Source: an uncultured bacterium (lineage in GTDB: Bacteria > Hydrothermota > Tepidihabitantia > SM23-42). From it: 64,000 bases of DNA. The stretch spans positions 28,284 to 92,283 of the forward strand of contig CAYQPW010000008.1 in the NCBI GenBank assembly GCA_964419565.1, written 5' to 3'. Each line of letters starts with the position of its first letter. The first letter of the stretch is position 1. Shown in pieces: positions 1 through 64,000 of the stretch. The notes beneath the pieces were generated by a model. It did not search any database and had not been told where the DNA came from. It worked only from the letters and a program-made list of their open reading frames with translations. The position numbers and the translations under genes were made by a program.

Positions 1-2094
1 TGCAATGAATACTTTGATTTTCTCAAGTTCTTTCTTCTTGGCCACAATTTCCTTGTCGAGCTTTTCTTTATCCGTTTTTAATCTTGAGATATTCGTTTTC
101 AAATCATCCATTTTTGCCACCATGGTGACGGTTTCTTTCTTCTGTTTCTGAAGCGCGGTCAGTTCTTGCTTGGTATCTTTTAACTCCTCTTTGAGTTGCT
201 CCTTCTTTTCATCGATTTCTTTATTGATATCAACGAGCTCCTGCCGTCTCTTATCCAGCTTGGATATCATATCCGCCTCAATGACTTTGGCCTTTTCTAT
301 CCCTCCTTCAAGCTCAGAATGTTTTATCTTTAAATCACCGAGTTTTTCTCCTACTTCCTCAACGTTTTTTGCCATTTTCTCGACATCAGCTCTATACTTA
401 TCCCGTTGTTTAATGAGTTCCTTGGTTTCTTTCTTCAATTCAACCGTCGAGGCTTCCTCCTCTTTTTTGAGCATTTCTAGTTTTTCGCTGAGTTTGTTCA
501 CTCTTTCTTCGCGCTCTGATATTTTTCCTTCGATCAGATTGAGTTCCTTCTTGCGCGTATCGAGCAATTGTTTGACCTTTTCATCTTGTTCGACAGCCAA
601 TTTGATCTCTTCGTATTCCTCTTTCATCTTCGGTAAAGAATTGGTTATTTCTTGATATTCGCTATCAACTTCCTTGAGTTTCGCTTCCTTTTCATCGAGT
701 TCTTCGGTTACCTTAGCGAGCGTAGCTTTTTTATCTTTGAGTTCCGCATCGATCGCTTCGTATTTATCGGCTTCCGGTTTTAATTCGGCTATTTTCTTTT
801 TTGCTAACTCGATGGATTCGCCTAATTCCTGGGCTTCTTTTTTCTTGTGATCAAAGTCAGATTTAATCTTTTCGTATTCAGGCTCCAACTTACGTAAATC
901 TTGTTCTTTTTCTTTGAGCTCCGTAACTCTAGGTTCAAGATCATCGTGATCTTCCCTCAACTTTTCCAGGTTCTCATTCAGGGTGTCGAATTCCTTTTGA
1001 TTTTTGGCTAATTCCTTTTCTAAAGAAACACTTTCCTTTTTGGAGGTTTTATATTTTTCATCAAGTTCTTTGAATGATGTCTCGAGGGTACTGAACTCCA
1101 GTTGAAACTGTGAAATATTCGAAACAAGTTCAGCCTCTTCTTCTTTCATATTTTTAAGGTCTGCAGCCACTTTGTCGTGTTCTTCTTTGAGCTTCGTAAA
1201 TTCGCTATTTTCTTTTTCAAGGTTTTGTTTTTCCGCAGTAAGGTTGCCAATGTCCTCGTTCAGCTGCTCAAGAGTCCCTGTTTTGTCCTTTATTTCGGCC
1301 TTTAATTCGCTAACCCTGGAAGTAAGCTCTGGCTTTTCCTTTTTCATTTCATCGATCAGGGATTCATCTTCTTCTTTTGTCTTGGTCAGGGTTTCTACCT
1401 CAGCGCTGAGTTCTTCGAATCTTGTTTGCTCTGAGTCCCTGCTCTTCTTCACCGTATCAAGTTCTTTGCTTAGCGAATTCTTCTCTTCGTTCATAATTTT
1501 CAGGTCTTTTTCTGTTGCTCGAAGATCCGCGAGAGCATTCCTCAATGTCTGTTCAATTTCCTGATATTCAGTCTTTAATTTTTCGGTTTTAACCTTGATG
1601 CCGTTATATTGTTTCTCCTGATCGCTTTGTCCCTTCTGTATTTTTGCCAATTCTTTTTCAGCGCTGCTGAGTTCTTTAGTCAGTGTAGAATGGCGGTTTC
1701 TCATCTCTTTCATTTGGCTGTCTATTTTTGATTTTTCATCATCCGTTTTCTCGATTTCTTTCCTAAGATCTTTTAAATTCTTTTCAAGTTTTTCTTTTTC
1801 TACGGATAATTTATTTATATCTTTTTGGGTTAACTCAATCTTCTTTGCATCTTTCCCGGTTGATTTCAGGGATTCCTTCAGAGATTTTTCCTCTTTCTTC
1901 AGTGCTTCGATATTCTTTTTTAAATCATCAAGTTCACCGGATATTTCCATCTGTGAGGAATATGTTTCAGCTATTTTATCCTCTATGTCTTTTAATTCCT
2001 TTTTCTTCGCAACCAGATCCTTTTCAGCTTGTTCTATTTTTCCGAGTTTTTCTTCGAGATCGGCTAATATATCGACATCATCTTTTTTTGCCAT
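1..2094 (-). CDS. Long K/E/L-rich coiled-coil protein, partial (C-terminus lies beyond the window edge)
   Basis: The minus-strand frame with codons aligned to window position 1 is open for all 698 codons. It runs from ATG at 2094 (MAKKDDVDILADLEEKLG...) to the window edge; I checked every 60-nt line for in-frame TTA/CTA/TCA and found none. GGGGG lies 5 nt upstream of the ATG. The S/F/L-rich + strand ORFs in the track (170..655, 1172..1564, 1845..2162) are its antisense shadows. No P-loop at the N-terminus. Confidence 0.8.
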   Translation of the reverse strand, partial: MAKKDDVDILADLEEKLGKIEQAEKDLVAKKKELKDIEDKIAETYSSQMEISGELDDLKKNIEALKKEEKSLKESLKSTGKDAKKIELTQKDINKLSVEKEKLEKNLKDLRKEIEKTDDEKSKIDSQMKEMRNRHSTLTKELSSAEKELAKIQKGQSDQEKQYNGIKVKTEKLKTEYQEIEQTLRNALADLRATEKDLKIMNEEKNSLSKELDTVKKSRDSEQTRFEELSAEVETLTKTKEEDESLIDEMKKEKPELTSRVSELKAEIKDKTGTLEQLNEDIGNLTAEKQNLEKENSEFTKLKEEHDKVAADLKNMKEEEAELVSNISQFQLEFSTLETSFKELDEKYKTSKKESVSLEKELAKNQKEFDTLNENLEKLREDHDDLEPRVTELKEKEQDLRKLEPEYEKIKSDFDHKKKEAQELGESIELAKKKIAELKPEADKYEAIDAELKDKKATLAKVTEELDEKEAKLKEVDSEYQEITNSLPKMKEEYEEIKLAVEQDEKVKQLLDTRKKELNLIEGKISEREERVNKLSEKLEMLKKEEEASTVELKKETKELIKQRDKYRADVEKMAKNVEEVGEKLGDLKIKHSELEGGIEKAKVIEADMISKLDKRRQELVDINKEIDEKKEQLKEELKDTKQELTALQKQKKETVTMVAKMDDLKTNISRLKTDKEKLDKEIVAKKKELEKIKVFIA

Positions 2095-2102
2095 TATACC
2101 CC

Positions 2103-5100
2103 CTATGGTTCAACGTAAACCATTTTAGCAGTTTTCTCCTCCCGAGCCATGGGTTTGGATAGTACAGACCAGCGTTTTCCTAATGGAGAGACATATTTTG
2201 TTCTAACCAAGCCCAGGGGATGTGGTTTTATTCCTAAGATATCTTTTTGTACAGCAAAATTTTGTAATCGGTGGTAAAGAAAAATACCCGGTGCTTCATC
2301 GAGTATCTTTCTCTCGATTTTTTGATATAATATATTTCTTTGGTTGAAATTTCTTAATTTCCTTGCTTGATCAATATCGTGATCAATGTCCGGTGATGAA
2401 AAGAAGAAAGTATTTCCAGAACGGCCGCGCGACGTTGAATGGAACAAGGGATAAACGAAATTATCCGGATCTCCATTATCACTTACCCAACCCCGAAAAG
2501 ACAGTAAAGAATCACCCGCATACGTTTTTTCGATCATATTATGCCACGGCATAGGATTTATCTCGATGCGTACGCCGATCTTCACAAGGCTTTGCTTGAT
2601 ATACTCAGCTCGCTTTATTGCTGTTGCCGTATCAGTTATATCGAGTTTGTAAATATCAGGTAATCCTTTGGCAAAACCGGCGTCCTTAAGTAAACTCATA
2701 CTTTTCCCGGGATCAAATGCATAACCCTCGAGTTGATGATTGAAAACCTTCATTGATGGGGGGAAGATACCTTTTGCTTTGATCGCAGAACCTTTGAGGA
2801 ATTTATTGACCAGCTCATTGGTATTAATGGCATAGGATAAAGCCTGCCTGATTAATCTATTATTAAAAGGTTCTTTCTCGCAATTGATACAGATATATTG
2901 TATTGAGAGCTCGGGTATCGTATAGAGCGATTTTGGCATTTCCGTTCTTATTCGTTTCAGCGCTTCGCCAGTGGGTTGGAAAATGGAAAGAGATCGATTC
3001 TTGAACAGCTCATAACCTACGGTTTCGTCCTTTATAATGAGAAAATAGAACTCATCTATAGTGGGTCTTCCTTCGAAGTAGTGGTCATTAGAATGAAGGA
3101 TAATTCTGTTGCCTTTTTCCCAGGCAACTAATTTAAAAGGTCCGGCGCCCACAGGTACTTCCTCATCCAGGTATGGGTCTGCGATATTGCATGCCAGGTT
3201 TGCCAGGATGGGTCGAAAGGGATATTCTAAATTAACTTTCAGGGTGGATTTGTTTATTACTTCTACTCCGATACCCTGCCCTTCGTTACTTTCAGCTAGT
3301 TCTTGGGCACCGCTGATCATATCATAGAAACTTTTATTCGGTCCTCTGAGAGCTCTTAAAATCGCTTCTTTGATGTCTTGGGCATGAATCGGGCGGCCAT
3401 TATGATACTTCAAATTGTCCCGCAGATGGAAGATATATTCTCGACCGTCTTTTGATATTGAATAATCCTGGCAGAGGCCTGGTATTATATCCGCTCCACT
3501 GCCAAATTGGAATAATCCTGCAGAACAATTACAAATTATCTGATGCGAATTGACATCTGTTTTGCGGTCCGGTTTTAAAGTCAGTGGTTCACTCGATAAG
3601 CTCGCGGTTAAGATCCTTTTAGCTTTGACGTAAACCGGAGTCTGATCCGAGGCTTTGATGAACAGTTTCTTCAGAACATTATTTAATTCAGAAATTTTTG
3701 TAATAATAGCTTCATAAGATTGCCATACATTGCTCAGTTTTTTGTTCTCCTTGTCCACAGCACTGACAACGTTGGAAATTGTTTCTGCTTGTTTTTTTTC
3801 TTCTCCGAAAACACGGCTGATATCGTCGAGGAATATTTTAATTTTTGAATAATCTGGGGGTCTGATCCTCATGGGCAATGCAACCGCTCTTTTCTTGCCC
3901 AGTGCATGGCTATTTTTTCGTACCAAGGTCAGTTGTGGAATTATACTGGCAAATGCCTGTTCAGTTTCTGCCTCAAGCTGGACAAATTCTTCAACAATAG
4001 GTGAGATCATATCTATATATATTGAACTTCTTCCTTGCTCAATTTTCGCAAATACTGATAGCGTCTTGATCCGGTTGAATATCTTGGCGGTGGATGAAAC
4101 GAGCTTTTCAACCTTTTTTATTTCAATATCAATTTCCTTCCCCAGATTGTCGAACCGATCATAAATCGTTTGGATCTCTTTAAGAAACTTTTCAATCTTC
4201 GTGCCGAGATCGATAATTTCAGTCATATCCCCGGCCAGGGTTTCTTTATACCCGTGGATTTCTTCAAGGGAATTATATAATACATCGATTTGTGCAGTCA
4301 TATTACCGATACTGTGGTAAATCTTGCTTGGAAAAAGCGGCGGTTTCTTGCGTCCCGAGAATTTTTCGATTGTTCTCATGTTTTCCTGTAAGAAAAAATT
4401 ATATTGCCCTTCTAAATATGACATATTCATCATTTCAACAAGACGCGGATCCTGATCTTTAGTTAGTAACATTGTTTCACTGAGGCTGCATAAAGTCTGA
4501 GCCAGGGAATTTATTTGATTACAATGAATTGAAATCTCATCGATCGTATTCAGTGAGGTGGTAAGCTGTTTTCTCAAGACGTCCAGACCTTCTGATACGC
4601 TCGATTGCAGTTGATTGTTGACGATACTGTTTTGTTCCAGCTGGGTTATTATATTTTGCAAGGATGCGGTTGTGTCATCTATTGTTCTTAGAGATTGGAA
4701 CGACTTCGTGAGTAATCCGCGCGCGCGCGAAGACAGTTCGATAGTCTTGCCGAGTTCCAGAATTACGGGTTTGGTAAGTTGCTCGAGATTATTCAATAGA
4801 TTAGTGAAATCCTGGAAAGGAAGTTGGGCAAGCCTGGCGAGTGATAGACACTCTTTAGCGATAATTGCCAGCCCCCTACCTTCTCTTTTTGCATGATGAG
4901 CGCATATCTCTGTATTTTTGGCGAGATTGGCGAGTGATTTAGCAGATTTCACAAAAAGATCTGCCTTATCCTGTATCTCTTGCAGCATATTGATCAAGGA
5001 TTTAAGTAATTCACTTATGGACAGTAACTGATCATTAATATCCTCCATCGTTGTTTCATATATGAAATATAAATCCTTTAATTTCAAAACATCCTGCTGC

Positions 5101-5288
5101 AATGTCTTAGAATAATCATGAATTATATGTATTAATTCATCACCCCGTGAGAAATGAGCAAAGAGAACCTCTAATTCACGAGTGAGCTTCTGAATATTAT
5201 CATTATTTTTGTTCAACAATTGTGAGACTTCATTTACGTTATCCCCCAGGATTACAGTCTTTTTTAAGTATTCATTTATTTCTGTCAT
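2103..5288 (-). CDS. Fusion protein: N-terminal chemoreceptor (MCP) signalling-domain-like coiled coil plus C-terminal family-5 solute-binding protein (DppA/OppA-like) domain. No signal peptide or TM segment seen.
   Basis: Residues about 118-155 (LANLAKNTEICAHHAKREGRGLAIIAKECLSLARLAQ) resemble the MCP hairpin tip ([33 protein letters not shown]). The C-terminal 470 aa or so (LKPDRKTDVNSHQII...KYHNGRPIHAQDIK...ADPYLDEEVPVGAGPFKLVAWEKGNRIILHSNDHYFEGRP) are typical SBP_bac_5. I trimmed the start from the track ORF (5354) to ATG 5288 (MTEINEYL) because 5297..5369 is a tRNA. Confidence 0.8.
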   Translation of the reverse strand: MTEINEYLKKTVILGDNVNEVSQLLNKNNDNIQKLTRELEVLFAHFSRGDELIHIIHDYSKTLQQDVLKLKDLYFIYETTMEDINDQLLSISELLKSLINMLQEIQDKADLFVKSAKSLANLAKNTEICAHHAKREGRGLAIIAKECLSLARLAQLPFQDFTNLLNNLEQLTKPVILELGKTIELSSRARGLLTKSFQSLRTIDDTTASLQNIITQLEQNSIVNNQLQSSVSEGLDVLRKQLTTSLNTIDEISIHCNQINSLAQTLCSLSETMLLTKDQDPRLVEMMNMSYLEGQYNFFLQENMRTIEKFSGRKKPPLFPSKIYHSIGNMTAQIDVLYNSLEEIHGYKETLAGDMTEIIDLGTKIEKFLKEIQTIYDRFDNLGKEIDIEIKKVEKLVSSTAKIFNRIKTLSVFAKIEQGRSSIYIDMISPIVEEFVQLEAETEQAFASIIPQLTLVRKNSHALGKKRAVALPMRIRPPDYSKIKIFLDDISRVFGEEKKQAETISNVVSAVDKENKKLSNVWQSYEAIITKISELNNVLKKLFIKASDQTPVYVKAKRILTASLSSEPLTLKPDRKTDVNSHQIICNCSAGLFQFGSGADIIPGLCQDYSISKDGREYIFHLRDNLKYHNGRPIHAQDIKEAILRALRGPNKSFYDMISGAQELAESNEGQGIGVEVINKSTLKVNLEYPFRPILANLACNIADPYLDEEVPVGAGPFKLVAWEKGNRIILHSNDHYFEGRPTIDEFYFLIIKDETVGYELFKNRSLSIFQPTGEALKRIRTEMPKSLYTIPELSIQYICINCEKEPFNNRLIRQALSYAINTNELVNKFLKGSAIKAKGIFPPSMKVFNHQLEGYAFDPGKSMSLLKDAGFAKGLPDIYKLDITDTATAIKRAEYIKQSLVKIGVRIEINPMPWHNMIEKTYAGDSLLSFRGWVSDNGDPDNFVYPLFHSTSRGRSGNTFFFSSPDIDHDIDQARKLRNFNQRNILYQKIERKILDEAPGIFLYHRLQNFAVQKDILGIKPHPLGLVRTKYVSPLGKRWSVLSKPMAREEKTAKMVYVEP

Positions 5289-5296
5289 AGCTCTAG

Positions 5297-5369
5297 TAGC
5301 GGCGGAGGGATTTGAACCCCCGACACAGAGATTATGATTCTCCTGCTCTGCCAACTGAGCTACGCCGCC
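5297..5369 (-). tRNA. tRNA-Met (anticodon CAT). Elongator type, or possibly tRNA-Ile2 if the C34 is lysidinylated. CCA not encoded.
   Basis: Reverse complement GGCGGCGTAGCTCAGTTGGCAGAGCAGGAGAATCATAATCTCTGTGTCGGGGGTTCAAATCCCTCCGCCGCTA folds as a 73-nt cloverleaf: 7-bp acceptor, GCTC/GAGC D stem, GGAGA/TCTCT anticodon stem, loop ATCATAA, TTCAAAT T loop. It lacks the initiator-specific three G-C pairs in the anticodon stem. Confidence 0.9.
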
Positions 5370-5378
5370 TCAATCAGA

Positions 5379-5406
5379 ATTATATCTATAAATATTGTAT
5401 TGTCAA
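5379..5406 (-). promoter_or_regulatory. Sigma70-type promoter for tRNA-Met and the downstream operon
   Basis: The minus strand reads TTGACA (5406..5401), a 16-nt spacer, then TATAAT (5384..5379). The tRNA 5' end lies 9 nt downstream. Confidence 0.5.
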
Positions 5407-5535
5407 TGACGATTGGAATCTACGCTTGATGCATACTGGGCGAATAGTCGAATGCTGAAATATTAGCAGTTACCGTTCAACGAATTGTATTGTTGTGTTC
5501 CTGGTTGACTTCATACAAAAAAATGGTATTCTTCT

Positions 5536-6861
5536 ATGCCGATTATGCGAATTCCGATAACGATAAAATTCAGCACTTTGATATTTCTTCTAATCGTAGT
5601 GATTACGGGCGTAATATTCTGGTTCACACTGAATCGGGTAAGAGATGCTTTAACTCAAGAAATAAAACTTCAGGGCGAAATATTGGCGAATCTCATTGCT
5701 TTAAATGCCGAAGATCCGATAATAGCCAAAGATGATCTATATCTTGCGCGGCTGGTAAACGACGCGATCAAGAATGAAGGTGTAAGGTATACATACATTG
5801 TTGATAGTGATCAAATCATTCTCGCTTATGATAAGATGGACTGGATAGGACGGTCTGCTGACTCGATTATTAGGCCGGAAAACACATACCATGTAACACG
5901 GCCAATTGTGTTGGCTGGTAGAAAAAAGATCGGGGAAGTCCACGTCGGGCTTGATATTGAACGAATAAGCAAAATAACGAATAATATGCAGATTATCCTT
6001 ATTCTGATTTCCGTCATGGGATTACTTCTTGGCACGTTTGGTGCTATGTTACTCTCAAGATATTTGACCCGACCCATTCATGAACTTGTCGATGGCTTCA
6101 AAGCGATCGCTAATGGTGATCTTCGCCAGGTGCTCAGTAAAAAATCTGATGATGAGATCGGTGATTTAATGTCCGCGTTCAACCAGATGACCCAAAGCTT
6201 AATGGAAAAAGAGCAGATTAAGGATGCTTTTCGGAGATATGTATCGCGTCAGGTAGCTGAAGAAATATTTAAGAATCCGGATCAGTATATCGATACCTTA
6301 CGCGGAACCAGGCGCAAAGTTACTATACTCTTTGCCGATATACGGGGGTTTACACCACTGACCGAACGTTTGTCTGCCGAGGATGTTGTTACACTACTCA
6401 ATGAAGTTCTAACTAGTATGACAAAGGTGATATTCAAGCATGAAGGCACCGTCGATAAATTCATAGGCGACTCTATAATGGCTGTTTTCGGCGCACCAAT
6501 TGCCCATGTTGATGACACGGATCGATCGATACATGCGGCAGTCGAGATTCAAAGAGCCGTTCAGGAAATGAGTGAACAACGTAGAAGGGAAGAACGCGAA
6601 ATGATCAATGTGGGCATTGGGATTAATGCTGGTGAGGTGGTCGTTGGGAATATCGGCGCAAAAGTTCGTCTTGACTATACTGTGATCGGCGCGTCAGTTA
6701 ATATCGCAAATAGACTTCAGGAAGTGGCGAGTGGAGGTGAAATAGTTATTTCAGAAAGCGTTTTTAAGGAGACTACCGCGCCTTATAAGTATTCTGAGCC
6801 CATGCTCATCAAGGTAAAAGGAAAAGAAGATCCGGTTAAGATTTACCGGGTCTTGTATTGA
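5536..6861 (+). CDS. Membrane-anchored class III adenylate/guanylate cyclase with HAMP domain
   Basis: N-terminal TM segment (FSTLIFLLIVVITGVIFWF), a second TM, a HAMP-like segment (RPIHELVDGFKAIANGDLRQVLSKKSDDEIGDLMSAFNQM), then a cyclase core (KVTILFADIRGFTPLTERL...KFIGDSIMAVFGAP...GINAGEVVVGNIG). Confidence 0.9.
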   Translation: MPIMRIPITIKFSTLIFLLIVVITGVIFWFTLNRVRDALTQEIKLQGEILANLIALNAEDPIIAKDDLYLARLVNDAIKNEGVRYTYIVDSDQIILAYDKMDWIGRSADSIIRPENTYHVTRPIVLAGRKKIGEVHVGLDIERISKITNNMQIILILISVMGLLLGTFGAMLLSRYLTRPIHELVDGFKAIANGDLRQVLSKKSDDEIGDLMSAFNQMTQSLMEKEQIKDAFRRYVSRQVAEEIFKNPDQYIDTLRGTRRKVTILFADIRGFTPLTERLSAEDVVTLLNEVLTSMTKVIFKHEGTVDKFIGDSIMAVFGAPIAHVDDTDRSIHAAVEIQRAVQEMSEQRRREEREMINVGIGINAGEVVVGNIGAKVRLDYTVIGASVNIANRLQEVASGGEIVISESVFKETTAPYKYSEPMLIKVKGKEDPVKIYRVLY

Positions 6862-6862
6862 T

Positions 6863-7951
6863 TTAACCGATGATCAAACTGAATATCGCTCCGCTCAAAA
6901 TTAAAAATATTGGTTCAATTTTGAGCAAAAGTAAGATTATTAAAATTATCAGGCCAAAAATTCCATAAGGTACATTAACCCAATTTAAAAGGACAAAACT
7001 AATCCCCGTAGATAGTAAGATAGCTACAACCGCAGATTTAATACCAGTAAAAAAGGACATAACGAATTTATTATTACAGATCCTTTTGTAGATTTTAACC
7101 AGGACAATCAACATAATAAAAGAAGGAATGAAAATGCAGAATGAAGCTATGATCGCACCCGGTATGCCCATTACTTTTAAACCGACAAAGGTCGCCGTTA
7201 TCGCTACCGGTCCCGGGGTCATTTGGCCTAATGCCATGCCGTTAAGAAATTCTTGGGGAGTGAGCCAGGTTCGAGTAGTGCAGACCTCGTTTTTAATAAA
7301 AGGTATAGCTGCATAACCGCCGCCAAAGATAATCGCGCCTATTTTAAGGAATATCGCAGCTAAAGTGAGCGCCTTTTTCGGTTCAAATACGAATAATGGA
7401 ACAGCAAGCAAGCAGCGCTCGACATTTTTGACATAATCTAACATGACTCTAAGAAAACCACAGAGAAGAACCGTGAAGATAGGGTCAAATTTTACTAAGA
7501 AAAGTACTAAAGCGAAGAAGAAAATAATAAGACCCTTAATATCTTTAATAAGAACCTTGCCCATATCATATGCAGCCCAGAGAATTATCGATGTCATGAC
7601 TGCGCTAATCCCTTTAAATATTTGTGCAACTCCTGGCAGTGACTGGTAAGTAAGATAGAACCATGATAGAATTACCATAAGAACGAAAGAAGGCAGGAGT
7701 AAGGCGATCGCGGCGATCGCCGCTCCTTTCATCCCGAATAGGTGATATCCTATATATTCACAGTAATTCGGGATGAAAGGACCTGGTAATATCTGTCCCA
7801 TTGCCACTGCCGTACAGAGATCATCGTCGTCTATCAATTTTTTCTTTTTTACACATTCATTCCGTAGAATAGCAAGCATGCCAATACCACCACCAAACCC
7901 AAAAAGGCCAACTTTAAAAAGGGCTTTTGCTAAATCTTTAAGGGTTTTCAC
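6863..7951 (-). CDS. chrA: Chromate ion transporter (CHR) family protein with two CHR repeats
   Basis: Duplicated CHR signatures: FGFGGGIGMLAILRNE...GQILPGP and FGGGYAAIPFIKNE...WLTPQEFLNGMALGQMTPGPV. Polytopic and hydrophobic. Confidence 0.85.
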   Translation of the reverse strand: MKTLKDLAKALFKVGLFGFGGGIGMLAILRNECVKKKKLIDDDDLCTAVAMGQILPGPFIPNYCEYIGYHLFGMKGAAIAAIALLLPSFVLMVILSWFYLTYQSLPGVAQIFKGISAVMTSIILWAAYDMGKVLIKDIKGLIIFFFALVLFLVKFDPIFTVLLCGFLRVMLDYVKNVERCLLAVPLFVFEPKKALTLAAIFLKIGAIIFGGGYAAIPFIKNEVCTTRTWLTPQEFLNGMALGQMTPGPVAITATFVGLKVMGIPGAIIASFCIFIPSFIMLIVLVKIYKRICNNKFVMSFFTGIKSAVVAILLSTGISFVLLNWVNVPYGIFGLIILIILLLLKIEPIFLILSGAIFSLIIG

Positions 7952-8748
7952 TTGTTATAACTAGCGGTTTGGTAACCGGCAAGATCGAGGACCACAGACT
8001 CATAACCGAGTCGCTTAAAGTACCTCACAATGCGCTTGCTATTATCTAATATGAAATTGAATTCCGCAGTATAGACTTCGATGCGGGCTACAGGGAAATG
8101 ATCGCGCACCCGGATTTGGGAAAGGTCTAATCGTCTTAAGTAGTTCTCTGCTCGATCGATCCGTTCCAGGATTTTTTTATCTATTTTTTCTCCATAAGGG
8201 ATTCTCGATGCTAAGCATGCCATCGATGGTTTATTCCAGTTGGGTAGCTGTAATTTTCTGGCAGTCAAGCGGATCTCTTGTTTGGTTAAACCAACTTCAA
8301 TAAAAGGAGATAAGACTTTTAGTTTTCTTAAAGCTCTGAGCCCTGGTCGATGATCCGAGAGATCAGATTTGTTGCTTCCTTCAAGAACACTGAAGCCAAA
8401 TTTCGCAGCGATTGATTTTATCTGTTTGAATAATTGAAGTTTGCAGAGATAGCAGCGGTTTTTTGCATTACTGATAAATCGTGGGTTCGCTAACTCGCGG
8501 GTTCTGAGACAAATGTGCTTAACGCCCAAAGACTTAGCCAATTTCTTGGCATAAATAATATCTCTTTTCGGCTGAATCGGTGAAACGGCAGTAACCGCGA
8601 CGACATTGTTCTTCAATACATCGATCGTTAGTTTCAGTAACAGGGTTGAGTCGACGCCTCCTGAAAAGGCAACGACAGCACCTGGATACCTTTTTAAAAT
8701 ATTTTTTATTTCTATGATTTTGCTCTGTACCACCAAAGCCCTCTGCAT
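7948..8748 (-). CDS. PP-loop ATP pyrophosphatase, LarE-like (TIGR00268-type) sulfur transferase family
   Basis: PP-loop motif AFSGGVDSTLLL near the N-terminus, a later SMACLASRIPYG motif resembling the LarE Cys-loop, and a length of 266 aa. Confidence 0.65.
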   Translation of the reverse strand: MQRALVVQSKIIEIKNILKRYPGAVVAFSGGVDSTLLLKLTIDVLKNNVVAVTAVSPIQPKRDIIYAKKLAKSLGVKHICLRTRELANPRFISNAKNRCYLCKLQLFKQIKSIAAKFGFSVLEGSNKSDLSDHRPGLRALRKLKVLSPFIEVGLTKQEIRLTARKLQLPNWNKPSMACLASRIPYGEKIDKKILERIDRAENYLRRLDLSQIRVRDHFPVARIEVYTAEFNFILDNSKRIVRYFKRLGYESVVLDLAGYQTASYNK

Positions 8749-8797
8749 ACAGGGTTTGTATTTATAAAACTAGGACAAAATAGGTATGATGTAGTTT

Positions 8798-9064
8798 TTA
8801 AACTAAATAAGGTAAAAATTCTTTGCTGATCGGCGGCTGCTTGACCCAGCGGACGAGTTCATTTTTGTCATCAAGGACGATAACCGTTGGGATATCACTA
8901 ACTTCATGAAACGCACCCTCGGTTAAGCCATCGATCGTTTCCATATCATAATATTCTATTTTGGCATCGAATTTTTCTTTTTCCTTAAAATACTCGATTT
9001 TTTTACGTGCATCTTTGCATACTGGACATGTCGGCTTTCCAAAAATGAAGACTTTTTTCATCAT
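8798..9064 (-). CDS. Glutaredoxin/thioredoxin-like small redox protein (CPVC active site)
   Basis: 88 aa beginning KVFIFGKPTCPVCKDARKKI, with a thioredoxin-fold CxxC motif. AGGAGG lies upstream of the ATG. Confidence 0.75.
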   Translation of the reverse strand: MMKKVFIFGKPTCPVCKDARKKIEYFKEKEKFDAKIEYYDMETIDGLTEGAFHEVSDIPTVIVLDDKNELVRWVKQPPISKEFLPYLV

Positions 9065-9236
9065 ACCTCCTCAAATTGCGGTTACTAAAAATATCTAATC
9101 TCCCAAACCCTGTTAGCTCCCAGCTATCTAAATGGCGCAAAACATACTTGTCGACACACAGCTATTTTTTCTATAGTGCCATATTCGCATCTAACACACT
9201 ATTCTAATCAGGATTCTGAAAATGTCAAGCGCAAAA

Positions 9237-9608
9237 TTACTCCCCTGTCTTTATTGATTTTAATTTAGCTTTGAAAACAACGGTTACAAGGAGTTCGATA
9301 AAAAAACCATAGATCATGCCCATTACGATTGAGCCGAAGAGAATGAATATTTCTTTTCCCGGAACCATAAAGCCGCTGAGCCCCATGGGGATGCTGAGAA
9401 CCGCACCCATTAGAATACCGTGAAACCACCACTTTATTCTCAAGACACTTATTCCGATTGCAAAGCCGATCAAACCACGACTAATAATGGTCGACAATAT
9501 TATTGCCCAGTGGAGAGGTTCTCCGCCTGAAGCGATCAACCACCAGCAGATAAACCCTGATACAAAACCGAAAAGTAGAGCGAGCCAGAATCTTTTTGCA
9601 TTGAACAT
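9237..9608 (-). CDS. Small integral membrane protein, unknown function (about 4 TM)
   Basis: Hydrophobic ORF. I chose the start at MFNAKRFWLALLF because AAGGAGG sits 5 nt upstream of that ATG. The track ORF starts 27 nt further up. Confidence 0.6.
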   Translation of the reverse strand: MFNAKRFWLALLFGFVSGFICWWLIASGGEPLHWAIILSTIISRGLIGFAIGISVLRIKWWFHGILMGAVLSIPMGLSGFMVPGKEIFILFGSIVMGMIYGFFIELLVTVVFKAKLKSIKTGE

Positions 9609-9895
9609 ATTGCCTCCTTTCCCTGATGAACGCAATACTAACCAAGATGGAGGGTAATGTCAAGACAACTGCTTCATTGACTGAGTAGCAATAATGAGTA
9701 AAATGATATCAGCGGTTATGCTGGTCCTGGAAAACGTAGTAAATGTTCGAGGGAGTTAACCTAAGGCAAGAAACCACTGTCTTATTGACGTTATGGTATT
9801 GCGAAACTTTTTGTTTAATCTTACGTATAGTATATATAGCACTTTGACGAGGGATTTTTGAGTAATTTTATTTATTAACAGAACAAGGAGTGGTA

Positions 9896-10573
9896 ATGAA
9901 AAGGTTATTAGATGTTTTTTCTGCACCAACAAGATTGTTTACCAGTATAAAGGAAAAACCAGAATGGATTTTGCCTTTTGTCATCGTCCTTGTCATTGTC
10001 GCAATTGCAGCATCGTCTACTGTCGTGCTGACGAAAGATGCGATGATCACTAGACAGGAAGAGGTTCTTAAGGAAAGGGGTTTGGACGATGCTCAGATCG
10101 AGCAGACCAAGAAATTCATGCAGGGACCTTTACCTGCAGTATTTGGTGGTATCAGTGGAGCGATCTTTGTCGGCATACTCTTATTATTGTTCACCGTGAT
10201 ACTCAACCTATTTGTACCTGTTTTTGGCGGCATCAGTGGTTTTAAAAGCGTTCTAACCGTGGTCAGTTTTGCAGCATTGATTAAGGTTCCATCAGCGATA
10301 CTTAAAATAATACTTATGGCGATAACAAAATCTCCATTTGTAACAACATCACTTGCGCTCATTACACCGAATTTAGAGAAAACATCGTTCGTTTATCAAC
10401 TGCTTGCGGGTTTTGATTTCTTTATCATCTGGGAAATGATACTCGTTGCGATCGGAATAAATATCATAAACGGCGTGAAAAAACAAAATGCCTATATTTT
10501 GGTGTTTTTAATCTGGGTTGTATCATTATTTATTGGTATCGGTCTCAGTTTTTTACGAGGACCTGCTGGCTAA
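9896..10573 (+). CDS. Yip1-domain family membrane protein
   Basis: MKRLLDVFSAPTRLFTSIKEKPEWILPFVIV... followed by 5 TM segments, a typical Yip1/DUF1282-like layout. ATG at 9896 is preceded by AAGGAG; the track start at 9890 is a GTG. Confidence 0.65.
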   Translation: MKRLLDVFSAPTRLFTSIKEKPEWILPFVIVLVIVAIAASSTVVLTKDAMITRQEEVLKERGLDDAQIEQTKKFMQGPLPAVFGGISGAIFVGILLLLFTVILNLFVPVFGGISGFKSVLTVVSFAALIKVPSAILKIILMAITKSPFVTTSLALITPNLEKTSFVYQLLAGFDFFIIWEMILVAIGINIINGVKKQNAYILVFLIWVVSLFIGIGLSFLRGPAG

Positions 10574-10617
10574 AGTTTCTTAAACATGTTTTTCAAAAGC
10601 GAGGATATTAAGAAAAG

Positions 10618-11853
10618 ATGATGGTTTTTTTACTTTTTTTTCAGATCGATTCCCTGTCTTTAAATAAGGCAATCGATATGGCACTTGCCCAGAGCCCGGC
10701 ATACTATGAAGCAAAAGTAACTTTCGAAAAATCCCGGATATTATACTATCAAACGCTGACCAGTTTGCTGCCAACAATATCAGCATCTGGAACTTATTCG
10801 AATAGTGAGTATCAGGGTGTTGAAAGTAGTGGCTATTCAGGTAATATTCAGTTGAACCAGCCTCTCTTTGACCTGGATATTTTAAGTTCTGTTTTTATCA
10901 GCCGCAGACAACAAAGGGGCAGCAGAATACAGTATGACGCACAGATCGCGGGGTTGATCCTCAATCTTAAAACCGCATATTATGATCTTATCAATGCACG
11001 AGAGCTTTTGGAATCATCAGAAGTTGCTATTGAAAGAGCCCGGGAAAATCTTGAATTAATAAAAACAAAATATGAGCTTGGTTCAGCATCGAGGCTTGAG
11101 ATGTTGCAGGGTGAGGTCTTTCACTTGAGTGCTTTGCAGGATAGGGCAAAAGCCCGGACCATGGAAATATCTGCACACGAGGAACTAAAATCAATACTCG
11201 GTACTCACGAGGAGATCAATGTGATAGATACCTTAACAATACCCGATAGCACAGATTTTCTGCCGCTCGACTCGATGTTCGTTATTCTCGCATCAGCGAA
11301 TTATAATATTCAAATCGCTCAGGAGTTAAGAAAAGCGGCAAAATTGGATCTGGTATCGTCTTACCTGAGATTCCTGCCAAGAATTTCATTATTTTACGGC
11401 TATACTTATAATTCAGATTCATTGGTTTTCGACTTTCAGCACGTTGAAGATAACGCAACTCGTAACTATGGGATAACGATGTCTTTTCCTATATTTGAGA
11501 TCAAATCTTTGATCTTCAATCACCTGAACGCGAAAAAGGAACTCGAGCTGCGAGAACATGAACAAAAACGTATTCTTCTGGAAAATGAAAAAAACCTGAG
11601 TACGACTTATTTTGCGCTGAAAGAATCATATGAACGAGTATATTTTGCCAGGAAAAGTTATGATGCCGCGACTGAGGCATCTGTTATTGCTCGAGAGCAA
11701 TATGCGCTGGGTATCATATCTTTTTTGGAATTTTTAGCGTCGGAAAAAGACCTTTATGGAGCCAAAGTTACATTTAAATCTGCTCTGAGTGATCTCTATA
11801 TTCAACGTGCTAACCTGTCTTATCTTCTCGGTCAGTCATTTAGTGAGGAATAG
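10618..11853 (+). CDS. TolC-family outer membrane efflux protein
   Basis: LSLNKAIDMALAQSPAYYEAK... with two repeat halves and typical OEP motifs (LLPTISASGTY, NLELIKTKYELGSASRLEMLQ). First gene of the efflux operon. Confidence 0.85.
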   Translation: MMVFLLFFQIDSLSLNKAIDMALAQSPAYYEAKVTFEKSRILYYQTLTSLLPTISASGTYSNSEYQGVESSGYSGNIQLNQPLFDLDILSSVFISRRQQRGSRIQYDAQIAGLILNLKTAYYDLINARELLESSEVAIERARENLELIKTKYELGSASRLEMLQGEVFHLSALQDRAKARTMEISAHEELKSILGTHEEINVIDTLTIPDSTDFLPLDSMFVILASANYNIQIAQELRKAAKLDLVSSYLRFLPRISLFYGYTYNSDSLVFDFQHVEDNATRNYGITMSFPIFEIKSLIFNHLNAKKELELREHEQKRILLENEKNLSTTYFALKESYERVYFARKSYDAATEASVIAREQYALGIISFLEFLASEKDLYGAKVTFKSALSDLYIQRANLSYLLGQSFSEE

Positions 11854-11890
11854 AAATGAAGTGCATTGGTAGTTTAACCAAAGGAGTGGG

Positions 11891-13051
11891 ATGAAAAAGA
11901 AGTTTTTATTTATAATCGGCGGTGTAGTTATTATTGCTATCGTGATCATACTCAATCTCTTGCAGGGCAATAAGGGCAAAGAAGTTGAGGTGAAAATAAT
12001 CCAAGAAGGCAATATCGTTTCCGAAGTCACGGCTTCTGGTGAGTTGCGAGCTAAGGCCCAAGTCGATATTTCTTCAGAAACGATCGGACGGATAAAAAAG
12101 ATATTTTTTCAAGAGGGTGATTACGTAAAAGAAAACGCCCTGCTTATAGAACTCGATGATGTTAAGGTCAAGGCAAGTAAAACACTTGCGGAAGCTCAGT
12201 TAAAACAAGCAGAACAAGATCTTGCTCGTGCTGAAAAGCTCTTTGAGAAGGACCTAATATCAAAGGAAAGCTACGAGAAAATTTTGTTGAGCTATGAAGC
12301 GACAAAAGCTCAATATGAACAGGCTGCAGATGCCTATAAAAAGACCAAGATCTATGCACCGATATCCGGGAAGATAATGAAGATAAACGTTGAAGAGGGT
12401 GAAACCGCAGTAATGGGCACGATGAACTACCAGGGAACCGTGCTCATGACCATAGCTGATATGTCGATGATGATCGCCGTGGTGACTATCGATGAAACAG
12501 ATGTTCCTACTGTATCAGTGGGGCAAGAGGTGCAAGTTATAGCAGACGCATTACCTGATTCGATATATTCCGGAAAGGTGACGAGAGTCGGTCTGATGCC
12601 TATTACCAGTCAACTCACTACTGAAAAAGTGACTGATTTTGAAGTTGAGATAGAGCTTGGTAAATTTTCGCCATTGCTGCGACCGGGGATGAACGTAAAG
12701 ACCGAGATAATAACCAGTGAAAAAAGTGATGTACTTATTGTCCCGATCCAGGCTTCAGGTAAAAGAAAGATCGAGGAAAAAACAGCGGAAACAGTTTTCA
12801 AAGTTGAGGGTGGCAATGCTGTTCTTAAAGAGATAGTCACTGGCGCCTCGAGCGATACTGATGTTGAAATCATTTCAGGCGTTGAACAAGGCGATACTAT
12901 TATTATCGGACCTTATCGCGTTCTTTCAAAACTGAAGGATGGTGAACATGTGCAATTTAAAATTGACGAAAAAGATACGTCATCTTCTAAATTGCCTCAA
13001 AGCACGGTTGCCCCCAGGCGCGTGCTAGGAGCAATAAAAAAAAGGATATAA
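11891..13051 (+). CDS. Efflux periplasmic adaptor subunit (HlyD/MacA family)
   Basis: N-terminal TM anchor, a coiled-coil hairpin (LKQAEQDLARAEKLFEKDLISKESYE), the YAPISGKIMKINVEEGE lipoyl-like motif, and a beta-barrel domain. Confidence 0.85.
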   Translation: MKKKFLFIIGGVVIIAIVIILNLLQGNKGKEVEVKIIQEGNIVSEVTASGELRAKAQVDISSETIGRIKKIFFQEGDYVKENALLIELDDVKVKASKTLAEAQLKQAEQDLARAEKLFEKDLISKESYEKILLSYEATKAQYEQAADAYKKTKIYAPISGKIMKINVEEGETAVMGTMNYQGTVLMTIADMSMMIAVVTIDETDVPTVSVGQEVQVIADALPDSIYSGKVTRVGLMPITSQLTTEKVTDFEVEIELGKFSPLLRPGMNVKTEIITSEKSDVLIVPIQASGKRKIEEKTAETVFKVEGGNAVLKEIVTGASSDTDVEIISGVEQGDTIIIGPYRVLSKLKDGEHVQFKIDEKDTSSSKLPQSTVAPRRVLGAIKKRI

Positions 13052-13734
13052 TGGGTGATAGAAATACGATTTGCCGAGCGCTCGATCTGAAGAAAACTTA
13101 TTGGCGTGGCAAAGTTGCGGTCGATGCATTACGGGGTGTAAGTATAAAGATATTGCCGAATGATTATATTTCGATCATGGGGCCATCTGGATCCGGAAAA
13201 TCAACGCTGGTCCACATCCTCAGCTGCTTGGATTCCCCAACATCGGGAGAGTACTATCTTGAGGATAAATTGGTTTCAAATTATACAGACCAGGAATTAG
13301 CTAAGGTCAGAAATATATTTTTTGGTTTTGTTTTTCAGAGTTTCAGTTTGTTGCCGAGACTTACCGCGCTTGACAATGTCGCAATGCCCCTTATTTATGC
13401 GGGCGTGAAAAAACAGGAAAGGAAAATCAGGTCTCAGACAATACTCAAGCGAGTTGGTCTCGAGGACAGAATGCTCCACCGCCCCAATGAAATGTCTGGT
13501 GGTGAATGCCAGCGTGTAGCTATCGCCCGATCGTTGGTTAATAACCCAAAGGTAATATTCGCCGATGAGCCGACTGGAAATCTTGATTCCAAGACCGGGA
13601 TGGAGATCATGGAACTTTTTGATAGTCTGGTTAAAGAAGGCAATACTGTAGTAATGGTGACTCATGATCTCAGTGTTGCTGATCATGCAAACCGGATCAT
13701 CAAATTAAAGGACGGGCTTATCGAAAATGATTGA
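13051..13734 (+). CDS. ABC transporter ATP-binding protein (MacB/LolD/FtsE-like)
   Basis: Walker A GPSGSGKST, signature MSGGECQRVAIAR, Walker B VIFADEPTGNLD. The start overlaps the upstream stop (TAATG). Confidence 0.92.
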   Translation: MGDRNTICRALDLKKTYWRGKVAVDALRGVSIKILPNDYISIMGPSGSGKSTLVHILSCLDSPTSGEYYLEDKLVSNYTDQELAKVRNIFFGFVFQSFSLLPRLTALDNVAMPLIYAGVKKQERKIRSQTILKRVGLEDRMLHRPNEMSGGECQRVAIARSLVNNPKVIFADEPTGNLDSKTGMEIMELFDSLVKEGNTVVMVTHDLSVADHANRIIKLKDGLIEND

Positions 13735-14977
13735 AATTCTTGCAAAAATCGCCCTCTCTTTTCAGACATTCAAAACCCACAGACTGAGGTCTGTGCTTAC
13801 CGCCCTGGGTATCATAATTGGCGTAACGACGGTTATTGCTATCCTTTCTTTGATCGAGGGGTTGAATAATAGTGTTGCCGAACAGGTGAAATCGATCGGG
13901 TCAGATTTGATTTTTCTTCAAAAATTTACATGGGTATCGACTGGCCACCGCGATCTTGAAAAACTTGCAGATCGCCCTGATTTAACCCCAGATGATGCTG
14001 TGGCGATCACTAAATTACCATCCGTCGAAATAGCGATTCCTGATATCGATCAACGGATTACCAAGATAAAATACAGGAATAATGAAGTAAGTAACCCAAC
14101 GATTACTGGTTCCGATGAAAATTATTCATGGGTAAATAATCATATTATCGAGAGTGGTCGGGATTTCACAAAGGATGATGTTCTTCACCGTCGACCAATG
14201 GGTATTATCGGATCTTTTATAGCCGCACAATTATTCCCCGATGAATCCCCGATTGGCAAGGATCTATATATCGATGGGCATCGGATAAAGATAATTGGCG
14301 TATTCAAAGAAAAAGGCTCTTTTCTCGGTAATAGTCTTGATAATTTTATACTCATTCCTTATACGGTCTATGAGAAATTTTATCCGAGAAGCAGAGGATC
14401 TATTTTCTCTCGTATTTACGGTGGATACTCAATAGATATAAAACCAAAATCCGGGGAAAAGATGGAAGAGACTATCGATGAAGTTAGGGAACTCATGCGG
14501 CGTAGACATGGTCTTGGTTTTGATGAAGAAGATGATTTTGAGATGAACACCCAGCAATTACTCATGGAGCTCTACCAGAACATAACCAGGGTAGGCTTTA
14601 TTGCGATCGTTGCGATCGCTGCTATTTCGTTAGTGGTTGGGGGAATTGGCATTATGAATATTATGCTTGTTTCTGTAGCCGAGAGGACAAGGGAAATCGG
14701 TATTCGAAAAGCAGTTGGCGCTTCAAATCAATATATCCTTTCGCAATTTCTTGTTGAGTCGGTCATGCTTGCTCTGGCCGGTGGTATTATCGGAATATTT
14801 TTTGGTATGTTACTCGCTGCCTTGATCTCAATTGCATCACCCCTGAAAGCAGCCGTATCTTTCTGGATGATCCTTTTGGGTTTTGGATTTTCCGCGTCGG
14901 TCGGTATATTCTTTGGTATTTATCCAGCGCGGCGTGCCGCGTCACTAAACCCGATAGAAGCTCTCAGGTATGAATAG
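13727..14977 (+). CDS. ABC transporter permease, MacB/FtsX family
   Basis: MacB_PCD-like periplasmic domain followed by an FtsX C-terminal 3-TM domain (RTREIGIRKAVGAS...YPARRAASLNPIEALRYE). Confidence 0.9.
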   Translation: MIEILAKIALSFQTFKTHRLRSVLTALGIIIGVTTVIAILSLIEGLNNSVAEQVKSIGSDLIFLQKFTWVSTGHRDLEKLADRPDLTPDDAVAITKLPSVEIAIPDIDQRITKIKYRNNEVSNPTITGSDENYSWVNNHIIESGRDFTKDDVLHRRPMGIIGSFIAAQLFPDESPIGKDLYIDGHRIKIIGVFKEKGSFLGNSLDNFILIPYTVYEKFYPRSRGSIFSRIYGGYSIDIKPKSGEKMEETIDEVRELMRRRHGLGFDEEDDFEMNTQQLLMELYQNITRVGFIAIVAIAAISLVVGGIGIMNIMLVSVAERTREIGIRKAVGASNQYILSQFLVESVMLALAGGIIGIFFGMLLAALISIASPLKAAVSFWMILLGFGFSASVGIFFGIYPARRAASLNPIEALRYE

Positions 14978-15120
14978 CGGGGTGAGGTCTTGAAACTTAA
15001 AAATAGATTCTTAACGCGATCTTCAGTTAGCAATAACCTTGAGGGTGTATCTTAAATTTCAAGACCTGACCCCACTATGTCGTCTTGACATAAGAATAAT
15101 TTAGCATAAAATTATTTTAG

Positions 15121-18100
15121 ATGCGAGAAATCTATTACGACGAACTCACCGGTAGCTATAATCGCCGGTTCCTGCACTATTGGATAGACAATGAAATAAA
15201 AAGAGCGACCCGGTTCCCCGCCAAATTTGCTATATTAATGCTCGATATAGATGATTTTCGCAATATAAATAATAGCTGTGGTCATTTAGAGGGTGATAAA
15301 GTACTCATCGAGTTCAGCCGTGTATTAGATATCAACATAAGAGAAGTCGACAGCCTTGTTCGTTATGGTGGCGATGAATACCTCATCTTAATGCCGAATA
15401 CCGATGAAAGTGGTGCGATCGAGCTGGCGCAAAGGGTCATGGATTATCTGAACGAGTCTGATATTGTCGGACACAAGATACACTGCAGTATTGGATATGC
15501 GATATTTCCTGAAGATGGAATTACTTCTGAACCTTTGATCAATCAGGCAGACAATTTAATGTACAATGCAAAGGAACAGGGGAAAAATCGGATCGGCTCA
15601 AAGCAGCAGGCAGTGAAAAACCTTCAGATCCCTTCATTAGAGACGATCGGACGAGAAGATGAAACAAACTGGTGTCTTGGTGAGCTTAAGGATTATGATA
15701 CGTTATTTGTTGCCGGTGGAGCTGGTATAGGAAAAACAAGGCTTGTGCTTGAAATCAAAGATCGAATCAATGCGCCGGTTTTTCTTAGGGGTAATGCCTA
15801 TGCAGCGTTAACATCGGTTCCTTATCACCCGTTTAAGAATATGTTCAGCGAGATGATTAAACGGGATTTTGGTCTAGTCCAGCGGGTTTTTAAGCAATTA
15901 CCGGCAATATCACAGGCTGAGATCATGAAGATCTTTCCGGCCGAGAGTGCACTTAAAGTCACTTATGCGGAAAGTCTTGACAAGTACAGGTTATATAATT
16001 CGGTCAGCGAATTCCTTCAAAGAGTTTATGACATTCATGCTCCCGGTAAAATATTATTGTTACTCGATGATCTTCACTGGTTAGATAAGCCAAGTTGTGA
16101 GTTGATGGATTTTGTGATAAGAAGCACTCATGGAAACTGTAAGATTTTTGGAACATACCGGATTGAAGAAATAAAGAATTCAGCGATTGAGGAATTCTAT
16201 AACGTTTGGATAAGAGAGAAACTTTATACACAAATAACGGTTTCTCCATTGAACGAAACCCAGACTGAGCGTTTATTAAAGGCGATCATGGGTAAGGCGC
16301 CGGGGTCGGGGTTCAAACATATTTTCAAACAAAGCGGCGGTAATCCATTTTATCTTGAGGAGATCATAAGGGAAATGGAAAGGCAGGGAAAACTCTACTG
16401 GAATGGCAAAGAGTGGGTTTTTGCCAGGAGGCTTGAAATAACGATCCCGAGTACAATTGAAGCAACGATCAATAGAAAACTCAAATTTCTTGACTCGGAA
16501 ATAAAGAAGTATCTTGAAATTGCTGCTGTTTACGGGCAGGAATTCGGTGCCGAAATCATCGCCTTAGCGAGTAATAGAAATGTTGGGCAGATCCTTGATG
16601 CGATTGATGAATTATCGAGACTTGGATTCCTGAAGGAACGTAGCCACGATAATCATTTTTTCTCTGAAGATCTGGTTCGTCAAATCGTATATAATAATAT
16701 CAATCGTCAGGATCTGATCAAATATCACCGGGCTGTTGGCGTAACCATAGAAACTATTTATCGCAATGTGCTGCCCAATTATTACGAACAACTGGCAACT
16801 CACTTCATGATCGCTAACGAAGTAAGTAAAGCGCTTTACTATTCCAAAGAAGCGGCTCGCAAAGCACAAAATAATTATGCGCACAGCGCAGCGATCAAAT
16901 TTTATGAGAATGCTTTGAAATACGAAGATAATATCGACGAAATATTCAAGATCAAATTTGCGTTGGCTGAAATATTTTTTTTGATAGGCAAGTTCGACAA
17001 AGCGATCGAGCAGCTGAACGTCTGTTTGAAAATAAACCCGAATTCGTATCGAGTACACGAGAAGCTTGGCAATGTTTATGAAGATATGGGTGATTACAAG
17101 CAGAGTATAAAACAATATCAGGTAGGATTGAAGCTAACCAGAGGAACTGATGCTGTCTATTCATTCGAGAGTGATATCGCCTGGGTGCATACCCGTCTGG
17201 GCGATTATAATAAAGCGGAAATTAAATGCCACAAAGTTTTGACGAAAAGAAGACATCTAAGCAAACAAACCCTTGGTGATACCTATTTGATATTGGGTGT
17301 TGTGTATCTCCGTCTGGGTAAATTCAAAAAAGCAGAATCATATATCAGAAAGGCGTTGAAGATCCGTGAGTCCAGTGGAGATAAAAAACGCATTGCCGCG
17401 TGTTATCTTGATCTTGGCTTGAACTACTATGAAAAATTAGACGAGGAGAAAAGCCATCATTTCTATAACCGGGCTTTGAAAATCTACAAGGAAATCGGTC
17501 ACCAGCAGGGTATCCTTATTGCGTATAATAATATCGGTGCACTTTATGCAAACACTGATTTAACCAAGGCCGAAGAATATTATCTGGAAGCTTTAAAACA
17601 GGCAAAATTGGTGAACGCAAAACAGTCGATCGTCTACCTGTACTCCAATCTTGGTGCCATTGAGTTTAACCGCATGATGTATGACCAGACGCTGCTTCAC
17701 TACAAAGAAGCGTTAAAACATGCAAAGCTCATGAATTATCCTGCAGGGATTGTTTTTAGTAATATTGGATTGAGTGATTTCTATCGAGAACAGGGAAAGA
17801 TAAAACGCGGCAAGCTGCATTTGGAGCGAGCGATCAAAGCGGCAGAACGAGTGGACATGAAGTACCTTCATCTTGACTGCATGAAAGAGGAAATAGACTA
17901 TCTGCTCCTTGAGCGGAAATTGAAAAAAGCAGATGCCCTTTCTAAAAAAATGTTATCAGCGCTACGTATGGAGCGAAAGGGTTCATACAAGGTCAATAGC
18001 TTCATTTATCGGGGAAAGGTATTCACCGAACAGAAGAAATATCCCAAAGCCCTTGAGCATTACACAAAAGCTTTCTCATATTTAAAAACATACCCCAGTA

Positions 18101-18270
18101 CGCGCTTAGCTGGCGAAATTTACTTTTTGCGGGGCATTGTGTACAAAAAACAAAAAAAGACAAGAGAAGCTCTGAAGATGTTCCTTGAGGCGACCAATAT
18201 TTTCCGGGCTAAAGGCAATCTGAGATTCGTCGATAAGATCGAGCGGGAGATTACCGAAGCACATATTTAA
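15121..18270 (+). CDS. Diguanylate cyclase (GGDEF) fused to a STAND/AAA16-type P-loop NTPase and a C-terminal TPR array
   Basis: The GGDEF domain starts at residue about 7 (DELTGSYNRRF). I-site REVD lies 5 residues before RYGGDEY. P-loop AGGAGIGKTRLV at about residue 198-209, Walker B LLLLDDLHWLD, then about 450 aa of TPR-like repeats (AIKFYENALKY, GNVYEDMGDYKQSIKQYQ...). Confidence 0.85.
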   Translation: MREIYYDELTGSYNRRFLHYWIDNEIKRATRFPAKFAILMLDIDDFRNINNSCGHLEGDKVLIEFSRVLDINIREVDSLVRYGGDEYLILMPNTDESGAIELAQRVMDYLNESDIVGHKIHCSIGYAIFPEDGITSEPLINQADNLMYNAKEQGKNRIGSKQQAVKNLQIPSLETIGREDETNWCLGELKDYDTLFVAGGAGIGKTRLVLEIKDRINAPVFLRGNAYAALTSVPYHPFKNMFSEMIKRDFGLVQRVFKQLPAISQAEIMKIFPAESALKVTYAESLDKYRLYNSVSEFLQRVYDIHAPGKILLLLDDLHWLDKPSCELMDFVIRSTHGNCKIFGTYRIEEIKNSAIEEFYNVWIREKLYTQITVSPLNETQTERLLKAIMGKAPGSGFKHIFKQSGGNPFYLEEIIREMERQGKLYWNGKEWVFARRLEITIPSTIEATINRKLKFLDSEIKKYLEIAAVYGQEFGAEIIALASNRNVGQILDAIDELSRLGFLKERSHDNHFFSEDLVRQIVYNNINRQDLIKYHRAVGVTIETIYRNVLPNYYEQLATHFMIANEVSKALYYSKEAARKAQNNYAHSAAIKFYENALKYEDNIDEIFKIKFALAEIFFLIGKFDKAIEQLNVCLKINPNSYRVHEKLGNVYEDMGDYKQSIKQYQVGLKLTRGTDAVYSFESDIAWVHTRLGDYNKAEIKCHKVLTKRRHLSKQTLGDTYLILGVVYLRLGKFKKAESYIRKALKIRESSGDKKRIAACYLDLGLNYYEKLDEEKSHHFYNRALKIYKEIGHQQGILIAYNNIGALYANTDLTKAEEYYLEALKQAKLVNAKQSIVYLYSNLGAIEFNRMMYDQTLLHYKEALKHAKLMNYPAGIVFSNIGLSDFYREQGKIKRGKLHLERAIKAAERVDMKYLHLDCMKEEIDYLLLERKLKKADALSKKMLSALRMERKGSYKVNSFIYRGKVFTEQKKYPKALEHYTKAFSYLKTYPSTRLAGEIYFLRGIVYKKQKKTREALKMFLEATNIFRAKGNLRFVDKIEREITEAHI

Positions 18271-18310
18271 AAGTCATTAGCAGGATAGCAAAAAACAGGA
18301 GGCTTTAATT

Positions 18311-18340
18311 AAAAAGGGGGCATATACATGCCCCCTTTTT
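18311..18340. terminator. Bidirectional intrinsic terminator between convergent genes
   Basis: AAAAAGGGGGCAT-ATAC-ATGCCCCCTTTTT: a 13-bp perfect stem flanked by A and T runs, so it can work on both strands. Confidence 0.8.
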
Positions 18341-18361
18341 AATTAGATTAATTCCGCATTA

Positions 18362-20425
18362 TTACCAGCTGAGAACCTTGAATTCGATTCTTCTATTCTC
18401 ATCACGGCCATATTTCGTACGATTGTCTGCGATAGGTTGTGATTCACCATAGCCAACCGCGATCAAGCGGGTCGGGTCGATATTATGGTATCTAATGAGA
18501 TAATCTCTTACTGCATTCGCTCTCTGGTATGAAAGCTTCTGGTTATAAGAATCAGAACCAACGCTATCTGTATGTCCACTGATCTCAACTCTCATGCCGG
18601 GTTTTGCTGATAGTACTTTGGCAGCATCATCGAGTACTGGGTATGACATCGGTTTGATGACTGCGGAGTTGAAGTCGAAGGTTATACCTTTGAGAACGAC
18701 CTTTTCGCCGACCTTTGGTACTGGTTTCAGACTGAAATTTTGTATTTTGGTTTCGTCTTTTGCCAGGACTACTGGTGCGCTTTCCGGCACGTAATCAGCT
18801 GCTTCGATCTTGACCGAATAAGTTCCAGGTGGTACCGTGACCTTGTATATACCAGTGCTGGGATCGGTCGTGACCTTCGGGATATTGGTGTCGATGAAGA
18901 TAAGTTGAGCAAGCAAAGGTTTGCCAGATTCAACTTCAGAGATCTTCCCTGTGAGCGTTGCCTGATCGACTCCGATCTTGGTCAGCGCGATATCAATAAC
19001 CTTTGATTCATCTTCCTGAACAGTAACGACCTTTTCATTGAACTGGTAATTAGTGGCTTCGACATGGAGTCGATAAGTACCAGGATCCAATGTTATATTA
19101 TACATGCCGGCAGTGTCTGAGTTGATCGCTTTTATCTCGGTTTGCGGGAATGTTATTTCAGCAACGATCGGTGCCTTTGTTTCGAGATCATAGATCTTGC
19201 CGATGATCTTTGATACTGGTTTTTGATTCAGAGCAAAATCAAGAACGATCTGGTCACCATCTTTTAAAACCATACCCTGTTCTTTCCATCGATACCCAGG
19301 TGCCTCAACATGAAAACGGTAACTCCCTGGTGTAAAAGATGTTTCATAAAAACCGACATCACCAGTCTGGATCGCTTCTTTCTCTGATCCAGGGAAAGAC
19401 AATGTCGCGGTAATCGGTTCATTGGTTTTTGCGTCATAGACTTTACCCGACATTTTAGCGATTGGAATATGAATTTCCACTTTCTTGACCAGGTCAGTTC
19501 CTGCTGAGAAATTGAAGAATGCTTTCCAATATGATTCATCCGATTCGTTCAGAATACCTAGTTCACAGCCGACATCAAAATTCACACTCTGACCGCCAAA
19601 GCGCAGGCCTGGTGTAACCCAGAGAGACTCGGCGCTCTGGTCAGTATCGAAGATACCATATGCTTCGAACATGATCCGTGCTGCTTCTGCGGGGATCAAC
19701 TGGATCCCGATACCATGCGTAATATAGTTCGGTCGTTCGTGAAAATCCGCCGCCGCGACATAGGCAGGCTGTTCATCAATACCGGTCACCCAATAACCAA
19801 CATTCAAATGCGTGCCAAATGGACCGACCCTGAAATCGAATAACCCGGTGAATGTGAAATCTGGACTATGGGGTATATAGGGCGGGAAATTCGGCGCGAT
19901 GCCGTAAAATGAATCGGCATAGAACATTCGGTCATTGGCATATGCATTTGAGAAATATTCGGTTGATAATCCTGGACCAAAGTTAACATGACCGTCAACC
20001 CCGATTGCCCAGAACATCGGTGATAATTCATCGAGCATAAAAGCATGTCCAAATTTAGTACCCACCTCGATATCTTTGAAACCGATTGGTGGGTAGGGAT
20101 CACCTCTTTCAACTGGATAGTCGTTTGCCTCGTACCATTTACAGAACGGTGTGATATGAACACGTGTTTCAAAAAAGTCAGTTACTGCATAAGAAAGACC
20201 GGTGGTTATCTGGAAATAATGTTTTCGGTCAGTAGTCGTTTGTCCCTGAACATGGACATCGAAACTCTCAAACCGTTCTTCAGGAGCGAGGTGGAATGCG
20301 AACACACCCATATTATGGGGTTGTGCGTATTGAATCTTGAACATTCCATGGTTGCCGTTTATTGATATCTCCTGAGCAGATACCAGAATAGGCAGTAAAC
20401 ATAATACAGCTAACGTCTTCTTCAT
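18362..20425 (-). CDS. OmpA-family outer membrane protein with an N-terminal beta-barrel-like region and three CarboxypepD_reg-like repeats
   Basis: C-terminal OmpA domain (ITFDFNSAVIKP...EISGHTDSVGSDSYNQKLSYQRANAVRDYL...NRRIEFKV). Three repeats of the GKIYD..T..PI...I.F......T...G.Y...L.PGTY.....A.GY type. Signal peptide MKKTLAVLCLLPILVSAQE, with AAAGGAGG upstream of ATG 20425. Confidence 0.85.
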   Translation of the reverse strand: MKKTLAVLCLLPILVSAQEISINGNHGMFKIQYAQPHNMGVFAFHLAPEERFESFDVHVQGQTTTDRKHYFQITTGLSYAVTDFFETRVHITPFCKWYEANDYPVERGDPYPPIGFKDIEVGTKFGHAFMLDELSPMFWAIGVDGHVNFGPGLSTEYFSNAYANDRMFYADSFYGIAPNFPPYIPHSPDFTFTGLFDFRVGPFGTHLNVGYWVTGIDEQPAYVAAADFHERPNYITHGIGIQLIPAEAARIMFEAYGIFDTDQSAESLWVTPGLRFGGQSVNFDVGCELGILNESDESYWKAFFNFSAGTDLVKKVEIHIPIAKMSGKVYDAKTNEPITATLSFPGSEKEAIQTGDVGFYETSFTPGSYRFHVEAPGYRWKEQGMVLKDGDQIVLDFALNQKPVSKIIGKIYDLETKAPIVAEITFPQTEIKAINSDTAGMYNITLDPGTYRLHVEATNYQFNEKVVTVQEDESKVIDIALTKIGVDQATLTGKISEVESGKPLLAQLIFIDTNIPKVTTDPSTGIYKVTVPPGTYSVKIEAADYVPESAPVVLAKDETKIQNFSLKPVPKVGEKVVLKGITFDFNSAVIKPMSYPVLDDAAKVLSAKPGMRVEISGHTDSVGSDSYNQKLSYQRANAVRDYLIRYHNIDPTRLIAVGYGESQPIADNRTKYGRDENRRIEFKVLSW

Positions 20426-20457
20426 TATACCTCCTTTAATTACAATCGCCAATAATG

Positions 20458-20529
20458 CGGCCCCAACGGGAATCGAACCCGTGTCTCCACCTTGAAAGAG
20501 TGATGTCCTAACCGCTAGACGATGGGGCC
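20458..20529 (-). tRNA. tRNA-Glu (anticodon TTC), CCA not encoded
   Basis: Reverse complement GGCCCCATCGTCTAGCGGTTAGGACATCACTCTTTCAAGGTGGAGACACGGGTTCGATTCCCGTTGGGGCCG folds as a 72-nt cloverleaf with anticodon loop CTTTCAA. Confidence 0.9.
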
Positions 20530-21023
20530 TTGTGCGTCAGAATGTACAAATTTCTGAAGGATTCATTGTCGACGATTGCCTGGTTTATTAAAAAATAGTT
20601 CTCGAGATTTGAATTGGTTGCCATGATTCGGTTACTCAAATCTTCACCCATTGCTAAAAGGAACTTTGCGGCAACTTTCGGATTCTCACTTAAAATTTCC
20701 ATGAAATCCTGTTTCTTCAAGGTCAACAACCGGCAATTTGTCTTGGCTTTGACTGTAGCAGACCTTGGTTTTTCGGTAAGCAGAGCCATTTCACCAAAAA
20801 ATGACGCTTCCTGCAATTCCGATAAAAGCAAAACAACATCACCGCGCGTCAAGTAAACTTCAACTCTCCCGGATTCAATTATGTACATCTCATCGCCGGT
20901 CGTACCTTCTTTAATAATCACCGTATTCTCTTGTATGTCTCGTGTTTTCCATTTAACGAGCATCCAATCAATCTCCTGAGGAGTCAGGTATTTAAAAAGC
21001 CTAACCTTTGTAATATCCTTCAT
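20508..21023 (-). CDS. Cyclic nucleotide-binding domain protein (stand-alone cNMP-binding)
   Basis: cNMP-binding fold motifs: IIKEGTTGDEMYIIESGRVEV...FFGEMALLTEKPRSATVKA. The last 7 codons and the TAG stop overlap the 5' part of tRNA-Glu. Confidence 0.8.
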   Translation of the reverse strand: MKDITKVRLFKYLTPQEIDWMLVKWKTRDIQENTVIIKEGTTGDEMYIIESGRVEVYLTRGDVVLLLSELQEASFFGEMALLTEKPRSATVKAKTNCRLLTLKKQDFMEILSENPKVAAKFLLAMGEDLSNRIMATNSNLENYFLINQAIVDNESFRNLYILTHKAPSSSG

Positions 21024-21074
21024 AAACCCATTCTATTCATATTTGGCTAATTGTCAAGACCACTATTTTGGAAG

Positions 21075-22730
21075 CTACAATAAAACAAACTTCTTTACGA
21101 TCGATGATCTTCCGATCTTAAAACAGCAAAAATATATACCTTTCTGAGCGTATAAGTTGTTATCTGTATATCGATCCCATGTAACCATATGCCCGGGGTT
21201 TTCAAAGATCTTGACGGTTCGTCCACACGCATCATAGATCTCAAGCTGTGTCTGATCAAACCCCGCGTATTGTGAACTAATAATTAATGTGATTTTTCCT
21301 GATCCTGGATTTGGCACAACCAGCAGACTTTTCTCACCAGGTAAATATTCGGGGATTTCTTGAACATAAGGTGAAGCCGTGTCTTTGATGGCTAAAAAGG
21401 CATCCTGGTCACCGAGTCTAGTATCAGTCCAGAGGGGGTGAATGTCATCTATCGACGATGCCGTGAGGCCGATATATTCACCGAGAAGCCCAGCCCGGTC
21501 AGCGAGTATAAAAGGGGTGTCATACTTGACCGGATAACCATCCAGACCCGCCCAGGAACCAGCCGTTGGATCCGATGAAATCGTTGTTATTCTTTCATTA
21601 GTAGACCAGGTAGTACCACCATCAGTCGATATTGTCATGTATAGGTCCATGAGCAGATTTCCAGAGTCAAGCCTTCGATCAAGAAAAACAACGATAATAT
21701 CACCAGCAGGCGTAACTGTGAGCCAGGGGTGGAACTGATCACAGCCATTGTTTTGAGGGTCATCATTAATGCGTATTTTCTGACTCCAGGTAGAGCCACC
21801 GTTTGTTGAACGGGTAAAAAAGATATCAGTATCAGTATATCCAGGTCCATCATCCATGTATGCCACATACATATGACCACTATTCGGCCCGCCGGTTATA
21901 TCGACATCGAGTGCTGGAAAAGAAAAGACTGCGATATTACCGTTGATAGACCCGGAGACAAAAGTGACATTTTGAATTGTAATATCGTTTCCAAAAGTCT
22001 GCCCGCCATCAGTCGAGATATCCAAACGGATCGAACCGGGGTAATAATGCACCCAGGCCACATAGACTTCGCTATTTGGTCCGACCGCAGGGACTGGCCA
22101 CTGGACTCCATTATAATCACTTACCGATACCGGACCGACAAAAGAGCTTCCGCCATCAGTTGAACGGCATAAAAGGATTTGGGTATTATTGAATCTTGCC
22201 CATGCTACATAGAGGTTATTAGTATATGGGCCTGCTGAACGGTCACAAGCGATGAGTTCCTTGTCCTCAAAGACACCGGCAACTCCATTAATAACGGTAA
22301 CCGGGCTACTCCATGTTGCTCCGCCGTCAGTTGATTTATAAACGAACAATCCATTAGGTTCTGAGGTTGAGTTATACGAAAGGATAACTGCATAAAAATT
22401 CCCTGCTGTATCTACGGTCAAACCAGGATCACTATCCCAAACATATTGAGGTTCGTAAAATAGATCCTGATCCCAGGTTAGACCTCCATCATAGGTATAT
22501 GCATAAGCAACTTGGCGATAGCCAAGTCTGAAATCACGCCATACTGCGACCATATTAGTCGTATCAGTAGGGTTCATCACGATCTGCTCTTCATTTTGTA
22601 CCTGATTTGTCGTGTCATTATTGACACGAATATTGAGATACGCTGAATCGCGTTGCCATATAGATCCGATAAGGTATGACGGTACAGCGATTCCCCAAAT
22701 AATACCTATTAGTAGAGAAAATTTTCTCAT
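21075..22730 (-). CDS. BNR/Asp-box repeat (sialidase-fold) secreted protein with T9SS C-terminal sorting domain
   Basis: Five Asp-box repeats (STDGGATWS, STDGGSSF, STDGGQTF, STNGGSTWS, STDGGTTWS). CTD-like tail (LEIYDACGRTVKIF...GIYFCCFKIGRSSIVKKFVLL). Start chosen at MRKFSLLIGIIWG, which has GGAGG upstream. Confidence 0.8.
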   Translation of the reverse strand: MRKFSLLIGIIWGIAVPSYLIGSIWQRDSAYLNIRVNNDTTNQVQNEEQIVMNPTDTTNMVAVWRDFRLGYRQVAYAYTYDGGLTWDQDLFYEPQYVWDSDPGLTVDTAGNFYAVILSYNSTSEPNGLFVYKSTDGGATWSSPVTVINGVAGVFEDKELIACDRSAGPYTNNLYVAWARFNNTQILLCRSTDGGSSFVGPVSVSDYNGVQWPVPAVGPNSEVYVAWVHYYPGSIRLDISTDGGQTFGNDITIQNVTFVSGSINGNIAVFSFPALDVDITGGPNSGHMYVAYMDDGPGYTDTDIFFTRSTNGGSTWSQKIRINDDPQNNGCDQFHPWLTVTPAGDIIVVFLDRRLDSGNLLMDLYMTISTDGGTTWSTNERITTISSDPTAGSWAGLDGYPVKYDTPFILADRAGLLGEYIGLTASSIDDIHPLWTDTRLGDQDAFLAIKDTASPYVQEIPEYLPGEKSLLVVPNPGSGKITLIISSQYAGFDQTQLEIYDACGRTVKIFENPGHMVTWDRYTDNNLYAQKGIYFCCFKIGRSSIVKKFVLL

Positions 22731-22858
22731 GAAACCTCCTGAAATAATTATATGAAGCATCATGTGTTTGTCAACACAGGTGAATTATCGGGCACAAAGA
22801 TTTGACAACAGAGCATTTGCATCTTGATTTTTTCTTAATGCCAAGTATAATACCAGAG

Positions 22859-23587
22859 ATGTCTAAAAAGTCGATATACGACACGTTGAACCAAAAAAAG
22901 CCTGGTGTACTGGCACTTTTTGACCCTGATCGCATGGCTATTGATCAAGTTGGAGAAATAACAGAGTATGTTAGCGCCCGAGGTGTTGCAGGTATTCTTG
23001 TCGGCTCATCTATCCTTATATCACCACACCTCGATACTTTTATTGCCGAAGTAAAAAATCATACAAAGAAACCCGTGATTCTTTTTCCTGGAGGTTCTCA
23101 TCAAGTTTCGGCAAATGCCGATGCGATATTCTTTTTGTCATTATTGAGTGGAAGGAATGCCGAGTATCTGGTGGGCGAACAGGTCAAGGCAGTATTCCTG
23201 GTCAAGGAATATGGTCTTGATGTTATCCCGGTAGGTTATATTCTTATTGAATCAGGACATTGCACAGCAGTCGAGTACATGTCAAATACTCGTTCAATCC
23301 CCCGTTTAAAACCCGAGATCGCCATGGCGCATGCACTGACCGGTGAATATTTCGGGATGAAATACATATACCTTGAAGCAGGTAGCGGTGCTGAGCAAGC
23401 AGTCCCTATTGAGGTGGTGAAAAAGGTAAAAGAGACTATCTCTATCCCGCTGATCGTTGGCGGGGGTATAAGAAGTGCCGAGACTGCTCAGGGGTTAATC
23501 AAAGCTGGTGCTGATTACATTGTACTTGGTAGCATTATAGAACGATCCAAGGAACAATTTGAAGTAATTATGAAAGGAGCGGGATGA
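22859..23587 (+). CDS. Geranylgeranylglyceryl/heptaprenylglyceryl phosphate synthase family protein (GGGPS/PcrB)
   Basis: Family motifs: LFDPDR, ADAIFFLSLLSGRNAEYLVGEQ, YIYLEAGSGA, PLIVGGGIRS. Start set at MSKKSIYD (ATG 22859), 7 nt after a TTGATT-16-TATAAT promoter. Confidence 0.8.
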   Translation: MSKKSIYDTLNQKKPGVLALFDPDRMAIDQVGEITEYVSARGVAGILVGSSILISPHLDTFIAEVKNHTKKPVILFPGGSHQVSANADAIFFLSLLSGRNAEYLVGEQVKAVFLVKEYGLDVIPVGYILIESGHCTAVEYMSNTRSIPRLKPEIAMAHALTGEYFGMKYIYLEAGSGAEQAVPIEVVKKVKETISIPLIVGGGIRSAETAQGLIKAGADYIVLGSIIERSKEQFEVIMKGAG

Positions 23588-24870
23588 AGATCTTAATTGT
23601 CGGCGGTGGTGGTCGGGAACATGCTCTTGCCTGGAAACTGAGTAAAGCAAAAAAGGTTAAAAAGATCTATGCTGCACCAGGTAATCCTGGTATTGCGGAA
23701 CTCGGAACATGTGTTAATATTCTATCTTCGGACATCAAAGGTTTGGTCCGTTTTGCTGAAGAAAAGAAGATTGATCTGACTGTTATCGGGCCTGAAGTTC
23801 CTCTTGCTTTGGGTATTGTCGATGAGTTCGAGCAGAGCGGATTGAAAATATTCGGCCCTAACAAGAGTGCAAGCCGCATCGAGGCTGACAAATCCTTTGC
23901 CCGTGATTTCATGCACCGGTTCGGCATACCGGCACCGAAATTCCAGGTGTATGATACTGCTTCTGAGGCTCTTAAATATACCAAAACGATCAGCAAATAC
24001 CCAGTTGTTATTAAAGCATCAGGATTAGCCTCAGGAAAGGGCGTATTTATCGCTAATACCAAGAAAGATTACGAAAAGCAGATCGATGAAATTTTGGTAC
24101 AGCACCGTCTCGGTGAAGCAGGTAAGCGGGTAGTCGTCGAGGAATTCCTCACCGGACAGGAGGCTTCGATATTTATCTTGACTGATGGTATGGCGATCAC
24201 CTATTTACCATCTTCACAAGACCATAAAAAACTTTATGATCGCAATCGGGGCCCTAATACCGGCGGCATGGGAGCTTATGCTCCTTATCCGACAAACCGC
24301 CGTGTTAGTACTATTATTGAACAGGTTATTATTCAGCCGACAGTTCTATCCTTAAGAGATCAGGGGATTAACTATAAAGGCGTGCTCTATGCGGGTATAA
24401 TAATAACTTCGTTAGGACCAAAAGTCCTGGAATTCAACTGCCGTTTTGGCGATCCTGAAGCCCAGGTGATCCTGCCCATAATTGAAGGAGATATGCTTGA
24501 AATGATGCTTGCCGTGGTCGACGGTAAGCTTGCTGACGTTGAGGTTAAGACGAAAAATCAGTGGTCGATATGTGTTGTTTTAGCGTCAGGCGGATATCCA
24601 TTTGATTATCGAGTCGGCGAGGAGATACAGTTTAAAGAGAAATTATCCACTAAGACGATTATTTTCCAGGCCGGGACAAAAAAAGAGAATTCAAAGCTCG
24701 TTACTGCATCTGGACGGGTATTGAATGTCGTTACAACACATGAAAATTTGAAAGTGGCTAAACAGAAAGTCTATAGTGAAATTAAGAAAATACACTTTAA
24801 AGGCATGTACTACCGCAAGGATATCGGTAATTCAGGCATGAAGAAGATGAAAAGAAAGAGGCGAAAATGA
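23584..24870 (+). CDS. purD: Phosphoribosylamine--glycine ligase
   Basis: MKILIVGGGGREHALAWKL...PGNPGIA...ATP-grasp...EFNCRFGDPE: canonical PurD. Confidence 0.95.
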   Translation: MKILIVGGGGREHALAWKLSKAKKVKKIYAAPGNPGIAELGTCVNILSSDIKGLVRFAEEKKIDLTVIGPEVPLALGIVDEFEQSGLKIFGPNKSASRIEADKSFARDFMHRFGIPAPKFQVYDTASEALKYTKTISKYPVVIKASGLASGKGVFIANTKKDYEKQIDEILVQHRLGEAGKRVVVEEFLTGQEASIFILTDGMAITYLPSSQDHKKLYDRNRGPNTGGMGAYAPYPTNRRVSTIIEQVIIQPTVLSLRDQGINYKGVLYAGIIITSLGPKVLEFNCRFGDPEAQVILPIIEGDMLEMMLAVVDGKLADVEVKTKNQWSICVVLASGGYPFDYRVGEEIQFKEKLSTKTIIFQAGTKKENSKLVTASGRVLNVVTTHENLKVAKQKVYSEIKKIHFKGMYYRKDIGNSGMKKMKRKRRK

Positions 24871-25277
24871 AGGTTTGGATATTCATGGGCAGTAAGTCTG
24901 ACAATGAGGTTATGATGAATGCCGAGGAGATTCTTAAAAAAGAATCTGTTCCTTTTGAAACTTTCATCTATTCAGCACACCGTGAGCCCGAAAAAATTAA
25001 AGCATTACTGGTCAAGGCAAAAGATGAAGAAGTCATCGCAATTATTGCGGGCGCTGGATTAGCTGCCCACCTGCCAGGTTTTGTCGCATCCCAGACAGAC
25101 ATCCCGGTTTTGGGTGTGCCCTTACCAGGTTCGACACTGGGTGGTATTGATTCATTGCTTTCGATCGTCCAGATGCCATCAGGTGTGCCAGTCGCATGTT
25201 TCGGGATCGGAAAACACGGGGTGAAGAACGCGGCGCTATTTGCCGCGCGACTATACCATCTTTTAGATAAAAAGTAA
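24867..25277 (+). CDS. purE: 5-(carboxyamino)imidazole ribonucleotide mutase (PurE family), short form
   Basis: MGSKSD...SAHREPEK...AGLAAHLPGFVASQTDIPVLGVPL...SIVQMPSGVPVA. The start overlaps the purD stop. Confidence 0.85.
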   Translation: MKVWIFMGSKSDNEVMMNAEEILKKESVPFETFIYSAHREPEKIKALLVKAKDEEVIAIIAGAGLAAHLPGFVASQTDIPVLGVPLPGSTLGGIDSLLSIVQMPSGVPVACFGIGKHGVKNAALFAARLYHLLDKK

Positions 25278-25305
25278 TAAAACCTTAGTTTTTTAATTAA
25301 CTCCT

Positions 25306-26397
25306 ATGTTGATAAATATCAAAGATACAAAAGAGTTTTATTCCCGGATCATAGAGAATCTTAAAAAGGGACGGATCATAGCATTACCCACGGATACAAT
25401 ATATGGTTTTGCAGTTGATGGGGTCAATACAAAGGCATTGGAAAGATTAACGAAAATCAAAGAGCGCGAAGATAAGCCGTTTACATTCTTCACATCAAGG
25501 AATCGTATAGAAGATTATGCACATATTACCAAAAGAAATATCATTGAGTGTTTTGTGCCCGGACCGATTACCGTCATATTGAGAAGAAACAAGGGGAAAC
25601 CATTGCCCGTGGAAAAAGATAAGATCGGTATCAGAATTCCGCAGGTTGATTTTATCATTAAACTTCTGAGTAAATATGATAACCCCTTGGCAGTAACGAG
25701 TGCAAATCGATCAGGAGAGTTAACACTCCATTCAGCTTTGGATATTGTCGAGCAATTCCCCGGAGTCGATCTGGTTATCGATGGCGGTAGGCTTATTTCA
25801 GAGCCATCGACAGTTATTGATCTTGCGACTACGCCACCGGTCGTAAAAAGAAAAGGAGTTGTCCCGATCCTTGAAATAGAAAGAGTCTATGGACACAATA
25901 TAATGCTCGAGCATTCCCTTAAATTCAACGTGCTTTTTGTATGCAGCGGCAATACTTGCCGAAGCCCTATGGCCGAAGGTCTTCTAAAAACTATGGTCGA
26001 TGAAGACTACTGTGTTGTCAAATCAGCTGGCACATTACCGATGAACGGGCTGCCGCCTTCAGCGAACAGTGTGCAGGTCGTTAAAGAGTACGAGGGGTCT
26101 ATTAGGGATCACTTATCTCAAACCGTGAGTAAAGAATTGATAGGCTGGGCTGATTTGATCCTGGTAATGGGTTATAAGCATTTCCAGCACATTATTGATA
26201 TCCAACCCGCGGCTGTCATTAAAACCTCACTTCTAAAAGAATATAAAAGGAAAGTCAAGTATAATGAAATTTCTGACCCGGTCGGGCAGGATATCGACGC
26301 TTACCGGGATAGCGCAGAGAGTATGCTGCCTTCACTCAAACTCATTGCGCGAGATATCAAGAGAAGATTTGAAAAAAGAGTAAAGAGTAAGGAGTAA
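25306..26397 (+). CDS. Fusion of L-threonylcarbamoyladenylate synthase (TsaC/YwlC/Sua5 YrdC domain) with a low-molecular-weight protein phosphatase
   Basis: N-terminal YrdC-domain motifs (ALPTDTIYGFAVD, KEREDKP, AVTSANRSGE). The C-terminal half carries the LMW-PTP P-loop FVCSGNTCRSPMAEG and a DP motif. Confidence 0.85.
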   Translation: MLINIKDTKEFYSRIIENLKKGRIIALPTDTIYGFAVDGVNTKALERLTKIKEREDKPFTFFTSRNRIEDYAHITKRNIIECFVPGPITVILRRNKGKPLPVEKDKIGIRIPQVDFIIKLLSKYDNPLAVTSANRSGELTLHSALDIVEQFPGVDLVIDGGRLISEPSTVIDLATTPPVVKRKGVVPILEIERVYGHNIMLEHSLKFNVLFVCSGNTCRSPMAEGLLKTMVDEDYCVVKSAGTLPMNGLPPSANSVQVVKEYEGSIRDHLSQTVSKELIGWADLILVMGYKHFQHIIDIQPAAVIKTSLLKEYKRKVKYNEISDPVGQDIDAYRDSAESMLPSLKLIARDIKRRFEKRVKSKE

Positions 26398-26473
26398 GGA
26401 GTAAACAGTATGGAGTATTGGAATACGAATACGACACACGAATCACGAATACGGAGCAATAATCTGTAATCAT

Positions 26474-27961
26474 ATGAAGGTATTATTAGCCGGCTTTAAT
26501 GTCGACCTCGGTGCGCTTAAAGAATACAAGAAAAAGAACGTTATTTTAACACCCGAGTCGATATCCGCAGCTTATGCCCGGATCAGCCGAAGTCCTAAAG
26601 AAGTAGATAAACTGAGACAGGAATCAAGAAAAGAGGTCGCTAAAGCGCGGCGTTCTAACCGGACGATTATTTTTGAGATGGGGCACCATTCAGTCGCCGA
26701 ACACGCAGTCTTTAATTTTGATATAATCGGTATTTCACGTATCGCCATCGAAGAACTCGAAAAATTCCGTTTGTGTTCTTATACGGAAAAATCCCAGCGT
26801 TATGTAAGATTAAAAGGTGATTTTGTCATTCCCGAAGAATTAGCTAAATCCGATTTAGTCGATGAGTACTGTGCGATGATAAAAATCCAGAACGACACTT
26901 ATAAAGAACTATATGAAAAAATCAGTGCCCATAACATCGAGAGACTTTCCGGTAAAGAAATAAACAAAAAACAGACGAAGATATTATATAATTTAGCCAA
27001 GGAGGATGCAAGATATATCCTTTCTATGGCGACACAAACCCAGGTCGGCGCGACGATAAATGCACGTAACCTCGAATTAATGATCAGGCGATTTGCTTCC
27101 CATAATTTAAAGGAGGTCAACGAGCTTGGACAAAAATTCTATGCATTAGTACACAAGATCGCGCCTTCGATCATATTATTCCATAAAGCCAATGACTATG
27201 ACCAAAAAACATACCCTGGTTTGCAGAAACACATGAGAAATTTTGAGGTTGAGAAGATCAGAAATTCTGAAAAGAAAAAAAACAGTGACGTTGAGCTTGT
27301 CGATCATACGCCAGATGGAGATAATAAAATACTCACGGCACTTTTATTCAAGTCGTCGAAATTAACTTATAAACAAGCACTACAAGCTATAAAGAAGATG
27401 TCAAAAAAGAAGAAAATTGAATTTTTTAAGAAAGCATGTTCTAATATGGAGTTATACGATGTCGCATTGAGAGAATTTGAATATGCTAACCTGACGTATT
27501 CCTTGATCGTTTCTGCTGGTTGTTTTGGCCAGCTTAAGCGCCACCGTCTTGCTTCAATGACATGCCAGGATTATGACCCCGCACTCGGTTTTACGATCCC
27601 CGATTCAGTGATAGATGTCAATGAGGAGAAAAAATTTGTTGATATAATAAAGAAATCCGAAGAAGTCTACGAAAAAATAGAAAAAAAACACCCGCATCTT
27701 GGTGCATACATCCTCACTAATGCGCACCGCAAAAGAGTACTTTTAAGAGTCAATCTCAGAGAGCTCTATCACATATCCCGTTTGCGCGAAGATCCTACAG
27801 CACAGTGGGATATAAGAGATAAAGCAAAAAAAATGTCGGCACTTGCCAGAAAGGTCATGCCCATAACCGCGTCACTGCTCGCAGGCAAATCAGATTATCC
27901 AAAGATCTACAAAGCTGTATATGGAAAAAACCCAAAGATAACAGAAGTTCCCCCGTTATAA
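26474..27961 (+). CDS. thyX: FAD-dependent thymidylate synthase ThyX, double-length (tandem ThyX-like halves)
   Basis: The first half has HHSVAEHAVFNF...SRIAIEEL..SYTEKSQRYV with a degenerate RHR. The second half has the intact ThyX motif LKRHRLASM and REDPTAQWDIR. Confidence 0.8.
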   Translation: MKVLLAGFNVDLGALKEYKKKNVILTPESISAAYARISRSPKEVDKLRQESRKEVAKARRSNRTIIFEMGHHSVAEHAVFNFDIIGISRIAIEELEKFRLCSYTEKSQRYVRLKGDFVIPEELAKSDLVDEYCAMIKIQNDTYKELYEKISAHNIERLSGKEINKKQTKILYNLAKEDARYILSMATQTQVGATINARNLELMIRRFASHNLKEVNELGQKFYALVHKIAPSIILFHKANDYDQKTYPGLQKHMRNFEVEKIRNSEKKKNSDVELVDHTPDGDNKILTALLFKSSKLTYKQALQAIKKMSKKKKIEFFKKACSNMELYDVALREFEYANLTYSLIVSAGCFGQLKRHRLASMTCQDYDPALGFTIPDSVIDVNEEKKFVDIIKKSEEVYEKIEKKHPHLGAYILTNAHRKRVLLRVNLRELYHISRLREDPTAQWDIRDKAKKMSALARKVMPITASLLAGKSDYPKIYKAVYGKNPKITEVPPL

Positions 27962-28017
27962 TTATATAATCCTTGACACCTACACTGTATCGTTGATAAT
28001 AAGGCAAGGAGAGGATC

Positions 28018-29526
28018 ATGAAAAAAAATATGCTCCTTTTGATTGTTTTGCTCGGCAATTCACTTTTTGCTGCAAATTATTTTGTCGCACCGTGGGGTAA
28101 TGACGGTTATAGCGGGCTCTCATGGGATTCTGCCTTTGTGACCCTACAGCATGCTGCAGATATCGTTGTACCGGGTGATTCCGTATTTGCTGAGAGCGGC
28201 GCGTATGTGGGTTTTGACTTGAGGACCAGCGGTACGATGTCGCTGCCCATAGTTTTTATCGGTTATGGCGATACAACGACGATCATTACCCAAAATAACG
28301 AGACTCCGGACGGTATAAATATTGAAAACGCTGATTGGGTCGTGATCGATGGTTTTTATGTCGTCGGCATACAAAGAGCCGGTATCCGGGTTGCAGTGTC
28401 CGAGCATGTCGTTGTAAAAAACAATGTATGCAGTAATAATGGAACATGGGGGATTTTCACGGGCTTTGCTGATTTTGCAGTCATTGAAAATAATCTGTGT
28501 ATGTATTCACAGCAAGAACACGGCATTTATTTTTCCAATAGCGCCGACCATCCGACAATAAGATACAATACTTGCCATCACAACAACGCAAATGGCATCC
28601 ACATGAACGGTGACGAGTCTATGGGTGGTGACGGGCTGATAACCGATGCCACGGTTGAAGGAAATATTATATATGAAAATGGCCAGGCCGGAGGCTCCGG
28701 GATTAATTGCGATGGTGTTGCCGATTCAAAGATCTTCAATAACCTTTTATATATGAATCATGCAAGCGGTATCAGCCTTTACCGCATAGACGCTTCAGCT
28801 GGTTCCTATAATACAAAGGTTTTTAATAATACGATAATCAATGCATCAGACGGAAGGTGGTGTCTGAATATCAATAATGGTTCTTATGCAGATACAGTTT
28901 ATAATAATATCCTGATCAATCTCCACACCTGGCGCGGCAGTATCGCTATAGATGCTTCTTCACTTTCTGATTTCTGCAGTGACTATAATATCGTCGTTAA
29001 TAGGATGAGTAATGACGGCGGTAATACGAGCATGTCACTCGCGCAGTGGCAGGTATTGGGTTATGATCTCAATTCGTTCCTTGCCGACCCTCTTGATAGC
29101 ATTTTTACTGACTGGTCAGGTGGTGATTACCATTTACAGGATAATTCCCAGGCCATCGATGCGGGCACTGATCTGGTCAGTCTGGTAGTTCAATATGACC
29201 TCGATGGTGTTATAAGACCCCAGGGTGCAGGATATGATATCGGCGCTTATGAAAAACTGCAAACCGGGATTTTCCAGGTGCATGATCTAAACAAATCTGG
29301 ATTCTGCATAATCCACCAGGCATCGAAAAATATACTATTCAAAAACCTAAGTAACGGCGATATGATCAAGCTTTATAATACCCAAGGTCGATTGATCCGT
29401 GATTCAGGCAGAATATCTTGTGCTGAATATGAATTACACACGAGGAGTTTGGCAAATGGTGTTTATTTCTGTGTTATTCACCGGGGATCACAAATACTCA
29501 AAGGCAAGATAGTCTTGATTAGATAG
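28018..29526 (+). CDS. Right-handed parallel beta-helix repeat protein with T9SS C-terminal sorting domain
   Basis: Signal peptide, then repeated beta-helix turns (NNVCSNNGTWGIF, ENNLCMYSQQEHGIYF, NTCHHNNANGIHM, GNIIYENGQAGGSGINC). CTD tail IKLYNTQGRLI...NGVYFCVIHRGSQILKGKIVLIR. SD AAGGAGAGG. Confidence 0.8.
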   Translation: MKKNMLLLIVLLGNSLFAANYFVAPWGNDGYSGLSWDSAFVTLQHAADIVVPGDSVFAESGAYVGFDLRTSGTMSLPIVFIGYGDTTTIITQNNETPDGINIENADWVVIDGFYVVGIQRAGIRVAVSEHVVVKNNVCSNNGTWGIFTGFADFAVIENNLCMYSQQEHGIYFSNSADHPTIRYNTCHHNNANGIHMNGDESMGGDGLITDATVEGNIIYENGQAGGSGINCDGVADSKIFNNLLYMNHASGISLYRIDASAGSYNTKVFNNTIINASDGRWCLNINNGSYADTVYNNILINLHTWRGSIAIDASSLSDFCSDYNIVVNRMSNDGGNTSMSLAQWQVLGYDLNSFLADPLDSIFTDWSGGDYHLQDNSQAIDAGTDLVSLVVQYDLDGVIRPQGAGYDIGAYEKLQTGIFQVHDLNKSGFCIIHQASKNILFKNLSNGDMIKLYNTQGRLIRDSGRISCAEYELHTRSLANGVYFCVIHRGSQILKGKIVLIR

Positions 29527-29590
29527 TCAATTCATAATTTGATATACACTCTATTTCTATGTCATTTCCCCTATTACAGTTACTGTGTCA

Positions 29591-29611
29591 TTCCCCGATT
29601 TAATCGGGGAA
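29591..29611 (+). terminator. Probable intrinsic terminator after the beta-helix gene
   Basis: TTCCCCG-ATTTAAT-CGGGGAA hairpin followed by TCCATTTTCTTATTTT. Confidence 0.55.
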
Positions 29612-29625
29612 TCCATTTTCTTATT

Positions 29626-29654
29626 TTGACAATACAAATACCTGGTGATATAAT
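29626..29654 (+). promoter_or_regulatory. Perfect-consensus sigma70 promoter
   Basis: TTGACA (29626..29631), a 17-nt spacer, then TATAAT (29649..29654), 20 nt upstream of the TTG-initiated remnant ORF. Confidence 0.55.
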
Positions 29655-29674
29655 CAATAGTAGAGGGAAATATA

Positions 29675-30018
29675 TTGAAAAGAATTGTATTCGTTGGAAT
29701 ACCATTATTGACTACATTGTTATTTGCACAAACACCTGATACGCTGTGGACCAAGACGTATATTGGGATTGAAAACGATGGGGGCTTCTTAAAATCGCAC
29801 CTGATACCTTTGCTGTGGAGGAAGCAAAGGGAAATATCATAGCAAATCACTCACTTGGTGCGTCAATCTTACAAGGATCATTAATCCTACCCGAAGGCAA
29901 AACCTGCAAAGTTTTTGACATCATAGGACGAGTAGTATTACCTCAACATATTAAACCAGGGATTTATTTTATTGAGGTCGATGGAAAGATCACACAGAAA
30001 GTTATTAAGATTCGTTAG
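29675..30018 (+). pseudogene. Remnant of a T9SS-secreted protein gene: signal peptide and CTD in different frames, interior missing
   Basis: The TTG 29675 frame gives (M)KRIVFVGIPLLTTLLFAQTPDTLWTKTY... and stops at 29840. A different frame (29815..30018) ends in a CTD-like tail: KVFDIIGRVVLPQHIKPGIYFIEVDGKITQKVIKIR. Confidence 0.55.
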
Positions 30019-30061
30019 ATAACGCGTAAAACAGTAGTGTCTTAATTTATTTGTGACAACG

Positions 30062-30089
30062 TTGACACGGAAATATTGTTGATTATAAT
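30062..30089 (+). promoter_or_regulatory. Sigma70-type promoter for tRNA-Leu
   Basis: TTGACA (30062..30067), a 16-nt spacer, then TATAAT (30084..30089), about 19 nt before the tRNA. Confidence 0.5.
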
Positions 30090-30108
30090 AGAGTGCTTAG
30101 TAGATAGC

Positions 30109-30192
30109 GCCGGGATGGCGGAATTGGGAGACGTGCTAGGTTCAGGACCTAGTGCCTGAAAGGGCGTAGGGGTTCAAATCCCCTTCCCGGCA
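30109..30192 (+). tRNA. tRNA-Leu (anticodon CAG), long variable arm, CCA not encoded
   Basis: GCCGGGATGGCGGAATTGGGAGACGTGCTAGGTTCAGGACCTAGTGCCTGAAAGGGCGTAGGGGTTCAAATCCCCTTCCCGGCA is close to the E. coli tRNA-Leu(CAG) pattern. It is followed by the hairpin ATGCCACC-TTT-GGTGGCAT. Confidence 0.9.
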
Positions 30193-30255
30193 TATGCCAC
30201 CTTTGGTGGCATCGATTACAATGATAACGACAGATTACAGTGATGTAGTATTTCA

Positions 30256-30765
30256 ATGAAAAAACACTTAATTCAAGCTGGGCGAATTTTATTTAAATAC
30301 CGCGCATTTATCGCGGTTCCTTTTTTTATCCTGCTCTTTATCTTCTCAAAGCCTGCGCCTATCAAAGTCATCCCTTATTTTATAATATTTATCGGCTTGT
30401 TCATAAGAATCTGGGCAGCGGGCTATATCGGTCAAAAGGCCCGGGCAACAGGATTTACCACTGGATGCAGGATAATGAACGCGCCCTATAAATATTTGAA
30501 ACATCCTTTATATATTGGAAATTTCTTTCTTGTTTTGGGCATTGTTATACTTTTTAATCCGGCAACATGGTTTGCTGTTTTGCTCATGATACTATTCTTG
30601 CTTATATATACAGTGATCATTATAAGCGAATTACATTATTTAAAGGATTTGCCCAAGATAAAAGCACAATTTAAGTTGACGAATTGCAAAGGTGAGATAT
30701 CAACGATAGTCATTGTTATAATTATTCTCATCATCTACCATATTTTAACATATACCATAAAATAA
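30256..30765 (+). CDS. Isoprenylcysteine carboxyl methyltransferase (ICMT/PEMT)-family membrane protein
   Basis: Polytopic 169-aa protein with the family motif LKHPLYIGNFFLVLG. Confidence 0.65.
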   Translation: MKKHLIQAGRILFKYRAFIAVPFFILLFIFSKPAPIKVIPYFIIFIGLFIRIWAAGYIGQKARATGFTTGCRIMNAPYKYLKHPLYIGNFFLVLGIVILFNPATWFAVLLMILFLLIYTVIIISELHYLKDLPKIKAQFKLTNCKGEISTIVIVIIILIIYHILTYTIK

Positions 30766-30821
30766 TAATACCTATTTGGTAGATGTATTAACGAATAATG
30801 TGGAGATTTATCTGTTGATGT

Positions 30822-32915
30822 TTAGTAGTTGTCGATATCCAGATCGTTTATTTTATTGAAATCATCCTGATAATCAAAACCGCCTTCAAAACTATGGACG
30901 TCGCATGAATCCTGTGGTTCAGTGCCGGCGATAAAGACTTCTTCACTTACATTCGGACAAAACTGCCGTGCTAAAAGACCGGTTTGTGAACAGACCTTGC
31001 GATCGACCAGGCCGCTCGGTTTAGGGAACACGCCATGGGGTGGTTTATCTATTACTTTCATGAGGTCACCCCATATCGGTGAAGAAACATTGCCGCCCGT
31101 TGCGCCTCTGAATATCCGGTCATTGTTATCATTTCCAACCCAGACACCGCAGATGTATTTTGGTGTATAACCGATAAACCAGGCATCAGAGTAGTTGTTC
31201 GTTGTACCTGTTTTTCCGGCCGCAGGTCCTGTATAGTATCTTCTGATATAATAGGCTGTACCACCGTCGACAACAGAGCACATCATATTGGTCATGATAT
31301 AACTTATCTGGGGAGACAATATCTTTTCAGGGATGGGGTTATTCATTTCAATGATCGTACCATCACGGTCAGTTATCTTGCGGATATATGTCGTTTCCAG
31401 CCTTTCACCAAGATTGGCTATTGTACCGACCGCGCCGACCATTTCTATGAGACTAACATCGCAGGAACCAAGCGCTAGAGATACAACCGCGAGCAATGGC
31501 GAATTGACACCAAGGTTATGTGCATACTGGACAACGAGCTCAGGTCCGATATTGCGGATCAAACGTATCGCCGCGAGATTTCTGGAATGTTTCAGTGCCT
31601 GTTTTATGGTTATCGGACCCATGAACTTACGGTCGTAATTCGAGGGGCGATATATACTGTCCATACCCGGTACTTCAAGTACGATCGGTAGATCGAGCAC
31701 GACATCAGACGGCGTAAACCCATTATCGATCGCCGCGGTGAAGACAAACACCTTAAAAGCACTTCCTGCCTGACGTGTTGCTTGCGTGGCCCGATTCCAT
31801 TTACTCTGGGCAAAATCACGGCCACCGACCAGGGCTTTGACCTCACCAGTATGATAATCCATCACTGCTATTGCGCCCTGGAGATAGGGTGAATATGTTA
31901 ATGTATCAGGGATACCTATCGAATCGTATTTTGCTTTGGTTTCTTTAAAGTGATAATCTTTTTCGATCTGAACCAGGTGCTTTTCCATTATTTCTTCAGC
32001 TGCTTTTTGGATTTCCGTGTTCAACGTCGTGTAAATATGGGCACCGCTTCGATACAGGAATTCTGGTCCATATTTGAGTTCAAGATACCTTCTAATCTCT
32101 TCAACATAATATTCGCCAAAACGCTTCTGCGGTTTATGTTCGATGACGATAATCGATTCAGCTACTGCTTCCTCGTACTGGCTATTCGAAATAAGATTAT
32201 TTTCAAGCATTACTTTAAGCACAAGGTCTCTTCTTTGTCTGGCAATATCAGGATGCTTGTATGGCGAGTAATTTTCCGGCGATTTTGGTAAGGCGATCAA
32301 AAGAGCACATTCCGTAAGCGTTAATTCAGTGATATCTTTGTCAAAATAATATCTTGCCGCAGTAGCTACGCCGTACCTGCCCTGACCAAAATTTATTTGG
32401 TTCAAATACCGCTCCAGGATTTCGTCTTTAGTATAAGCCCGTTCAATACGAATAGCCAATGCCATTTCCTTGAGTTTTCTGTCCATGGTCTGTTCAAGCG
32501 TAAGGAACATATTCCTGGCCAATTGCATCGTTATCGTACTTCCGCCCTGGACAACACTCATATGCAGAATATTTGTGATCAACGCCCGAACCAGGGCGAG
32601 AATATCAACACCCCAGTGTTTGTAGAACGTTTTATCCTCAATACAGATCACCCCGTCTTTTAAGTAATCCGGGACCCGTTCTATTTGCGCTAATTCCCGT
32701 CGTTCAATAAAAAACTCGCTGATCAGGTTATCATTATCATCATAGACTCTCGATGAAACCGGTGCCATGAAGAATGATATCGATTCTGTAGGCGGTAGAT
32801 CCTGGACGATCGACAGATAGCCCCCGGCACAAAGACCGAGAAATAACGAGATCAATATGATTATCGCCCAACGAACGCGATGGCGTTTATTTGAGCGCGT
32901 GTTTATTTTTTGCAT
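30822..32915 (-). CDS. Penicillin-binding protein 1A (bifunctional glycosyltransferase/transpeptidase)
   Basis: GT51 motifs EDKTFYKHWGVD, GGSTITMQLARN and RKLKEM. Transpeptidase motifs SAFK, SRN and KTGTT. N-terminal TM anchor. Confidence 0.93.
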   Translation of the reverse strand: MQKINTRSNKRHRVRWAIIILISLFLGLCAGGYLSIVQDLPPTESISFFMAPVSSRVYDDNDNLISEFFIERRELAQIERVPDYLKDGVICIEDKTFYKHWGVDILALVRALITNILHMSVVQGGSTITMQLARNMFLTLEQTMDRKLKEMALAIRIERAYTKDEILERYLNQINFGQGRYGVATAARYYFDKDITELTLTECALLIALPKSPENYSPYKHPDIARQRRDLVLKVMLENNLISNSQYEEAVAESIIVIEHKPQKRFGEYYVEEIRRYLELKYGPEFLYRSGAHIYTTLNTEIQKAAEEIMEKHLVQIEKDYHFKETKAKYDSIGIPDTLTYSPYLQGAIAVMDYHTGEVKALVGGRDFAQSKWNRATQATRQAGSAFKVFVFTAAIDNGFTPSDVVLDLPIVLEVPGMDSIYRPSNYDRKFMGPITIKQALKHSRNLAAIRLIRNIGPELVVQYAHNLGVNSPLLAVVSLALGSCDVSLIEMVGAVGTIANLGERLETTYIRKITDRDGTIIEMNNPIPEKILSPQISYIMTNMMCSVVDGGTAYYIRRYYTGPAAGKTGTTNNYSDAWFIGYTPKYICGVWVGNDNNDRIFRGATGGNVSSPIWGDLMKVIDKPPHGVFPKPSGLVDRKVCSQTGLLARQFCPNVSEEVFIAGTEPQDSCDVHSFEGGFDYQDDFNKINDLDIDNY

Positions 32916-33957
32916 CGAATTTATAAATTCTAGTGGGATCGATACGGAGAGTGAATATTTCTCCAGTATGCGGTATCTGCCCTTCAGGTAAGCAGGCGGA
33001 TAGAGCTATTTTCCCCCGACGACCATATATATAATGTTCATTGCCAAGTGGTTCTACGACATCGATCGTGATCTTAATAGTCGAACCTTTCTTCGTTGAA
33101 AAATCCGTTGGTCTTATGCCGATGGTCATCTCCTGACCAACATATTTAACGAATTTGCGGTTTAGTTTTAGCACGATATCTTCATTTTCAAAAATAATCT
33201 CCTTGCCTTTTCTTTTGATCCTTCCGGTCATGAAATTCATCGGTGGAGTGCCGATAAATCCAGCGACAAAGCTGTTCTTTGGTTCCCGATACAACTCGCC
33301 CGGGTCAGCTACTTGTTGTATTTCACCGTCTTTGATCACAATAATCTTCTGTCCCAGAGTCATTGCCTCGATTTGATCATGCGTTACGTAGATGATTGTC
33401 GCCTGAAGTTTTCTGTGGAGCCTCGAAAGTTCGGCGCGCATCTGTACTCGCAGTTTAGCATCGAGGTTAGATAGAGGTTCATCAAAAAGAAAGAGTTTTG
33501 GTTGTCTTACTATCGCCCGACCGACCGCGACGCGTTGGCGCTGACCTCCGGATAATTGCTTTGGTTTTCTCGCCAGAAGATCATCAATACCCAGAATCAC
33601 CGCCGTTTCATTGACCCTTTTTTTAATTTCGTTTTTTGGATATTTGCGCATTTTTAGTCCGAAAGCCATATTATCGAAGACATTCATATGCGGATATAAC
33701 GCATAATTTTGAAAGACCATCGCAACATTGCGGTCCTTTGGCGAAAAATCATTGACACAGCTGCCATCGATATAGATCTCTCCTGAGGTTAGTTCTTCAA
33801 GGCCAGCGATCAAACGTAATGCCGTGGTTTTACCACAACCAGAAGGACCGACGAGAACAGCGAATTCTTTATCGCATACTTCAAAGGAAAGATCCTTTGC
33901 TGCATAGACATTCTTGTCGTATATTTTGGTGACCTTATTTAGTTGGAGTCTCGCCAT
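32887..33957 (-). CDS. ABC transporter ATP-binding protein, MalK/UgpC/MsmK type, with a C-terminal regulatory/TOBE-like domain
   Basis: Walker A GPSGCGKTT, LSGGQRQRVAVGRA, LFLFDEPLSNLD, and an MalK-like C-terminal domain. No cognate permease or binding protein is adjacent. Confidence 0.9.
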   Translation of the reverse strand: MARLQLNKVTKIYDKNVYAAKDLSFEVCDKEFAVLVGPSGCGKTTALRLIAGLEELTSGEIYIDGSCVNDFSPKDRNVAMVFQNYALYPHMNVFDNMAFGLKMRKYPKNEIKKRVNETAVILGIDDLLARKPKQLSGGQRQRVAVGRAIVRQPKLFLFDEPLSNLDAKLRVQMRAELSRLHRKLQATIIYVTHDQIEAMTLGQKIIVIKDGEIQQVADPGELYREPKNSFVAGFIGTPPMNFMTGRIKRKGKEIIFENEDIVLKLNRKFVKYVGQEMTIGIRPTDFSTKKGSTIKITIDVVEPLGNEHYIYGRRGKIALSACLPEGQIPHTGEIFTLRIDPTRIYKFDAKNKHALK

Positions 33958-34780
33958 GCTTCCAGATAATACTCAATATCCGTATCAGGGTATTTCGGAG
34001 TTCTTTTCTCGATACGACAATGTCGATCATCCCGTGGGCTAGCAGATTCTCTGACCGCTGTAATCCCGGTGGAAATTTCTCACCGATGGTTTGTTCCGCG
34101 ACCCGGGCACCGGTAAATCCAAGCAAAGCGCCGGGTTCGGTAATAATAATATCGCCTAAAGAAGCATAAGAGGCCATAACACCGGCTGTTGTCGGGTGGG
34201 TGAGGATAGAGATGTAAGGCAGTTTATTCTGAGCCAGGAGGGCCAATTCCGCGGATGTTTTTGCCATTTGCATTAAAGATAATATCCCTTCTTGCATCCG
34301 GGCACCACCCGATGCCGACAGGATTATCAAAGGCAGTTTTTTCTCGCGTGCTGTCCGAATAGCCCGGGCTATTTTTTCACCTATTACTGAACCCATACTA
34401 CCACCCATAAAAGCAAAATCCATTGCCGCAAAAACAACTTCTATACCGCCGATCGTAGCAAGACCATAGACGACGCCTTCTTTCATGCCGGTTTTTTCCT
34501 GGGCGGTTTTGATTTTTTTCTTGTATTCAGGAAAGTCTAGAGGATCCAGGGCTTCGAGGTTCTCGTCTTTTTCATTGAGATGAGCATTGTCAAACAATAG
34601 GGAGATGTACTTACGGTTATTTATCCTGAAATGAAAATTGCATTTTGTGCAAATCCACAGATTTTTCTCGAGTTCCTTACGATAAAGGATCTCCCCGCAG
34701 GTTTCACATTTAACCCATATTCCGTCGGGGAGTTTTAATTTCTCTTCCGGCTTTGCTTTTACCTTTTTCTTAAACCACAT
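33935..34780 (-). CDS. accD: Acetyl-CoA carboxylase carboxyltransferase beta subunit
   Basis: N-terminal zinc ribbon CETCGEILYRKELEKNLWICTKCNFHFR plus the carboxyltransferase domain (FAFMGGSMGSVIGEK). Confidence 0.93.
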   Translation of the reverse strand: MWFKKKVKAKPEEKLKLPDGIWVKCETCGEILYRKELEKNLWICTKCNFHFRINNRKYISLLFDNAHLNEKDENLEALDPLDFPEYKKKIKTAQEKTGMKEGVVYGLATIGGIEVVFAAMDFAFMGGSMGSVIGEKIARAIRTAREKKLPLIILSASGGARMQEGILSLMQMAKTSAELALLAQNKLPYISILTHPTTAGVMASYASLGDIIITEPGALLGFTGARVAEQTIGEKFPPGLQRSENLLAHGMIDIVVSRKELRNTLIRILSIIWKHGETPTK

Positions 34781-34824
34781 AGGCTTTATTTTAACTTAAA
34801 TTAGGAAAATGTCAAGATAAGCTG

Positions 34825-35904
34825 CTAGCGCGGTACTCTGAAAATAAGGACAATACCAACGATACCAAAGAGCATATTGGGAAACCAGGCAGCTAGAAAG
34901 GGGTCTATTAAACCCGCGACTCCATAAGCACGACATGACTGTATGAGGCCCCAATAAGTAAAGGCAAGAGCAACACTTATGCCCAGTCCTATGGCAATAC
35001 CTCCCTTTTTTAATACCACAGAAAGAGGAAGGGTTATCAGGAGGATTATCAGCGTGATTATCGGGTAGGAAAAACGATAATTCAGTTCCACCTCTTCTTT
35101 TGCTACGTTTTCACCGCCCCTTGCTCGCTTCTGGACAAACCGGTAGATCTCTATAAAATTCATTTCTTCAAGCGGCTTTATTCTTTTTAAAAAATCTTCT
35201 GGTTTTTCCTGTAATTCCGGCATTTCCAGAACTTTGTAGGACTTTACAGTTTCATTTCCCTGGTCATCGAATTCACGGAACGTTGCTTCGCTGAATTTCC
35301 ATGAGCCGTCATAGATCGCAGCATCAGCATCGATCCTCTTTTTAATCTTATTTTCCCGAGAGATCTGCCATAAGATAACGACATTGATTCTCTGTGTTGA
35401 AGAATCAAATTTTTTGATGAAATAGATCCAATTATTCTCACCATTATAGAAAAAATTACTTCGAGTGTTCTGTGGTCGCTTGGGCCGCTTGTCGATTTTC
35501 TCCTGTTGGTGCGTGAACAACTGTGCGTGGGACCAGACCCCCACGGTTTCCTGAAAGACAAAGGTCAGTAAACAGATCACGATCCCGGCGAAAAGGATCA
35601 AGTAAAAAAGGCGATTCGTATTCAAACCGCACGTTTTCAAAGCGACCATTTCCTTATTTTTGGTCATAATCCCAAAAACAAAAAAGACCGCCATTATCGA
35701 CGCGACCGGAATGAGAAGCACAATATAAGACGGAGTCAGGTATAAATAATAGATGAGGATATCTTTTGCTAGAGCATCTTTGACCAGAAATTTCCCCAGA
35801 TTATCAAACAGGTTTATGATTATATATATGAATATTAGGACAGCGAGACAGATAAACAGATACTTTACGAAATTTCTAAGTACATAACGGTTAATGACTT
35901 TCAT
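34825..35904 (-). CDS. LPS export ABC transporter permease, LptF/LptG (YjgP/YjgQ) family
   Basis: MKVINRYVLRNFVKYLF..., the typical YjgP/YjgQ N-terminus, with 6 TM segments and a periplasmic beta-jellyroll insert. Confidence 0.85.
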   Translation of the reverse strand: MKVINRYVLRNFVKYLFICLAVLIFIYIIINLFDNLGKFLVKDALAKDILIYYLYLTPSYIVLLIPVASIMAVFFVFGIMTKNKEMVALKTCGLNTNRLFYLILFAGIVICLLTFVFQETVGVWSHAQLFTHQQEKIDKRPKRPQNTRSNFFYNGENNWIYFIKKFDSSTQRINVVILWQISRENKIKKRIDADAAIYDGSWKFSEATFREFDDQGNETVKSYKVLEMPELQEKPEDFLKRIKPLEEMNFIEIYRFVQKRARGGENVAKEEVELNYRFSYPIITLIILLITLPLSVVLKKGGIAIGLGISVALAFTYWGLIQSCRAYGVAGLIDPFLAAWFPNMLFGIVGIVLIFRVPR

Positions 35905-37148
35905 TTTAATAATTTTCTAAAAGGAGATCTCTCGTATTCGGCGAGCAGAAATAAATATACGCCAGAGACAAAAAGCACAATATTGGGCAACCACATCGCC
36001 CAGTAAGGCGAAAAGCCGCGGCGATCAGCAAATTCCTCGCCGGCTAGGATAAGGATGTAATAGGAAGAAAACAACAGGATGCCGATAAGTACGCCGGCGA
36101 TCCCGCCACGACGGAAAAGATAACCTAAGGGCGCACCGATCAGGACAAAAAGGATACAGGCGACAGCTAATGAGAATTTTTTATTGAACTCAACGATATA
36201 TCGAGAAACCCTTCTCTCTTTGCCCTTTATAACGTTTATTTTTTTCTCGATCTTAAAACGCGCGGCATCGAGGTTGCTGACATTACCATTAACGAATCCG
36301 GTAATCGCCTCACTGCCAATGGCGGCTATTTCATCATTTAAAACCGCGATCTCTTTTCTCGCTTCGTCAATTTTCGCCCGAAGTCCAAAGACATTCAACT
36401 CATTTTGATTCCGGCTTGTTCGTTCTTTTCTTATGAGTTCAGTATTTACCGCCATGTTAATTGTCTGTTTGCTGAAATCTGTTTTCTGGTATTTGATCTC
36501 ATCGATAAGCTGGTGTAATTCACCATTGTAGAGAGTGAATTGAAGTATGCCCTCATCTTCAAAATCATTAAGATCCCCGTTGGGCGCGGTCATCATCAAA
36601 TTATTACGAAGATCATAGATCGTAATATCATAGAGTTTCGAACGATGTTCGTCTTTTCTACCTACATAAACCATATAACCGGGAAACTCATTTGTAAAGA
36701 CACCTTCAGGTAATCTTATCGCTGGTCTTTTACGCGAGACATCGAGCATAAGATTCCTTACGCGATGGTTAGATTCTGGGAGAATGAAGCTGTTGAAAAA
36801 GATAAGAAAGAGCATAAAAATAAGAGTAGCTATTAAAGGCGTCTTCATGAGCGAAAAGAAAGTCTGACCACTGACCTTTAGAGCGAGAATTTCATTGTCC
36901 TGGGCAAAGCGTCCGAAGGTCATGACGATAGCGACAAGAATCGCCATTGGTGCAGTATAAGAAATGATCAAGGGCAGTGTATAGACGAGTATCTGACCGA
37001 CGATGTCAAAAGGTAGGCCTTTTCTTACAAAAAGATCAATAAGGCGGAACAGTTGATCCATCAGCAGGATAAAGGTTAACGCGATCAAAGAAAAAAAGAA
37101 AGGGGGTATGAACTCGCGAAGGAAATAGCGGTCTATTAATCTATTCAA
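35901..37148 (-). CDS. LPS export ABC transporter permease, LptF/LptG (YjgP/YjgQ) family
   Basis: MNRLIDRYFLREFIPPFFFSL..., a paralog of the downstream gene. The 4-nt overlap suggests translational coupling. Confidence 0.85.
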   Translation of the reverse strand: MNRLIDRYFLREFIPPFFFSLIALTFILLMDQLFRLIDLFVRKGLPFDIVGQILVYTLPLIISYTAPMAILVAIVMTFGRFAQDNEILALKVSGQTFFSLMKTPLIATLIFMLFLIFFNSFILPESNHRVRNLMLDVSRKRPAIRLPEGVFTNEFPGYMVYVGRKDEHRSKLYDITIYDLRNNLMMTAPNGDLNDFEDEGILQFTLYNGELHQLIDEIKYQKTDFSKQTINMAVNTELIRKERTSRNQNELNVFGLRAKIDEARKEIAVLNDEIAAIGSEAITGFVNGNVSNLDAARFKIEKKINVIKGKERRVSRYIVEFNKKFSLAVACILFVLIGAPLGYLFRRGGIAGVLIGILLFSSYYILILAGEEFADRRGFSPYWAMWLPNIVLFVSGVYLFLLAEYERSPFRKLLK

Positions 37149-37905
37149 TCAATCCTCTCTTTTTGAGTTGCGCAACTCCGGTCACTGCTGAGGTGAGCGG
37201 TGCCCACTTGCCGGGATCAAGATCGGCATTGAAAGGCATGATCCCAAGGTGAACAAGTCTCATATAGGGGATGTAAAGATATGAATTATTTTGTATTTTT
37301 TTCATAGCAAAGAAATCTTTAGGATAGATCGGGTCAACCAACCGGTCAAAAAGAATGATCAGATTACCATTTGTCAGGGTATCATACTCATAGAATTTAC
37401 TGTCCGGGAATAATGGTAAGTAGTTTTCCGATACCGCAAAGACCATCGGGTCAGCGTATATTGGACGATCACTTGCACCACACACGATTTCTGCAAAAAG
37501 CCTTCTGGTGAGAGTGTATTTTTCATTGACAACGCGATTGATCGACGGCTGCAAGCCGTTGAGAAAAGCAAACATTTCCTGGTATTTCTTGTTTCTTCGA
37601 TAAAAGAGAAACAGATTCAAATATGCATTTTCGTCAGTACTACCGATATTGATCAATTGTTCCAAAACATGCACGGATTTAATCTCATCTTTGAGCTTCT
37701 TATAGCAATCATATAGATAATACAAGGTAGTCTGGGATTCTGGATGTTCATTATAATAAGCGTCGAAGTGGATTACCGCTTGTTGGTAATGGTCTTTTTG
37801 ATACTCGATCAACCCTTTTTCAAACTCGCTTCGGCGTTTGAAAAATGTTGAGCAGCTTATGCAAATGAGGAGTACTAAGGTCCAAAAATAATGGCGAGAC
37901 GGCAT
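37141..37905 (-). CDS. Hypothetical lipoprotein with TPR-like helical N-terminal half
   Basis: Lipobox-like LLICISC. Helical repeats (YQQAVIHFDAYYNEHPES, YYLYDCYKKL). I recognise no family. Confidence 0.6.
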   Translation of the reverse strand: MPSRHYFWTLVLLICISCSTFFKRRSEFEKGLIEYQKDHYQQAVIHFDAYYNEHPESQTTLYYLYDCYKKLKDEIKSVHVLEQLINIGSTDENAYLNLFLFYRRNKKYQEMFAFLNGLQPSINRVVNEKYTLTRRLFAEIVCGASDRPIYADPMVFAVSENYLPLFPDSKFYEYDTLTNGNLIILFDRLVDPIYPKDFFAMKKIQNNSYLYIPYMRLVHLGIMPFNADLDPGKWAPLTSAVTGVAQLKKRGLIE

Positions 37906-38663
37906 TCTCTTAAAAGGTTCAAGTTATTTTTCGAACCGTGTATGCGTTGTCCATTCGAGACAGTAACTTTGATATCGGTTCGCGAGCTACCGACGACATC
38001 GGTTGCCCTAATTCTAAGGGGGTTTTGCCCGATTCTCGGATCATTGTGCGGTTCTTGCATTGTGTAAAGGACTAAACCCTGATCGATAATGAAATTCTGG
38101 TCAGCAAAATTCACCGAGTATATCTCATCCAGAGCCTCATTATAAATCTTTGGGAAAAGACATGGTTTCAAGTTGAGACCTCGACAATCGATGATAATAC
38201 CGGTATACACAGCAGTTTCAATCTGTTTCGGAACAAGCTTTATGTCCGGATGCACTGGTTTACCTTCAGGCCATTCCTGGCCGCAGTAAGGACACAGCAT
38301 GGGCACAACGAGTTTTACCGGCGAGGGTTTCGGCAAGATATAGAGCATTATTTTATTAGTTAAAGAAAGATTGTAGACATATTCGGTACTGCCGTCGGTC
38401 AGGTAATTCTGCTTGAGAACACGGTATTCTGCAAGAAGGCTGGATACTTGATCACTGTATTGAGTATTGGTCTTGAGAAAATCCCTGACCAACATGCTTT
38501 GATCGTATTGCAGATTGCTGAATTCTTTTTTCAAAAGATCAAATGCAGTTACCTGGTCAGTTGCTGATGCCTTGAGTGTGTAAGTTTCCCAGTCCATATC
38601 TCCGGAAGTCGGTCCGGTAGCAAGAAGACAAAATAAAATAAAGAAAAACTTCAATTTCAACAT
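37875..38663 (-). CDS. Hypothetical secreted protein (contains a CPYCGQEW motif)
   Basis: Signal peptide MLKLKFFFILFCLLATGP with GGAGG upstream. I recognise no family. Confidence 0.6.
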   Translation of the reverse strand: MLKLKFFFILFCLLATGPTSGDMDWETYTLKASATDQVTAFDLLKKEFSNLQYDQSMLVRDFLKTNTQYSDQVSSLLAEYRVLKQNYLTDGSTEYVYNLSLTNKIMLYILPKPSPVKLVVPMLCPYCGQEWPEGKPVHPDIKLVPKQIETAVYTGIIIDCRGLNLKPCLFPKIYNEALDEIYSVNFADQNFIIDQGLVLYTMQEPHNDPRIGQNPLRIRATDVVGSSRTDIKVTVSNGQRIHGSKNNLNLLRECRLAIIFGP

Positions 38664-38673
38664 AATACCTCCA

Positions 38674-38695
38674 TGCGATCCATATATGGATCGCA
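38674..38695. promoter_or_regulatory. 22-nt perfect palindrome abutting the RBS of the 37875..38663 gene
   Basis: TGCGATCCATATATGGATCGCA is its own reverse complement. On the coding (minus) strand it ends 1 nt before the GGAGG Shine-Dalgarno. Confidence 0.4.
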
Positions 38696-38799
38696 GCTAA
38701 TAGTAGATAGCTTCTGGCAGATAACCGATAACGAGTCTCTTATAAGCCATTAACTATGAGCTATCTGTGGTGTCACTTTGGGTGACACGCCACATACAC

Positions 38800-38871
38800 A
38801 GCGGGCGACGGGATTCGAACCCGCGACCCTCGGCTTGGGAAGCCGATGCTCGACCCCTGAGCTACACCCGC
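38800..38871 (-). tRNA. tRNA-Gly (anticodon CCC), CCA not encoded
   Basis: Reverse complement GCGGGTGTAGCTCAGGGGTCGAGCATCGGCTTCCCAAGCCGAGGGTCGCGGGTTCGAATCCCGTCGCCCGCT. Anticodon loop TTCCCAA. Confidence 0.9.
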
Positions 38872-38923
38872 AACTTTGCAAAAATTATATGCCAAATGCT
38901 TAACATGTCAAGATTAATGATTT

Positions 38924-40075
38924 TTAAAAAAGATATTTAACACAAATAGACCAGTTTGAAAGAATATTTAGATGCTCCTGGTTGCACAAGTCGATCGATA
39001 GATCTTTATTAGGCTGCCAGCCGATACCGAAAGAATAATTATAGCCAAACTCGTGAGTGATATCTTCCTGAATAAGCCCGGTATCATTTGACTCTCTTAA
39101 TCTTGTAAAATCATAAACAAAACTCGTGCCGAAACGCACATAGACTTTGTTGATCAGGTATTCAACAGCCAGCGGGATCCTCATGCTATTAGTGATCGCC
39201 TTGAGAATGTTATCGGTTACATAATTATGCGTCGGTTGATAGACGAAATCATTGCGCAGTCCGATGGCAAAAAAACCATTCTCGGTCAAAGGACATACTC
39301 TTGCCCAGCCGAATCGGGATATAAAGGTATTCCCAAAATATTTGATTTTCCTTTCATGATCTGCGATATCGCTGTAGATAGAATAGGGCAAGGAATTTAT
39401 CTCGGCCCTTGATATTGGACCGCCGAGAGTAAGATAGCATGATGTAAACCGCTTATCATTTGGCGGAGTCATACCAACATAATACAGTCCGATGCGTCCA
39501 CTTGTGATCCCGATGCGTTGGTTATAGTTATCAATATGATTGTACTGGTCAACCCTTTCGTAAAAGCCAGCGGCAACTTTGAAGTCAATATCTACTCTAC
39601 CGATAAAAAAAGATGTTTGAGCTCTTATAAAGTATTCAAGGTCCTTGAACAAATGATTATTATATGTTTGCGCATTATCTAATTCATAACGGCGGATGCA
39701 ACCATCATTGGAAAAATTCCAGACTTCATCTTTGATCCTGACCATCCAGAGGTCTTCGAATTCTATCGTATAATCTTCAGTGCTTTGCCAGCCCGGATAA
39801 CTCTGTTCGAGTTCATAATCATATTCTAACCAGTACCTTGCGAGAACACCCATACGCCGTGAACATAACAGTATACTCAAGGGCGTTGGTTCACTTTCAT
39901 CATAGGCTATACCGATCATTTTTGCACAAAAACACTGCGGGCTGCGATAGAGATCAGTCTGATAATCAGGGATAAGCCAGGCAAGATCAGTACCCAGAGC
40001 TTTAATCCGGGATGAGAACTCTAAGGCATGAGTTGAACTTATCAGAAGAACCAAACATATTGCAGAATATCTCAT
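38924..40075 (-). CDS. Hypothetical outer-membrane beta-barrel-like protein
   Basis: Start set at MRYSAICLVLLISSTHA (GAGGAGG upstream); the 67-aa extension in the track looks spurious. Composition is rich in alternating aromatic and polar residues, and the C-terminus ends ...ICVKYLF with a terminal Phe, as in OMP beta-signals. Confidence 0.6.
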   Translation of the reverse strand: MRYSAICLVLLISSTHALEFSSRIKALGTDLAWLIPDYQTDLYRSPQCFCAKMIGIAYDESEPTPLSILLCSRRMGVLARYWLEYDYELEQSYPGWQSTEDYTIEFEDLWMVRIKDEVWNFSNDGCIRRYELDNAQTYNNHLFKDLEYFIRAQTSFFIGRVDIDFKVAAGFYERVDQYNHIDNYNQRIGITSGRIGLYYVGMTPPNDKRFTSCYLTLGGPISRAEINSLPYSIYSDIADHERKIKYFGNTFISRFGWARVCPLTENGFFAIGLRNDFVYQPTHNYVTDNILKAITNSMRIPLAVEYLINKVYVRFGTSFVYDFTRLRESNDTGLIQEDITHEFGYNYSFGIGWQPNKDLSIDLCNQEHLNILSNWSICVKYLF

Positions 40076-40211
40076 GATTTCCTCCTCTTTACTTGAATTT
40101 ATCGAATTAAGTGTAATGAGGAAAGTCTGATTGTCAATATAACCGATTGACAGCAGATGGTTTCTTATTATAATTCCCTCAGGTCCTATTAGAAGAAAGG
40201 AGGTTGATAGA

Positions 40212-40619
40212 ATGAAGTACCAAAGACATCTTTTAATAGTATTGCTTTTGGCGGTGTTTTTTATCTGCTGCGACAAGAAAGATGACCGTCAAAAAGCAGG
40301 TGACTATACTCCTTTGGCTGAACAATTTGTCAAGCTGCTAATTAATGAAGAGTATGAAAAAGCCATACAGAGTTTTGATGATACCATGAAAAACACCTTA
40401 CCGTCAGATAAACTTGAAATTGCATGGCAGAATTTGATCACCCAGGTGGGTCATTATAAAAGGCAGCTCGGTGTGCGTCAGACAAAAGAGCAGGGTTATG
40501 ATATAGTTTTTGTATCCTGCGAGTTTGAAAAAAATAATGCAGATATTAAGATAGTATTCAATAATACGAAAGAAATCGCCGGATTGTGGTTTGTTCCGCC
40601 GATAGAATACAAACCATGA
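40212..40619 (+). CDS. DUF3887-like lipoprotein
   Basis: Lipobox LLLAVFFICC, then FVKLLINEEYEKAIQSFDDTMKNTLPSDKLEIAWQNLITQVGHYK..., the DUF3887 pattern. SD AAGGAGG. Confidence 0.6.
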   Translation: MKYQRHLLIVLLLAVFFICCDKKDDRQKAGDYTPLAEQFVKLLINEEYEKAIQSFDDTMKNTLPSDKLEIAWQNLITQVGHYKRQLGVRQTKEQGYDIVFVSCEFEKNNADIKIVFNNTKEIAGLWFVPPIEYKP

Positions 40620-40802
40620 CAATATTTTGGTTAGGGGTGAACCCTAAACATAAGTGATAACGAGGGCAGGTTCACCCTATGGAGTGTCCTGTCAGTTAAT
40701 AATAATAAGAGGAGTTTTTCTCGTAACTATGTCAAAATCCGTGGTAAAAGCACGGCTTTGACCTTAAGGTAATGCTTGACGACTGGGGGAAAATCAGTAT
40801 AA

Positions 40803-43007
<2,205 letters not shown>

Positions 43008-43011
<4 letters not shown>

Positions 43012-44231
43012 TCGCGGATCTGCATATACATTCACGGTATTCAAGGGCGACATCAAAAGAAATGATGATCCCAAAAATTGCCGAATATGCGAAACTCAAG
43101 GGTATCAATCTGGTAGCTACTGGTGATTTTACGCATCCGGAATGGTTAAAGCAGTTAAAGGCGAATCTGGAAGAGGCCGGCAATGGGATTTATCAACACG
43201 GCGGCGTAAAATTCATATTGAATGTAGAGGTCAATAACATATACACCAAGAAAGGTAAATTACGGCGTTTACACAATCTAATTTTTGCTCCTGATTTTGC
43301 CACGGTCGAAAAGATCAACAGCTATTTGACTAAATATGGAAAACTCGCTTCGGACGGTAGACCGATTCTGTCACTTGATAGCCTTGAAATGTTCAAAGCG
43401 CTGCTCGATATTTCTTCAGACATAATGCTCATCCCGGCGCATATCTGGACACCGTGGTTTTCTATGTTCGGTTCCAACTCGGGTTTTGATACGATCGACG
43501 AGTGTTTCGGGGATCTGAAAGACGATATTTTTGCCATGGAAACCGGGCTGTCATCTGACCCGGCCATGAACTGGCGTTTGTCAGTACTCGATAATTATAC
43601 CCTGGTGTCGAATTCTGATGCTCACTCACCTTCACGCCTGGGGCGTGAGGTCAATGTTTTTAAAGAAGACCTGGATTATTTCCAGCTTCGGGATGTACTA
43701 AAGCAAAAAGATAAAAGCAGATTTTTATATACGATCGAATTCTATCCAGAAGAGGGGAAATACCATTATGATGGACACCGTAAATGCGATGTCCGGCTGT
43801 CTCCGAAAGAAGCGCGATTCAACAATAATCTTTGTCCAGTCTGCTCACGCAGCTTAACGATCGGCGTACTGCATCGCGTTGAATCCCTTTCTGACCGTGA
43901 TGAAGGTTTTGTCCCGGATAGTTCAATACCCTATAAAAAAATGATCCCTTTAGAAGAGATCATCGCTGAAGCAAAAGGGTGCGGACGCGACACGGTCGGC
44001 GTGAAAAACGAATACCGCAGACTGTGCGGCATCTTTGGCAATGAATTTGAAATATTATTACATGCCTCGGCCGATGAATTAAAAAATAATGCTGATGAGC
44101 GCATCGCCCTTGCCGTCGAACGCGTACGCCGGGGTGATCTTATAATAAACCCTGGTTATGACGGTGAATTCGGTACGGTGAGGATATTCGAAGAGCAAAA
44201 GCCAAAAGAATCACAATTAGGTCTGTTTTAA
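43008..44231 (+). CDS. PHP-domain protein, endonuclease Q-like (TIGR00375-type)
   Basis: N-terminal PHP motif MIADLHIHSRYSRATS, later HIWTPWFS and NSDAHS metal-ligand motifs, and a zinc-finger-like segment (HRKCDV...CPVCSRSLTIGVLHRV). Confidence 0.6.
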
Positions 44232-44253
44232 ATTCCCCCTGTTACATTGCCTT

Positions 44254-44736
44254 TTAGAAAGCTGCTGTACAGTACCAGTAGTCGGGTTTCGGAACGTCCG
44301 TTGTTTGTTGTGAAACGTTCTGAATTTCCAATCTGCCGTCGCTTGACACGACCCTGAAATAACAGGCGCCGATCGGTATTTCTCCAAAGAATATCTTCAG
44401 GTAATAATCACCTAATACGTACGGACCAAAAACTTCAACGGAATAAGCGGTAATTCCTAATTGACCAGTGAATTCGATTTCAGTGCGAAGACTTGCTCCT
44501 TCATAGAACTCGTGATACAAAGGCAGGTCTTTTTCGAATCGATCGGTAAAATCTATTTGCATACGTACGCCGCAGAGGTTGCCATAGATATCGTAATAGG
44601 CAGCGGAAACCCAGGTATCCCATATATGTGGAGGTGCCATGAAATCATCGCTATGAATGTCAAACAAATTGGTTCTTTCACGGCAGCTTAACAGACAGAG
44701 TATCATAATAGGTAATATATAAGAAAAGCGCTTCAT
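44254..44736 (-). CDS. Hypothetical lipoprotein, cassette copy 2 (paralog of 45311..45754)
   Basis: Lipobox LLSC followed by RERTNLFD...DDF.APP.I, and C-terminal FGEIPIGACYFRVV. It shares these motifs with the other copy. Confidence 0.65.
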   Translation of the reverse strand: MKRFSYILPIMILCLLSCRERTNLFDIHSDDFMAPPHIWDTWVSAAYYDIYGNLCGVRMQIDFTDRFEKDLPLYHEFYEGASLRTEIEFTGQLGITAYSVEVFGPYVLGDYYLKIFFGEIPIGACYFRVVSSDGRLEIQNVSQQTTDVPKPDYWYCTAAF

Positions 44737-44745
44737 CTTATCTCC

Positions 44746-45159
44746 TCAAAGAATCGTTTTGATGCCTAATGACAATTTATTTCGGTAAGAATACTGGAAA
44801 TCAAATGTTGGTGTGTGCTTTGCTGATTTTGATGCCTTAACATGCTTCAGTTGATAATACAGCGCCCGCAACGTAAATACCACTGCACCGACTGCGCAGA
44901 TATTCCTTAGATTATCATAGCGTATTGTTTTATCCCAGTTTTCAATTGAGCTTCTTATTGAATCACTATAAATATAATCCTCGTACGCTTTTTTACCAAG
45001 GGTGTGGAAAATGCCTGTGCCGATCCCGAATCCAATACCAACAAAACCATTCAACAATACTTGTTTTGTGTAGCTCTTTGGTTTTACGACATTAGCCTGT
45101 TGTATTAAGGTATCAGCAGAGGTATTAAAACAAAATACAAAGATCAGTAAATGTGTCAT
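44746..45159 (-). CDS. Hypothetical small membrane/secreted protein, cassette copy 2 (paralog of 45764..46180)
   Basis: Shared motifs with the paralog: NGF..G.GI..GIFH, AY.DY, ENW..T, DN.RNICA.GAV.F, R.LYY..K, FDF.Y. Own promoter TTGACA-16-TATACT (45203..45176) and SD AAGGGGG. Confidence 0.65.
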   Translation of the reverse strand: MTHLLIFVFCFNTSADTLIQQANVVKPKSYTKQVLLNGFVGIGFGIGTGIFHTLGKKAYEDYIYSDSIRSSIENWDKTIRYDNLRNICAVGAVVFTLRALYYQLKHVKASKSAKHTPTFDFQYSYRNKLSLGIKTIL

Positions 45160-45310
45160 TTTTCCCCCTTATCTCAGTATAATATTAAGAAACCCGATGT
45201 CAACCATGATCAATCAAATGTCCGTGCGGATCTTACTGCCCGATAATAAAATTGCGATTGGCTTGTGATTATTTATTAACTGATAAGATTACTGTATTGT
45301 TTATACGTAA

Positions 45311-45754
45311 TTATTCTGCGATCGGCTTGATGACCCTGGCGCCATTATCATCTACAATCGCAAAGGTTGCTGCACCGATCGGTATGCCGCCAAAATAGAC
45401 AGTCAAACAAAAAAGCCCGATATCATACGTGGCATATACATCCCGGTCATAGATACGATCACCATAATTCATCCGAACGTCAAAACTTGTCATCTCAGTC
45501 TTTACACTGTCGACAAATTCATAGAGTATATTATGTAAAATAGTTTCTTTTTCAAATTCTTCAACGAAATTTACAGTAAAATGAACGCCGATCAAAATCC
45601 ACTGCTCATTATATATCGCTGAATCAGCAAGCGCGGAAAAGATAGCTGGAGGCGGTGTAAAATCATCACAGCCCGGATCGAACATATTGTCTCGTTCCCG
45701 GCACCCCGCCAGTAAAAGCAATAGCATTCCGAGGATTTTAACATTAGATCTCAT
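45311..45754 (-). CDS. Hypothetical lipoprotein, cassette copy 1
   Basis: Lipobox LLAGC followed by RERDNMFDPGCDDFTPPPAI, and C-terminal FGGIPIGAATFAIV. Confidence 0.65.
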   Translation of the reverse strand: MRSNVKILGMLLLLLAGCRERDNMFDPGCDDFTPPPAIFSALADSAIYNEQWILIGVHFTVNFVEEFEKETILHNILYEFVDSVKTEMTSFDVRMNYGDRIYDRDVYATYDIGLFCLTVYFGGIPIGAATFAIVDDNGARVIKPIAE

Positions 45755-45763
45755 ACGATATCC

Positions 45764-46180
45764 TCACAACGCTTTTTGTATGCAGAACACCCATTTTGAA
45801 GTATCGATATATTTGAAGTCGAACAAGGACGGTGATTTGAGAGCGTCAGATTGTTTTGTCTGCCTGTTTTTTATGTGATAATACAAGGTTCGAGCAGCAA
45901 ATAAAACAGCTCCGCCAGCACAGATATTGCGTACATTATCATTGAGTTTTGTTCTTTCCCAGTTTTCGACCGCCTCAGCGACGGTCGTGCTATTTTGATA
46001 ATCAGTATAAGCGTGATTGCCGCGGAGATGAAAGATACCGGCTGTGATGCCAAGTCCAGCACTTAGAAAACCGTTGATAATAACCTGTCTAGAATGAGTC
46101 TTGCGCAATACTCGTTGATCGACTTTCAAGCTGTCATTATTTAGATTAAAAAAACAAAGAATGAGCATGCACTGCGCCAT
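45764..46180 (-). CDS. Hypothetical small membrane/secreted protein, cassette copy 1
   Basis: ATG 46180 is preceded by GGAGG; the track start at 46183 is a TTG. Promoter TTGACT-16-TATACT (46226..46199). See the paralog motifs at 44746..45159. Confidence 0.65.
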   Translation of the reverse strand: MAQCMLILCFFNLNNDSLKVDQRVLRKTHSRQVIINGFLSAGLGITAGIFHLRGNHAYTDYQNSTTVAEAVENWERTKLNDNVRNICAGGAVLFAARTLYYHIKNRQTKQSDALKSPSLFDFKYIDTSKWVFCIQKAL

Positions 46181-46284
46181 CAAACCTCCATTCGGTCAAG
46201 TATATATCAGTAAATCGTGAAGTCAAGACCAAGCTGAGATTAACGAATGAGTTGAAATCCAATACAGGACAGATATAATGACGA

Positions 46285-46971
46285 ATGATCGGGGTAATCG
46301 CAAATACCATGCTTGTTCTTGTCGGTAGCGTGATAGGACTTATTCTAAAAAAAGGTATCCCTGAAAATATAAAGAAATCCATTATGACAGGCCTAGGTCT
46401 TTTTACATGTGTCCTCGGCATGAAATTCGGGCTCGAGCTGAATAACGGTCTGGTCGTTGTATTGAGTATTATTACCGGCGGTGCACTCGGTCAATTGATC
46501 GGCATTGAAGAAGGTATTGAAAGACTCGGTCTAAAACTAAAGAAACTAATAAATACACAAGATAAGGGTCTTTTTGCTCAAGGTTTTGTATTCGCCAGTC
46601 TGCTCTTTTGTATCGGACCTATGACCGTGCTCGGTTGTGTCCAGGCTGGTCTGGGAAATAACCCGGAACTTCTCTTTATTAAATCATTAATGGACGGCGT
46701 GTCGGCGATCATCTTAGCATCCTCTTTTGGCATAGGCGTGCTTTTTTCAGCACTTACGGTTCTTTTTTATCAGGGGGGATTGGTCTTGCTTGCCGGTCAG
46801 ATGGGTTTCTTAACGATACCTAAATACTTAAATGATTTTACGAGTGTCGGCGGGATAATAATCTTCAGTATAGGTATCAAATTATTAGGGCTCAAGCCGA
46901 TAAAAAGCGGAAATTTTTTGCCAGCTCTGGTCTTAGTTATTTTGATTACTTTTTTGATGAGCATCATTTAA
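46285..46971 (+). CDS. DUF554-family membrane protein (YqgA/YdfK-like)
   Basis: MIGVIANTMLVLVGSVIGLILKKGIPE...MTGLGLFTCVLGMKF, the typical DUF554 N-terminus. Polytopic. Confidence 0.7.
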   Translation: MIGVIANTMLVLVGSVIGLILKKGIPENIKKSIMTGLGLFTCVLGMKFGLELNNGLVVVLSIITGGALGQLIGIEEGIERLGLKLKKLINTQDKGLFAQGFVFASLLFCIGPMTVLGCVQAGLGNNPELLFIKSLMDGVSAIILASSFGIGVLFSALTVLFYQGGLVLLAGQMGFLTIPKYLNDFTSVGGIIIFSIGIKLLGLKPIKSGNFLPALVLVILITFLMSII

Positions 46972-46976
46972 TTATC

Positions 46977-47004
46977 TTGACTAAATAGATTTTCCATTTA
47001 TAAT
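46977..47004 (+). promoter_or_regulatory. Sigma70-type promoter for the riboswitch and TonB-dependent receptor transcript
   Basis: TTGACT (46977..46982), a 16-nt spacer, then TATAAT (46999..47004). Confidence 0.5.
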
Positions 47005-47011
47005 ACTCCAG

Positions 47012-47182
47012 GTTGGTGGATCCAAGGGAAGCACCGTGAGAATCGGTCGCGGTCGCCGCCACTGTGATTCTTTGTAAGACTCTGATCACTTAAAGTCACT
47101 GACGTCCACACACTGATCTTATTAGTGTCGGGGTTGGGAAGACTGATTAGAGCAAGATAAGTCAGGAGACCTATCCATCAAC
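47012..47182 (+). promoter_or_regulatory. Cobalamin (B12) riboswitch
   Basis: Conserved elements in order: GGTGG, AAGGGAAGC, CGTGAGAATCGG, GCCGCCACTGTGA, GGGAAGA, and a B12 box AGTCAGGAGACCTATCC. Closing P1 is GTTGGTGGAT (47012..47021) with ATCCATCAAC (47173..47182), including one G-U pair. It sits directly upstream of a TonB-dependent receptor. Confidence 0.8.
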
Positions 47183-47218
47183 ATCGCGAGAAAATCCTTC
47201 GGACGAAAGGGGGTAATA

Positions 47219-49174
47219 ATGATACCTTTGGCTTTTCTTGTCATACTCATTGCTCAACCGATCTATGAACTGGATGAGATCGTCGTTACTGCTACGCGTT
47301 ATCCTGCAGCTTTACAGGATGTCGCATTAGCAACGATAGTCATTGATCGGGAAGAACTCGACGAGTTCAATCCATCGAGTCTCACGGATGTTTTACAAAC
47401 ATACGCTGGTACTGATACCAAAGATTATGGTGTTCCAGGGACAGTGTCGAGCATATCTATCCGCGGCATTCCATCGAATGGCACACTGGTGCTCATTAAT
47501 GGTCATCCATTGAACTCGATAACCGTGGGGATGGCCGATCTGAGTGCGATAAATCTCAGTACAATCGAGCGTATTGAAATCGTTAAAGGACCGGTTTCAA
47601 GCTTGTACGGCGCGAATGGTCTTGGTGGTGCAGTAAATATCATAACAACAAAAGGTTATAAAAAGCCTGAATTCAAAATGTCCTTTTGTCCATCAACGAC
47701 CGATATAGATGTTCCCTTACAATCAAGAGAATTCTTTGCCAAACTGGGTTTACCAGCAGGTAGAATGATCTTTGACATTGCCGCAACATACGGTGCTTCT
47801 GATGGTTTCAGAGAAAACAGTGAATATACCGGCTATTATCTAACAGGTTCACTCGGCTATGAACTCGATAATACAAAGTTCATATCATCGCTGGTTTATA
47901 GTAATAGAGAATACGGATTGCCCGGACCAATGCTTGCCGATTCTACTTCCTCTTCTTTACTCGACCATGAGAAAGATGAATACCTTTTAGGAGATATAAA
48001 CATTTCATGGAACTTTTTAGAGAATTTTGCATGGGATAATACTTTATTTGCGGATCGTCGTTTTATCAAGTATCATACCGCGTATACGGATCTAAGTCAG
48101 GATACGCTGGAGAGTGATTATGATTACCTGACCTATGTTGTTGGCGTCAATTCGATCGCTCATTTTAAAAGCGGTAGGACTGATTTGACGATCGGTATTG
48201 ATACCCACTTTGACACCCTGGAAACGACTGAGACCCATGAGCTGTCGCGCGATACAATTTGGAATGCTTCTTCACATAATATCGGCGCCTGGCTTGAATT
48301 CAAATACCGAATAAAACATATTATTCTTGCGCCGAGCCTGAGATATGACCGGAATTCAAGGTTTGGGAATTTCCTTTCACCTGGGGTAGGTCTTATCAGC
48401 CCGCTTATTGATAATCTCTGGATTAAATTATCTGCGGGCAAGGCCTTTCGTGCACCGACATTCAATGACTTGTTCTGGCCTAATGCTGGCAATCCAGATC
48501 TTAAACCAGAACATGGCTGGGCATATGAATTACGCTTTGAAAGTTCTCCTTCACCGACGCTCTTCGCAGCATTATCTTTGTTTGCACGTTCTGTAAATGA
48601 CCGGATAGCCTGGCTTCCGGGCGATAATAATATGTGGCAGCCGCAGAATGTTAACCATATTTCAGTTCGTGGTGTGGATTTCGAAATGAACAAACAGATC
48701 AATGATTTCACAAACATTTATCTTGAAGGGTCTTATTTACAAGCAAAACAGAGAAACAATGAGATTACCTATGATTTTTATGATTGGGTAGCTGATACAA
48801 GCCTTACAATTATTGAAGAAGTAAAAAGAGATGCTGCTTTTACCCCAAAATATACGGCTTCAGCAAGACTCCATTTCAGTTTACCTTATGGATATGATTT
48901 TAATATCGAAGGTTTGTACGTCGCTGCGCAGGTCAACTATTATGTTAGTTATGATGAATACCCTGATATAACGATGGATACTAAAACACTCGATTCCTAT
49001 ATAATGCTCAATATAGGTTTTAGTAAAAAGGTCTTGAATTACCTGAAACTATCAGTCGGTGCGAAAAATCTACTAGACAAAGACCATGCGAAACAATTCG
49101 GTAATAGTATGACCGACTTGGATTATCCGATGCCTGGACGCCTGTTCTTTGCCCGGATCTCCATGGATTATTGA
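47219..49174 (+). CDS. btuB: TonB-dependent receptor, probable vitamin B12/cobinamide transporter (BtuB-like)
   Basis: Plug domain with a TonB-box-like DEIVVTATR and IEIVKGPVSSLYGANGLGGAVNIIT. A 22-strand-type barrel that ends ...FFARISMDY with a terminal aromatic. The riboswitch context supports B12 specificity. Confidence 0.8.
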   Translation: MIPLAFLVILIAQPIYELDEIVVTATRYPAALQDVALATIVIDREELDEFNPSSLTDVLQTYAGTDTKDYGVPGTVSSISIRGIPSNGTLVLINGHPLNSITVGMADLSAINLSTIERIEIVKGPVSSLYGANGLGGAVNIITTKGYKKPEFKMSFCPSTTDIDVPLQSREFFAKLGLPAGRMIFDIAATYGASDGFRENSEYTGYYLTGSLGYELDNTKFISSLVYSNREYGLPGPMLADSTSSSLLDHEKDEYLLGDINISWNFLENFAWDNTLFADRRFIKYHTAYTDLSQDTLESDYDYLTYVVGVNSIAHFKSGRTDLTIGIDTHFDTLETTETHELSRDTIWNASSHNIGAWLEFKYRIKHIILAPSLRYDRNSRFGNFLSPGVGLISPLIDNLWIKLSAGKAFRAPTFNDLFWPNAGNPDLKPEHGWAYELRFESSPSPTLFAALSLFARSVNDRIAWLPGDNNMWQPQNVNHISVRGVDFEMNKQINDFTNIYLEGSYLQAKQRNNEITYDFYDWVADTSLTIIEEVKRDAAFTPKYTASARLHFSLPYGYDFNIEGLYVAAQVNYYVSYDEYPDITMDTKTLDSYIMLNIGFSKKVLNYLKLSVGAKNLLDKDHAKQFGNSMTDLDYPMPGRLFFARISMDY

Positions 49175-49199
49175 CACCATAAATCATTTTGATTATACT
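49171..49199 (+). promoter_or_regulatory. Sigma70-type promoter for rnpB, overlapping the btuB-like stop codon
   Basis: TTGACA (49171..49176, containing the TGA stop at 49172..49174), a 17-nt spacer, then TATACT (49194..49199). The P1 5' strand begins about 6 nt downstream. Confidence 0.55.
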
Positions 49200-49252
49200 G
49201 ATATGTGGGGTGACTGGATAGCCGCTCCCACACTTTTAGGGAATAATGAATT

Positions 49253-49513
49253 ATGTTCTATGTCTATTTAATAAGAAGCAAAAAGGACAAGAGATTATAC
49301 ACTGGTTATGCTAATGACCTTAAACGAAGATTCAATGAACATAATTCAGGTTTCAACAAATGCACCAAGGGACGTGGACCGTTTGAGCTGATGTGTTATG
49401 AAGCATATGAAGCCAAACAAGATGCAGTACATCGGGAGAAAATGTTAAAGCTTAGAGCAAAAGCTCTCGGTCAATTAAAAAGACGTCTCCAATATAGTCT
49501 GGATATTCCCTAA
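49253..49513 (+). CDS. Small GIY-YIG nuclease-domain protein (86 aa) encoded inside the rnpB P3 loop
   Basis: MFYVYLIRSKKDKRLYTGYANDLKRRFNEHNSG... carries the GIY-YIG hallmarks (YVY...YTG, R, EHN). Confidence 0.8.
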   Translation: MFYVYLIRSKKDKRLYTGYANDLKRRFNEHNSGFNKCTKGRGPFELMCYEAYEAKQDAVHREKMLKLRAKALGQLKRRLQYSLDIP

Positions 49514-49614
49514 TAGTGTGGGAGAGGAAAGTCCGGGCTTCAAAGGGCAAGATGCTTCCTAACAGGAAGCCCCGCACCTTCTTTGTCATATGAGATTAGG
49601 GATGGATTATCGCT

Positions 49615-49848
49615 ATGCATTATGTTTACATTTTTAAGAAACGGAATAATGAAGAGATCTATATCGGTTGTACGAACAATCTCAAGAGAAGATCTCGAGA
49701 ACATAATGTCCACGGTATGAAGTGGGATTTGATTTATTATCAAGCATACAAGGCGCGAAAAGATGCTTACTTACGGGAAGAAAGGCTCAAGTATTATGGT
49801 CAGGCGCTTGGTCAACTTAAGAGGCGCATTAAGAATAGCCTTGTATGA
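49615..49848 (+). CDS. Small GIY-YIG nuclease-domain protein (77 aa) encoded inside the rnpB P9 loop
   Basis: MHYVYIFKKRNNEEIYIGCTNNLKRRSREHNVHG... is a paralog of the P3-loop ORF. Shared motifs are NxLKRR, EHN and the C-terminal ALGQLKRR. Confidence 0.8.
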   Translation: MHYVYIFKKRNNEEIYIGCTNNLKRRSREHNVHGMKWDLIYYQAYKARKDAYLREERLKYYGQALGQLKRRIKNSLV

Positions 49849-50167
49849 CAAAGAAGGTGCGGGGGGAAAGTGCCACAGAAAATATACCTCCAGCTACATT
49901 AGTGGTTGGTAAGGGTGAAATGGCGAGGTAAGAGCTCACCGCTTTAGTGGCGACACTAAAGGCACGGTAAACCCCATCTGAAGCAAAACCAAATAAGCCC
50001 CGTATGAAATGGCCCGTTTCTACTGCTTTGCAGTGACGGGGTGGGTAGGTTGCACAGAGCATAGTAGTGATACTATGCCAAGACAAATGGCTATCCTTGA
50101 CAGAACCCGGCTTATAGGTCACCCCGCTTGTTGGTTTATTCGGTAATTCCCGAAGAAATACGGAGGT

Positions 50168-51862
50168 ATGTTGACTGAGTGGGTGCCTAAGAATGAAGCT
50201 ATCGAGGCGAGTGATATAGAAATTCGCCATAAAAAGATCCCCAAACTCATTGTTCAAATTTTAAAAACGCGGGGTTATGATACACCCGAGAAAATAGAGA
50301 AATATTTTGCGCCGTCTTTGTCTGAATTACACGATCCGTTTTTATTGAGCGGTATGAAAAAAGCAGTGGAAAGGATAAAAAAAGCAATTGACCATAAAGA
50401 GAAAATATTAGTCCACGGCGATTATGACACTGATGGTATTACCGGTTCGGCACTCATAATCGAGAACCTGAGAAGATTCGGGCTCGAGGTTGAATATTAT
50501 ATCCCGAACCGGCTCATTGAAGGTTATGGACTTTCATCCGATGGGGTAAAGTATGCGATAGAAAAGAAATGTACCTTGGTAATTACGGTTGATTGTGGTA
50601 TTACCGCGATCCAGGAGATCCAGGAGGCAAAAGACAAAAATATCGATGTAATAATCTGTGATCACCATAAACCCCATTTAGAAATCCCTGATGCATATGC
50701 CATTCTCAATCCAAAATTACCCAGTGATAAATATCCTTTCAAAGAATTAGCCGGGATCGGCGTCGCCTTTAAAATGATACAGGGTCTATTAATGGATCTG
50801 GAACAACCGATTGAACGATCATACGATGACCTGGACCTTGTCGCTCTTGGCAGTGTTGTCGATGTCGTACCCCTGATCGACGAAAACCGCGTGCTCGTCA
50901 AGTACGGTATGAAAAAGATCGGTAAAAGCAAGAAAGTCGGTTTACAAGCGATGCTAAAACAAGTCGGTCTAAGGGGTGATATAACCGCATACCATCTCGG
51001 ATTTATAATAGGGCCAAGGATCAATGCATGCGGCCGGCTGCGTCATGCAGAAGAAGCCCTGGAACTCTTTCTGACCAATGATATGAAAAAGGCGACTGAG
51101 CTTGTGGGGAATCTTTCAGCTGACAATCAAGAGAGACGATCGATCGAGGGGAAAATTTATCGGGAAGCCAGGTCGATGATCGAAGAACTTGGCTATGCTA
51201 AAGACCGCATAATTATCGCGCAAAAACAAGGTTGGCATGAGGGTGTCGTCGGGATCGTTGCCTCGACAATAAGCGAGGATTTTTACCGGCCTTCGATCCT
51301 GTTATCTGCTAAAGAGAATGTTTTAAAGGGCTCGGCCCGGTCCATCCCGGGTATCGATATCACCGAAGGACTCAGTGTTTGTCAGGAATATCTTAGTAGA
51401 TACGGCGGTCACAGCCAGGCTGCTGGTTTGGAATTGGAAATCAGTAAAATCACGCAATTGCGTGTTTGTATTAATGAATATGCGCAGAAATTTGACGATA
51501 CGATCTTTACAAAAAAACGTTCTTATGATGCGCAGGTATCGCTCGATCAATTGACTGAAGATGTCGTATATTTCTTGAAGTATTTTGAACCGACCGGTTT
51601 GGCAAATCCTCAACCGGTTTTTTTAGGCAAAAACCTTGAAGTCGTCGGTGTACCGAGAGTAGTTGGCAGCGACCATTTGAAATTCGCGCTAAGGGATAAT
51701 AACAGAGTGCTCGATGCCATCGCTTTTTGCCAGGCTGGTAAGATCCTCGATATCGAGGTCGGGAAAACCCGACTCGATTGTCTTTTTTCAATATCCGAGG
51801 ATTCATTTACCGGCAAGAAAAAAACGACCCTCAAGATCAAAGAAATAAAGGTAAGTATTTGA
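50168..51862 (+). CDS. recJ: Single-stranded-DNA-specific exonuclease RecJ
   Basis: DHH motifs (ILVHGDYDTDGITGSA, ITVDCGI, ICDHH), the DHHA1 domain (GGHSQAAG) and a C-terminal OB-like domain. SD GGAGG. Confidence 0.93.
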   Translation: MLTEWVPKNEAIEASDIEIRHKKIPKLIVQILKTRGYDTPEKIEKYFAPSLSELHDPFLLSGMKKAVERIKKAIDHKEKILVHGDYDTDGITGSALIIENLRRFGLEVEYYIPNRLIEGYGLSSDGVKYAIEKKCTLVITVDCGITAIQEIQEAKDKNIDVIICDHHKPHLEIPDAYAILNPKLPSDKYPFKELAGIGVAFKMIQGLLMDLEQPIERSYDDLDLVALGSVVDVVPLIDENRVLVKYGMKKIGKSKKVGLQAMLKQVGLRGDITAYHLGFIIGPRINACGRLRHAEEALELFLTNDMKKATELVGNLSADNQERRSIEGKIYREARSMIEELGYAKDRIIIAQKQGWHEGVVGIVASTISEDFYRPSILLSAKENVLKGSARSIPGIDITEGLSVCQEYLSRYGGHSQAAGLELEISKITQLRVCINEYAQKFDDTIFTKKRSYDAQVSLDQLTEDVVYFLKYFEPTGLANPQPVFLGKNLEVVGVPRVVGSDHLKFALRDNNRVLDAIAFCQAGKILDIEVGKTRLDCLFSISEDSFTGKKKTTLKIKEIKVSI

Positions 51863-51866
51863 TCCA

Positions 51867-52532
51867 ATGAAATTGCAGGGGAATAAAGGAGCGCCTTTTA
51901 TAGAATGGAAGCTTATTGAAGAAGATAATATGAAATTCTTCCAATTCAAATCAGGTAATTGGATCATGAATTATTCAACGATAGGGACAGATGATAGATT
52001 CCTTGAGCATTTTAAACCGTTCCTTCTCAAACAGATCCATTCAGATACAATTATTAATATAGACAATACAGAAAACAGGATCGGAGACGGGTTGATTACG
52101 CACAAGAAAAATCAATTTTTAGGGATCAAGATCGCAGATTGCTTGCCGGTTTTCTTATTTAATGAACAAAAAATGTGTATGATCCACTGTGGCTGGCGCG
52201 GGATCATCAAAAAGATAACACAAAGAGCAAAAATACTCATGGGTGACTACAAATATGTACTCGGCGCATGTATAGGACCATGCTGCTATGAAGTTGGTGA
52301 TGAAATTGCACACCTTTTTAAAGCGCAGTATAAGAATGCAGTGATCAACAGCGATAAGAAATCTTTTATCGATCTTAAAACCGCAGTTATAGAAGATCTT
52401 GGCAAAGACAGACTCATCGGTAACCTTGACCTTTGTACAAAATGCCATCCTGAGTATTTTTATTCATATCGCCGGGGCGATATGAAAAAGCGAAATTATT
52501 CTATCGCTACAGAAGTCAAGAGCAAATATTGA
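51867..52532 (+). CDS. pgeF: YfiH/PgeF (DUF152, laccase-domain) family protein
   Basis: KQIHSD..., GDGLIT, LGIKIADCLPVFLF, MIHCGWRG, GPCCYEVG, SYRR. The start is uncertain: ATG 51867 or the internal MKFFQF. Confidence 0.8.
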   Translation: MKLQGNKGAPFIEWKLIEEDNMKFFQFKSGNWIMNYSTIGTDDRFLEHFKPFLLKQIHSDTIINIDNTENRIGDGLITHKKNQFLGIKIADCLPVFLFNEQKMCMIHCGWRGIIKKITQRAKILMGDYKYVLGACIGPCCYEVGDEIAHLFKAQYKNAVINSDKKSFIDLKTAVIEDLGKDRLIGNLDLCTKCHPEYFYSYRRGDMKKRNYSIATEVKSKY

Positions 52533-52562
52533 CTTGCATGTGAAACCCGATAAAATGGATTG

Positions 52563-54638
52563 ATGTCGAGGTCACTTTTTTTCCTTATTTTTCCTTTAAT
52601 GCTATTGGCACGAGAATGGACTGCGCTCGTTTATATGGCAGCAGATAATGATCTTGCCCAGTGGGCTGATTCAGACCTTGTAGAAATGGAAACAGTCGGT
52701 TCAAGCGATGATTTTTCCATTATCGTCCAGGTCGATAAACCATATATCGGTGCAAAACGGCTTCTTGTCAGTAATGGAACCTCTTATGAACTGCAGAATC
52801 TGGGCATTGTCGATATGTGTGATCAGGAGACCCTCGTCGATTTTCTCGAATGGGGGATGCGTAACTATCCAGCAGAAAAATACTTTGTGATCCTGTGGGA
52901 CCACGGTTCAGGGTGGACATTCATGCCCAAGTACTCTTTTGGAAGCGATTGGTCGAGCGGCAATGAACTTGGGGTTTACAATGGTGATCTGCGCAACGCA
53001 TTGAGATCGCTTTATACTTATACCGAAAAAAGAATCGACCTTTTCGCATTCGATGCGTGTTTGATGCAGCAGATCGAAGTCGCCTTTGAATTAATAGATT
53101 ATGCAGATATTTTCCTTGCTCCCCAATCATTATGTCCGACACAGGGTTTTTGTTATGATAAGATATTTGCCTATCTTGATGCTGATCCAAAAAAAGATGC
53201 AAAGGATATCGCTCAAGCATCAATCCCTTTATTAATGGAAACCTACAGCAATGTGCAGCCGGTCGCCTTTTCCGCGCTTGAACTGACAAAACTCGATGGT
53301 TTCAAGGCTGCTCTTGATAAATTCGCAGATGCGATGATAAACGGAACACCAAATCCGTTATTGATCAATATCCGTGATAATGTCCAGACGATACCGATAC
53401 GAGATCAAGCACCATCACCAGATGATGAATTCATTGATCTGGGAGATTTGACACAAGGATTAGATGCGCTTTATGGCATTAGTGAAACACAGTCGCTCAC
53501 TCAAGCTTATGATCAGGTGATATTAGAATCTGGTTTTTGGGGTGATGATTTTTCCGGTGTCACTGGTCTAACGATCTGGTTTCCACGCGAATACCGACTA
53601 TTCAAACAGCTCGTCGATGAATACAGCGGACTCGATTGGGCATATTCAAGGTGGCGTCAATTTCTCAATTGGTATTACAATGCCGATGATATCAGACCGA
53701 CATCAGTGAGCTGGTTGAACACGAGTAATGTCGGCAATAATAATGATTTTGAGTTATCCTGGGGTACATCACATGATCTTGCTCCAGTCACATATAGTAT
53801 ATTTGAAATATTCTCTGATAGCACGATAGACATTTTACTTGACCCGTGCGAGGATTCAAACCAGTGGAATTTCCAGGGGTTTGTTATCGATTCGAGCAAT
53901 ACATATTCAGGTACCGGATGTTTTTTCTCGGGCAATGCCAGTAATCTGCAAAATTCCATCGAGACCAAGCAAGTAATTTCATTACAGAATATGTCGATCC
54001 TCGATCTTTATCTTTATTATAATACTGAAGATATGACTGATTCTTTGATCATCGAATTTGCCGGGTTTCAGGATATCCATTATGGCTGGTCAAATGGCTG
54101 GCAAAGACGTCGGGTCATACTGCCTTCGGGCAGCGACCGATTGACTATTTCTTACCGGACAAATGGCTCGATCAATCGAGGAGGATGCTATCTTGATGAG
54201 ATCGAGGTCAACGAGATGAAAAATAGTAAGTTGATCCGGGAATTTCTATTAGACACAACCTTGTATATTTTTGGGAAAACAAGAGGGGATTATGGATATG
54301 CGGTTATTGCAAAAGATAGTTATGGCAATACCAACAATTTAAGTGATTTTCTTAACGTATCGATCGAACGCTATGCCACGCCGTATTCAGTCCCAGGACC
54401 GTTTCAAACAAATTGCCAGATTGTCCTGGATTTTCCGGATTCTCTTGCGCCAGTCATTAAGATCTTCTCAATATCTGGAAGATTGGTAAAGAGTTTTGAC
54501 CCAGAGCTGATCGATAATAAACGCATATTTTGGGACGGCAAAGACAAAAGTGGTAAGGATGTCGGGTCTGGGCTTTATTTTGTCTTGGTTCAAGGAGATG
54601 GTTTTAAAAAACTTGGTAAAATAGCGAGGCAAAGATGA
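52563..54638 (+). CDS. Clostripain-family (peptidase C11) cysteine protease with C-terminal T9SS-type sorting domain
   Basis: Signal peptide, then C11 motifs WTALVYMAADNDL, ILWDHGSGW and FAFDACLMQQIEV (catalytic His/Cys context). CTD-like tail IKIFSISGRLV...GSGLYFVLVQGDGFKKLGKIARQR. Confidence 0.8.
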   Translation: MSRSLFFLIFPLMLLAREWTALVYMAADNDLAQWADSDLVEMETVGSSDDFSIIVQVDKPYIGAKRLLVSNGTSYELQNLGIVDMCDQETLVDFLEWGMRNYPAEKYFVILWDHGSGWTFMPKYSFGSDWSSGNELGVYNGDLRNALRSLYTYTEKRIDLFAFDACLMQQIEVAFELIDYADIFLAPQSLCPTQGFCYDKIFAYLDADPKKDAKDIAQASIPLLMETYSNVQPVAFSALELTKLDGFKAALDKFADAMINGTPNPLLINIRDNVQTIPIRDQAPSPDDEFIDLGDLTQGLDALYGISETQSLTQAYDQVILESGFWGDDFSGVTGLTIWFPREYRLFKQLVDEYSGLDWAYSRWRQFLNWYYNADDIRPTSVSWLNTSNVGNNNDFELSWGTSHDLAPVTYSIFEIFSDSTIDILLDPCEDSNQWNFQGFVIDSSNTYSGTGCFFSGNASNLQNSIETKQVISLQNMSILDLYLYYNTEDMTDSLIIEFAGFQDIHYGWSNGWQRRRVILPSGSDRLTISYRTNGSINRGGCYLDEIEVNEMKNSKLIREFLLDTTLYIFGKTRGDYGYAVIAKDSYGNTNNLSDFLNVSIERYATPYSVPGPFQTNCQIVLDFPDSLAPVIKIFSISGRLVKSFDPELIDNKRIFWDGKDKSGKDVGSGLYFVLVQGDGFKKLGKIARQR

Positions 54639-55522
54639 AAAAGTACAAACCAGTCATTATCGCTCATGGCGGCGCCGGTGGTATTAACCACCCGAATCGG
54701 CGCTTGCAAGGGTTGATCAAAGCATGCAGTATCGGGTATGGTATGTTGATGCAAGGTAGCTCAAGCCTTGATGCGGTCGAGCGCGCAATCATGATACTTG
54801 AAGATATTTCGATCTTCAATGCGGGCAGGGGTTCTTCGTTCAATCTTGAAGGCATCCCTGAAATGGATGCATCGATAATGACGAGTGAAATGAGATTCGG
54901 CGCGGTCGCAGCGATTACCGATGTACAATACCCGATAAAGGTAGCGCGCATGGTTATGGAAAAAACCGACCACCTTGTGCTCGGCGGTAAGCATGCGGTA
55001 CGGTTCGCACGCATCATGGGTATGCCTAAGTTTGATTGTCGGACAAAAGAAAAAAAGCGCATTTGGCAGAGAATGCACAAAAAGCTGCGCAGTGCATATT
55101 TTCAGAAACTCGCCGACCTTGCTGAATACTATGGTACGGTCGGGGTCGTGGCGATCGATAAGAATGGATCGATCACTGCCGGGACATCGAGCGGTGGTAT
55201 TACCATGCGTTTACCCGGACGTATCGGCGATACACCCTCGCCTGGCGCCGGTACTTTTGCCGATAAAAACGGGGGCGTGGGTGCGACCGGACACGGTGAG
55301 GAGATATTACGCCACCTCTTATCATTCCGCGCCGTGCAGCTCATGGCGCGTTACCCAGCACCAACAGCCGGTAAAAAGATGATCGAATATGCTTCAACAC
55401 ATAAATGCCGCTGCGGTCTCATCGGTATCGATAAAAAAGGCCGGATCATGTGCGTGAATAATACCAAGGCGATGTCCTGGTGCTATATCAAGCATGGACG
55501 CATGCACATGTTCAAATACTAG
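54635..55522 (+). CDS. Isoaspartyl peptidase/L-asparaginase (Ntn-hydrolase, asparaginase-2 family)
   Basis: IIAHGGAG, NAGRGS, the autoprocessing site GTVGVVAIDKNGSITAGTSSGG, and GATGHGEEI. Confidence 0.88.
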   Translation: MKKYKPVIIAHGGAGGINHPNRRLQGLIKACSIGYGMLMQGSSSLDAVERAIMILEDISIFNAGRGSSFNLEGIPEMDASIMTSEMRFGAVAAITDVQYPIKVARMVMEKTDHLVLGGKHAVRFARIMGMPKFDCRTKEKKRIWQRMHKKLRSAYFQKLADLAEYYGTVGVVAIDKNGSITAGTSSGGITMRLPGRIGDTPSPGAGTFADKNGGVGATGHGEEILRHLLSFRAVQLMARYPAPTAGKKMIEYASTHKCRCGLIGIDKKGRIMCVNNTKAMSWCYIKHGRMHMFKY

Positions 55523-55543
55523 CAGCCGTATATTTTTTTGTCA

Positions 55544-55564
55544 TTATCCAGTTCAACTGGATAA
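55544..55564 (+). terminator. Probable terminator hairpin after the asparaginase gene
   Basis: TTATCCAGT-TCA-ACTGGATAA, a 9-bp perfect stem followed by a T-rich TCCATATTTCT. Confidence 0.45.
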
Positions 55565-55714
55565 TCCATATTTCTGGAAGTCAATGGGCTCAAATCTTTG
55601 CAATTCACAATTGAGATAATCAGATTCTGAAAAAGAGCTTTTTAGAATGACCCCGACGGATTGTACGGTTTATGCATAGCATTGACAAGTCTGGTGTGTT
55701 TGCTATAATAACCC

Positions 55715-55912
55715 ATGGCTAAGATCGATAAGGTACTGTGTCCCTTTTGTATGTTTACCTCAAAATATATAGATCTAACGATAACTGATGAAGGTTTTTA
55801 TATATGTCCAAGCTGCAATGCAACTTTTTCTTATGAAGAGCTTATGCAGCTATACAGCTTCACTCAATTTACTTTTGAATTGAAGGACAGCAAATTCAAT
55901 CCAACTATATAA
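55715..55912 (+). CDS. Small zinc-ribbon protein (65 aa), hypothetical
   Basis: CPFC...CPSC pairs. The ATG lies 5 nt after a TTGACA-16-TATAAT promoter (55682..55709). Confidence 0.5.
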   Translation: MAKIDKVLCPFCMFTSKYIDLTITDEGFYICPSCNATFSYEELMQLYSFTQFTFELKDSKFNPTI

Positions 55913-55932
55913 TAGAAGGTCCAGATTGCAGT

Positions 55933-56904
55933 TTACTTTTCAAAAATTTCTACTACTTCATTGACCGCCGGCATGCGGTTATGTTTATAAAAGAAAATCC
56001 TCTGATAATGCGCGTGGTCGGTCACGTAAAAATCATCGTTGATTAAATCAATAGCAACTGTTTTGTTACTCGCAAAATAGTTGCCGATAATAAATTCCAA
56101 GATGAGAACAACAACCGCAATTGCCAGGGTGATCGGCATTCGCAGAGCCTTAATAGAGAAATCCTTTTTCTGCCGTATCTTCTTTGGCGTTGGTTTTGCA
56201 TAGGCCATGGTAATTTGACCTGTGGACAGAAGACGATACAAGTATGAGTAAGTACGGAACTTGCCCAATCCTGAAATCTCGATCATATCATCGACGCTGC
56301 GATGACCATTGAGCAATGATAAAACACGTTCTTCCTCGGCTGATGGTTTCAATTTAAGTTCCGGACGTTCGACCTTTTTAAAAACGATATCACCAGAGGT
56401 AATAGATTTACTGATCTTGGACCATTCATCAAAACGACGTGCAGCTTCAAGGATCAGACCTTCGGTATTCATGCGTATTCTTATCACACTTTTTGGATAG
56501 ATAATCGAGTTCTGTTCGAATTTAAAAGCGCCGTCGTTCCATGTAAAGATCTCGTCAATGACTTCCTGTATTTTAAATTTTATAAGGCTTTCCACTTGAT
56601 CCCTGGTAACGTACTTGTCTTCCAGGATAATATTCATAATAGGTCTTTTTGTTTCCTGGTGGATTTCTTCGACGAGTTCGTAGACATTCTTACCGATAAT
56701 CCCAGATCTTACCAGATACTTCTCCATCCTTTCTGCTTTCTCACCCTTTTCGTAGAAAGCTCCGGTAACCTGTCCAGTAGAAAAACCGATATCAACTACC
56801 TCATTACGGCGTTTGATCTTTAATACGCCGGTGAGATTCTCCTGCGATATTAGTTGCATAACACTCGACAGATTAAGACTTTTTAGATCACCCTCAATCG
56901 GCAT
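55933..56904 (-). CDS. DUF4388 (PATAN-like) domain protein with C-terminal TM segment
   Basis: N-terminal GDLKSLNLSSVMQLISQENLTGVLKIKRRNEVVDIGFSTGQVTGAFY matches the DUF4388 pattern. Confidence 0.7.
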   Translation of the reverse strand: MPIEGDLKSLNLSSVMQLISQENLTGVLKIKRRNEVVDIGFSTGQVTGAFYEKGEKAERMEKYLVRSGIIGKNVYELVEEIHQETKRPIMNIILEDKYVTRDQVESLIKFKIQEVIDEIFTWNDGAFKFEQNSIIYPKSVIRIRMNTEGLILEAARRFDEWSKISKSITSGDIVFKKVERPELKLKPSAEEERVLSLLNGHRSVDDMIEISGLGKFRTYSYLYRLLSTGQITMAYAKPTPKKIRQKKDFSIKALRMPITLAIAVVVLILEFIIGNYFASNKTVAIDLINDDFYVTDHAHYQRIFFYKHNRMPAVNEVVEIFEK

Positions 56905-58618
56905 GGTGCTCCCTTATCATAGAAAAAGATATTATATAAGAAATAATTGCGATAATCGCGGCGAAGAGGAAAACAACTGGACCAAGGGGCAGAGTTATCC
57001 AACCGGTTGGTTTTACGAAGATATACGGGGAGAAAAGAGGGATATAACCGATCAGCACCAGGCATACGAGGATCGAACCGACCAGATGTTTTTTAATATA
57101 TATCAAACCTGCACCGGGGATGATGATATTGAGTGCGTAAAGTATGATCTTTTTAATCACTCTTCTTCGTCTGCCAACAGTTCTTCGTAAGGCTTGTTCG
57201 ATTTCATCCTTTTTTGTCGACTTAAATCTTGTAAAACAGTCCTTGCAGATTACCTCTTGATCGATTTCTTGCGAACAGTCTTTGCATATCGGACGCCCAC
57301 AGCTGCTGCAAAAGAAGGGCGGGGATAATTTGAAAGGGATAAAACTCATGATCAGAATAAGAACCAAGGGTATAATATAAGCAGTTTTGACGATGCCATT
57401 GCTTTCCAAATTCTCGGCCATAACATATTTGTAAAGATCATTATTATCCGGTGTTATATCAACAAAATCTTCATAGGGGCTAATAAATCCTCGACGGCGG
57501 GCTTCCTCCATATACCTGGAGGATTCTGAATATTCGATATTTCTCAGCTTCAACAGACCCATATTAAAATATGCTTCCCCCCGGTCTTGTATTAATATCG
57601 CCATGTTATATAACGATTCGGCGAGTGCCGTTTCATCATATGCTGCATAGATGTTAGCCAGATTATTGACGATGGCGATATTCCGGTTGCCGTCATAGAA
57701 AAGGTCTTCATAAAGCTCCATTGCTTCTTCTGTGTTGCCTTCCTGTTTTAAGCCATAGGCTAAGAATTCCCGGTCAATATCATGCATTTCCTGTGCATTG
57801 ATCGCCGTGTCGTATGTTACGAGTTCATATATTTGATAGCTTTGATTATTTTCTTTGAGGAAAACTATGAAATTATTGATAGGCAGAGAAAGTACGAAAA
57901 TTAGCAACAATATAAGGAGATCTAATCTTAACCAGTTTTTTTCCCGTTTTGTCATCACCAGCATGAGGAGAAAAGCATAGCATACAAAAATAAGGTATGG
58001 ATTGCGCAATACTATGATCGGTATTAGAAGCACCAGAATTTTCAGAATATCCGCGAAGCGAAAGTGAAATCGCGGCCAGATCTGGTGGCTCAAAGCCGGT
58101 AAATAGTAAACAATTTTCACGATAACATAGATCACTCCCCAAAGGAATGCTGTGGCAAAGAGCAATATTATCAGATTAGTCATAGTAAAAAGCTGATTTC
58201 TAAAATCAGATAATACCGGAAGAAATAATGCCGTTCGAACGTTGCTTAAGTCACGATGCATGACAGCTAAGGATATGAACGATAAGAAATTCTCAACCGC
58301 CGCCGAATCGAAGTGAGTGGCAAGCTGTAATTTACTGACTTTTGTGTCATAATCAGTTGCTTCTTTGGCTTCCCAACGAAGAACTGCTGACAAGTTAAAA
58401 TTTCTCCTCATATGGAGTTTCTTGAGCAGGGAGTCAGCCTCGGAGTTACCTGAAGTGCTGCGCCAGAACCAGAGTACAACCGGATCATCAGCAAACTCGG
58501 ATATGCTCTGATAGCCACGCGTAAGATTGATAAATACCGAATCGCTTGCCGGTGAATTGACAAAATGCTGATAATTTTTACTGAATTGAGCGACAAAAAG
58601 CAGTAGAAAAATCGACAT
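56894..58618 (-). CDS. Polytopic membrane protein with TPR-like region and a cytoplasmic Cys-rich zinc-ribbon motif
   Basis: Multiple TM segments, TPR-like helices (EEAMELYEDLFYDGN..., AESLYNMAILIQDRGEAYFNMGLL), and CSSCGRPICKDCSQEIDQEVICKDCF. It overlaps the downstream DUF4388 gene by 11 nt. Confidence 0.6.
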   Translation of the reverse strand: MSIFLLLFVAQFSKNYQHFVNSPASDSVFINLTRGYQSISEFADDPVVLWFWRSTSGNSEADSLLKKLHMRRNFNLSAVLRWEAKEATDYDTKVSKLQLATHFDSAAVENFLSFISLAVMHRDLSNVRTALFLPVLSDFRNQLFTMTNLIILLFATAFLWGVIYVIVKIVYYLPALSHQIWPRFHFRFADILKILVLLIPIIVLRNPYLIFVCYAFLLMLVMTKREKNWLRLDLLILLLIFVLSLPINNFIVFLKENNQSYQIYELVTYDTAINAQEMHDIDREFLAYGLKQEGNTEEAMELYEDLFYDGNRNIAIVNNLANIYAAYDETALAESLYNMAILIQDRGEAYFNMGLLKLRNIEYSESSRYMEEARRRGFISPYEDFVDITPDNNDLYKYVMAENLESNGIVKTAYIIPLVLILIMSFIPFKLSPPFFCSSCGRPICKDCSQEIDQEVICKDCFTRFKSTKKDEIEQALRRTVGRRRRVIKKIILYALNIIIPGAGLIYIKKHLVGSILVCLVLIGYIPLFSPYIFVKPTGWITLPLGPVVFLFAAIIAIISYIISFSMIREHHAD

Positions 58619-58835
58619 AATCGGTTATATTATAGGGTATATTTTTGTTCTGTCAATACCATAATTGATCTAAGCCTGAGTTCATCCTGGAGTTGTAAAC
58701 CTCTATATTTCATGGGGAAGCTTGACTTCGAAATGTTTTCGGATATAATATATTTATGTGAATCAGCGAAGAATCATTTTTTAAAACTGTGTTTAAAATA
58801 GTAAGTTAGTTCATAGCATTGGAAAGGAGGCTTCA

Positions 58836-59045
58836 ATGCCTGAAGTCAAGATTTTGGAAGAAGTTTGCAAAGGATGCGGCCTATGCTGTGATGATGTATG
58901 TCCTGAGGGCATCCTTATCCTTGCACCTGACCGGATCAACTCAAGTGGTTACCACCCAGCGATGGTTACGGATATGGAAAAATGTAAAGGTTGCGGATTC
59001 TGTTATATGGTGTGTCCAGAACCAGCGATTGAAGTCTACAAATAA
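58836..59045 (+). CDS. 2-oxoacid:ferredoxin oxidoreductase delta subunit (2x[4Fe-4S] ferredoxin)
   Basis: CKGCGLCCDDVCP and CKGCGFCYMVCP cluster motifs. SD AAGGAGG. Promoter TTGACT-16-TATAAT at 58722..58749. Confidence 0.85.
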   Translation: MPEVKILEEVCKGCGLCCDDVCPEGILILAPDRINSSGYHPAMVTDMEKCKGCGFCYMVCPEPAIEVYK

Positions 59046-59055
59046 GGGGAGTGAC

Positions 59056-60123
59056 ATGGCTGATAAGAGATTAATGTATGGTAATCACGCAATAGTCGAG
59101 GGTGTGCTTGCAGCAGGTTGCCGTTTTTTTGCTGGTTACCCGATCACACCACAAAATGAGATCCCAGAATTAATGTCAATAAGAATGAATGAAGAAGGCG
59201 GCGTTTTTATTCAGACTGAAAGTGAAATCGCGGCTATTAATATGCTTTTTGGCGCCGCGGCGGCAGGTAAGAGAGCGATGACGTCATCATCCTCCCCAGG
59301 TATCAGTCTTATGCAGGAAGGGATTTCATATTTGGCGGGCGCTGATATACCAGTTCTCGTTGTCAACGTCGTTAGAGGCGGTCCTGGACTCGGTAATATA
59401 GCACCAGCGCAGTCTGATTATTACCAGGCAACCAGGGGTGGCGGACATGGTGATTACTTCACTATTACCCTAGCGCCAAATTCGGCTCAGGATCTATACG
59501 AATTTCCTAAACTTGCCTTTGATTTAGCCGAGCAGTACCGAACTCCGGCTCTGCTTTTAGCCGACGGTCTATTGGGTCAGATGATGGAACCGGTGGAATT
59601 TTCTTTTAAACCGATCGATCCAGAGAGTCTGCCGGAAAAAGAGTGGGCTTTGAGCGGGTGTAGTGGTAGGGAAAGAAGGGTGGTCCGTTCATATGACCTG
59701 AAACCGGGTAAGCTCGAGGAAATGAATGTCCGCAGATTTGAGAAATACGACATTATTAGGAAAAAAGAACAACGCTTCAAAGCCGAGTATTGTAATGATG
59801 CCGATTTAATCATTGTTGCTTACGGCACCTGTTCGCGCGTCTCAGGTGCAGCAATGAGAATGGCCCGGGACAAAGGGTTGAAAGTTGGTCTGCTAAGACC
59901 GGTTACGCTATGGCCTTTTCCAACCGATGTGTTTGCTGATCTGTCAAAGAGTACTGAGAACTTCCTCGTTGTGGAAATGAGCTGTGGTCAGATGATTGAT
60001 GATGTGAAGCTTGCTACTGAATGTCGTTCAAAGATTCACTTTCACGGGCGTCCAGGCGGCGGCGTACCGACACCACCTGAAATCTATGAGAAGATCGAGA
60101 AGATATTAGGGGGTGCCAAATGA
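59056..60123 (+). CDS. 2-oxoacid:ferredoxin oxidoreductase alpha subunit
   Basis: MADKRLMYGNHAIVEGVLAAGCRFFAGYPITPQNEI... is the canonical KorA/PorA/VorA N-terminus. The upstream part of track ORF 58819.. overlaps the ferredoxin gene in another frame and is discarded. Confidence 0.9.
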   Translation: MADKRLMYGNHAIVEGVLAAGCRFFAGYPITPQNEIPELMSIRMNEEGGVFIQTESEIAAINMLFGAAAAGKRAMTSSSSPGISLMQEGISYLAGADIPVLVVNVVRGGPGLGNIAPAQSDYYQATRGGGHGDYFTITLAPNSAQDLYEFPKLAFDLAEQYRTPALLLADGLLGQMMEPVEFSFKPIDPESLPEKEWALSGCSGRERRVVRSYDLKPGKLEEMNVRRFEKYDIIRKKEQRFKAEYCNDADLIIVAYGTCSRVSGAAMRMARDKGLKVGLLRPVTLWPFPTDVFADLSKSTENFLVVEMSCGQMIDDVKLATECRSKIHFHGRPGGGVPTPPEIYEKIEKILGGAK

Positions 60124-60869
60124 AAAAGGTTTTTTCAAGACCAGGGGGATTGACCGATACCTTAATGAGATACTGTCCAGGATGTGGGCATGGAATCGTA
60201 CACCGTATAATCGGTGAACTACTCGTCGAATTGAACATCCGAGAAAAAGCTGTCGGTATTGCACCAGTTGGATGTTCAGTTTTTGCAGATGAATATTTCA
60301 ATTGTGACATGATTCAACCACCCCATGGTCGGGGACCGGCTGTATCAACCGGGATAAAAAGAGCCCGACCCGACTGCATAGTGTTCAGCTATCAGGGCGA
60401 TGGTGACCTTGCCTCGATAGGTACTGCCGAGATCATCCATGCAGCAGCACGTAATGAGAATATAACCGTTGTTTTTATAAACAATGCGATTTTTGGCATG
60501 ACCGGTGGTCAAATGGCACCGACAACACTGCCCGGGATGAGGTCAACAACATCAGTAAAAGGGCGTGATATAAAGAAACAGGGTTACCCCATGAAAATTT
60601 GCGAAATGCTTGCAAGCCTCGATGGTCCTTATTACCTGGAACGGTGTGCGGTTGATATCCCGAAAAATGTCGTCAAAACGAAAAAAGCCCTGAAAAAAGC
60701 ATTTAATAACCAGATTAATGGCAATGGTTTTTCACTCGTTGAGATCCTCTCAATGTGCCCTACAGGATGGGGACAAACCCCGGTACAGTCGAAAAGATGG
60801 ATTCAAGAAACGATGTCAAAGTATTACCCCCTGGGAACATATCGCGATCAGTCTAAGGAGGCAGAATGA
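60120..60869 (+). CDS. 2-oxoacid:ferredoxin oxidoreductase beta subunit (TPP-binding)
   Basis: YCPGCGHG, and GDGDLASIGTAE...NNAIFGMTGGQ (the TPP motif). Confidence 0.9.
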   Translation: MKKVFSRPGGLTDTLMRYCPGCGHGIVHRIIGELLVELNIREKAVGIAPVGCSVFADEYFNCDMIQPPHGRGPAVSTGIKRARPDCIVFSYQGDGDLASIGTAEIIHAAARNENITVVFINNAIFGMTGGQMAPTTLPGMRSTTSVKGRDIKKQGYPMKICEMLASLDGPYYLERCAVDIPKNVVKTKKALKKAFNNQINGNGFSLVEILSMCPTGWGQTPVQSKRWIQETMSKYYPLGTYRDQSKEAE

Positions 60870-61399
60870 CTAAAGAAATAATCATTTCAGGTTTTGGCGG
60901 ACAGGGGATCGTTAGTTCAGGGATCATTCTTGCCCATGGTGGTTTAATAGAAAACAAACACGTAACCTTTTTCCCTTCTTATGGTGCTGAAATGCGTGGG
61001 GGAACAGCAAATTGCTCAGTAGTCATATCTGCTGAACCGGTTGCATCACCAATTGTCGCATCCCCTGATGTGGTTATTATTATGAATGAACCTTCTTTGA
61101 CACGTTTTGAACCTACCGTGAAAACCGGGGGTATGCTTTTTTTCAACAAAACTTTGATCAAATCAAAACCGAAGCGTACAGACATTACAGTTATTCCAGT
61201 CGAGGCAAATGCTCTGGCCGAAGAGCTGGGACAGGGACGCGTTGCCAATATGATCATGCTTGGGGCCATGGCAAAGAAGACTGGCATGCTTAGTCTGAAA
61301 ACACTACAAAAAGCACAGCGTAAGCGATATACAAAAGCAAGTGATGAGCAATTAACCTTAAATGATAAGGCTTTGGAAAAAGGATATGGACTTTTATAG
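60866..61399 (+). CDS. 2-oxoacid:ferredoxin oxidoreductase gamma subunit
   Basis: IIISGFGGQGIVSSG...YGAEMRGG... is the typical gamma subunit pattern. Confidence 0.88.
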   Translation: MTKEIIISGFGGQGIVSSGIILAHGGLIENKHVTFFPSYGAEMRGGTANCSVVISAEPVASPIVASPDVVIIMNEPSLTRFEPTVKTGGMLFFNKTLIKSKPKRTDITVIPVEANALAEELGQGRVANMIMLGAMAKKTGMLSLKTLQKAQRKRYTKASDEQLTLNDKALEKGYGLL

Positions 61400-61552
61400 G
61401 GGAATTTCTAAATCCGAAATCCTAAATACTAAACAAATTTTAGTTGGCGAAAGGTAATATTCGGAACACGATCTTTAAAGAAAAATGGTTTGAACATTCG
61501 AGTTTTGATATTGTTTAGAATTTAGAGATTAGCATTTAGTATTTGATAAAAG

Positions 61553-63967
61553 ATGTTTGATAAGATACTTCCGCTTGTAAAAAAGCCAATACGTTATACT
61601 GGTGGCGAGTATAACATAACAATAAAGAAACAGCCAGTCATCCGCACTGGTATTGTTTTTCCCGAAGTATATGAAATTGGTATGTCTAATCTTGGGATAA
61701 GGATACTTTACCATATCCTGAATAGTGAAGCTGGTATACAGTGTGAGCGAATATTTGCGCCGTGGCCGGATTTTGGCGAGAAACTAAGTACAAACGAACT
61801 TCCGCTTTACGGTTTAGAGACGAAAAAACCGGTACATGATTTCGATATGCTGGGTTTTTCCTTGCAGAGTGAATTATGTTATACTACTGTACTCTATATG
61901 TTAGAACTTGCCCAGATACCATTTCGCAGTTCTGACCGGGATCACAGCCATCCGATTCTTATCGCTGGTGGTCCTGCGGTCTTGAATCCATCACCACTTT
62001 CCCCGGTTTTTGATGCATTTGTCATAGGTGACGGCGAAGAAGTCATCCGAACGATTGGACAAATACTGAAAGATATTCCTAGAAATAAAAAAAATGATCG
62101 CCTTACCGAAATGTCGAAACTCGAGGGCATTTGGGTTCCTCAAATACACGGCAGTGAAAAAACAATTAAGAAATTAGCGGTACGAGAACTCACCGAGCAG
62201 GCATTGCCCTTACCGCCGATCCTGCCCATTTGTGAAATAACCCACGACCGTTTAGCTATCGAAGTAATGAGAGGATGCACCTGGGGCTGTCGTTTTTGCC
62301 AGGCCGGGTATGTTAATCGGCCACAAAGGATTCGATCAGAACAGGAAATTCTAAAAGCGGTCGAAAAAGGCATAAGAGATACTGGCTGGGAAGAAATATC
62401 ATTGCTTTCGTTCTCGATTCTTGATTATCCAGACCTGCTAAATATGATAAGACGACTGAATGCGATCTTGCGGAAGAAAATGATAAATATCTCTCTTCCT
62501 GCTATGCGTGGTGAATTGTTCAGTGAAGATCTGGGGTTACTCCTTAAAGAAATTAAGAAAACAGGTTTAACATTCGCCCCGGAAACAGCAAGTGAAGACT
62601 TAAGACGTAAATTGAACAAGTCGTTTTCAAATGACAGACTTATTAATTCAATTCAGTCGGCTCATAAACTTGGCTGGAAACAAGTAAAACTTTATTTTAT
62701 GGTGGGATTACCCTTTGAAAGTAATTCCGATATTATGGAAATGGAGAAACTTGTCGGACAGATACTAAAGGCATACCCGAAAGGTGGTATAAAACTTTCG
62801 ATTAACCCCTTCGTGCCTAAACCTCACACGCCATTCGAGAACGTTGCCATGGCTCCCTTAAGCGAATTAAGAGAAAAAATAGATATCATAAAAGAAATGA
62901 GGCGCCGCCGCGTCGAGGTAAAATATCAGGATCCAGAAGTGTCTTTTGTTGAAGCGGTTATGTCGAAAGCAGATGCGAAGGTATTTCCAGTCATAGAAAC
63001 TGTGTACCGACAGGGCGGAAAATTCGAAGAATGGCGTGAAGGATTTAATTTTGAGCGGTGGCAGCATGCTTTTGATGAAAATGGCATTGACCCGATGGAT
63101 TATTTGAGACCAAAAGACAAACATCCATGGGATTTTCTTGATGTTGGTGTCAGCAAGGATTTTCTTAAGGCAGAATTTTCGCGTGCAGAAAAATCAGTGA
63201 CAACTGAAAACTGTTTCTATAATAATTGCTCGAACTGTGGAGCCTGTGATGGGGATATGGTGAAGCATTCAACAAGCTCTGAGAAATTCGTTCACTATGG
63301 GCGATTCCCCAAGAGAAAGATCCAAGCCAAGTCTTATCGAGTGAAGTATTCAATCGGTGAAATATTCCGCTACGCTTCGCACCTGGATATTACAAGAACA
63401 ATATATCGCGCACTGCGCAGGTCGGATCTGCCTGTACAGTTTACCCAGGGATTTGCGCCGATACCTAAGGTGTCTTTTTGCCCGCCCAAGAGCGTTGGTC
63501 AGACGACAAAAGGTGATTTTTTTGATTTTTCGCTCGCCGCTGAGTATTACGGTAACATATCGATGGAGCTTAACTCCCGATTTCCTTCCGGGATCCGGGT
63601 ACTTGAAGTTCGGCCTATGTCTGCTAATACACCATCACTTTCCAGTTCGATAAACTTGATCTACTACGAAGTCATGGTGCCCAAGGATCTGTTAAAAAAG
63701 CCCTTGGATTTTCCACTGGATAATCCAATATATGTTCAGGCAAAATCGGGGATGAAAAAAGTACAGGATGGTCTAGAATCAATAAGTTATGATGGTGACA
63801 TTCTATCCTGCGGCATAAGATTTGGAGGCGGGAAGATAAATATCTACGATCTAGTCAGTTATTTAACCGATCTTTCTGCTGAGGAAAGCAAGATTTTTAA
63901 GACAACAAGGACCACAATGTTTATAAAGAAGGAAGGGATACTGTACTCTCCAATGGAGGTAAAGTGA
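61553..63967 (+). CDS. B12-binding-domain radical SAM protein (TIGR03960-like) fused to a DUF2344 (TIGR03936-like) C-terminal domain
   Basis: N-terminus MFDKILPLVKKPIRYTGGEYN. Radical SAM cluster motif RGCTWGCRFCQAG. C-terminal RVKYSIGEIFRYASHLDITRTIYRALRRSDLPVQFTQGFAPIPKVSF. Confidence 0.85.
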   Translation: MFDKILPLVKKPIRYTGGEYNITIKKQPVIRTGIVFPEVYEIGMSNLGIRILYHILNSEAGIQCERIFAPWPDFGEKLSTNELPLYGLETKKPVHDFDMLGFSLQSELCYTTVLYMLELAQIPFRSSDRDHSHPILIAGGPAVLNPSPLSPVFDAFVIGDGEEVIRTIGQILKDIPRNKKNDRLTEMSKLEGIWVPQIHGSEKTIKKLAVRELTEQALPLPPILPICEITHDRLAIEVMRGCTWGCRFCQAGYVNRPQRIRSEQEILKAVEKGIRDTGWEEISLLSFSILDYPDLLNMIRRLNAILRKKMINISLPAMRGELFSEDLGLLLKEIKKTGLTFAPETASEDLRRKLNKSFSNDRLINSIQSAHKLGWKQVKLYFMVGLPFESNSDIMEMEKLVGQILKAYPKGGIKLSINPFVPKPHTPFENVAMAPLSELREKIDIIKEMRRRRVEVKYQDPEVSFVEAVMSKADAKVFPVIETVYRQGGKFEEWREGFNFERWQHAFDENGIDPMDYLRPKDKHPWDFLDVGVSKDFLKAEFSRAEKSVTTENCFYNNCSNCGACDGDMVKHSTSSEKFVHYGRFPKRKIQAKSYRVKYSIGEIFRYASHLDITRTIYRALRRSDLPVQFTQGFAPIPKVSFCPPKSVGQTTKGDFFDFSLAAEYYGNISMELNSRFPSGIRVLEVRPMSANTPSLSSSINLIYYEVMVPKDLLKKPLDFPLDNPIYVQAKSGMKKVQDGLESISYDGDILSCGIRFGGGKINIYDLVSYLTDLSAEESKIFKTTRTTMFIKKEGILYSPMEVK

Positions 63968-64000
63968 AAAAGAAAGATATAGTCATTAACGTTTCGAATA
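63964..64000 (+). CDS. Start of the next gene (partial, 12 codons), possibly an RNase E/G-family protein
   Basis: The GTG overlaps the upstream stop (GTGA). VKKKDIVINVSN resembles Rne/Rng N-termini, and such genes commonly follow this radical SAM gene. The stretch is very short, so support is weak. Confidence 0.3.
   Translation, partial: MKKKDIVINVSN

Follow-up and report, generated by a model that had tools for sequence, protein, structure and literature searches.

How can a gene for RNase P RNA accommodate two protein-coding inserts, and what are those inserts? RNase P RNA is among the best-studied ribozymes, and its gene serves as a marker of genome completeness. In the DNA analysed here, a 64-kb stretch from a bacterium of candidate division WOR-3, as indicated by a homology search with RecJ (hereafter the window; features are collected in Table 1), rnpB has 2.4 times the length that is normal for such genes. 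The explanation that we favor, with a probability of roughly three in four, is that of a functional, single-locus WOR-3 rnpB that has been colonised twice, independently, by miniature selfish elements whose RNA would be cut out by RNase III.

Table 1 Features of the rnpB locus, in positions of the window
Feature	Position	Strand	Basis
Promoter-like site of rnpB, TTGACA-17 nt-TATACT	49171..49199	+	11/12 consensus positions
rnpB, complete type-A RNase P RNA gene, 926 nt with both inserts	49205..50130	+	RF00010 partial match
rnpB P1 helix	49205-49214 / 50118-50127	+	pairing arms
rnpB P2 helix	49216-49223 / 50089-50096	+	inverted repeat
Element A, at P3 tip	49227..49522	+	inverted repeat
Element A terminal inverted repeat, CCCACACTTTTAGGGAATA / TATTCCCTAATAGTGTGGG	49227-49245 / 49504-49522	+	inverted repeat
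ORF1, 86 aa, GIY-YIG nuclease domain alone, YhbQ/UPF0213-like	49253..49513	+	PF01541
CR-I, 5' strand of P4, GAGGAAAGTCCGGGC	49524..49538	+	direct sequence reading
P8 hairpin, GCTTCCTAACAGGAAGC	49554..49570	+	sequence; RNAalifold pairs 97-102 / 106-111
Element B, at P9 tip	49570..49864	+	perfect inverted repeat
Element B inverted repeat, CCCCGCACCTTCTTTGTCATA / TATGACAAAGAAGGTGCGGGG, 21 bp, 21/21	49570-49590 / 49844-49864	+	
ORF2, 77 aa, GIY-YIG nuclease domain alone	49615..49848	+	PF01541
Ribozyme 3' two-thirds, uninterrupted	49865..50130	+	best-aligned section of RF00010 match
ACAGAAA block of rnpB	49875-49881	+	sequence
CR-V, ACAGAACCCGGCTTA	50100-50114	+	sequence

The locus possesses the features of a type A RNase P RNA, with its conserved regions in order, both P4 strands and closure by P1 and P2. 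The uninterrupted 3' section runs from P10/11 through the ACAGAAA block, P12, P13/14, P15-P18 and CR-V to the 3' strands of P2 and P1, and is aligned to the Rfam model RF00010 with posterior probabilities of '*' at most positions; CR-I is without variation across an alignment of 11 rnpB alleles. A preliminary description of this DNA had reported these blocks in canonical order within P1 and P2, together with the upstream promoter, and we find the blocks at or near the positions that it gave; both promoter hexamers are moreover kept in the close relative L109, where the spacer has diverged. Its gene of 923 nt (49205-50127) was correctly located and ends, by our account, three nucleotides further on. 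It was equally right that P3 and P9 each end in an insert with a same-strand minimal GIY-YIG ORF, although the extents that it proposed (49235..49514 and 49591..49843) need revision: comparison with empty or short alleles places the inserted DNA at about 49228-49521 and about 49578-49856.

Searching the unmodified locus with RF00010, a step that this description had envisaged, yielded a match at 183 bits against a gathering score of 100 bits (cmscan; 49774-50130, model positions 1-367), but with the 5' third misaligned. Such a score, combined with the excessive length, could be taken to indicate a decayed pseudogene, a mis-assembly or self-splicing introns, a set of explanations that is largely refuted and to which we give very little credence. 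A low score is to be expected because two inserts of ~290 nt bring the gene to 926 nt, far beyond the 703 nt that is the longest span Infernal aligned in any single-insert relative. Syntenic relatives with a single insert reach 245-257 bits, and those that are insert-free reach 202-284 bits over their full length. Without its inserts the window sequence measures 393 nt and aligns end-to-end with six insert-free alleles; RNAalifold returns 108 consensus pairs, 29 of which show compensatory changes. The conserved regions and pairings are all intact and covarying, which argues against decay, as does a core ~96% identical to that of L109 (by eye, in a pairwise alignment) beside an ORF1 region that is more divergent, with 19 codon-level differences in 258 aligned nt (~7%). 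Assembly error is contradicted by the occurrence of the same two-insert arrangement in at least six independent assemblies, from different samples. Regarding introns, cmscan of 49150-50180 gave no Rfam family except RF00010 at E <= 1, so neither group I nor group II, and no extra partial RNase P match at that threshold, while the inserts are nearly devoid of non-coding space. A second rnpB, which the preliminary description had considered as a sign of decay at this copy, is absent from the 64-kb window (Rfam cmscan). We infer from the sequence that the ribozyme is active and that the ORFs are translated.

Each insert is a compact unit of ~295 nt in which an inverted repeat of 19-24 bp, C-rich/G-rich at its outer ends, surrounds one intact GIY-YIG ORF; both units are oriented like the host RNA. 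The repeat bracketing the P3 insert can be followed over 24 nt (49222-49245 / 49504-49527, 92% complementary). For P9 the assignment is direct, since Infernal aligns relatives over model positions 1-367 with a lone 291-nt insertion in the P9 hairpin, whereas for P3 it comes from alignment against alleles in which P3 is just GCTC-TATGT-GAGAG. The bracketing repeats are part of the elements and not of the host gene. They simply lengthen the host helix, so that the conserved ribozyme core is still collinear and foldable, and the minimum free energy fold of all 926 nt closes P1, P3 and P9 and forms both long helices (z = -8.8). Start codons lie 7-24 nt past the 5' arm and the stop codons of ORF1 and ORF2 both fall inside the 3' arms, making translation and a closed helix mutually exclusive. 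In occupying the apex of a helix in a stable RNA, with complementary arms that extend it, the two inserts behave as do the intervening sequences (IVS) of rRNA. No target-site duplication is visible at the P3 and P9 inserts of the window or at CCCCCACACC-type copies, unlike at the tRNA-associated relatives described below, and the mechanism of insertion may therefore differ between subfamilies. The 64-kb window holds no other GIY-YIG copy (tblastn) and no solo hairpin sharing the termini of the elements.

The encoded proteins are YhbQ/UPF0213-SLX1-like and consist of the nuclease domain only. Both match PF01541 (ORF1, E = 8.7e-18, 64.8 bits; ORF2, E = 1.9e-10, 41.3 bits; cut-off 22.6), and the catalytic domain, with a single helix at the C terminus, takes up all of their 77-86 aa; neither contains a DNA-recognition module. 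A predicted structure of the ORF1 protein (AlphaFold2, pLDDT 92.5) adopts the GIY-YIG alpha/beta fold, for which the best Foldseek matches are 1ZG2, Slx1 (TM 0.65, rmsd 1.5 A), I-TevI and UvrC, and the best PDB match by sequence is UPF0213 BH0048 (E = 1.1e-11). Searches of NCBIfam and PHROGs gave generic GIY-YIG matches only, all sub-threshold. The catalytic residues Y3, Y5, Y16, G18, R26, E29, H30, R61 and E62 are invariant in an alignment of 26 sequences, and comparison of ORF1 with orthologues reveals purifying selection (dN/dS 0.08-0.31). A protein identical to ORF2 is encoded on 8 contigs. ORF1 and ORF2 had been called paralogs, and the proteins are indeed homologous (43-47% identical); a recent local duplication is nonetheless rejected, as each is closer to proteins of CPR bacteria (63-66% identity, with ORF2 66% identical to a Parcubacteria protein) than to the other. 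A role in mobility for a nuclease of ~80 aa without a recognition domain is putative.

Relatives both with and without inserts were sought, as had been suggested, and both were found. Beside the insert-free alleles (L107, L108, L111, L112, L113 and L114) there are single-insert alleles (L001, L005, L025, L105, L109 and L021), and the presence of inserts among close relatives is sporadic, as for IVS. Element A resides in P3 in the window and in L109, whereas in sister lineages it resides in P9 (L001, L003, L004, L005-L008 and L025); an empty P3 is seen in L001, L005, L114, L108, L111 and L113, and the repeat of element A in P9 of L001, L005 and L025 is the same as that in P3 here. Where the window has element B, L109 has just GUCCGCAC-UGUG-GUGCGGGG. 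Elements of the B type are found in P9 (window and L105), in P12 (L021-L023) and directly after tRNA-Ser (L018-L020). The core of L105 is 94-96% identical to those of L001 and L025, but another element occupies its P9, and thus a single P9 site is occupied by element A in certain close relatives and by one of the B type in another. All eight inner-arm substitutions (8/8) that separate the window, L018 and L021 are compensated, and the B-type copy of L105 likewise has fully compensated changes in its inner arms. Mobility of the inserts is strongly supported by these sequence comparisons, which indicate site switching, replacement at one site and absence from close relatives.

Could this mobility be that of classical homing endonuclease genes, each with one cognate site in rnpB and propagated by double-strand-break repair? 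The preliminary description had proposed that the nucleases may home into insert-less rnpB alleles, and presence/absence polymorphism at identical sites among close relatives favors homing. GIY-YIG is, moreover, a known homing-endonuclease family, and the sequences on the 3' side of the two sites, in P3 and in P9, resemble each other (GGGAGAGGAAAGT versus GGGGGGGAAAGT). We nevertheless regard this explanation as improbable. Members of the same lineages of element occupy P3, P9, P12, the 3' flank of tRNA-Ser, tRNA 5' ends and intergenic hairpins, rather than being copied from one cognate site to its empty alleles, and strict homing is therefore too narrow a description of the movement that the earlier account had rightly suspected. 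The proteins comprise a catalytic domain alone, with no module for recognition of a long DNA target, and stand closer to UPF0213 and SLX1 than to I-TevI. Relatives that possess 10-bp target duplications, and others that have lost the ORF, display traits that are transposon-like.

These traits become apparent in the wider family, which comprises more than 586 relatives, the majority of them in CPR; the nearest protein relatives of ORF1 and ORF2 are from CPR/Patescibacteria. In CPR the hairpin-bracketed ORFs lie inside rnpB, as at 7 of 80 loci, or a short distance upstream of tRNAs, and family members also occur in intergenic hairpins. The rnpB-embedded copies (L028, L047, L093, L052, L099 and L100) are in sense orientation in all cases, and 30 of 86 copies are located <=200 nt from a tRNA or tmRNA gene, nearly always on a shared strand. 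An inverted repeat with a median of 21 nt brackets 76 of 93 ORF copies, and its outer positions follow the family-wide pattern CCCC[C/T/G][A/C]AC...GT[G/T][G/A/C]GGGG; such conserved termini are a trait of terminal-inverted-repeat transposons. In 53 elements the arms pair at 97-98% with their own partner versus 43-64% with swapped partners. When mismatches within the bracketing repeats were compared to see whether selection acts on the RNA or on the DNA, they proved to be divided almost equally between the G:T type (27) and the A:C type (23), and the repeats could accordingly matter just as DNA. Of 19 CCCCTCAC-type elements, 16 are flanked by a direct duplication of 10 bp, which corresponds to positions 1-10 of the tRNA. 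Hairpins without an ORF (L047:1937-1988 and L028:1887-1946) occupy P12 in an rnpB that also contains an ORF copy, and have the repeat ends of their own genome's element; further ORF-less copies are present in L075 and L098, and L034 has more than one copy at its locus. A scan of viral contigs retrieved just 13 distant or partial relatives, of <= 48% identity over short stretches, and so offers no indication that a phage serves as the vector. It is likely that transfer has taken place between CPR bacteria and another phylum.

It is conceivable that the proteins are domesticated host factors, for instance in repair or processing tied to stable-RNA genes, whose position within rnpB and tRNA operons secures co-expression. 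Strong purifying selection, the constant sense orientation with close linkage to tRNA, tmRNA and rnpB, and the abundance of YhbQ-like proteins as stand-alone genes of unknown function would all be in keeping with this. Patchiness among close relatives, the substitution of one element type for another at a given site, more than one copy per locus (L034) and derivatives that lack the ORF are, by contrast, hallmarks of selfish elements, and many relatives manage without any copy at the rnpB locus; we therefore think domestication quite unlikely. The best reading of the sequences is of IVS-like selfish elements that would be co-transcribed with stable RNA genes.

How might such an element operate within rnpB? 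A promoter scan of 49050-50300 returned, aside from the rnpB promoter, two weak 9/12 matches, no more than shuffled sequence would be expected to give; one of the two, at 49583-49610, falls within element B and immediately precedes ORF2. Having no evident promoter-like site upstream, the ORFs would be transcribed within the rnpB precursor from the TTGACA/TATACT promoter. The long helices, whose lengths are compatible with RNase III excision of the inserts, would most probably be cut by that enzyme, as in the ORF-bearing IVS of 23S rRNA. Cleavage would set the ORF RNA free, and the RNase P RNA would then consist of as many as three pieces kept together by base pairing. The nuclease would then act on DNA, spreading or maintaining the element; an SLX1-like fold and the lack of a DNA-binding domain make recognition of a hairpin or cruciform probable, and its target would probably be the one formed by its own repeat, or hairpins of the host that are alike, and not a specific sequence of great length.

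Cleavage may, of course, not occur. The inserts could be retained in a mature RNase P RNA of ~926 nt with ORF-containing extensions of P3 and P9, a ribozyme and an mRNA in one. P3, P9 and P12 are peripheral and variable in length (13-48 nt for P3 and 15-41 nt for P9 is the natural range in insert-free relatives), both inserts are accommodated in the minimum free energy fold, and no feature of the sequence makes cleavage necessary. RNase P RNAs with large helix extensions have been described in CPR by Lui et al. (PMC8172020). We consider retention possible but the less probable outcome, as a perfect 21-bp helix and a near-perfect 24-bp helix are classic RNase III substrates (PMC4990558), translation through stop codons placed in the 3' arms excludes a closed helix, and the loss of the L9 loop together with about 550 additional nt might impede folding.

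It is tempting to go further than the selfish, RNase III-excised elements that we favor and to suppose, tentatively, that the ~300-bp units represent a class of autonomous bacterial DNA transposon that has so far escaped recognition, which uses an SLX1-like GIY-YIG nuclease of ~80 aa, specialises in stable-RNA genes and has passed from CPR to WOR-3. The nuclease, as the sole protein, would recognize the hairpin or cruciform of its own terminal repeats and target rnpB helices, tRNA 5' ends (with the 10-bp target duplication), tmRNA and rRNA. Elements of this kind would ride on the promoters and processing enzymes of host RNAs, and their ORF-less derivatives would remodel RNA helices. Were this true, the RNase P RNA described here would be a naturally fragmented, three-piece ribozyme. 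We know of no GIY-YIG-only protein that acts as a bacterial transposase.

The consequences may extend beyond this locus. It constitutes a natural test of the tolerance of a ribozyme to peripheral disruption, and even to fragmentation. Inserts of this type cause Rfam to under-score or mis-bound the rnpB genes that contain them, and three CPR rnpB loci score below the RF00010 gathering score. For UPF0213/YhbQ-like GIY-YIG proteins, whose solved structures were deposited just as hypothetical proteins, the comparisons suggest a likely role: to serve as nucleases for selfish elements that are bracketed by hairpins and target stable-RNA genes. A literature search that covered few subscription journals yielded neither an account of ORFs or GIY-YIG genes within rnpB of bacteria nor a description of UPF0213 proteins as mobile-element nucleases. 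Protein-coding mobile inserts in RNase P RNA thus appear to be undescribed, whereas GIY-YIG inserts in the rRNA of CPR are already known.

Among known systems, the ORF-containing IVS in 23S rRNA genes of Salmonella, Leptospira and Coxiella (PMC4990558) offer an apt analogy, as the preliminary description had perceived. In both cases a selfish insert sits at a helix tip of an essential stable RNA, complementary brackets lengthen the host helix, a small ORF may be present, distribution among relatives is sporadic and the host RNA remains functional (here on the evidence of its sequence). The host here is, however, the RNase P ribozyme rather than rRNA, the ORF encodes a GIY-YIG nuclease instead of a member of the S23p/23S_rRNA_IVP family, and RNase III excision is a prediction. 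The elements described here and their relatives add conserved repeat termini, ORF-less derivatives and, among the relatives, target-site duplications.

Closer in protein content are the non-intron insertions in CPR 16S and 23S rRNA that encode GIY-YIG proteins (Brown et al. 2015 in Tsurumaki et al. 2024, PMC11270868), and which, in the account given there, sit atop stem-loops in poorly conserved regions with a scattered distribution. Like the elements in rnpB they are neither group I nor group II introns and occupy stem-loop tips, and the protein family that we find has its main reservoir in CPR; the likeness of the proteins is one of family and does not imply the same subfamily. The passages of that source dealing with these insertions concern rRNA alone and make no mention of RNase P RNA, nor of the repeats, site switching, 10-bp tRNA-end duplication and ORF-less derivatives seen here. 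Our host, WOR-3, also lies outside CPR.

With the GIY-YIG homing endonucleases I-TevI and Seg the elements share the catalytic fold, the motif residues and the habit of invading genes of essential function. The proteins here nevertheless total 77-86 aa, have no linker, DNA-binding domain or intron, and are closer in sequence and structure to UPF0213 (1ZG2, 1YWL) and the SLX1 nuclease domain.

Palindromic elements inside genes are familiar from the Rickettsia palindromic elements and from the STRR repeats in P12 of cyanobacterial rnpB. These, too, are hairpin-forming repeats tolerated in the helices of structural RNAs, and they are similar to the solo hairpins, devoid of an ORF, that L047 and L028 have in P12. 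The elements that we describe differ in being autonomous, each with its own nuclease ORF, and in having termini that are conserved throughout the family.

Judged from its sequence, the window holds a real and functional-looking rnpB. The conserved type-A blocks that the preliminary description had reported were all located in canonical order at 49205-50130 on the + strand, a gene of 926 nt bearing the full set of landmarks that define a type-A RNase P RNA, and the TTGACA-17-TATACT promoter described just upstream was recovered with its hexamers kept, and its spacer diverged, in a close relative. Other promoter-like matches in 49050-50300 amount to two weak 9/12 sites, the number expected by chance, one of which lies inside the P9 insert (element B), just 5' of ORF2. 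On the unmodified window, the Rfam type-A model RF00010 gave a match of 183 bits, but spanning 49774-50130 only, with the 5' part wrongly placed: the alignment forces model P1-P8 onto the tail of ORF2. The longest span that Infernal aligned in a relative is 703 nt, which the 926-nt window gene far exceeds. When the inserts are removed, the resulting 393-nt construct aligns over its whole length with six insert-free alleles, and RNAalifold predicts 108 pairs, with compensatory changes in 29. In the minimum free energy fold of the full-length gene (926 nt), P1 and the two long helices are all formed (-314.8 kcal/mol, z = -8.8). No second rnpB was found by the Rfam scan of the 64-kb window. Mis-assembly can be ruled out because the order TonB receptor, ORF1, ORF2, RecJ recurs at six loci of different sample origin, two of them from JGI metagenomes and four from Logan runs; an identical copy of the ORF2 protein is present on eight contigs.

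Features of the window rnpB region and of selected homologous loci (positions are those of the window unless a locus handle is given)
Feature	Position	Strand	Detail
Cobalamin riboswitch RF00174	47001-47192		66 bits; directly 5' of receptor gene
TonB-dependent receptor	47219-49174		Plug and beta-barrel domains
Promoter-like TTGACA-17-TATACT	49171-49199		11/12 consensus positions
P1 strands	49205-49214 / 50118-50127	+	sequence
P2 strands	49216-49223 / 50089-50096	+	inverted-repeat search
Inverted repeat, first insert	49222-49245 / 49504-49527		24 nt, 92% complementary
Element A (P3 insert)			arms CCCACACTTTTAGGGAATA / TATTCCCTAATAGTGTGGG
ORF1	49253-49513	+ (as rnpB)	86 aa; Pfam GIY-YIG E = 8.7e-18
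CR-I GAGGAAAGTCCGGGC	49524-49538	+	sequence
P8	49554-49570	+	sequence
Inverted repeat, second insert	49570-49590 / 49844-49864		21 nt, perfect
Element B (P9 insert)			arms CCCCGCACCTTCTTTGTCATA / TATGACAAAGAAGGTGCGGGG
Weak promoter-like site	49583-49610		9/12
ORF2	49615-49848	+ (as rnpB)	77 aa; Pfam GIY-YIG E = 1.9e-10
ACAGAAA	49875-49881	+	sequence
CR-V ACAGAACCCGGCTTA	50100-50114	+	sequence
Other tRNA genes	5297-5369 / 20458-20529 / 30109-30192 / 38800-38871	- / - / + / -	
RNase P matches below Rfam gathering score	L099:1771-2132		78 bits, E = 6e-22
	L100:1759-2242		41 bits, E = 2e-9
	L052:1175-1790		53 bits, E = 2e-13
CCCCTCAC-type elements, examples	L034:1472-1790 / L048:1476-1775 / L044:1473-1780		

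The two inserts do not have the features of introns. Each is bracketed by a long inverted repeat enclosing one ORF; the insertion that Infernal places in P9 of relatives and alignment with alleles of minimal P3 bear out the claimed positions at the P9 and P3 hairpins, and the two same-strand GIY-YIG ORFs were confirmed by Pfam. The 3' repeat arm contains the stop codon of ORF1 and ORF2 alike, and the start codon lies 7 nt (ORF1) or 24 nt (ORF2) beyond the end of the 5' arm. Both ORFs are predicted to encode functional YhbQ/UPF0213-SLX1-type proteins. When ORF1 is compared with its L109, L001 and L005 orthologues, dN/dS is 0.31, 0.11 and 0.08, respectively, and the value between two B-type ORFs is 0.10. 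The GIY and YIG tyrosines, G18, R26, E29, H30, R61 and E62 are invariant in an alignment of 26 sequences, and the proteins fall within the GIY-YIG/UPF0213 family: among PDB sequences, a profile search retrieves the UPF0213 proteins BH0048 (1ZG2, E = 1.1e-11) and EF2693 (1YWL), then SLX1, and the AlphaFold2 model (pLDDT 92.5) is nearest to 1ZG2 and the Slx1 nuclease domain (TM 0.65, rmsd 1.5 A), followed by I-TevI and UvrC. The architecture is a catalytic domain plus a single long C-terminal helix, with no DNA-binding module in the 77-86 residues. Described as paralogs, the two proteins are indeed homologous (43% identical, 47% in another comparison), but local duplication of the inserts was rejected: each is closer to CPR proteins (63-66%) than to the other (47%), and the inserts are thus independent acquisitions.

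WOR-3-like relatives share the order cobalamin riboswitch, TonB-dependent receptor, rnpB, RecJ; the riboswitch and receptor pair is an ordinary B12-uptake arrangement, kept in these syntenic relatives. The relatives are natural versions of the insert-deletion experiment that had been proposed, and loci with and without inserts were both found. Those with element A in P9 match RF00010 at full length (model 1-367, 245-257 bits); their P9 has a single local insertion of 291 nt, and their P3 is minimal (GCTC-TATGT-GAGAG). Those without any ORF insert measure 361-462 nt and score 202-284 bits.

Allele states of rnpB in the window and in homologous loci (L handles)
Loci	P3	P9	P12
Window, L012-L017	element A	element B	short
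L109	element A, intact ORF	20-nt hairpin GUCCGCAC-UGUG-GUGCGGGG	short
L001, L003-L008, L025	empty	element A	no ORF
L105	empty	B-type element, arms CCCCGCACCTATGAGGTTATA/...	no ORF
L021-L023	no ORF	no ORF	B-type element
L107, L108, L110-L114	no ORF	no ORF	no ORF

Comparison of these alleles shows the inserts to be mobile: among close relatives they have been gained, lost, replaced and moved. The core of L109 is, by eye, ~96% identical to that of the window. The P9 elements of the L001/L025 row have the same arms as element A and encode proteins 78-87% identical to ORF1, and L105, with a core 94-96% identical to that row, holds a B-type element (L105:395-690) at the very site, an element replacement. 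Elsewhere (L018-L020), a B-type element encoding a protein with 73% identity to ORF2 lies directly 3' of tRNA-Ser, ahead of the tRNA terminator. The B-type inner arms of the window, L018 and L021 differ at eight positions, all compensated on the opposite arm, and element A arms are likewise compensated (TAGGG/CCCTA in the window, TGGGG/CCCCA in L001). In some insert-free alleles, the ORF-less P9 hairpins are unusually long (29-41 nt; L108:4985-5030, L021:2413-2441), and P12 in several begins with CCCCGCA and ends with its near-complement (GTGCGGGG in L108, GGGCGGGG in L111), like B-type termini; these hairpins may be what is left of earlier elements, or sites at which elements prefer to insert.

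A survey of the family, comprising the WOR-3 loci and the best 80 GTDB loci of at least 586 relatives, found a bracketing inverted repeat (median 21 nt) in 76 of 93 ORF copies, with conserved outer ends CCCC[C/T/G][A/C]AC...GT[G/T][G/A/C]GGGG. The helix-extending repeats are under selection for pairing: arms pair with their own partner at 97-98% of positions and with arms of other copies at 64% (outer nine positions) or 43% (inner nine), and mismatches of G:U type (27) and A:C type (23) are nearly equal in number, compatible with selection on the arms either as RNA or as DNA. Seven of the best 80 GTDB loci are embedded in rnpB (L025 and six CPR loci), in sense orientation throughout. The element occupies P3 in L047 and L093 (flanks ...gatcg-element-aggaaagtcc), flanks of the same P3 type bound it in L099 and L100, it lies in the hairpin just 3' of CR-I in L028, and the RNase P match spans the GIY-YIG ORF in L052. 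Such inserts may partly explain why some CPR genomes are described as lacking rnpB or as having a 'diverged' one.

Of 86 copies, 30 have a tRNA or tmRNA gene within 200 nt; with few exceptions gene and copy share a strand, and the copy generally lies 8-75 nt upstream of the gene. In CPR loci (L033-L098), CCCCTCAC-type elements sit directly 5' of tRNA-Ala, tRNA-Val or tRNA-Lys genes, and in 16 of 19 the 10 nt directly upstream equal the 10 nt directly downstream, these being positions 1-10 of the locus's own tRNA, in eight different sequences. This repeat looks like a 10-bp target-site duplication; none was seen in CCCCCACACC-type copies or at the window's two inserts. ORF-less hairpins at the P12 tip of L047 (1937-1988) and L028 (1887-1946) share 13-14 terminal nt with the ORF-bearing copy of the same rnpB, in P3 and in the hairpin after CR-I, respectively, much as a MITE lies beside its autonomous partner, and in L075 and L098 hairpins with the same termini lie beside the ORF copy. 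Conserved termini, target duplication (in relatives only) and non-autonomous derivatives are transposon-like traits.

In a Saccharibacteria-labelled locus (L034:1078-2198), three GIY-YIG ORFs alternate with tRNA-Ile, tRNA-Val and tRNA-Ala on one strand, and two copies within 3 kb also occur in L055, L072, L074 and L088. In L074:2209-2928 and L104:1501-2272, a GIY-YIG ORF and a tmRNA gene share a strand, 130-171 nt apart, which makes tmRNA a possible further host or neighbour of these elements. At L081:1390-1830, a tRNA-Cys gene overlaps the 3' end of the ORF and a diverged partial duplicate of its 5' half lies upstream, unlike the simple 10-bp duplication at other tRNAs. Within the 64-kb window, neither a further GIY-YIG copy (tblastn) nor a further hairpin with element-type termini was found; hence its four other tRNA genes carry no element.

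The elements occupy helix tips in sense orientation and carry intact, selected nuclease ORFs. ORF1 and ORF2 would be transcribed from the rnpB promoter, and RNase III, as in 23S rRNA intervening sequences (IVS), would cut the 21-24 bp helices, freeing the ORF RNA and leaving RNase P RNA as three or fewer base-paired pieces. Alternatively, the inserts could be kept, without excision, in a 926-nt dual-function RNA. The nuclease would probably target DNA; its SLX1-like nature and want of a recognition domain suggest that its substrate is the hairpin or cruciform that the element's own repeats form, or similar hairpins of the host. The empty-looking P9 of L109 and P12 of L108 resemble B-type termini (CCGCAC.../...GTGCGG), which is consistent with such a hairpin-recognising DNA nuclease. 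Homing into insert-less rnpB, as had been envisaged, agrees with gain and loss among relatives, but the ORFs do not behave as classical homing endonuclease genes, which have a single cognate site and encode a recognition domain; these elements use several sites, and their proteins lack that domain.

The named homologues of the adjoining RecJ (56-61% identity) are exclusively from candidate division WOR-3. The nearest named relatives of both GIY-YIG proteins belong to CPR/Patescibacteria, and when each GTDB species was represented by a single genome, the best 80 of at least 586 relatives were overwhelmingly CPR. An independent analysis lists GIY-YIG genes among predicted transfers from Patescibacteria to other bacteria (PMC12455944).

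Taken together, the finding is real and its original interpretation essentially right, including the analogy to ORF-bearing 23S rRNA IVS, one of the nearest precedents (PMC4990558), whose structural and distributional features the window inserts share. Another near precedent is the non-intron insertions encoding GIY-YIG proteins in CPR 16S/23S rRNA genes, which lie at the tips of stem-loops where conservation is low and which their authors judged not to spread by classical homing (PMC11270868). Lui et al. described CPR RNase P RNAs that are diverged, have lengthened helices and score below the Rfam thresholds, and left ORFs unmentioned (PMC8172020). In the full-text literature covered, which leaves out most subscription journals, no account was found of a bacterial rnpB with protein-coding or GIY-YIG inserts, or of UPF0213/YhbQ proteins as mobile-element nucleases. 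The inserts are of a known kind, selfish hairpin-bracketed ORFs at stable-RNA helix tips, as are the GIY-YIG insertions of CPR rRNA. What appears new is the RNase P ribozyme as host RNA, with one gene hit twice, a host outside CPR, documented hopping between P3, P9, P12 and tRNA flanks, and a family anatomy in which termini are conserved, 10 bp are duplicated at tRNA 5' ends and P12 is remodelled by ORF-less derivatives.

Follow-up and report, generated by a model that had tools for sequence, protein, structure and literature searches.

A GIY-YIG nuclease gene clamped by an inverted repeat, a probable mobile cassette, in the P3 loop of a bacterial RNase P RNA gene

Introduction

Intervening sequences (IVSs) of 23S and 16S rRNA genes (helix 25, helix 45; Salmonella, Leptospira, Coxiella) replace the apical loop of a peripheral helix, which is lengthened by their complementary ends. 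They are defined by RNase III cleavage and fragmentation, occur sporadically among relatives and are thought to spread horizontally, and some of them carry an ORF of the 23S_rRNA_IVP family. Insertions in the rRNA genes of CPR bacteria are reportedly absent from mature rRNA (a finding credited to Brown et al. 2015). These insertions are neither group I nor group II introns, and small GIY-YIG ORFs were described in them at several sites, at the tips of stem-loops (PMC11270868). The same study credits their first report to its reference 2, describes 23S IVSs as cut by RNase III and considers the CPR insertions to be probably of this same type (PMC11270868).

Small GIY-YIG enzymes are also found in a DNA context. 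The Ssn enzymes (clade cd10448), single-domain proteins of about 90 aa without a DNA-binding domain, cut ssDNA beside hairpins flanking their own genes and act on ssDNA hairpins, not RNA (PMC11893778). Their genes are bracketed by hairpin-forming inverted-repeat DNA with a complete short hairpin on each side, ORF-less hairpin copies are dispersed nearby in some genomes, and the authors point to an IS-like or RAYT-like architecture while providing a precedent for a host-level role (PMC11893778). REP/REPIN-RAYT systems and IS200/IS605 elements likewise place a small nuclease gene between inverted repeats that form hairpins, have non-autonomous copies of the hairpin at other loci and probably act on ssDNA hairpins, but the enzyme is an HUH Y1 transposase unrelated to GIY-YIG. 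Finally, I-TevI and the Seg proteins have the GIY-YIG catalytic domain, spread selfishly and favour genes that are conserved and highly expressed; they measure 200-300 aa, carry modular DNA-binding domains, depend on the splicing of introns or on an intergenic location and lack terminal inverted repeats.

Here we analyse a window of 64,000 nucleotides (the whole stretch of DNA under study) from an uncultured sediment bacterium of candidate division WOR-3, in which two small GIY-YIG genes, ORF1 and ORF2, are nested in the RNase P RNA gene rnpB, each within its own cassette. These cassettes resemble IVSs in replacing an apical loop, in the complementary ends that lengthen the helix (the structure found at P3) and in their sporadic occurrence and presumed horizontal spread. 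They differ in cargo, a GIY-YIG nuclease, and in host, the RNase P ribozyme instead of rRNA. The CPR (Patescibacteria) rRNA insertions match them in ORF type, non-intron nature, stem-loop position and multiplicity of sites, and most likely belong to the same element family; what differs is the host, a WOR-3 bacterium, and the direct evidence of site switching available here. With Ssn genes the cassettes share the size and single domain of the enzyme, the hairpin-forming repeats, the ORF-less copies and the sequence GGGAAT/ATTCCC, present in the dRS3/NTS core of Ssn as well as in the clamp's inner arm in the window. However, each cassette flank supplies one half of a single hairpin whose loop holds the gene, and the SRM motif is not found at cassettes. 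Reports on Ssn mention no link to RNA genes, and among solved structures UPF0213 proteins are closest to ORF1. Unlike REP/REPIN-RAYT and IS200/IS605, the cassettes target the loops of structured-RNA hairpins, and a single gene-enclosing hairpin takes the place of the subterminal hairpin at each end of IS200/IS605. ORF1, at 86 aa, has none of the DNA-binding modules of I-TevI and Seg.

Results

The RNA gene that hosts ORF1 is complete (Table 1). It is about 924 nt long because two cassettes lie inside it, and would measure about 350 nt if both were left out. The Rfam model RF00010 matches the class A core at 49774-50130 with 183 bits (threshold 100) and misaligns the 5' part because of the inserts; the CR-I piece is detected separately, from 49515 onward. 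P1 (49207-49214 / 50118-50125) and P2 (49216-49223 / 50089-50096) are perfect 8-bp helices built from the 5' and 3' ends of the molecule, and both are kept in the minimum free energy (MFE) structure of the 928-nt precursor. This fold (z = -7.2) retains P1, both clamps and P8, and the 404-nt RNA excised in silico also folds compactly. In single-insert relatives, RF00010 aligns over model positions 1-367 with 245-257 bits, and a 291-nt ORF block falls within one hairpin. The predicted transcription start of the rnpB promoter, a strong one, at about 49205-49208, coincides with the first bases of P1, and an equivalent TTGACA...TATA(C/A)T lies upstream of rnpB in three survey loci (L103, L105 and L106). 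Gene callers annotate both nested ORFs as ordinary genes. ORF1 nevertheless lies inside the RNA gene: as the sequence-only reading had it, it is an insert in the P3 loop, with the promoter and the 5' strands of P1 and P2 upstream of it and with empty-site alleles in relatives.

Table 1. Coordinates of the rnpB gene of the window and of its two nested cassettes
Feature	Position	Strand	Details
rnpB promoter, sigma-70 type, TTGACA-17-TATACT	49171..49199	+	11/12 matches
rnpB, complete class A RNase P RNA gene	49207..50130	+	RF00010, P1/P2 pairing, whole-precursor fold
5' arm of P3 clamp	49225..49245	+	CTC 49225-49227 = native P3 stem; terminal inverted repeat from ~49228
Start-codon hairpin of ORF1, 12 bp	49247..49348	+	TGAATTATGTTC 49247-49258 pairs with GAACATAATTCA 49337-49348 (codons E-H-N-S)
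ORF1, 86-aa single-domain GIY-YIG nuclease	49253..49513	+	PF01541, E = 8.7e-18
3' arm of P3 clamp	49504..49524	+	overlaps final 10 nt of ORF1; GAG 49522-49524 = native P3 stem
CR-I / P4 strand of RNase P RNA, AGGAAAGTCCGGGCTT	49525..49540	+	adjoins P3 clamp directly
5' arm of P9 clamp, CCCCGCACCTTCTTTGTCATA	49570..49590	+	21/21 complementary to 3' arm
ORF2, 77-aa GIY-YIG nuclease	49615..49848	+	PF01541, E = 1.9e-10
3' arm of P9 clamp, TATGACAAAGAAGGTGCGGGG	49844..49864	+	followed by GGAAAGTGCCACAGAAA (P10/P11)

The helix that clamps ORF1 had been predicted in two parts, and both are exact: CTCCCACACT (49225-49234) is the reverse complement of AGTGTGGGAG (49515-49524), and TAGGGAATA (49237-49245) that of TATTCCCTA (49504-49512). 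With T49236 paired to A49513, the helix amounts to 10 bp, a single T.T mismatch (49235/49514) and another 10 bp. RNAfold of 49205-49540, the check suggested for this prediction, returns exactly this helix (-102.4 kcal/mol, z = -5.3), and the 10 + 10 bp reappear when the whole 928-nt precursor is folded. The other elements of the predicted geometry are borne out as well. ORF1 fills the loop of the clamp, its start codon 7 nt past the 5' arm and preceded by a weak Shine-Dalgarno-like AGGGA only; its TAA (49511-49513) lies within the 3' arm; and this arm runs straight into CR-I (AGGAAAGTCC), which begins at 49525. P3 inserts adjoin CR-I directly in five further loci (L020, L067, L081, L101, L103). 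The cassette, 49228-49521, comprises 294 nt, about 33 of them non-coding. Across the 64-kb window, inverted repeats of at least 20 nt with at least 92% complementarity and a spacer above 100 nt occur only around the two GIY-YIG ORFs, so the pairing of the P3 clamp is not due to chance. An inverted repeat at 14974-15078, considered as a further cassette, turned out to be an ordinary intergenic hairpin of opposite polarity. The start-codon hairpin of ORF1, in whose stem the start codon is sequestered, is present in the MFE structures of both 49205-49540 and the full precursor and is invariant in 5 orthologs although pS reaches 0.9. The arrangement is identical across 11 contigs from several samples.

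Both ORFs (86 aa and 77 aa) consist of the GIY-YIG domain alone, with no additional domain, and score 64.8 (ORF1) and 41.3 bits (ORF2) against PF01541 (cutoff 22.6). The family alignment places the invariant residues Y5, Y16, R26, H30 and E62 in ORF1, whose nearest solved relatives are found in the UPF0213 group (1zg2, E = 2.7e-10). NCBIfam offers no name above cutoff (TIGR01453, 20.7 bits against a cutoff of 56). Among ORF1 orthologs dN/dS ranges from 0.04 to 0.13, which indicates that the nuclease is kept by purifying selection. Flanks of the Ssn type were considered for the cassette ORFs and rejected, the SRM motif (HGTCWY...RNCYNB) being absent: it has 0 matches within 150 nt of 61 survey ORFs, 0 in 49150-49950, and 1 in 234 kb of survey loci compared with 0.7 in shuffled sequence.

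A second clamp, on which the sequence-only reading was silent, lies in P9 of the same gene. It encloses a cassette (49570-49864) paralogous to that of P3: ORF2 is 43% identical to ORF1, its stop codon (TGA, 49846-49848) lies within the 3' arm, and its start region takes part in an analogous pairing (49618-49626 / 49700-49708). The placement in P9 follows from alignment with the L103 allele GTCCGCAC-TGTG-GTGCGGGG and with a solo hairpin in L106, relative to which a 5-nt direct repeat, TATGA, flanks the ORF2 core; the empty P9 hairpin reads GTCCGCACTGTGGTGCGGGG. Arms of the ORF2 type move with the ORF outside P9, reaching the 3' flank of a tRNA in L128 and P12 in L130. Searches by tblastn and by arm motif found no extra cassettes or solo hairpins of either type elsewhere in the 64-kb window, and since solo hairpins are absent there, local proliferation has left no sign.

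Related loci reveal the empty site. In L007, L009, L023, L105 and L106, P3 is CTC-TATGT-GAG, a 3-bp stem (GCCGCTCTATGTGAGAGG as a hairpin), and in the first four the wider allele is GCCGCTC-TATGT-GAGAGGAAAG. Comparison with these relatives discloses no target-site duplication at the P3 insertion. In L007, L009 and L023 it is P9 that holds the same arms (CCCACACT[T/A]TT[A/G]GGGAATA) together with an ORF 78-88% identical to ORF1. By this comparison the arms are part of the cassette and not of P3. The two-part helix had been taken for P3 as such; its outermost three base pairs (CTC/GAG) are indeed native, whereas the remainder is the terminal inverted repeat of the cassette, and the reading of the full helix as native P3 falls with the 3-bp stems and with the presence of these arms in P9 of sister genomes.

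Sites P3, P9 and P12 are each filled, empty or occupied by a solo hairpin, varying among relatives. Synonymous divergence between the window and L007 is lower for the element (pS 0.38) than for recJ (0.77), and the same holds for L103 (0.16 against 0.45), a difference that could partly reflect RNA-structure constraint instead of transfer. The hosts of L007 and L009 have RecJ proteins 97% identical, yet nucleotide identity between their nucleases is 80%, and each nuclease groups with a P3 copy from a different host. Nuclease history is thus discordant with host and insertion site, and the cassettes therefore move; this disagreement between phylogenies indicates ongoing mobility. The recJ-anchored metagenome retrieval yielded 6 loci, sufficient for empty-site alleles and too few for a dense phylogeny. 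The cassette has terminal inverted repeats of 20-21 bp, as insertion sequences and MITEs do, and encodes no recognised transposase, only the GIY-YIG domain. Phage carriage was considered and set aside, viral contigs giving only distant, partial matches.

The cassette belongs to a family found mostly in Patescibacteria, with at least 579 relatives among the GTDB species genomes. A tight clamp surrounds the ORF in 44 of 61 parsed survey loci, with a median arm of 22 nt and a median of 4 nt between 5' arm and start codon. The overlap of stop codon and 3' arm, noted from the window alone, is a family trait (37 of the 44 clamped loci). The arms differ from locus to locus while complementarity is kept (846 of 902 positions Watson-Crick). 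Mismatches comprise 20 G.U (G.T in DNA) against 13 A.C, no excess of G.U. This spectrum does not demonstrate selection on the RNA helix itself, and DNA-level constraints by themselves could keep the arms complementary. ORF1-type orthologs contain 3 compensatory arm pairs, and cognate start-region pairs are more stable than non-cognate ones family-wide (permutation p = 2e-4, phylogeny uncorrected).

Insertion sites of the family in rnpB are P3, P9, P12 and P15-17 (L020, L023, L041, L067, L081, L101, L103 and L130). Members borne by rRNA genes lie in 23S (L033, L063) and in helix 6 of 16S (L090); that of L033, from Patescibacteria, is a homologous GIY-YIG cassette in the helix-45 region of 23S, where RNase III-processed IVSs classically occur. 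Some members overlap or adjoin tRNA genes, including tRNA 5' flanks, and a partial duplicate of the tRNA 5' end occurs in the tRNA-abutting subgroup. Copies with arms are also found in intergenic DNA outside RNA genes (L011, L012, L017, L096), and ORF-less solo hairpins with the same termini lie nearby in L012, L014, L040 and L106. In L020 a 4-nt deletion makes the ORF read through CR-I into the P8 loop. Whether ORF-less inserts are decayed nuclease genes was considered for P12 of L020 and P3 of L130, and rejected there for want of a detectable coding remnant. The cassette of the window is thus a member of a large family with exactly this architecture, located at the tips of peripheral hairpins of stable RNAs.

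Discussion

The most probable account of 49228-49521, in which we place considerable though not complete confidence, is that of a mobile cassette, complete in itself, which has entered the apical loop of P3 and consists of a minimal GIY-YIG gene between terminal inverted repeats of about 20 bp. That a paralogous cassette fills P9 of the same rnpB is a direct observation. In the transcript from the rnpB promoter the arms would pair and prolong the interrupted helix, and the ribozyme core would fold as it does with a long hairpin, which may be why peripheral loops tolerate the insert. The nuclease could be translated while the precursor is still being transcribed, ahead of synthesis of the 3' arm; closure of the clamp and the start-codon hairpin would then block initiation, and expression would therefore be low and coupled to rnpB transcription. 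A helix of about 21 bp is of a length compatible with RNase III, which might cut it as in rRNA intervening sequences and so remove the ORF, after which P1/P2/P3 (and P9) pairing would keep the RNase P RNA assembled; the other possibility is that the insert stays in. Excision by RNase III is plausible, as is one-shot translation, and the mutual exclusion of translation and folding that the sequence-only reading proposed is likewise reasonable. Acting on DNA, the nuclease, which resembles the Ssn and UPF0213 enzymes specific for ssDNA hairpins, may nick hairpin loops or solo hairpins, and the cassette may be copied in by means of its arms and short flank similarity.

Two readings retain an appreciable, if minor, share of the probability. 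One treats the insert as an expansion segment that is never excised, in a mature RNA of about 0.9 kb where the clamp insulates the core and the ORF has the stable RNA as its message or is barely translated. P3, P9 and P12 lie at the periphery, the core is intact in the fold of the full-length RNA, and the sequence contains nothing that requires cleavage; the read-through of CR-I in L020 would also be easier to tolerate if the ORF were rarely translated. This has to be set against the analogy with stable-RNA helices of 20 bp or more, which would make the clamp a typical RNase III substrate, and against the homologous cassettes at a classical 23S IVS site, as well as the likening of CPR rRNA insertions to RNase III-cleaved IVSs (PMC11270868). 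We give permanent retention a modest probability.

To much the same limited degree, the arms may function purely in DNA, as terminal inverted repeats or as a nuclease-recognised ssDNA hairpin comparable to IS ends and REP/RAYT, with effects on RNA being incidental. The arms of the intergenic copies, their almost perfect Watson-Crick pairing without G.U bias, the nearby solo hairpins with the same termini and the action of Ssn enzymes on ssDNA hairpins instead of RNA are all consistent with such a role. It leaves unexplained, however, why tolerance is found precisely at the hairpin tips of essential RNAs and why the stop-codon/arm overlap and the start-codon hairpin are conserved, and it is compatible with the mobile cassette rather than exclusive of it.

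It is improbable that ORF1 is a domesticated gene, immobile and placed in rnpB for strong constitutive transcription, which serves the cell by, for example, Ssn-like control of incoming ssDNA. Strong purifying selection, the host-level precedent of Ssn and the identical arrangement in 11 contigs of several samples would fit, but switching between P3, P9 and P12, presence/absence polymorphism among close relatives, a conflict between the nuclease phylogeny and a pair of hosts that are 97% identical, and two paralogous copies in one rnpB all speak against immobility. Even less credible is that the helix of 19-20 bp is the organism's own unusually long P3, into whose loop a free-standing GIY-YIG gene landed: P3 length does vary among bacteria and the helix does occupy the P3 position next to CR-I, but we reject this reading on the empty-site alleles, five related loci having a 3-bp P3 with the loop TATGT, while the same arms accompany the orthologous ORF in P9 of other genomes and clamping accompanies the ORF throughout the family, in contexts that are unrelated. 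A separate gene ahead of an rnpB starting at about 49515, or a homing endonuclease in a group I or II intron, would account for the partial Rfam alignment (3' part only) and for the calls of ordinary genes, but can be dismissed with near certainty, given the promoter and the paired 5' strands of P1 and P2 upstream of the ORF in the first case and, in the second, the absence of any Rfam intron match in the window, the lack of room for a ribozyme (the coding sequence takes up all but about 33 nt of the 294-nt insert) and an 86-aa ORF1 without the DNA-binding domains of intron-encoded GIY-YIG enzymes.

Beyond the mobile cassette itself, we tentatively propose a wider scheme, which we would not yet back as a whole. 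The cassettes would form a distinct class of autonomous mobile elements, each a single DNA hairpin whose loop bears a minimal hairpin-specific GIY-YIG nuclease and which homes into the apical loops of further hairpins; structured-RNA genes (RNase P RNA, rRNA, tRNA leaders) would be safe havens as the arms rebuild the helix, and the 0.9-kb RNase P precursor might double as mRNA for two nucleases and be cut by RNase III into three base-paired pieces.

No report of protein-coding genes nested in bacterial rnpB was found, and the literature on rnpB with GIY-YIG, IVS or ORF yielded mitochondrial papers only; as far as we could find, such insertion is known from ribosomal RNA genes and is not reported for RNase P. 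The cassettes break covariance-model annotation of rnpB, Rfam aligning only the 3' 357 nt in the window, and lead gene callers to add spurious ORFs.

RNase P RNA is among the best-studied ribozymes, and here its gene nests two others, with four helices used across related rnpB genes. As a natural experiment, these cassettes can reveal which regions of the ribozyme accommodate large insertions. The rnpB of the window may encode an RNase P RNA that is split in nature, and its transcript is a candidate for both ribozyme precursor and mRNA. The cassette also joins three separate observations, namely the GIY-YIG ORFs of CPR rRNA genes, RNase III-type IVSs and hairpin-flanked nucleases of the Ssn type, through one unifying architecture in which a gene sits in the loop of its own hairpin with its stop codon in the arm. 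The existence of empty, filled and solo-hairpin alleles makes the homing mechanism testable.

Two nuclease ORFs in one RNase P RNA gene

ORF1 is nested in the class A RNase P RNA gene (rnpB) of the window, as the sequence-only reading had proposed: a promoter and the 5' strands of P1 and P2 were found upstream of it, and both strands pair with the 3' end of the gene. The Rfam match to class A RNase P RNA is limited to 49774-50130 (183 bits), with the 5' strands mispaired, because the model is unable to span two inserts of about 290 nt. Syntenic relatives that have only one insert match the model over its full length (245-257 bits), the ORF block being confined to one hairpin, and share the gene order TonB receptor with cobalamin riboswitch, rnpB, recJ. 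RecJ homologs place the host in candidate division WOR-3. Between the P3 and P9 inserts lie CR-I (a conserved region within the P4 strand) and the P8 hairpin, and a fold of the 928-nt precursor keeps P1, both clamps (the paired arms around each ORF), P8 and the 3' domains jointly (z = -7.2).

Both arm pairings described for the P3 insert were recovered, and an extra pair, T49236/A49513, makes its clamp a helix of 10 bp, one T.T mismatch and 10 bp. RNAfold reproduces this clamp in the local segment (-102.4 kcal/mol, z = -5.3) and in the whole rnpB precursor. The TAA of ORF1 indeed falls within the 3' arm. Apart from the clamps of ORF1 and ORF2, the 64-kb window has no long, near-perfect inverted repeat whose spacer exceeds 100 nt.

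The start codon of ORF1 is paired in a 12-bp hairpin with its E-H-N-S codons, ATGTTC being the reverse complement of GAACAT (codons of the catalytic E-H-N motif) and the leader lengthening the pairing; ORF2 has a counterpart. The ORF1 hairpin is unchanged across five orthologs, and across the family cognate pairs exceed non-cognate ones in stability (p = 2e-4, with kinship among sequences ignored).

Features of the interrupted rnpB gene and its inserts in the window
Feature	Position	Strand	Description
rnpB promoter	49171-49199	+	TTGACA-17-TATACT, strong; P1 strand at expected distance downstream
P1 5' strand	49207-49214	+	GGGGTGAC; perfect pairing with 50118-50125
P2 5' strand	49216-49223	+	GGATAGCC; perfect pairing with 50089-50096
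P3 clamp, outer	49225-49234 / 49515-49524		CTCCCACACT / AGTGTGGGAG; exactly complementary
P3 clamp, inner	49237-49245 / 49504-49512		TAGGGAATA / TATTCCCTA
ORF1	49253-49513	+	86 aa; GIY-YIG domain PF01541, E = 8.7e-18
ORF1 start-codon hairpin	49247-49258 / 49337-49348
CR-I	from 49525		AGGAAAGTCC
P9 clamp	49570-49590 / 49844-49864	+	perfect 21-bp inverted repeat enclosing ORF2
ORF2	49615-49848	+	77 aa; second GIY-YIG ORF, 43% identity to ORF1
ORF2 start-codon hairpin	49618-49626 / 49700-49708

Several other features of the region were recorded. A cobalamin riboswitch (66 bits, 47001-47192) precedes the TonB-dependent receptor (47219-49174) directly upstream of rnpB, an arrangement kept in the homologous loci L007 and L008 (L-numbers denote loci from other genomes or contigs, in their own coordinates). 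Over the rnpB core, mechanical minus-strand ORFs and one called gene of 77 aa (window 49829-50257, L002 3577-3810, L124 1415-1648) are likely annotation artefacts, since the interrupted rnpB goes unrecognised. On the recJ side L104 (1-1110) matches L103 identically, but only 14 nt of the rnpB 3' end are present before unrelated coding DNA takes over upstream; L104 is either an rnpB-destroying rearrangement or an assembly chimera. Shortly before the ORF2 start codon, within the insert, lies a weak promoter-like match (TTGTCA-16-GATTAT, 9/12, 49583-49610); the frequency of such matches there is not above that of shuffled sequence. Two further window repeats are without cassette character: an imperfect intergenic inverted repeat of 27 nt whose halves are 51 nt apart (14974-15078), and a perfect 18-bp hairpin, TAATTAAAAAGGGGGCAT/ATGCCCCCTTTTTAATTA (18306-18345), shortly past an ORF end at 18270 and probably a bidirectional terminator.

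The clamp belongs to the insert

The two-part helix had been read as P3 itself. It does sit at P3, but comparison with the P3 of relatives leaves only CTC/GAG as native. The empty P3 allele of L007, L009, L023 and L105 reads GCCG-CTC-TATGT-GAG-AGGAAAG, with a close variant in L106 (GCCCGCT-TTATGT-GAGAGGAAAG), and in the window and L103 the TATGT loop is replaced by CCACACT...AGTGTGG (294 nt total). L007, L009 and L023 carry in P9 a nuclease with 78-88% identity to ORF1, and their P9 shares its arms with the window P3: CCCCCACACT[T/A]TT[A/G]GGGAATA / TATTCCC[T/C]AA[A/T]A[G/A]TGTGGGGG. Because the empty P3 alleles are short and the same arms accompany the nuclease into P9, the remainder of the helix is a terminal inverted repeat that belongs to a cassette, a mobile insert with a small GIY-YIG ORF between complementary arms.

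The ORF2 type likewise takes its 21-bp arms along. In L128, where the arms TCCCGCACCTTTCAAGTCATA/... differ by four compensatory changes within the inner half, it lies in the 3' flank of a tRNA gene; in L130 it lies in P12 of a different rnpB. P9 is vacant in L103 (CCGCAC-TGTG-GTGCGG), and in L106 (1152-1193) and L107 it holds an imperfect ORF-less hairpin with arms of ORF2 type. Longer inserts that lack an ORF but have arms of family type, in P12 of L020 (1644-1823) and P3 of L130 (1265-1368), fold stably; no coding remnant was recognisable in these two.

Selection and mobility

By its sequence, the ORF1-type nuclease is functional. Among ORF1-type orthologs dN/dS is 0.04-0.13, with 0.31 in the closest pair, and all five residues invariant across the family (Tyr, Tyr, Arg, His, Glu) are present. 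Synonymous divergence is lower in the element than in the adjacent recJ, both between the window and L007 (0.38 vs 0.77) and between the window and L103 (0.16 vs 0.45); RNA-structure constraint may be part of the cause.

L007 and L009 come from almost the same host (RecJ 97% identity) and both have P9 filled, yet with nucleases of only 80% nucleotide identity. The L007 nuclease clusters with the window P3 copy (88% aa) and that of L009 with the P3 copy of L020 (88% aa), whose host RecJ is only 56% identical. Nuclease and host groupings conflict, and occupancy of P3, P9 and P12 is polymorphic (filled, empty or solo hairpin). Both patterns indicate that cassettes have been repeatedly gained, lost, replaced and switched between sites.

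In L020 (1284-1589, protein P0005) a 4-nt deletion ahead of the stop codon frameshifts the P3 nuclease ORF, which therefore runs on through the 3' arm and CR-I to a TAA in the P8 loop; the predicted C-terminal tail, ...ESVGEESPGFTGQDAS, is ribozyme core in translation. Other expansions, unrelated to cassettes, occur in P13 and P14/P18 (L105 1240-1300 and 1325-1375; L106 1285-1335; L130 1815-1855), and rnpB of this WOR-3 lineage appears unusually tolerant of insertions.

A large family and its insertion sites

A scan of GTDB species genomes returned at least 579 relatives. Beyond the WOR-3 lineage, the nearest relatives (55-69% identity) come mainly from Patescibacteria. A tight clamp was present in 44 of the 61 loci with a parsed ORF; in clamped loci the median arm is 22 nt and the median gap from 5' arm to start 4 nt, and in 37 of these loci the 3' arm contains the whole stop codon. 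Frequent outer arm ends are (A)CCCCCACAC.../...GTGTGGGGG(T), and the inner halves vary freely yet remain complementary (Watson-Crick at 846/902 positions).

About 30% of scanned loci lie in or next to stable-RNA genes. Sites include P3 of Patescibacteria rnpB (L067 and L101, where the arm adjoins CR-I and P1 strands lie on either side; L081, where it adjoins CR-I), the rnpB P15-17 arm (L041), 23S rRNA (L033, helix-45 region; L063), 16S rRNA (L090, flanks pointing to helix 6), tRNA genes, with the cassette overlapping the first 4-10 nt or directly upstream, and intergenic positions, some beside ORF-less hairpins with the same termini. The helix names for L033 and L090 are presumptive, leaning partly on E. 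coli rRNA sequence and numbering.

In a tRNA-abutting subgroup with arms GCCCCTCAC.../...GTGAGGGGC (L024, L042, L074, L102; also L026, L046, L047, L053, L070), the 3' arm extends 4-10 nt into the start of the tRNA, whose 5' end is partly copied in the 5' flank (L074: GGGGCGGTTA / GCCCC...GGGGC / GGTTAGCTCAG). This arrangement suggests insertion at the tRNA 5' end with the gene regenerated and RNase P cleavage within the clamp. Other members lie at most 50 nt upstream of tRNA genes. A further, divergent intergenic member in L096 (1470-1765; sister WOR-3 genome, same MAG as L023) has arms ACCCCGGTTAGAGAT / ATCTCTAACGGGGT, a type recurring in the Planctomycetota loci L094 and L098.

Comparison with known systems

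In CPR rRNA genes, GIY-YIG ORFs are reported within insertions that are not introns and sit at the tips of stem-loops (PMC11270868). Those insertions and the cassette are most likely one element family, although that description includes neither the clamp nor mobility, nor any RNase P or tRNA context. The same study regards short insertions of non-intron type at known IVS positions of 23S as probably of one kind with the IVSs that RNase III cleaves. The cassette would work similarly to an rRNA IVS, in another host RNA and with other cargo. Ssn nucleases, single-domain GIY-YIG enzymes that cleave ssDNA beside the hairpin repeats on either side of their own genes (PMC11893778), are alike in enzyme type and hairpin association; their gene lies between two hairpins, whereas the cassette gene lies inside one, and the cassettes fall outside the operational SRM definition. 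The nuclease also resembles UPF0213 proteins (1zg2). An intron and an IS with a recognised transposase were both rejected. A literature search for ORF-bearing insertions in bacterial rnpB found no description.

A possible mode of action

The functional steps, from translation and RNase III processing to nuclease specificity and transposition route, are inferred from the anatomy. The arms are near-perfect Watson-Crick with no G.U excess, a pattern suggestive of DNA-level pairing or copying; short flank similarity common to the P3 and P9 sites (5' CTGGA(T)AGCC..CC, 3' GGG(A/G)G(A/G)GGAAAGT) may guide ectopic copying.

No promoter of the cassette's own was seen, so it would be transcribed within the rnpB precursor. 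Arm pairing would convert the insert into a long prolongation of a peripheral helix, which would explain the restriction of insertions to hairpin tips. The ribosome-binding region and start codon lie at the clamp foot, the latter further locked in its 12-bp hairpin, and a ribosome terminating on ORF1 would have to melt the 3' arm, covering CR-I. On the simplest reading, the ORF would be translated once, early, while the RNA is still growing and lacks its 3' arm; clamp closure would then shut the ORF off and permit P3/P4 formation. At about 21 bp the helix is as long as RNase III requires, and the 23S rRNA site filled by homologous cassettes is a classical IVS site. M1 RNA can be reconstituted from fragments in vitro; in the window, RNase III would cut the clamp helices and leave the RNase P RNA in three pieces, joined by P1/P2/P3 and P9.

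Follow-up and report, generated by a model that had tools for sequence, protein, structure and literature searches.

Organization of the RNase P RNA gene

The RNA subunit of RNase P is an essential and universal ribozyme. Its gene (rnpB) carries two inserts in the window (the whole 64-kb stretch of DNA that was analysed), and sister genomes show shifts of such inserts among helices P3, P9 and P12. What kind of sequence can occupy such a gene, and does it lie within the native helices or in place of them? The insert at 49570-49864 had been read in an earlier note as an insertion into the loop of P9. We propose that this insert represents a compact selfish element in full, with terminal repeats, leader and nuclease gene, and that a diverged sister copy stands in place of P3; this whole reading is likely, with a probability of ~0.8. 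The features of the locus are as follows.

About 49205-50130, + strand: RNase P RNA gene, bacterial type A, with two elements inside (Rfam RF00010, 183 bits)
49205-49214 pairing with 50118-50127, + strand: helix P1 (complementarity read from sequence)
GGATAGCC pairing with GGCTATCC, + strand: helix P2 of rnpB (complementarity read from sequence)
GAGGAAAGTCCGGGC and ACAGAACCCGGCTTA, + strand: the P4 strands of rnpB (complementarity read from sequence)
49226-49523, + strand: second element, type A (TCCCACAC...GTGTGGGA), in place of helix P3
49253-49513, + strand: GIY-YIG open reading frame (ORF) of the P3 element, 86 aa (Pfam GIY-YIG, E 8.7e-18)
49524-49569, + strand: native segment separating the elements, with J3/4, P4 5' strand, P5, P7 and P8 (GAGGAAAGTCCGGGCTTCAAAGGGCAAGATGCTTCCTAACAGGAAG fits the Rfam consensus)
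49570-49864, + strand: complete type B element, 295 nt, in place of helix P9; its ends are the ends of the perfect inverted repeat
49570-49590, + strand: left terminal inverted repeat (CCCCGCACCTTCTTTGTCATA), substitute P9 5' strand, opening with CCCCGCAC
49596-49605, + strand: purine-rich stretch TTAGGGATGG resembling a Shine-Dalgarno sequence, 9 nt 5' of the ATG (function inferred)
49615-49848, + strand: stand-alone GIY-YIG nuclease ORF of the Slx1/UPF0213 branch, 77 aa (Pfam PF01541, E 1.9e-10)
49844-49864, + strand: right terminal inverted repeat (TATGACAAAGAAGGTGCGGGG), substitute P9 3' strand, closing with GTGCGGGG
49865-50130, + strand: native segment 3' of the P9 element, from P10 to the P1 3' strand (Rfam, high posterior probabilities)

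The host gene met the criteria for type A RNase P RNA: a covariance-model match (183 bits vs a gathering score of 100), the P4 strands, P1 and P2. The Rfam alignment was reliable from P10 onward, and weak RNase P fragment matches were found between the two inserts. P12 of the window has no insert and is a 21-nt hairpin, TCCAGCTACATTAGTGGTTGG. The gene lies between a TonB-dependent receptor gene on one side and recJ on the other, as it does in relatives. The interrupted arrangement recurs in six separate metagenome contigs, and an assembly artefact was rejected on this ground. The window holds two copies of the proposed selfish element within rnpB; being 64 kb long, it does not exclude a second, uninterrupted rnpB elsewhere in the genome.

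The P9 and P3 elements

The arms of the P9 element are 21 nt long, 100% complementary and 253 nt apart. The chance expectation for such an arm pair, no more than 300 nt apart in 64 kb, is 64000 x 300 / 4^21 = 4e-6. The stop codon of the ORF (TGA, 49846-49848) lies inside the right repeat, and only 61 nt of the 295-nt insert are non-coding. The predicted RNA fold of this insert closes with a 25-bp helix, and a long helix that closes the fold is predicted for both inserts (z -6.4 and -6.5). On the 5' side the element is flanked by GGAAG, the P8 3' strand, and on the 3' side by GGAAAGTGCC, the P10 5' strand.

In the P3 element, the computed repeat spans 49222-49245 and 49504-49527 (24 nt, 92% complementary). 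The stop codon of its ORF (TAA) falls inside the right arm, the same layout as in the P9 insert. The two proteins share 43% identity (E 3e-20). At the nucleotide level, similarity between the inserts was limited to short patches, the longest being 37 nt at 73%, and no significant blastn cross-match was found between them. Alignment of the two inserts therefore shows similarity in protein and architecture, not in nucleotide sequence. Searches of the 64-kb window by tblastn and blastn revealed no third element copy and no solo arms.

The sequence statements of the earlier note on these inserts were all confirmed: the perfect 21-bp helix formed by 49570-49590 and 49844-49864, the ORF at 49615-49848 with its TGA in the 3' arm, a P3 insert arranged in a similar way with its stop codon in the 3' arm, and related proteins in both inserts (both match Pfam GIY-YIG). 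The heptamer TTAGGGA, which it regarded as a motif common to the two inserts, is present at 49236-49242 (P3) and 49596-49602 (P9) as described. It is not a family signature, because it is part of the arm in the P3 copy and is replaced by GGAG or GGAGG in relatives of the P9 copy; GGAG, GGAGG or GGAGGGG stands in those relatives where the window has the TTAGGGA stretch.

Related elements at other sites in close relatives

Both subfamilies were found at other positions in relatives. Type B elements occupy P9 (the window), P12 (L011-L013), the 3' side of tRNA-Ser (L007, L016) and intergenic DNA (L010); in L014 one lies at the P3/P12 junction, and a real deletion between copies cannot be told from an assembly collapse there. 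Type A elements occupy P3 (the window, L098/L099) and P9 (L094-L097) of syntenic rnpB genes. The rnpB loci with type A or type B elements are in, or are consistent with, one TonB receptor - rnpB - recJ neighbourhood. The class II tRNA of the window is tRNA-Leu, and it offers no empty tRNA-Ser(CGA) site for comparison with L007.

In the syntenic relative L011, the same P8 and P10 flanks surround an ordinary 29-nt P9 hairpin, AUUUGAUUCUCUC-GGAG-GGAGAAUCAAAU, and the long hairpin with its ORF is located in P12 instead. The empty P3 of L094 is CTCTATGTGAGAG. Decay was also seen: the P12 ORF of L011 has a premature TAG, and some P3 and P12 helices of relatives are ORF-less hairpins with arms of the element type.

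We assign the whole P9 helix to the element because the relative has a short and different P9 and because the terminus CCCCGCAC recurs at intergenic copies in unrelated phyla. The entire helix, including CCCCGC/GCGGGG, is the element's own and replaces P9; it is not a loop insert in a native P9. One element family occupies different helices of one RNA, and the arms are terminal inverted repeats.

These results bear on the remaining claims of the earlier note. Its description of a P9-loop insert was incorrect, as helix P9 is replaced entirely. The suggestion that the outer part of the helix represents terminal repeats rather than native P9 was correct and extends to the whole helix. Its idea that P9 of relatives might end at CCCCGC/GCGGGG was not supported; P9 of L011 is 29 nt of unrelated sequence. 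A naturally long, ORF-less P9 in relatives, which it had named as a refutation, did not appear, the syntenic relatives having a short P9. Its view that one family occupies two helices held and is strengthened by the copies in P3, P9, P12 and the tRNA-Ser flank of relatives. It had also proposed looking for more copies in structured RNAs; these were found elsewhere in 16S, 23S, rnpB and tRNA flanks, with none more in the window.

Survey of the element family

To place the window's elements in a wider family, 80 homologous loci from other genomes were surveyed; the homologues were mostly from CPR/Patescibacteria. Relatives were located by a homology search built on a 12-sequence protein alignment subset. 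In 72 of the 80 loci, an inverted repeat of 12-30 bp surrounds the ORF, with arms opening CCCC(N)CAC and an element length of 270-340 nt; in the same 72 loci the stop codon lies inside or adjoining the right arm. The shared terminus motif is CCCC(N)CAC...GTG(N)GGGG, and the CCCCGCAC terminus is also present at intergenic copies in unrelated phyla. No other gene was consistently near the elements in the loci compared. We conclude that the hairpin and the ORF move as one unit across many bacterial phyla.

Pairing between the arms was analysed in 73 distinct hairpins. Arms of the same locus paired at 17.9 of 20 positions vs 9.3 of 20 for arms of different loci, and nearly all arm positions showed two to four Watson-Crick pair types. 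Mismatches on the sense strand were C.A 17, U.G 17, G.U 9 and A.C 3. There was no clear excess of G.U over C.A; therefore, the pairing could be preserved in the DNA no less than in the RNA.

About a third of the family loci are in 16S, 23S or rnpB genes or adjoin a tRNA, always on the sense strand. An Rfam scan of 64 loci placed the ORF inside 16S in 6, inside 23S in 8 (14/64 for the two rRNA genes) and inside rnpB in 2. Two further rnpB cases were recognized by motif, and two copies adjoin a tRNA. L078-L093 were left out of the Rfam scan and were examined by motif and ARAGORN only. One Saccharibacteria MAG contains three copies (L060, L066, L076).

A metagenome scan revealed seven more ORF-bearing P3 copies, and ORF-less P3 hairpins with element termini in 29 of 80 loci. 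In the ORF-less P3 hairpins of ~105 nt, similarity to the element is confined to the terminal ~16 nt; their interiors could not be aligned with it. That these hairpins are relics of internal deletion is plausible but unproven.

Direct repeats of at least 4 nt abut both ends in 25 of 75 copies, vs 2.2 expected. These repeats are 4-12 nt long, and all copies that have them are outside rRNA and rnpB genes. A target-site duplication was absent (0-1 nt) at the window's P9 copy and at every rnpB and rRNA copy; therefore, the P9 event left none of the footprints seen elsewhere.

The element-encoded nuclease

The P9 and P3 ORFs scored 41.3 and 64.8 bits, respectively, against Pfam PF01541 (cut-off 22.6), and other Pfam matches were limited to the related T5orf172 and MUG113. 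The family profile searched against PDB matched 1zg2 (E 1.8e-11), 1ywl (5.7e-07) and SLX1 chains, with I-TevI (1mk0) at only 6e-3; there was also a weak profile match to NCBIfam TIGR01453. Among 30 homologues, Y16, G18, R26, H30 and E55 were invariant and Y5 was nearly so. The catalytic set comprises the Tyr of GIY, the Tyr of YIG, Arg, His and Glu. At 77-86 aa, the protein consists of the catalytic domain and a short basic tail without accessory domain, and a C-terminal ALGQLKRR tail marks the element's branch of the nuclease. This branch comprises ~4,400 clusters at 50% identity (E at most 1e-10).

The profile matches place the protein, a minimal nuclease of the Slx1/UPF0213 type, nearer to the stand-alone Slx1-like proteins than to the I-TevI/UvrC lineage; its nuclease activity is inferred, and the placement does not draw on a structural check of the C-terminal Asn. 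The dN/dS ratio of the P9 ORF was 0.36 vs L014, and that of the P3 ORF was 0.11 vs L096 and 0.08 vs L094. The element ORFs are under purifying selection.

Alternative explanations

The alternative that survives best, although we consider it unlikely, is a homing endonuclease gene. According to this explanation, the enzyme cuts an empty cognate site, the gene is copied in by homologous repair, and the hairpin only makes the insert tolerable. GIY-YIG enzymes are classical homing endonucleases, and the family profile weakly matches I-TevI (1mk0) and TIGR01453. The rnpB and rRNA copies are without target-site duplications, and the pattern of gain, decay and loss resembles the life cycle of a homing endonuclease. 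However, a single subfamily is found in close relatives at P3, P9 and P12 and beside a tRNA, and these sites have no flanking sequence in common. The excess of direct repeats (25/75 copies vs 2.2 expected, all outside rRNA and rnpB) also argues against homing, as does the absence from the protein of a DNA-binding domain of the type that gives homing enzymes their long target sites. The two criteria of a homing endonuclease, a fixed cognate site and a DNA-binding domain for a long target, were not met.

A second explanation, which we also regard as improbable, is a non-autonomous hairpin cassette, similar to a MITE or an rRNA intervening sequence, that is moved by a recombinase of the host or acting in trans and carries the GIY-YIG gene as cargo with a role in repair, defence or addiction. 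Prokaryotic Slx1-like stand-alone GIY-YIG proteins have been read as vertically inherited repair enzymes (PMC1564403). In P3, hairpins that have the same termini but no ORF are common (29/80 loci), which shows that the hairpin can persist in the absence of the ORF, and a transposase function is not known for any small GIY-YIG protein. Against this explanation, 72/80 loci from widely separated phyla contain both ORF and hairpin, and the position of the stop codon is coupled to the right arm. In addition, purifying selection acts on the ORF within the element, and no other gene recurs consistently in the neighbourhood.

The idea that the long P9 is a native expansion particular to this lineage, with an ORF that is spurious or else encodes a host factor serving RNase P alone, is all but excluded. 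The lengths of P3, P9 and P12 vary among bacteria, and the arrangement is stable across six contigs; however, syntenic relatives have a short P9 of unrelated sequence, other phyla carry the hairpin with its ORF in 16S and 23S genes, beside tRNAs and in intergenic DNA, and the ORF matches its family strongly.

A self-splicing intron (group I or group II) that carries an endonuclease gene can be dismissed just as firmly: introns with GIY-YIG genes occur in RNA genes of bacteria and organelles (PMC3984707), but the 61 non-coding nt leave no space for a ribozyme core, no intron was detected even at E up to 1, no other Rfam family was found in the inserts, and Tsurumaki et al. (PMC11270868) found all GIY-YIG ORFs of CPR rRNA insertions in non-intron insertions.

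Proposed mechanism

The preferred reading remains a mobile element resembling an intervening sequence, whose terminal repeats stand in for the helix that it replaces. We consider it likely (~0.8); RNase III cutting and the mechanism of mobility are inferred. In this model, the ORF has no promoter of its own and would be transcribed within the precursor of the stable RNA, an inference made without transcript data. The repeats would pair in the transcript, and the resulting helix would substitute for the lost peripheral helix, so that the ribozyme core could presumably still fold. By analogy with rRNA intervening sequences, RNase III may then cut the long perfect duplex; a perfect duplex of 21-25 bp is compatible with an RNase III substrate, as inferred from sequence alone. 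Cutting would free the small mRNA, after which RNase P RNA would consist of as many as three pieces paired with one another, and the activity of the RNA with its inserts is likewise inferred.

At the DNA level, the nuclease would drive movement of the element, probably by recognizing the conserved termini or the hairpin or cruciform that they form; this too is inferred. To our knowledge, no catalytic domain of 80 aa without a DNA-binding domain has been shown to mobilize DNA, and it is possible that the mobility enzyme acts in trans. Ordinary cut-and-paste insertion does not explain the exact replacement of a whole helix.

A bolder reading can be offered as a possibility only: the elements may be an unrecognized class of autonomous mobile element whose sole protein, a Slx1-like GIY-YIG nuclease of ~80 aa, acts on the hairpin or cruciform of its own termini. 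If so, the element would owe its persistence in essential stable-RNA genes to its ends, which fold into a substitute for the helix that it destroys, and the RNase P RNA described here would work as three fragments cut by RNase III. Many CCCCGCACC/GGUGCGGGG P3 helices and some P12 helices would be fossils of the element, and a selfish element would have shaped the periphery of a universal ribozyme.

Discussion

The shifts of inserts among rnpB helices amount to a natural test of which helices are dispensable for the ribozyme, and the locus is possibly a natural case of a fragmented RNase P RNA. The results suggest a selfish role for a branch of minimal Slx1-like GIY-YIG proteins whose function has so far been unknown. 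They also have a practical consequence: the inserts cause covariance-model searches to misalign or miss rnpB, which bears on claims that RNase P RNA is absent.

In the literature searched, there was no report of protein-coding or IVS-type inserts in bacterial RNase P RNA. Nor was anything relevant for bacteria found there on GIY-YIG proteins with terminal inverted repeats or target-site duplication, or on RNase P RNA fragmented by RNase III.

The closest structural parallel is with intervening sequences (IVSs). IVSs occur in the 23S and 16S rRNA genes of Salmonella, Leptospira and Coxiella, and some contain an ORF (Pfam 23S_rRNA_IVP). RNase III removes IVSs without religation, and the host RNA functions in pieces (PMC11270868). 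As in IVSs, a peripheral hairpin of a stable RNA is replaced here by a longer stem-loop with inverted repeats on the sense strand, and both kinds of insert are sporadic among relatives. In contrast to IVSs, the host in the window is RNase P RNA and not 16S or 23S rRNA, although members of the family elsewhere do sit in 16S and 23S genes. The protein is a GIY-YIG nuclease and not the four-helix protein of 23S_rRNA_IVP, the termini of the element are conserved across phyla, and direct repeats are present at copies outside rRNA and rnpB.

The best solved relatives of the nuclease are the UPF0213 proteins BH0048 (PDB 1zg2) and EF2693 (1ywl), which are likewise minimal domains of ~80-100 aa with GIY and YIG motifs and the residues Arg, His and Glu. 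Those proteins have been read as vertically inherited repair enzymes (PMC1564403), whereas the branch described here has the ALGQLKRR tail and belongs to a hairpin unit that changes position.

The element resembles IS/MITE and REP/RAYT systems in its terminal inverted repeats of ~20 bp with conserved tips, in its ORF-less derivatives and in the occurrence of several copies per genome. Direct repeats of 4-8 nt at many insertions are a further likeness to IS elements and MITEs. It differs from IS elements in having no DDE, serine, tyrosine or HUH transposase, its sole gene encoding a GIY-YIG domain of 80 aa, and in that insertions into RNA genes replace a helix and leave no duplication. No autonomous IS as small as this 300-nt element is known to us.

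Brown et al. 2015, as cited by Tsurumaki et al. 2024, reportedly dealt with GIY-YIG ORFs in rRNA insertions of CPR bacteria. The insertions with these ORFs are not introns of group I or group II and occur at several scattered sites (PMC11270868). The passages of PMC11270868 that we searched mention no bracketing hairpin, conserved termini or flanking repeats, and neither "inverted repeat" nor "RNase P". The CPR rRNA insertions and the window's elements very likely form one family. For these poorly characterized insertions, our analysis defines an anatomy consisting of termini, bracketing helix, size and flanking repeats. In several phyla it also extends insertions of the CPR type to sites in RNase P RNA, beside tRNAs and between genes; relative to the CPR rRNA insertions, the copies in RNase P RNA, at tRNA flanks and in intergenic DNA, together with the WOR-3-like host, are additions.

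RNase P RNA gene with two GIY-YIG ORFs in inverted repeats

The site matched the Rfam model for type A bacterial RNase P RNA (RF00010, 183 bits), with clean alignment only from P10 onward. Its gene (rnpB) and the helices P1, P2 and P4 were placed by reading the sequence. The gene is flanked by a TonB-dependent receptor gene on one side and recJ on the other.

Features of rnpB and its inserts in the window (position, strand, description)
~49205-50130, +, rnpB, placed by reading the sequence
49205-49214 and 50118-50127, +, P1, GTGGGGTGAC paired with GTCACCCCGC, read from the sequence
within rnpB, +, P2, GGATAGCC paired with GGCTATCC, read from the sequence
within rnpB, +, P4 strands, GAGGAAAGTCCGGGC and ACAGAACCCGGCTTA, read from the sequence
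49222-49245 and 49504-49527, +, inverted repeat at the P3 position, 24 nt, 92% complementary
49253-49513, +, P3-insert ORF, 86 aa, TAA within the right arm
49570-49590 and 49844-49864, +, inverted repeat at the P9 position, 21 bp, perfect
49615-49848, +, P9-insert ORF, 77 aa, TGA within the right arm

Both ORFs matched the GIY-YIG catalytic domain (P9 ORF, E 1.9e-10; P3 ORF, E 8.7e-18) and shared 43% protein identity (E 3e-20); similarity between the inserts at the DNA level was limited to short patches. Because the two-insert arrangement was found in six independent metagenome contigs, an assembly accident is ruled out. The earlier note had described a 21-bp helix enclosing a GIY-YIG ORF, with the stop codon in the 3′ arm and a counterpart in P3. 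These observations held in every detail, and its interpretation that one element family colonised two helices of the same RNA was correct in the main.

The receptor gene (47219-49174), directly upstream of rnpB, is preceded by a cobalamin riboswitch (47001-47192; Rfam, 66 bits). This is an ordinary B12-uptake arrangement, also kept in the relative L011. Owing to the inserts, the Rfam model mis-aligned the 5′ third of rnpB (49774-50130 versus 49205-50130). In two CPR loci (L037, L075) no rnpB match was reported although GAGGAAAGTCC comes right after the element. Inserts of this kind can conceal rnpB from annotation.

Replacement of whole helices

A syntenic contig (L011-L013) has the gene order of the window and a single ORF homologue, which shares 66% identity with the P9 ORF and is located in P12 (Rfam). 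The repeats bracketing this ORF (CCCCGCACCTATTTTGCTATA / TATAGCAAAATAGGTGCGGGG) and those of the window's P9 ORF (CCCCGCACCTTCTTTGTCATA / TATGACAAAGAAGGTGCGGGG) have identical termini, and their interior differences are compensated. P9 of the contig is an ordinary 29-nt hairpin (AUUUGAUUCUCUC-GGAG-GGAGAAUCAAAU), and P12 of the window is a hairpin of 21 nt. The earlier note had asked whether P9 of relatives ends at CCCCGC/GCGGGG. Because the relative combines an ordinary P9 with a same-termini element in P12, and the window has a 21-nt P12, this sequence is not native to P9. The element takes the place of the whole helix and is not an insert in the P9 loop.

The subfamily of the window's P9 element (type B) occupies P9 in the window and P12 in L011. 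It was also found directly 3′ of the discriminator base of tRNA-Ser(CGA) in L007 and L016 (TCCCGCACCTTTCAAGTCATA...), and as an intergenic copy in a Parcubacteria genome (ACCCCGCACTAACTTTTGTT...). For the P3 ORF (type A), the nearest homologues (87%, 78% and 77% identity) all adjoin recJ, and an upstream TonB receptor gene was called in two of these three loci. Type A occupies P3 in L098/L099, as in the window. In L094-L097 it occupies P9 (CCCCCACACT.TTAGGGAATAATGAATTATG...), and P3 is a tiny CTCTATGTGAGAG. Both subfamilies have shifted position within one clade.

In a WOR-3 MAG (L014:1420-1740, JAFGPO010000124.1), rnpB passes from P1/P2 into a single type B copy, which is followed by the 3′ side of P12 (…GGATAGCCG|CCCCGCACC…GGTGCGGGG|TAAAGGTGAAACGG). 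The 5′ side of P3 is thereby joined straight to P12 and the catalytic core is absent, P4 through P11 being missing. Either a core deletion by recombination between P3 and P12 copies or an assembler collapse of two near-identical copies could have produced this locus.

Anatomy and hosts of the family

With one genome scanned per species, homologues (35-71% identity) turned up at 80 loci. The closest were from MAGs of candidate division WOR-3; most others were from CPR/Patescibacteria, and some from Omnitrophota, Bacillota and others. Searched with a profile, 1.84 billion representatives yielded 4,385 clusters at E <= 1e-10. An inverted-repeat scan showed a 12-30 bp repeat bracketing the ORF in 72 of the 80 loci. 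With a single exception, the left arm lies no more than about 60 nt 5′ of the start codon; the right arm either overlaps the stop codon or follows it directly, and the element measures 270-340 nt. Arms start with CCCC(N)CAC, usually followed by a T-rich stretch.

Among 73 distinct hairpins, 17.9 of 20 positions paired between a copy's own arms versus 9.3 between arms from different loci; at variable positions 9-20 the values were 10.0 and 4.3 of 12. Almost every arm position showed two to four Watson-Crick pair types. This co-variation is compatible either with a structure-selected hairpin or with two ends that one protein requires to be alike. Selection at the RNA level and at the DNA level are not discriminated by the mismatch spectrum.

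Host RNA genes (Rfam, motif and tRNA scans), orientation of the element and loci
16S rRNA, sense: L023, L039, L042, L055, L069, L077; by motif also L080, L085
23S rRNA, sense: L025, L033, L044, L045, L049, L053, L072, L073
rnpB, sense: L014, L051; L037 and L075 via adjoining GAGGAAAGTCC
tRNA-adjacent, sense: L016, L038, L081, L082, L087, L092

No antisense copy in a host RNA gene was seen in these scans of the family loci. Because the repeat forms an identical helix in both orientations, host tolerance alone does not account for the sense bias; the bias suggests, by inference only, that the ORF relies on transcription of the host gene.

At loci without an RNA gene (among L014-L093), the nearest downstream ORF was co-oriented in 34/42 and the nearest upstream ORF in 25/41; intergenic copies tend to lie just upstream of a same-strand gene. 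In P0002, P0009, P0019 and some 200-340 aa matches, the right-arm stop codon is lost and the frame reads through into host sequence; the C-terminus of P0019 (…SVGEESPGF) is translated from GAGGAAAGTCCGGGCTTC, which is P4 of rnpB. Such readthrough may explain some of the long "fusion" proteins in databases as artefacts.

Footprints of movement

For the flank analysis, the element core was bounded by its first CC and its last GG. Direct repeats >=4 nt abutted both ends in 25 of 75 copies, versus 2.2 expected from pairing left and right flanks of different loci. Typical repeats were TTGAC, TATGA, TCAAA, CAAAC, TTATCC and GATAAC. In L038 the initial 11 nt of tRNA-Arg are duplicated at a hairpin copy, and the flanks differ among the three copies in one Saccharibacteria MAG (L060, L066, L076). 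Copies in rnpB and rRNA genes had no flanking direct repeats (0-1 nt); there the element helix occupies the place of a native hairpin (e.g. P3, P9, P12). In 16S rRNA we take the replaced hairpins to be helices 6 and 17, reading against E. coli numbering.

A DnaA-box-like TTATCCACA/TGTGGATAA abuts the element in Saccharibacteria and Paceibacterota at ~11 loci versus ~0.9 expected (L056, L060, L062-L064, L066, L068, L074, L076, L084, L090), and a portion of it, TTATCC or GATAAC, recurs as a duplicate at the opposite end of the element. Other copies are flanked TTGAC|…|TTGACA, similar to a -35 box. These junctions suggest a target preference for such sites.

In L092 (1430-1830), a homologous ORF without a bracketing hairpin lies between direct copies, ~55 nt long, of the tRNA-Cys 5′ part: on its upstream side is a pseudo-copy, and the intact tRNA begins right after it. 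According to the scans, the ORFs of L081, L082 and L087 likewise lack the hairpin and have a tRNA directly downstream.

Decay and ORF-less hairpins

The P12 ORF of L011 contains an in-frame TAG, and P3 of L011 (L011:2266-2369) is a 104-nt hairpin with element-type arms and no ORF. In L094, P12 is a hairpin of 30 nt, and its 3′ arm (AAAAGTGTGGGGG) is a type A right end. Metagenomes were scanned for an element-type right arm immediately 5′ of P4 (GGTGNGGGG + AGGAAAGTCC), which gave at least 80 loci (L100-L179). A matching left arm lay <=450 nt away in 45 of these 80. P3 contained a same-strand GIY-YIG ORF in 7 loci (one a partial copy), an ORF-less hairpin of 62-261 nt, clustering at 104-108 nt, in 29/80, and a short hairpin of 20-59 nt (e.g. 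CCCCGCACC-GTCT-GGTGCGGGG) in 9/80. The first ~16 nt of the 62-261 nt hairpins are type B arms; their interiors do not align. Two readings fit these data: many P3 helices could be remnants of the element, or a native P3 helix could be the source of its termini.

The nuclease

A profile of 30 homologues matched the Slx1-like stand-alone structures BH0048 (1zg2, E 1.8e-11) and EF2693 (1ywl), followed by eukaryotic SLX1; the match to I-TevI was only marginal. The GIY and YIG tyrosines, Arg26, His30 and Glu55 are fully or almost fully conserved, and a C-terminal tail ALGQLKRR(I/L)xxSL is the hallmark of the branch. dN/dS against orthologous or near-orthologous copies was 0.08-0.36; the ORFs are therefore maintained by selection. 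Dunin-Horkawicz et al. (2006, PMC1564403) interpreted prokaryotic Slx1-like minimal GIY-YIG proteins as repair enzymes passed on vertically. The present branch sits within a unit with the behaviour of mobile DNA.

Proposed mechanism

The ORF would be transcribed within the rnpB precursor, with the purine-rich stretch 49596-49605, 9 nt 5′ of the ATG, as putative ribosome-binding site; in relatives this place is taken by GGAG or GGAGGGG. The repeats would pair in the transcript, and the resulting helix would substitute for the lost peripheral helix. RNAfold predicted a long closing helix for both inserts (z -6.4 and -6.5). In type A RNase P RNA the helices P3, P9 and P12 lie on the outside and vary in length, so the ribozyme core should still be able to fold. 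By analogy with rRNA intervening sequences, the perfect 21-25 bp duplex may be an RNase III-type substrate. If cut, it would free the mRNA and leave RNase P RNA in three base-paired pieces, predicted at about 49205-49235, 49515-49580 and 49855-50130. E. coli M1 RNA reassembled from fragments reportedly retains activity, which makes a working three-piece RNA plausible.

The least secure step is that the nuclease would mobilise the DNA element. Kinship with Slx1, a structure-specific nuclease, and the hairpin-forming conserved termini suggest a putative cut at the base of the hairpin or cruciform, which could also account for the outright replacement of native hairpins.

Comparison with known systems

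When membership was tested, the element qualified neither as an intron, nor as a classical homing endonuclease gene, nor as a member of a recognised transposase class. The literature searched contained no description of a bacterial rnpB gene with ORF-bearing inserts, nor of a TIR/TSD element from bacteria that carries a GIY-YIG gene. We consider the element reading likely overall (probability ~0.8), and hold the specific RNA-processing and mobility mechanisms with lower confidence.

The two closest known systems are rRNA intervening sequences and the GIY-YIG ORFs in non-intron insertions of CPR rRNA genes. Tsurumaki et al. (2024, PMC11270868) describe the latter as sparse and scattered, with apparently no spread by homing; the passages searched in that paper do not mention a bracketing hairpin, conserved termini, flanking repeats or RNase P. 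The present family is very likely the same as these CPR ORFs. The finding leads to a widespread, barely described element family, which resembles intervening sequences, has a new host RNA and a defined anatomy, and has a real chance of being a new class of mobile element.
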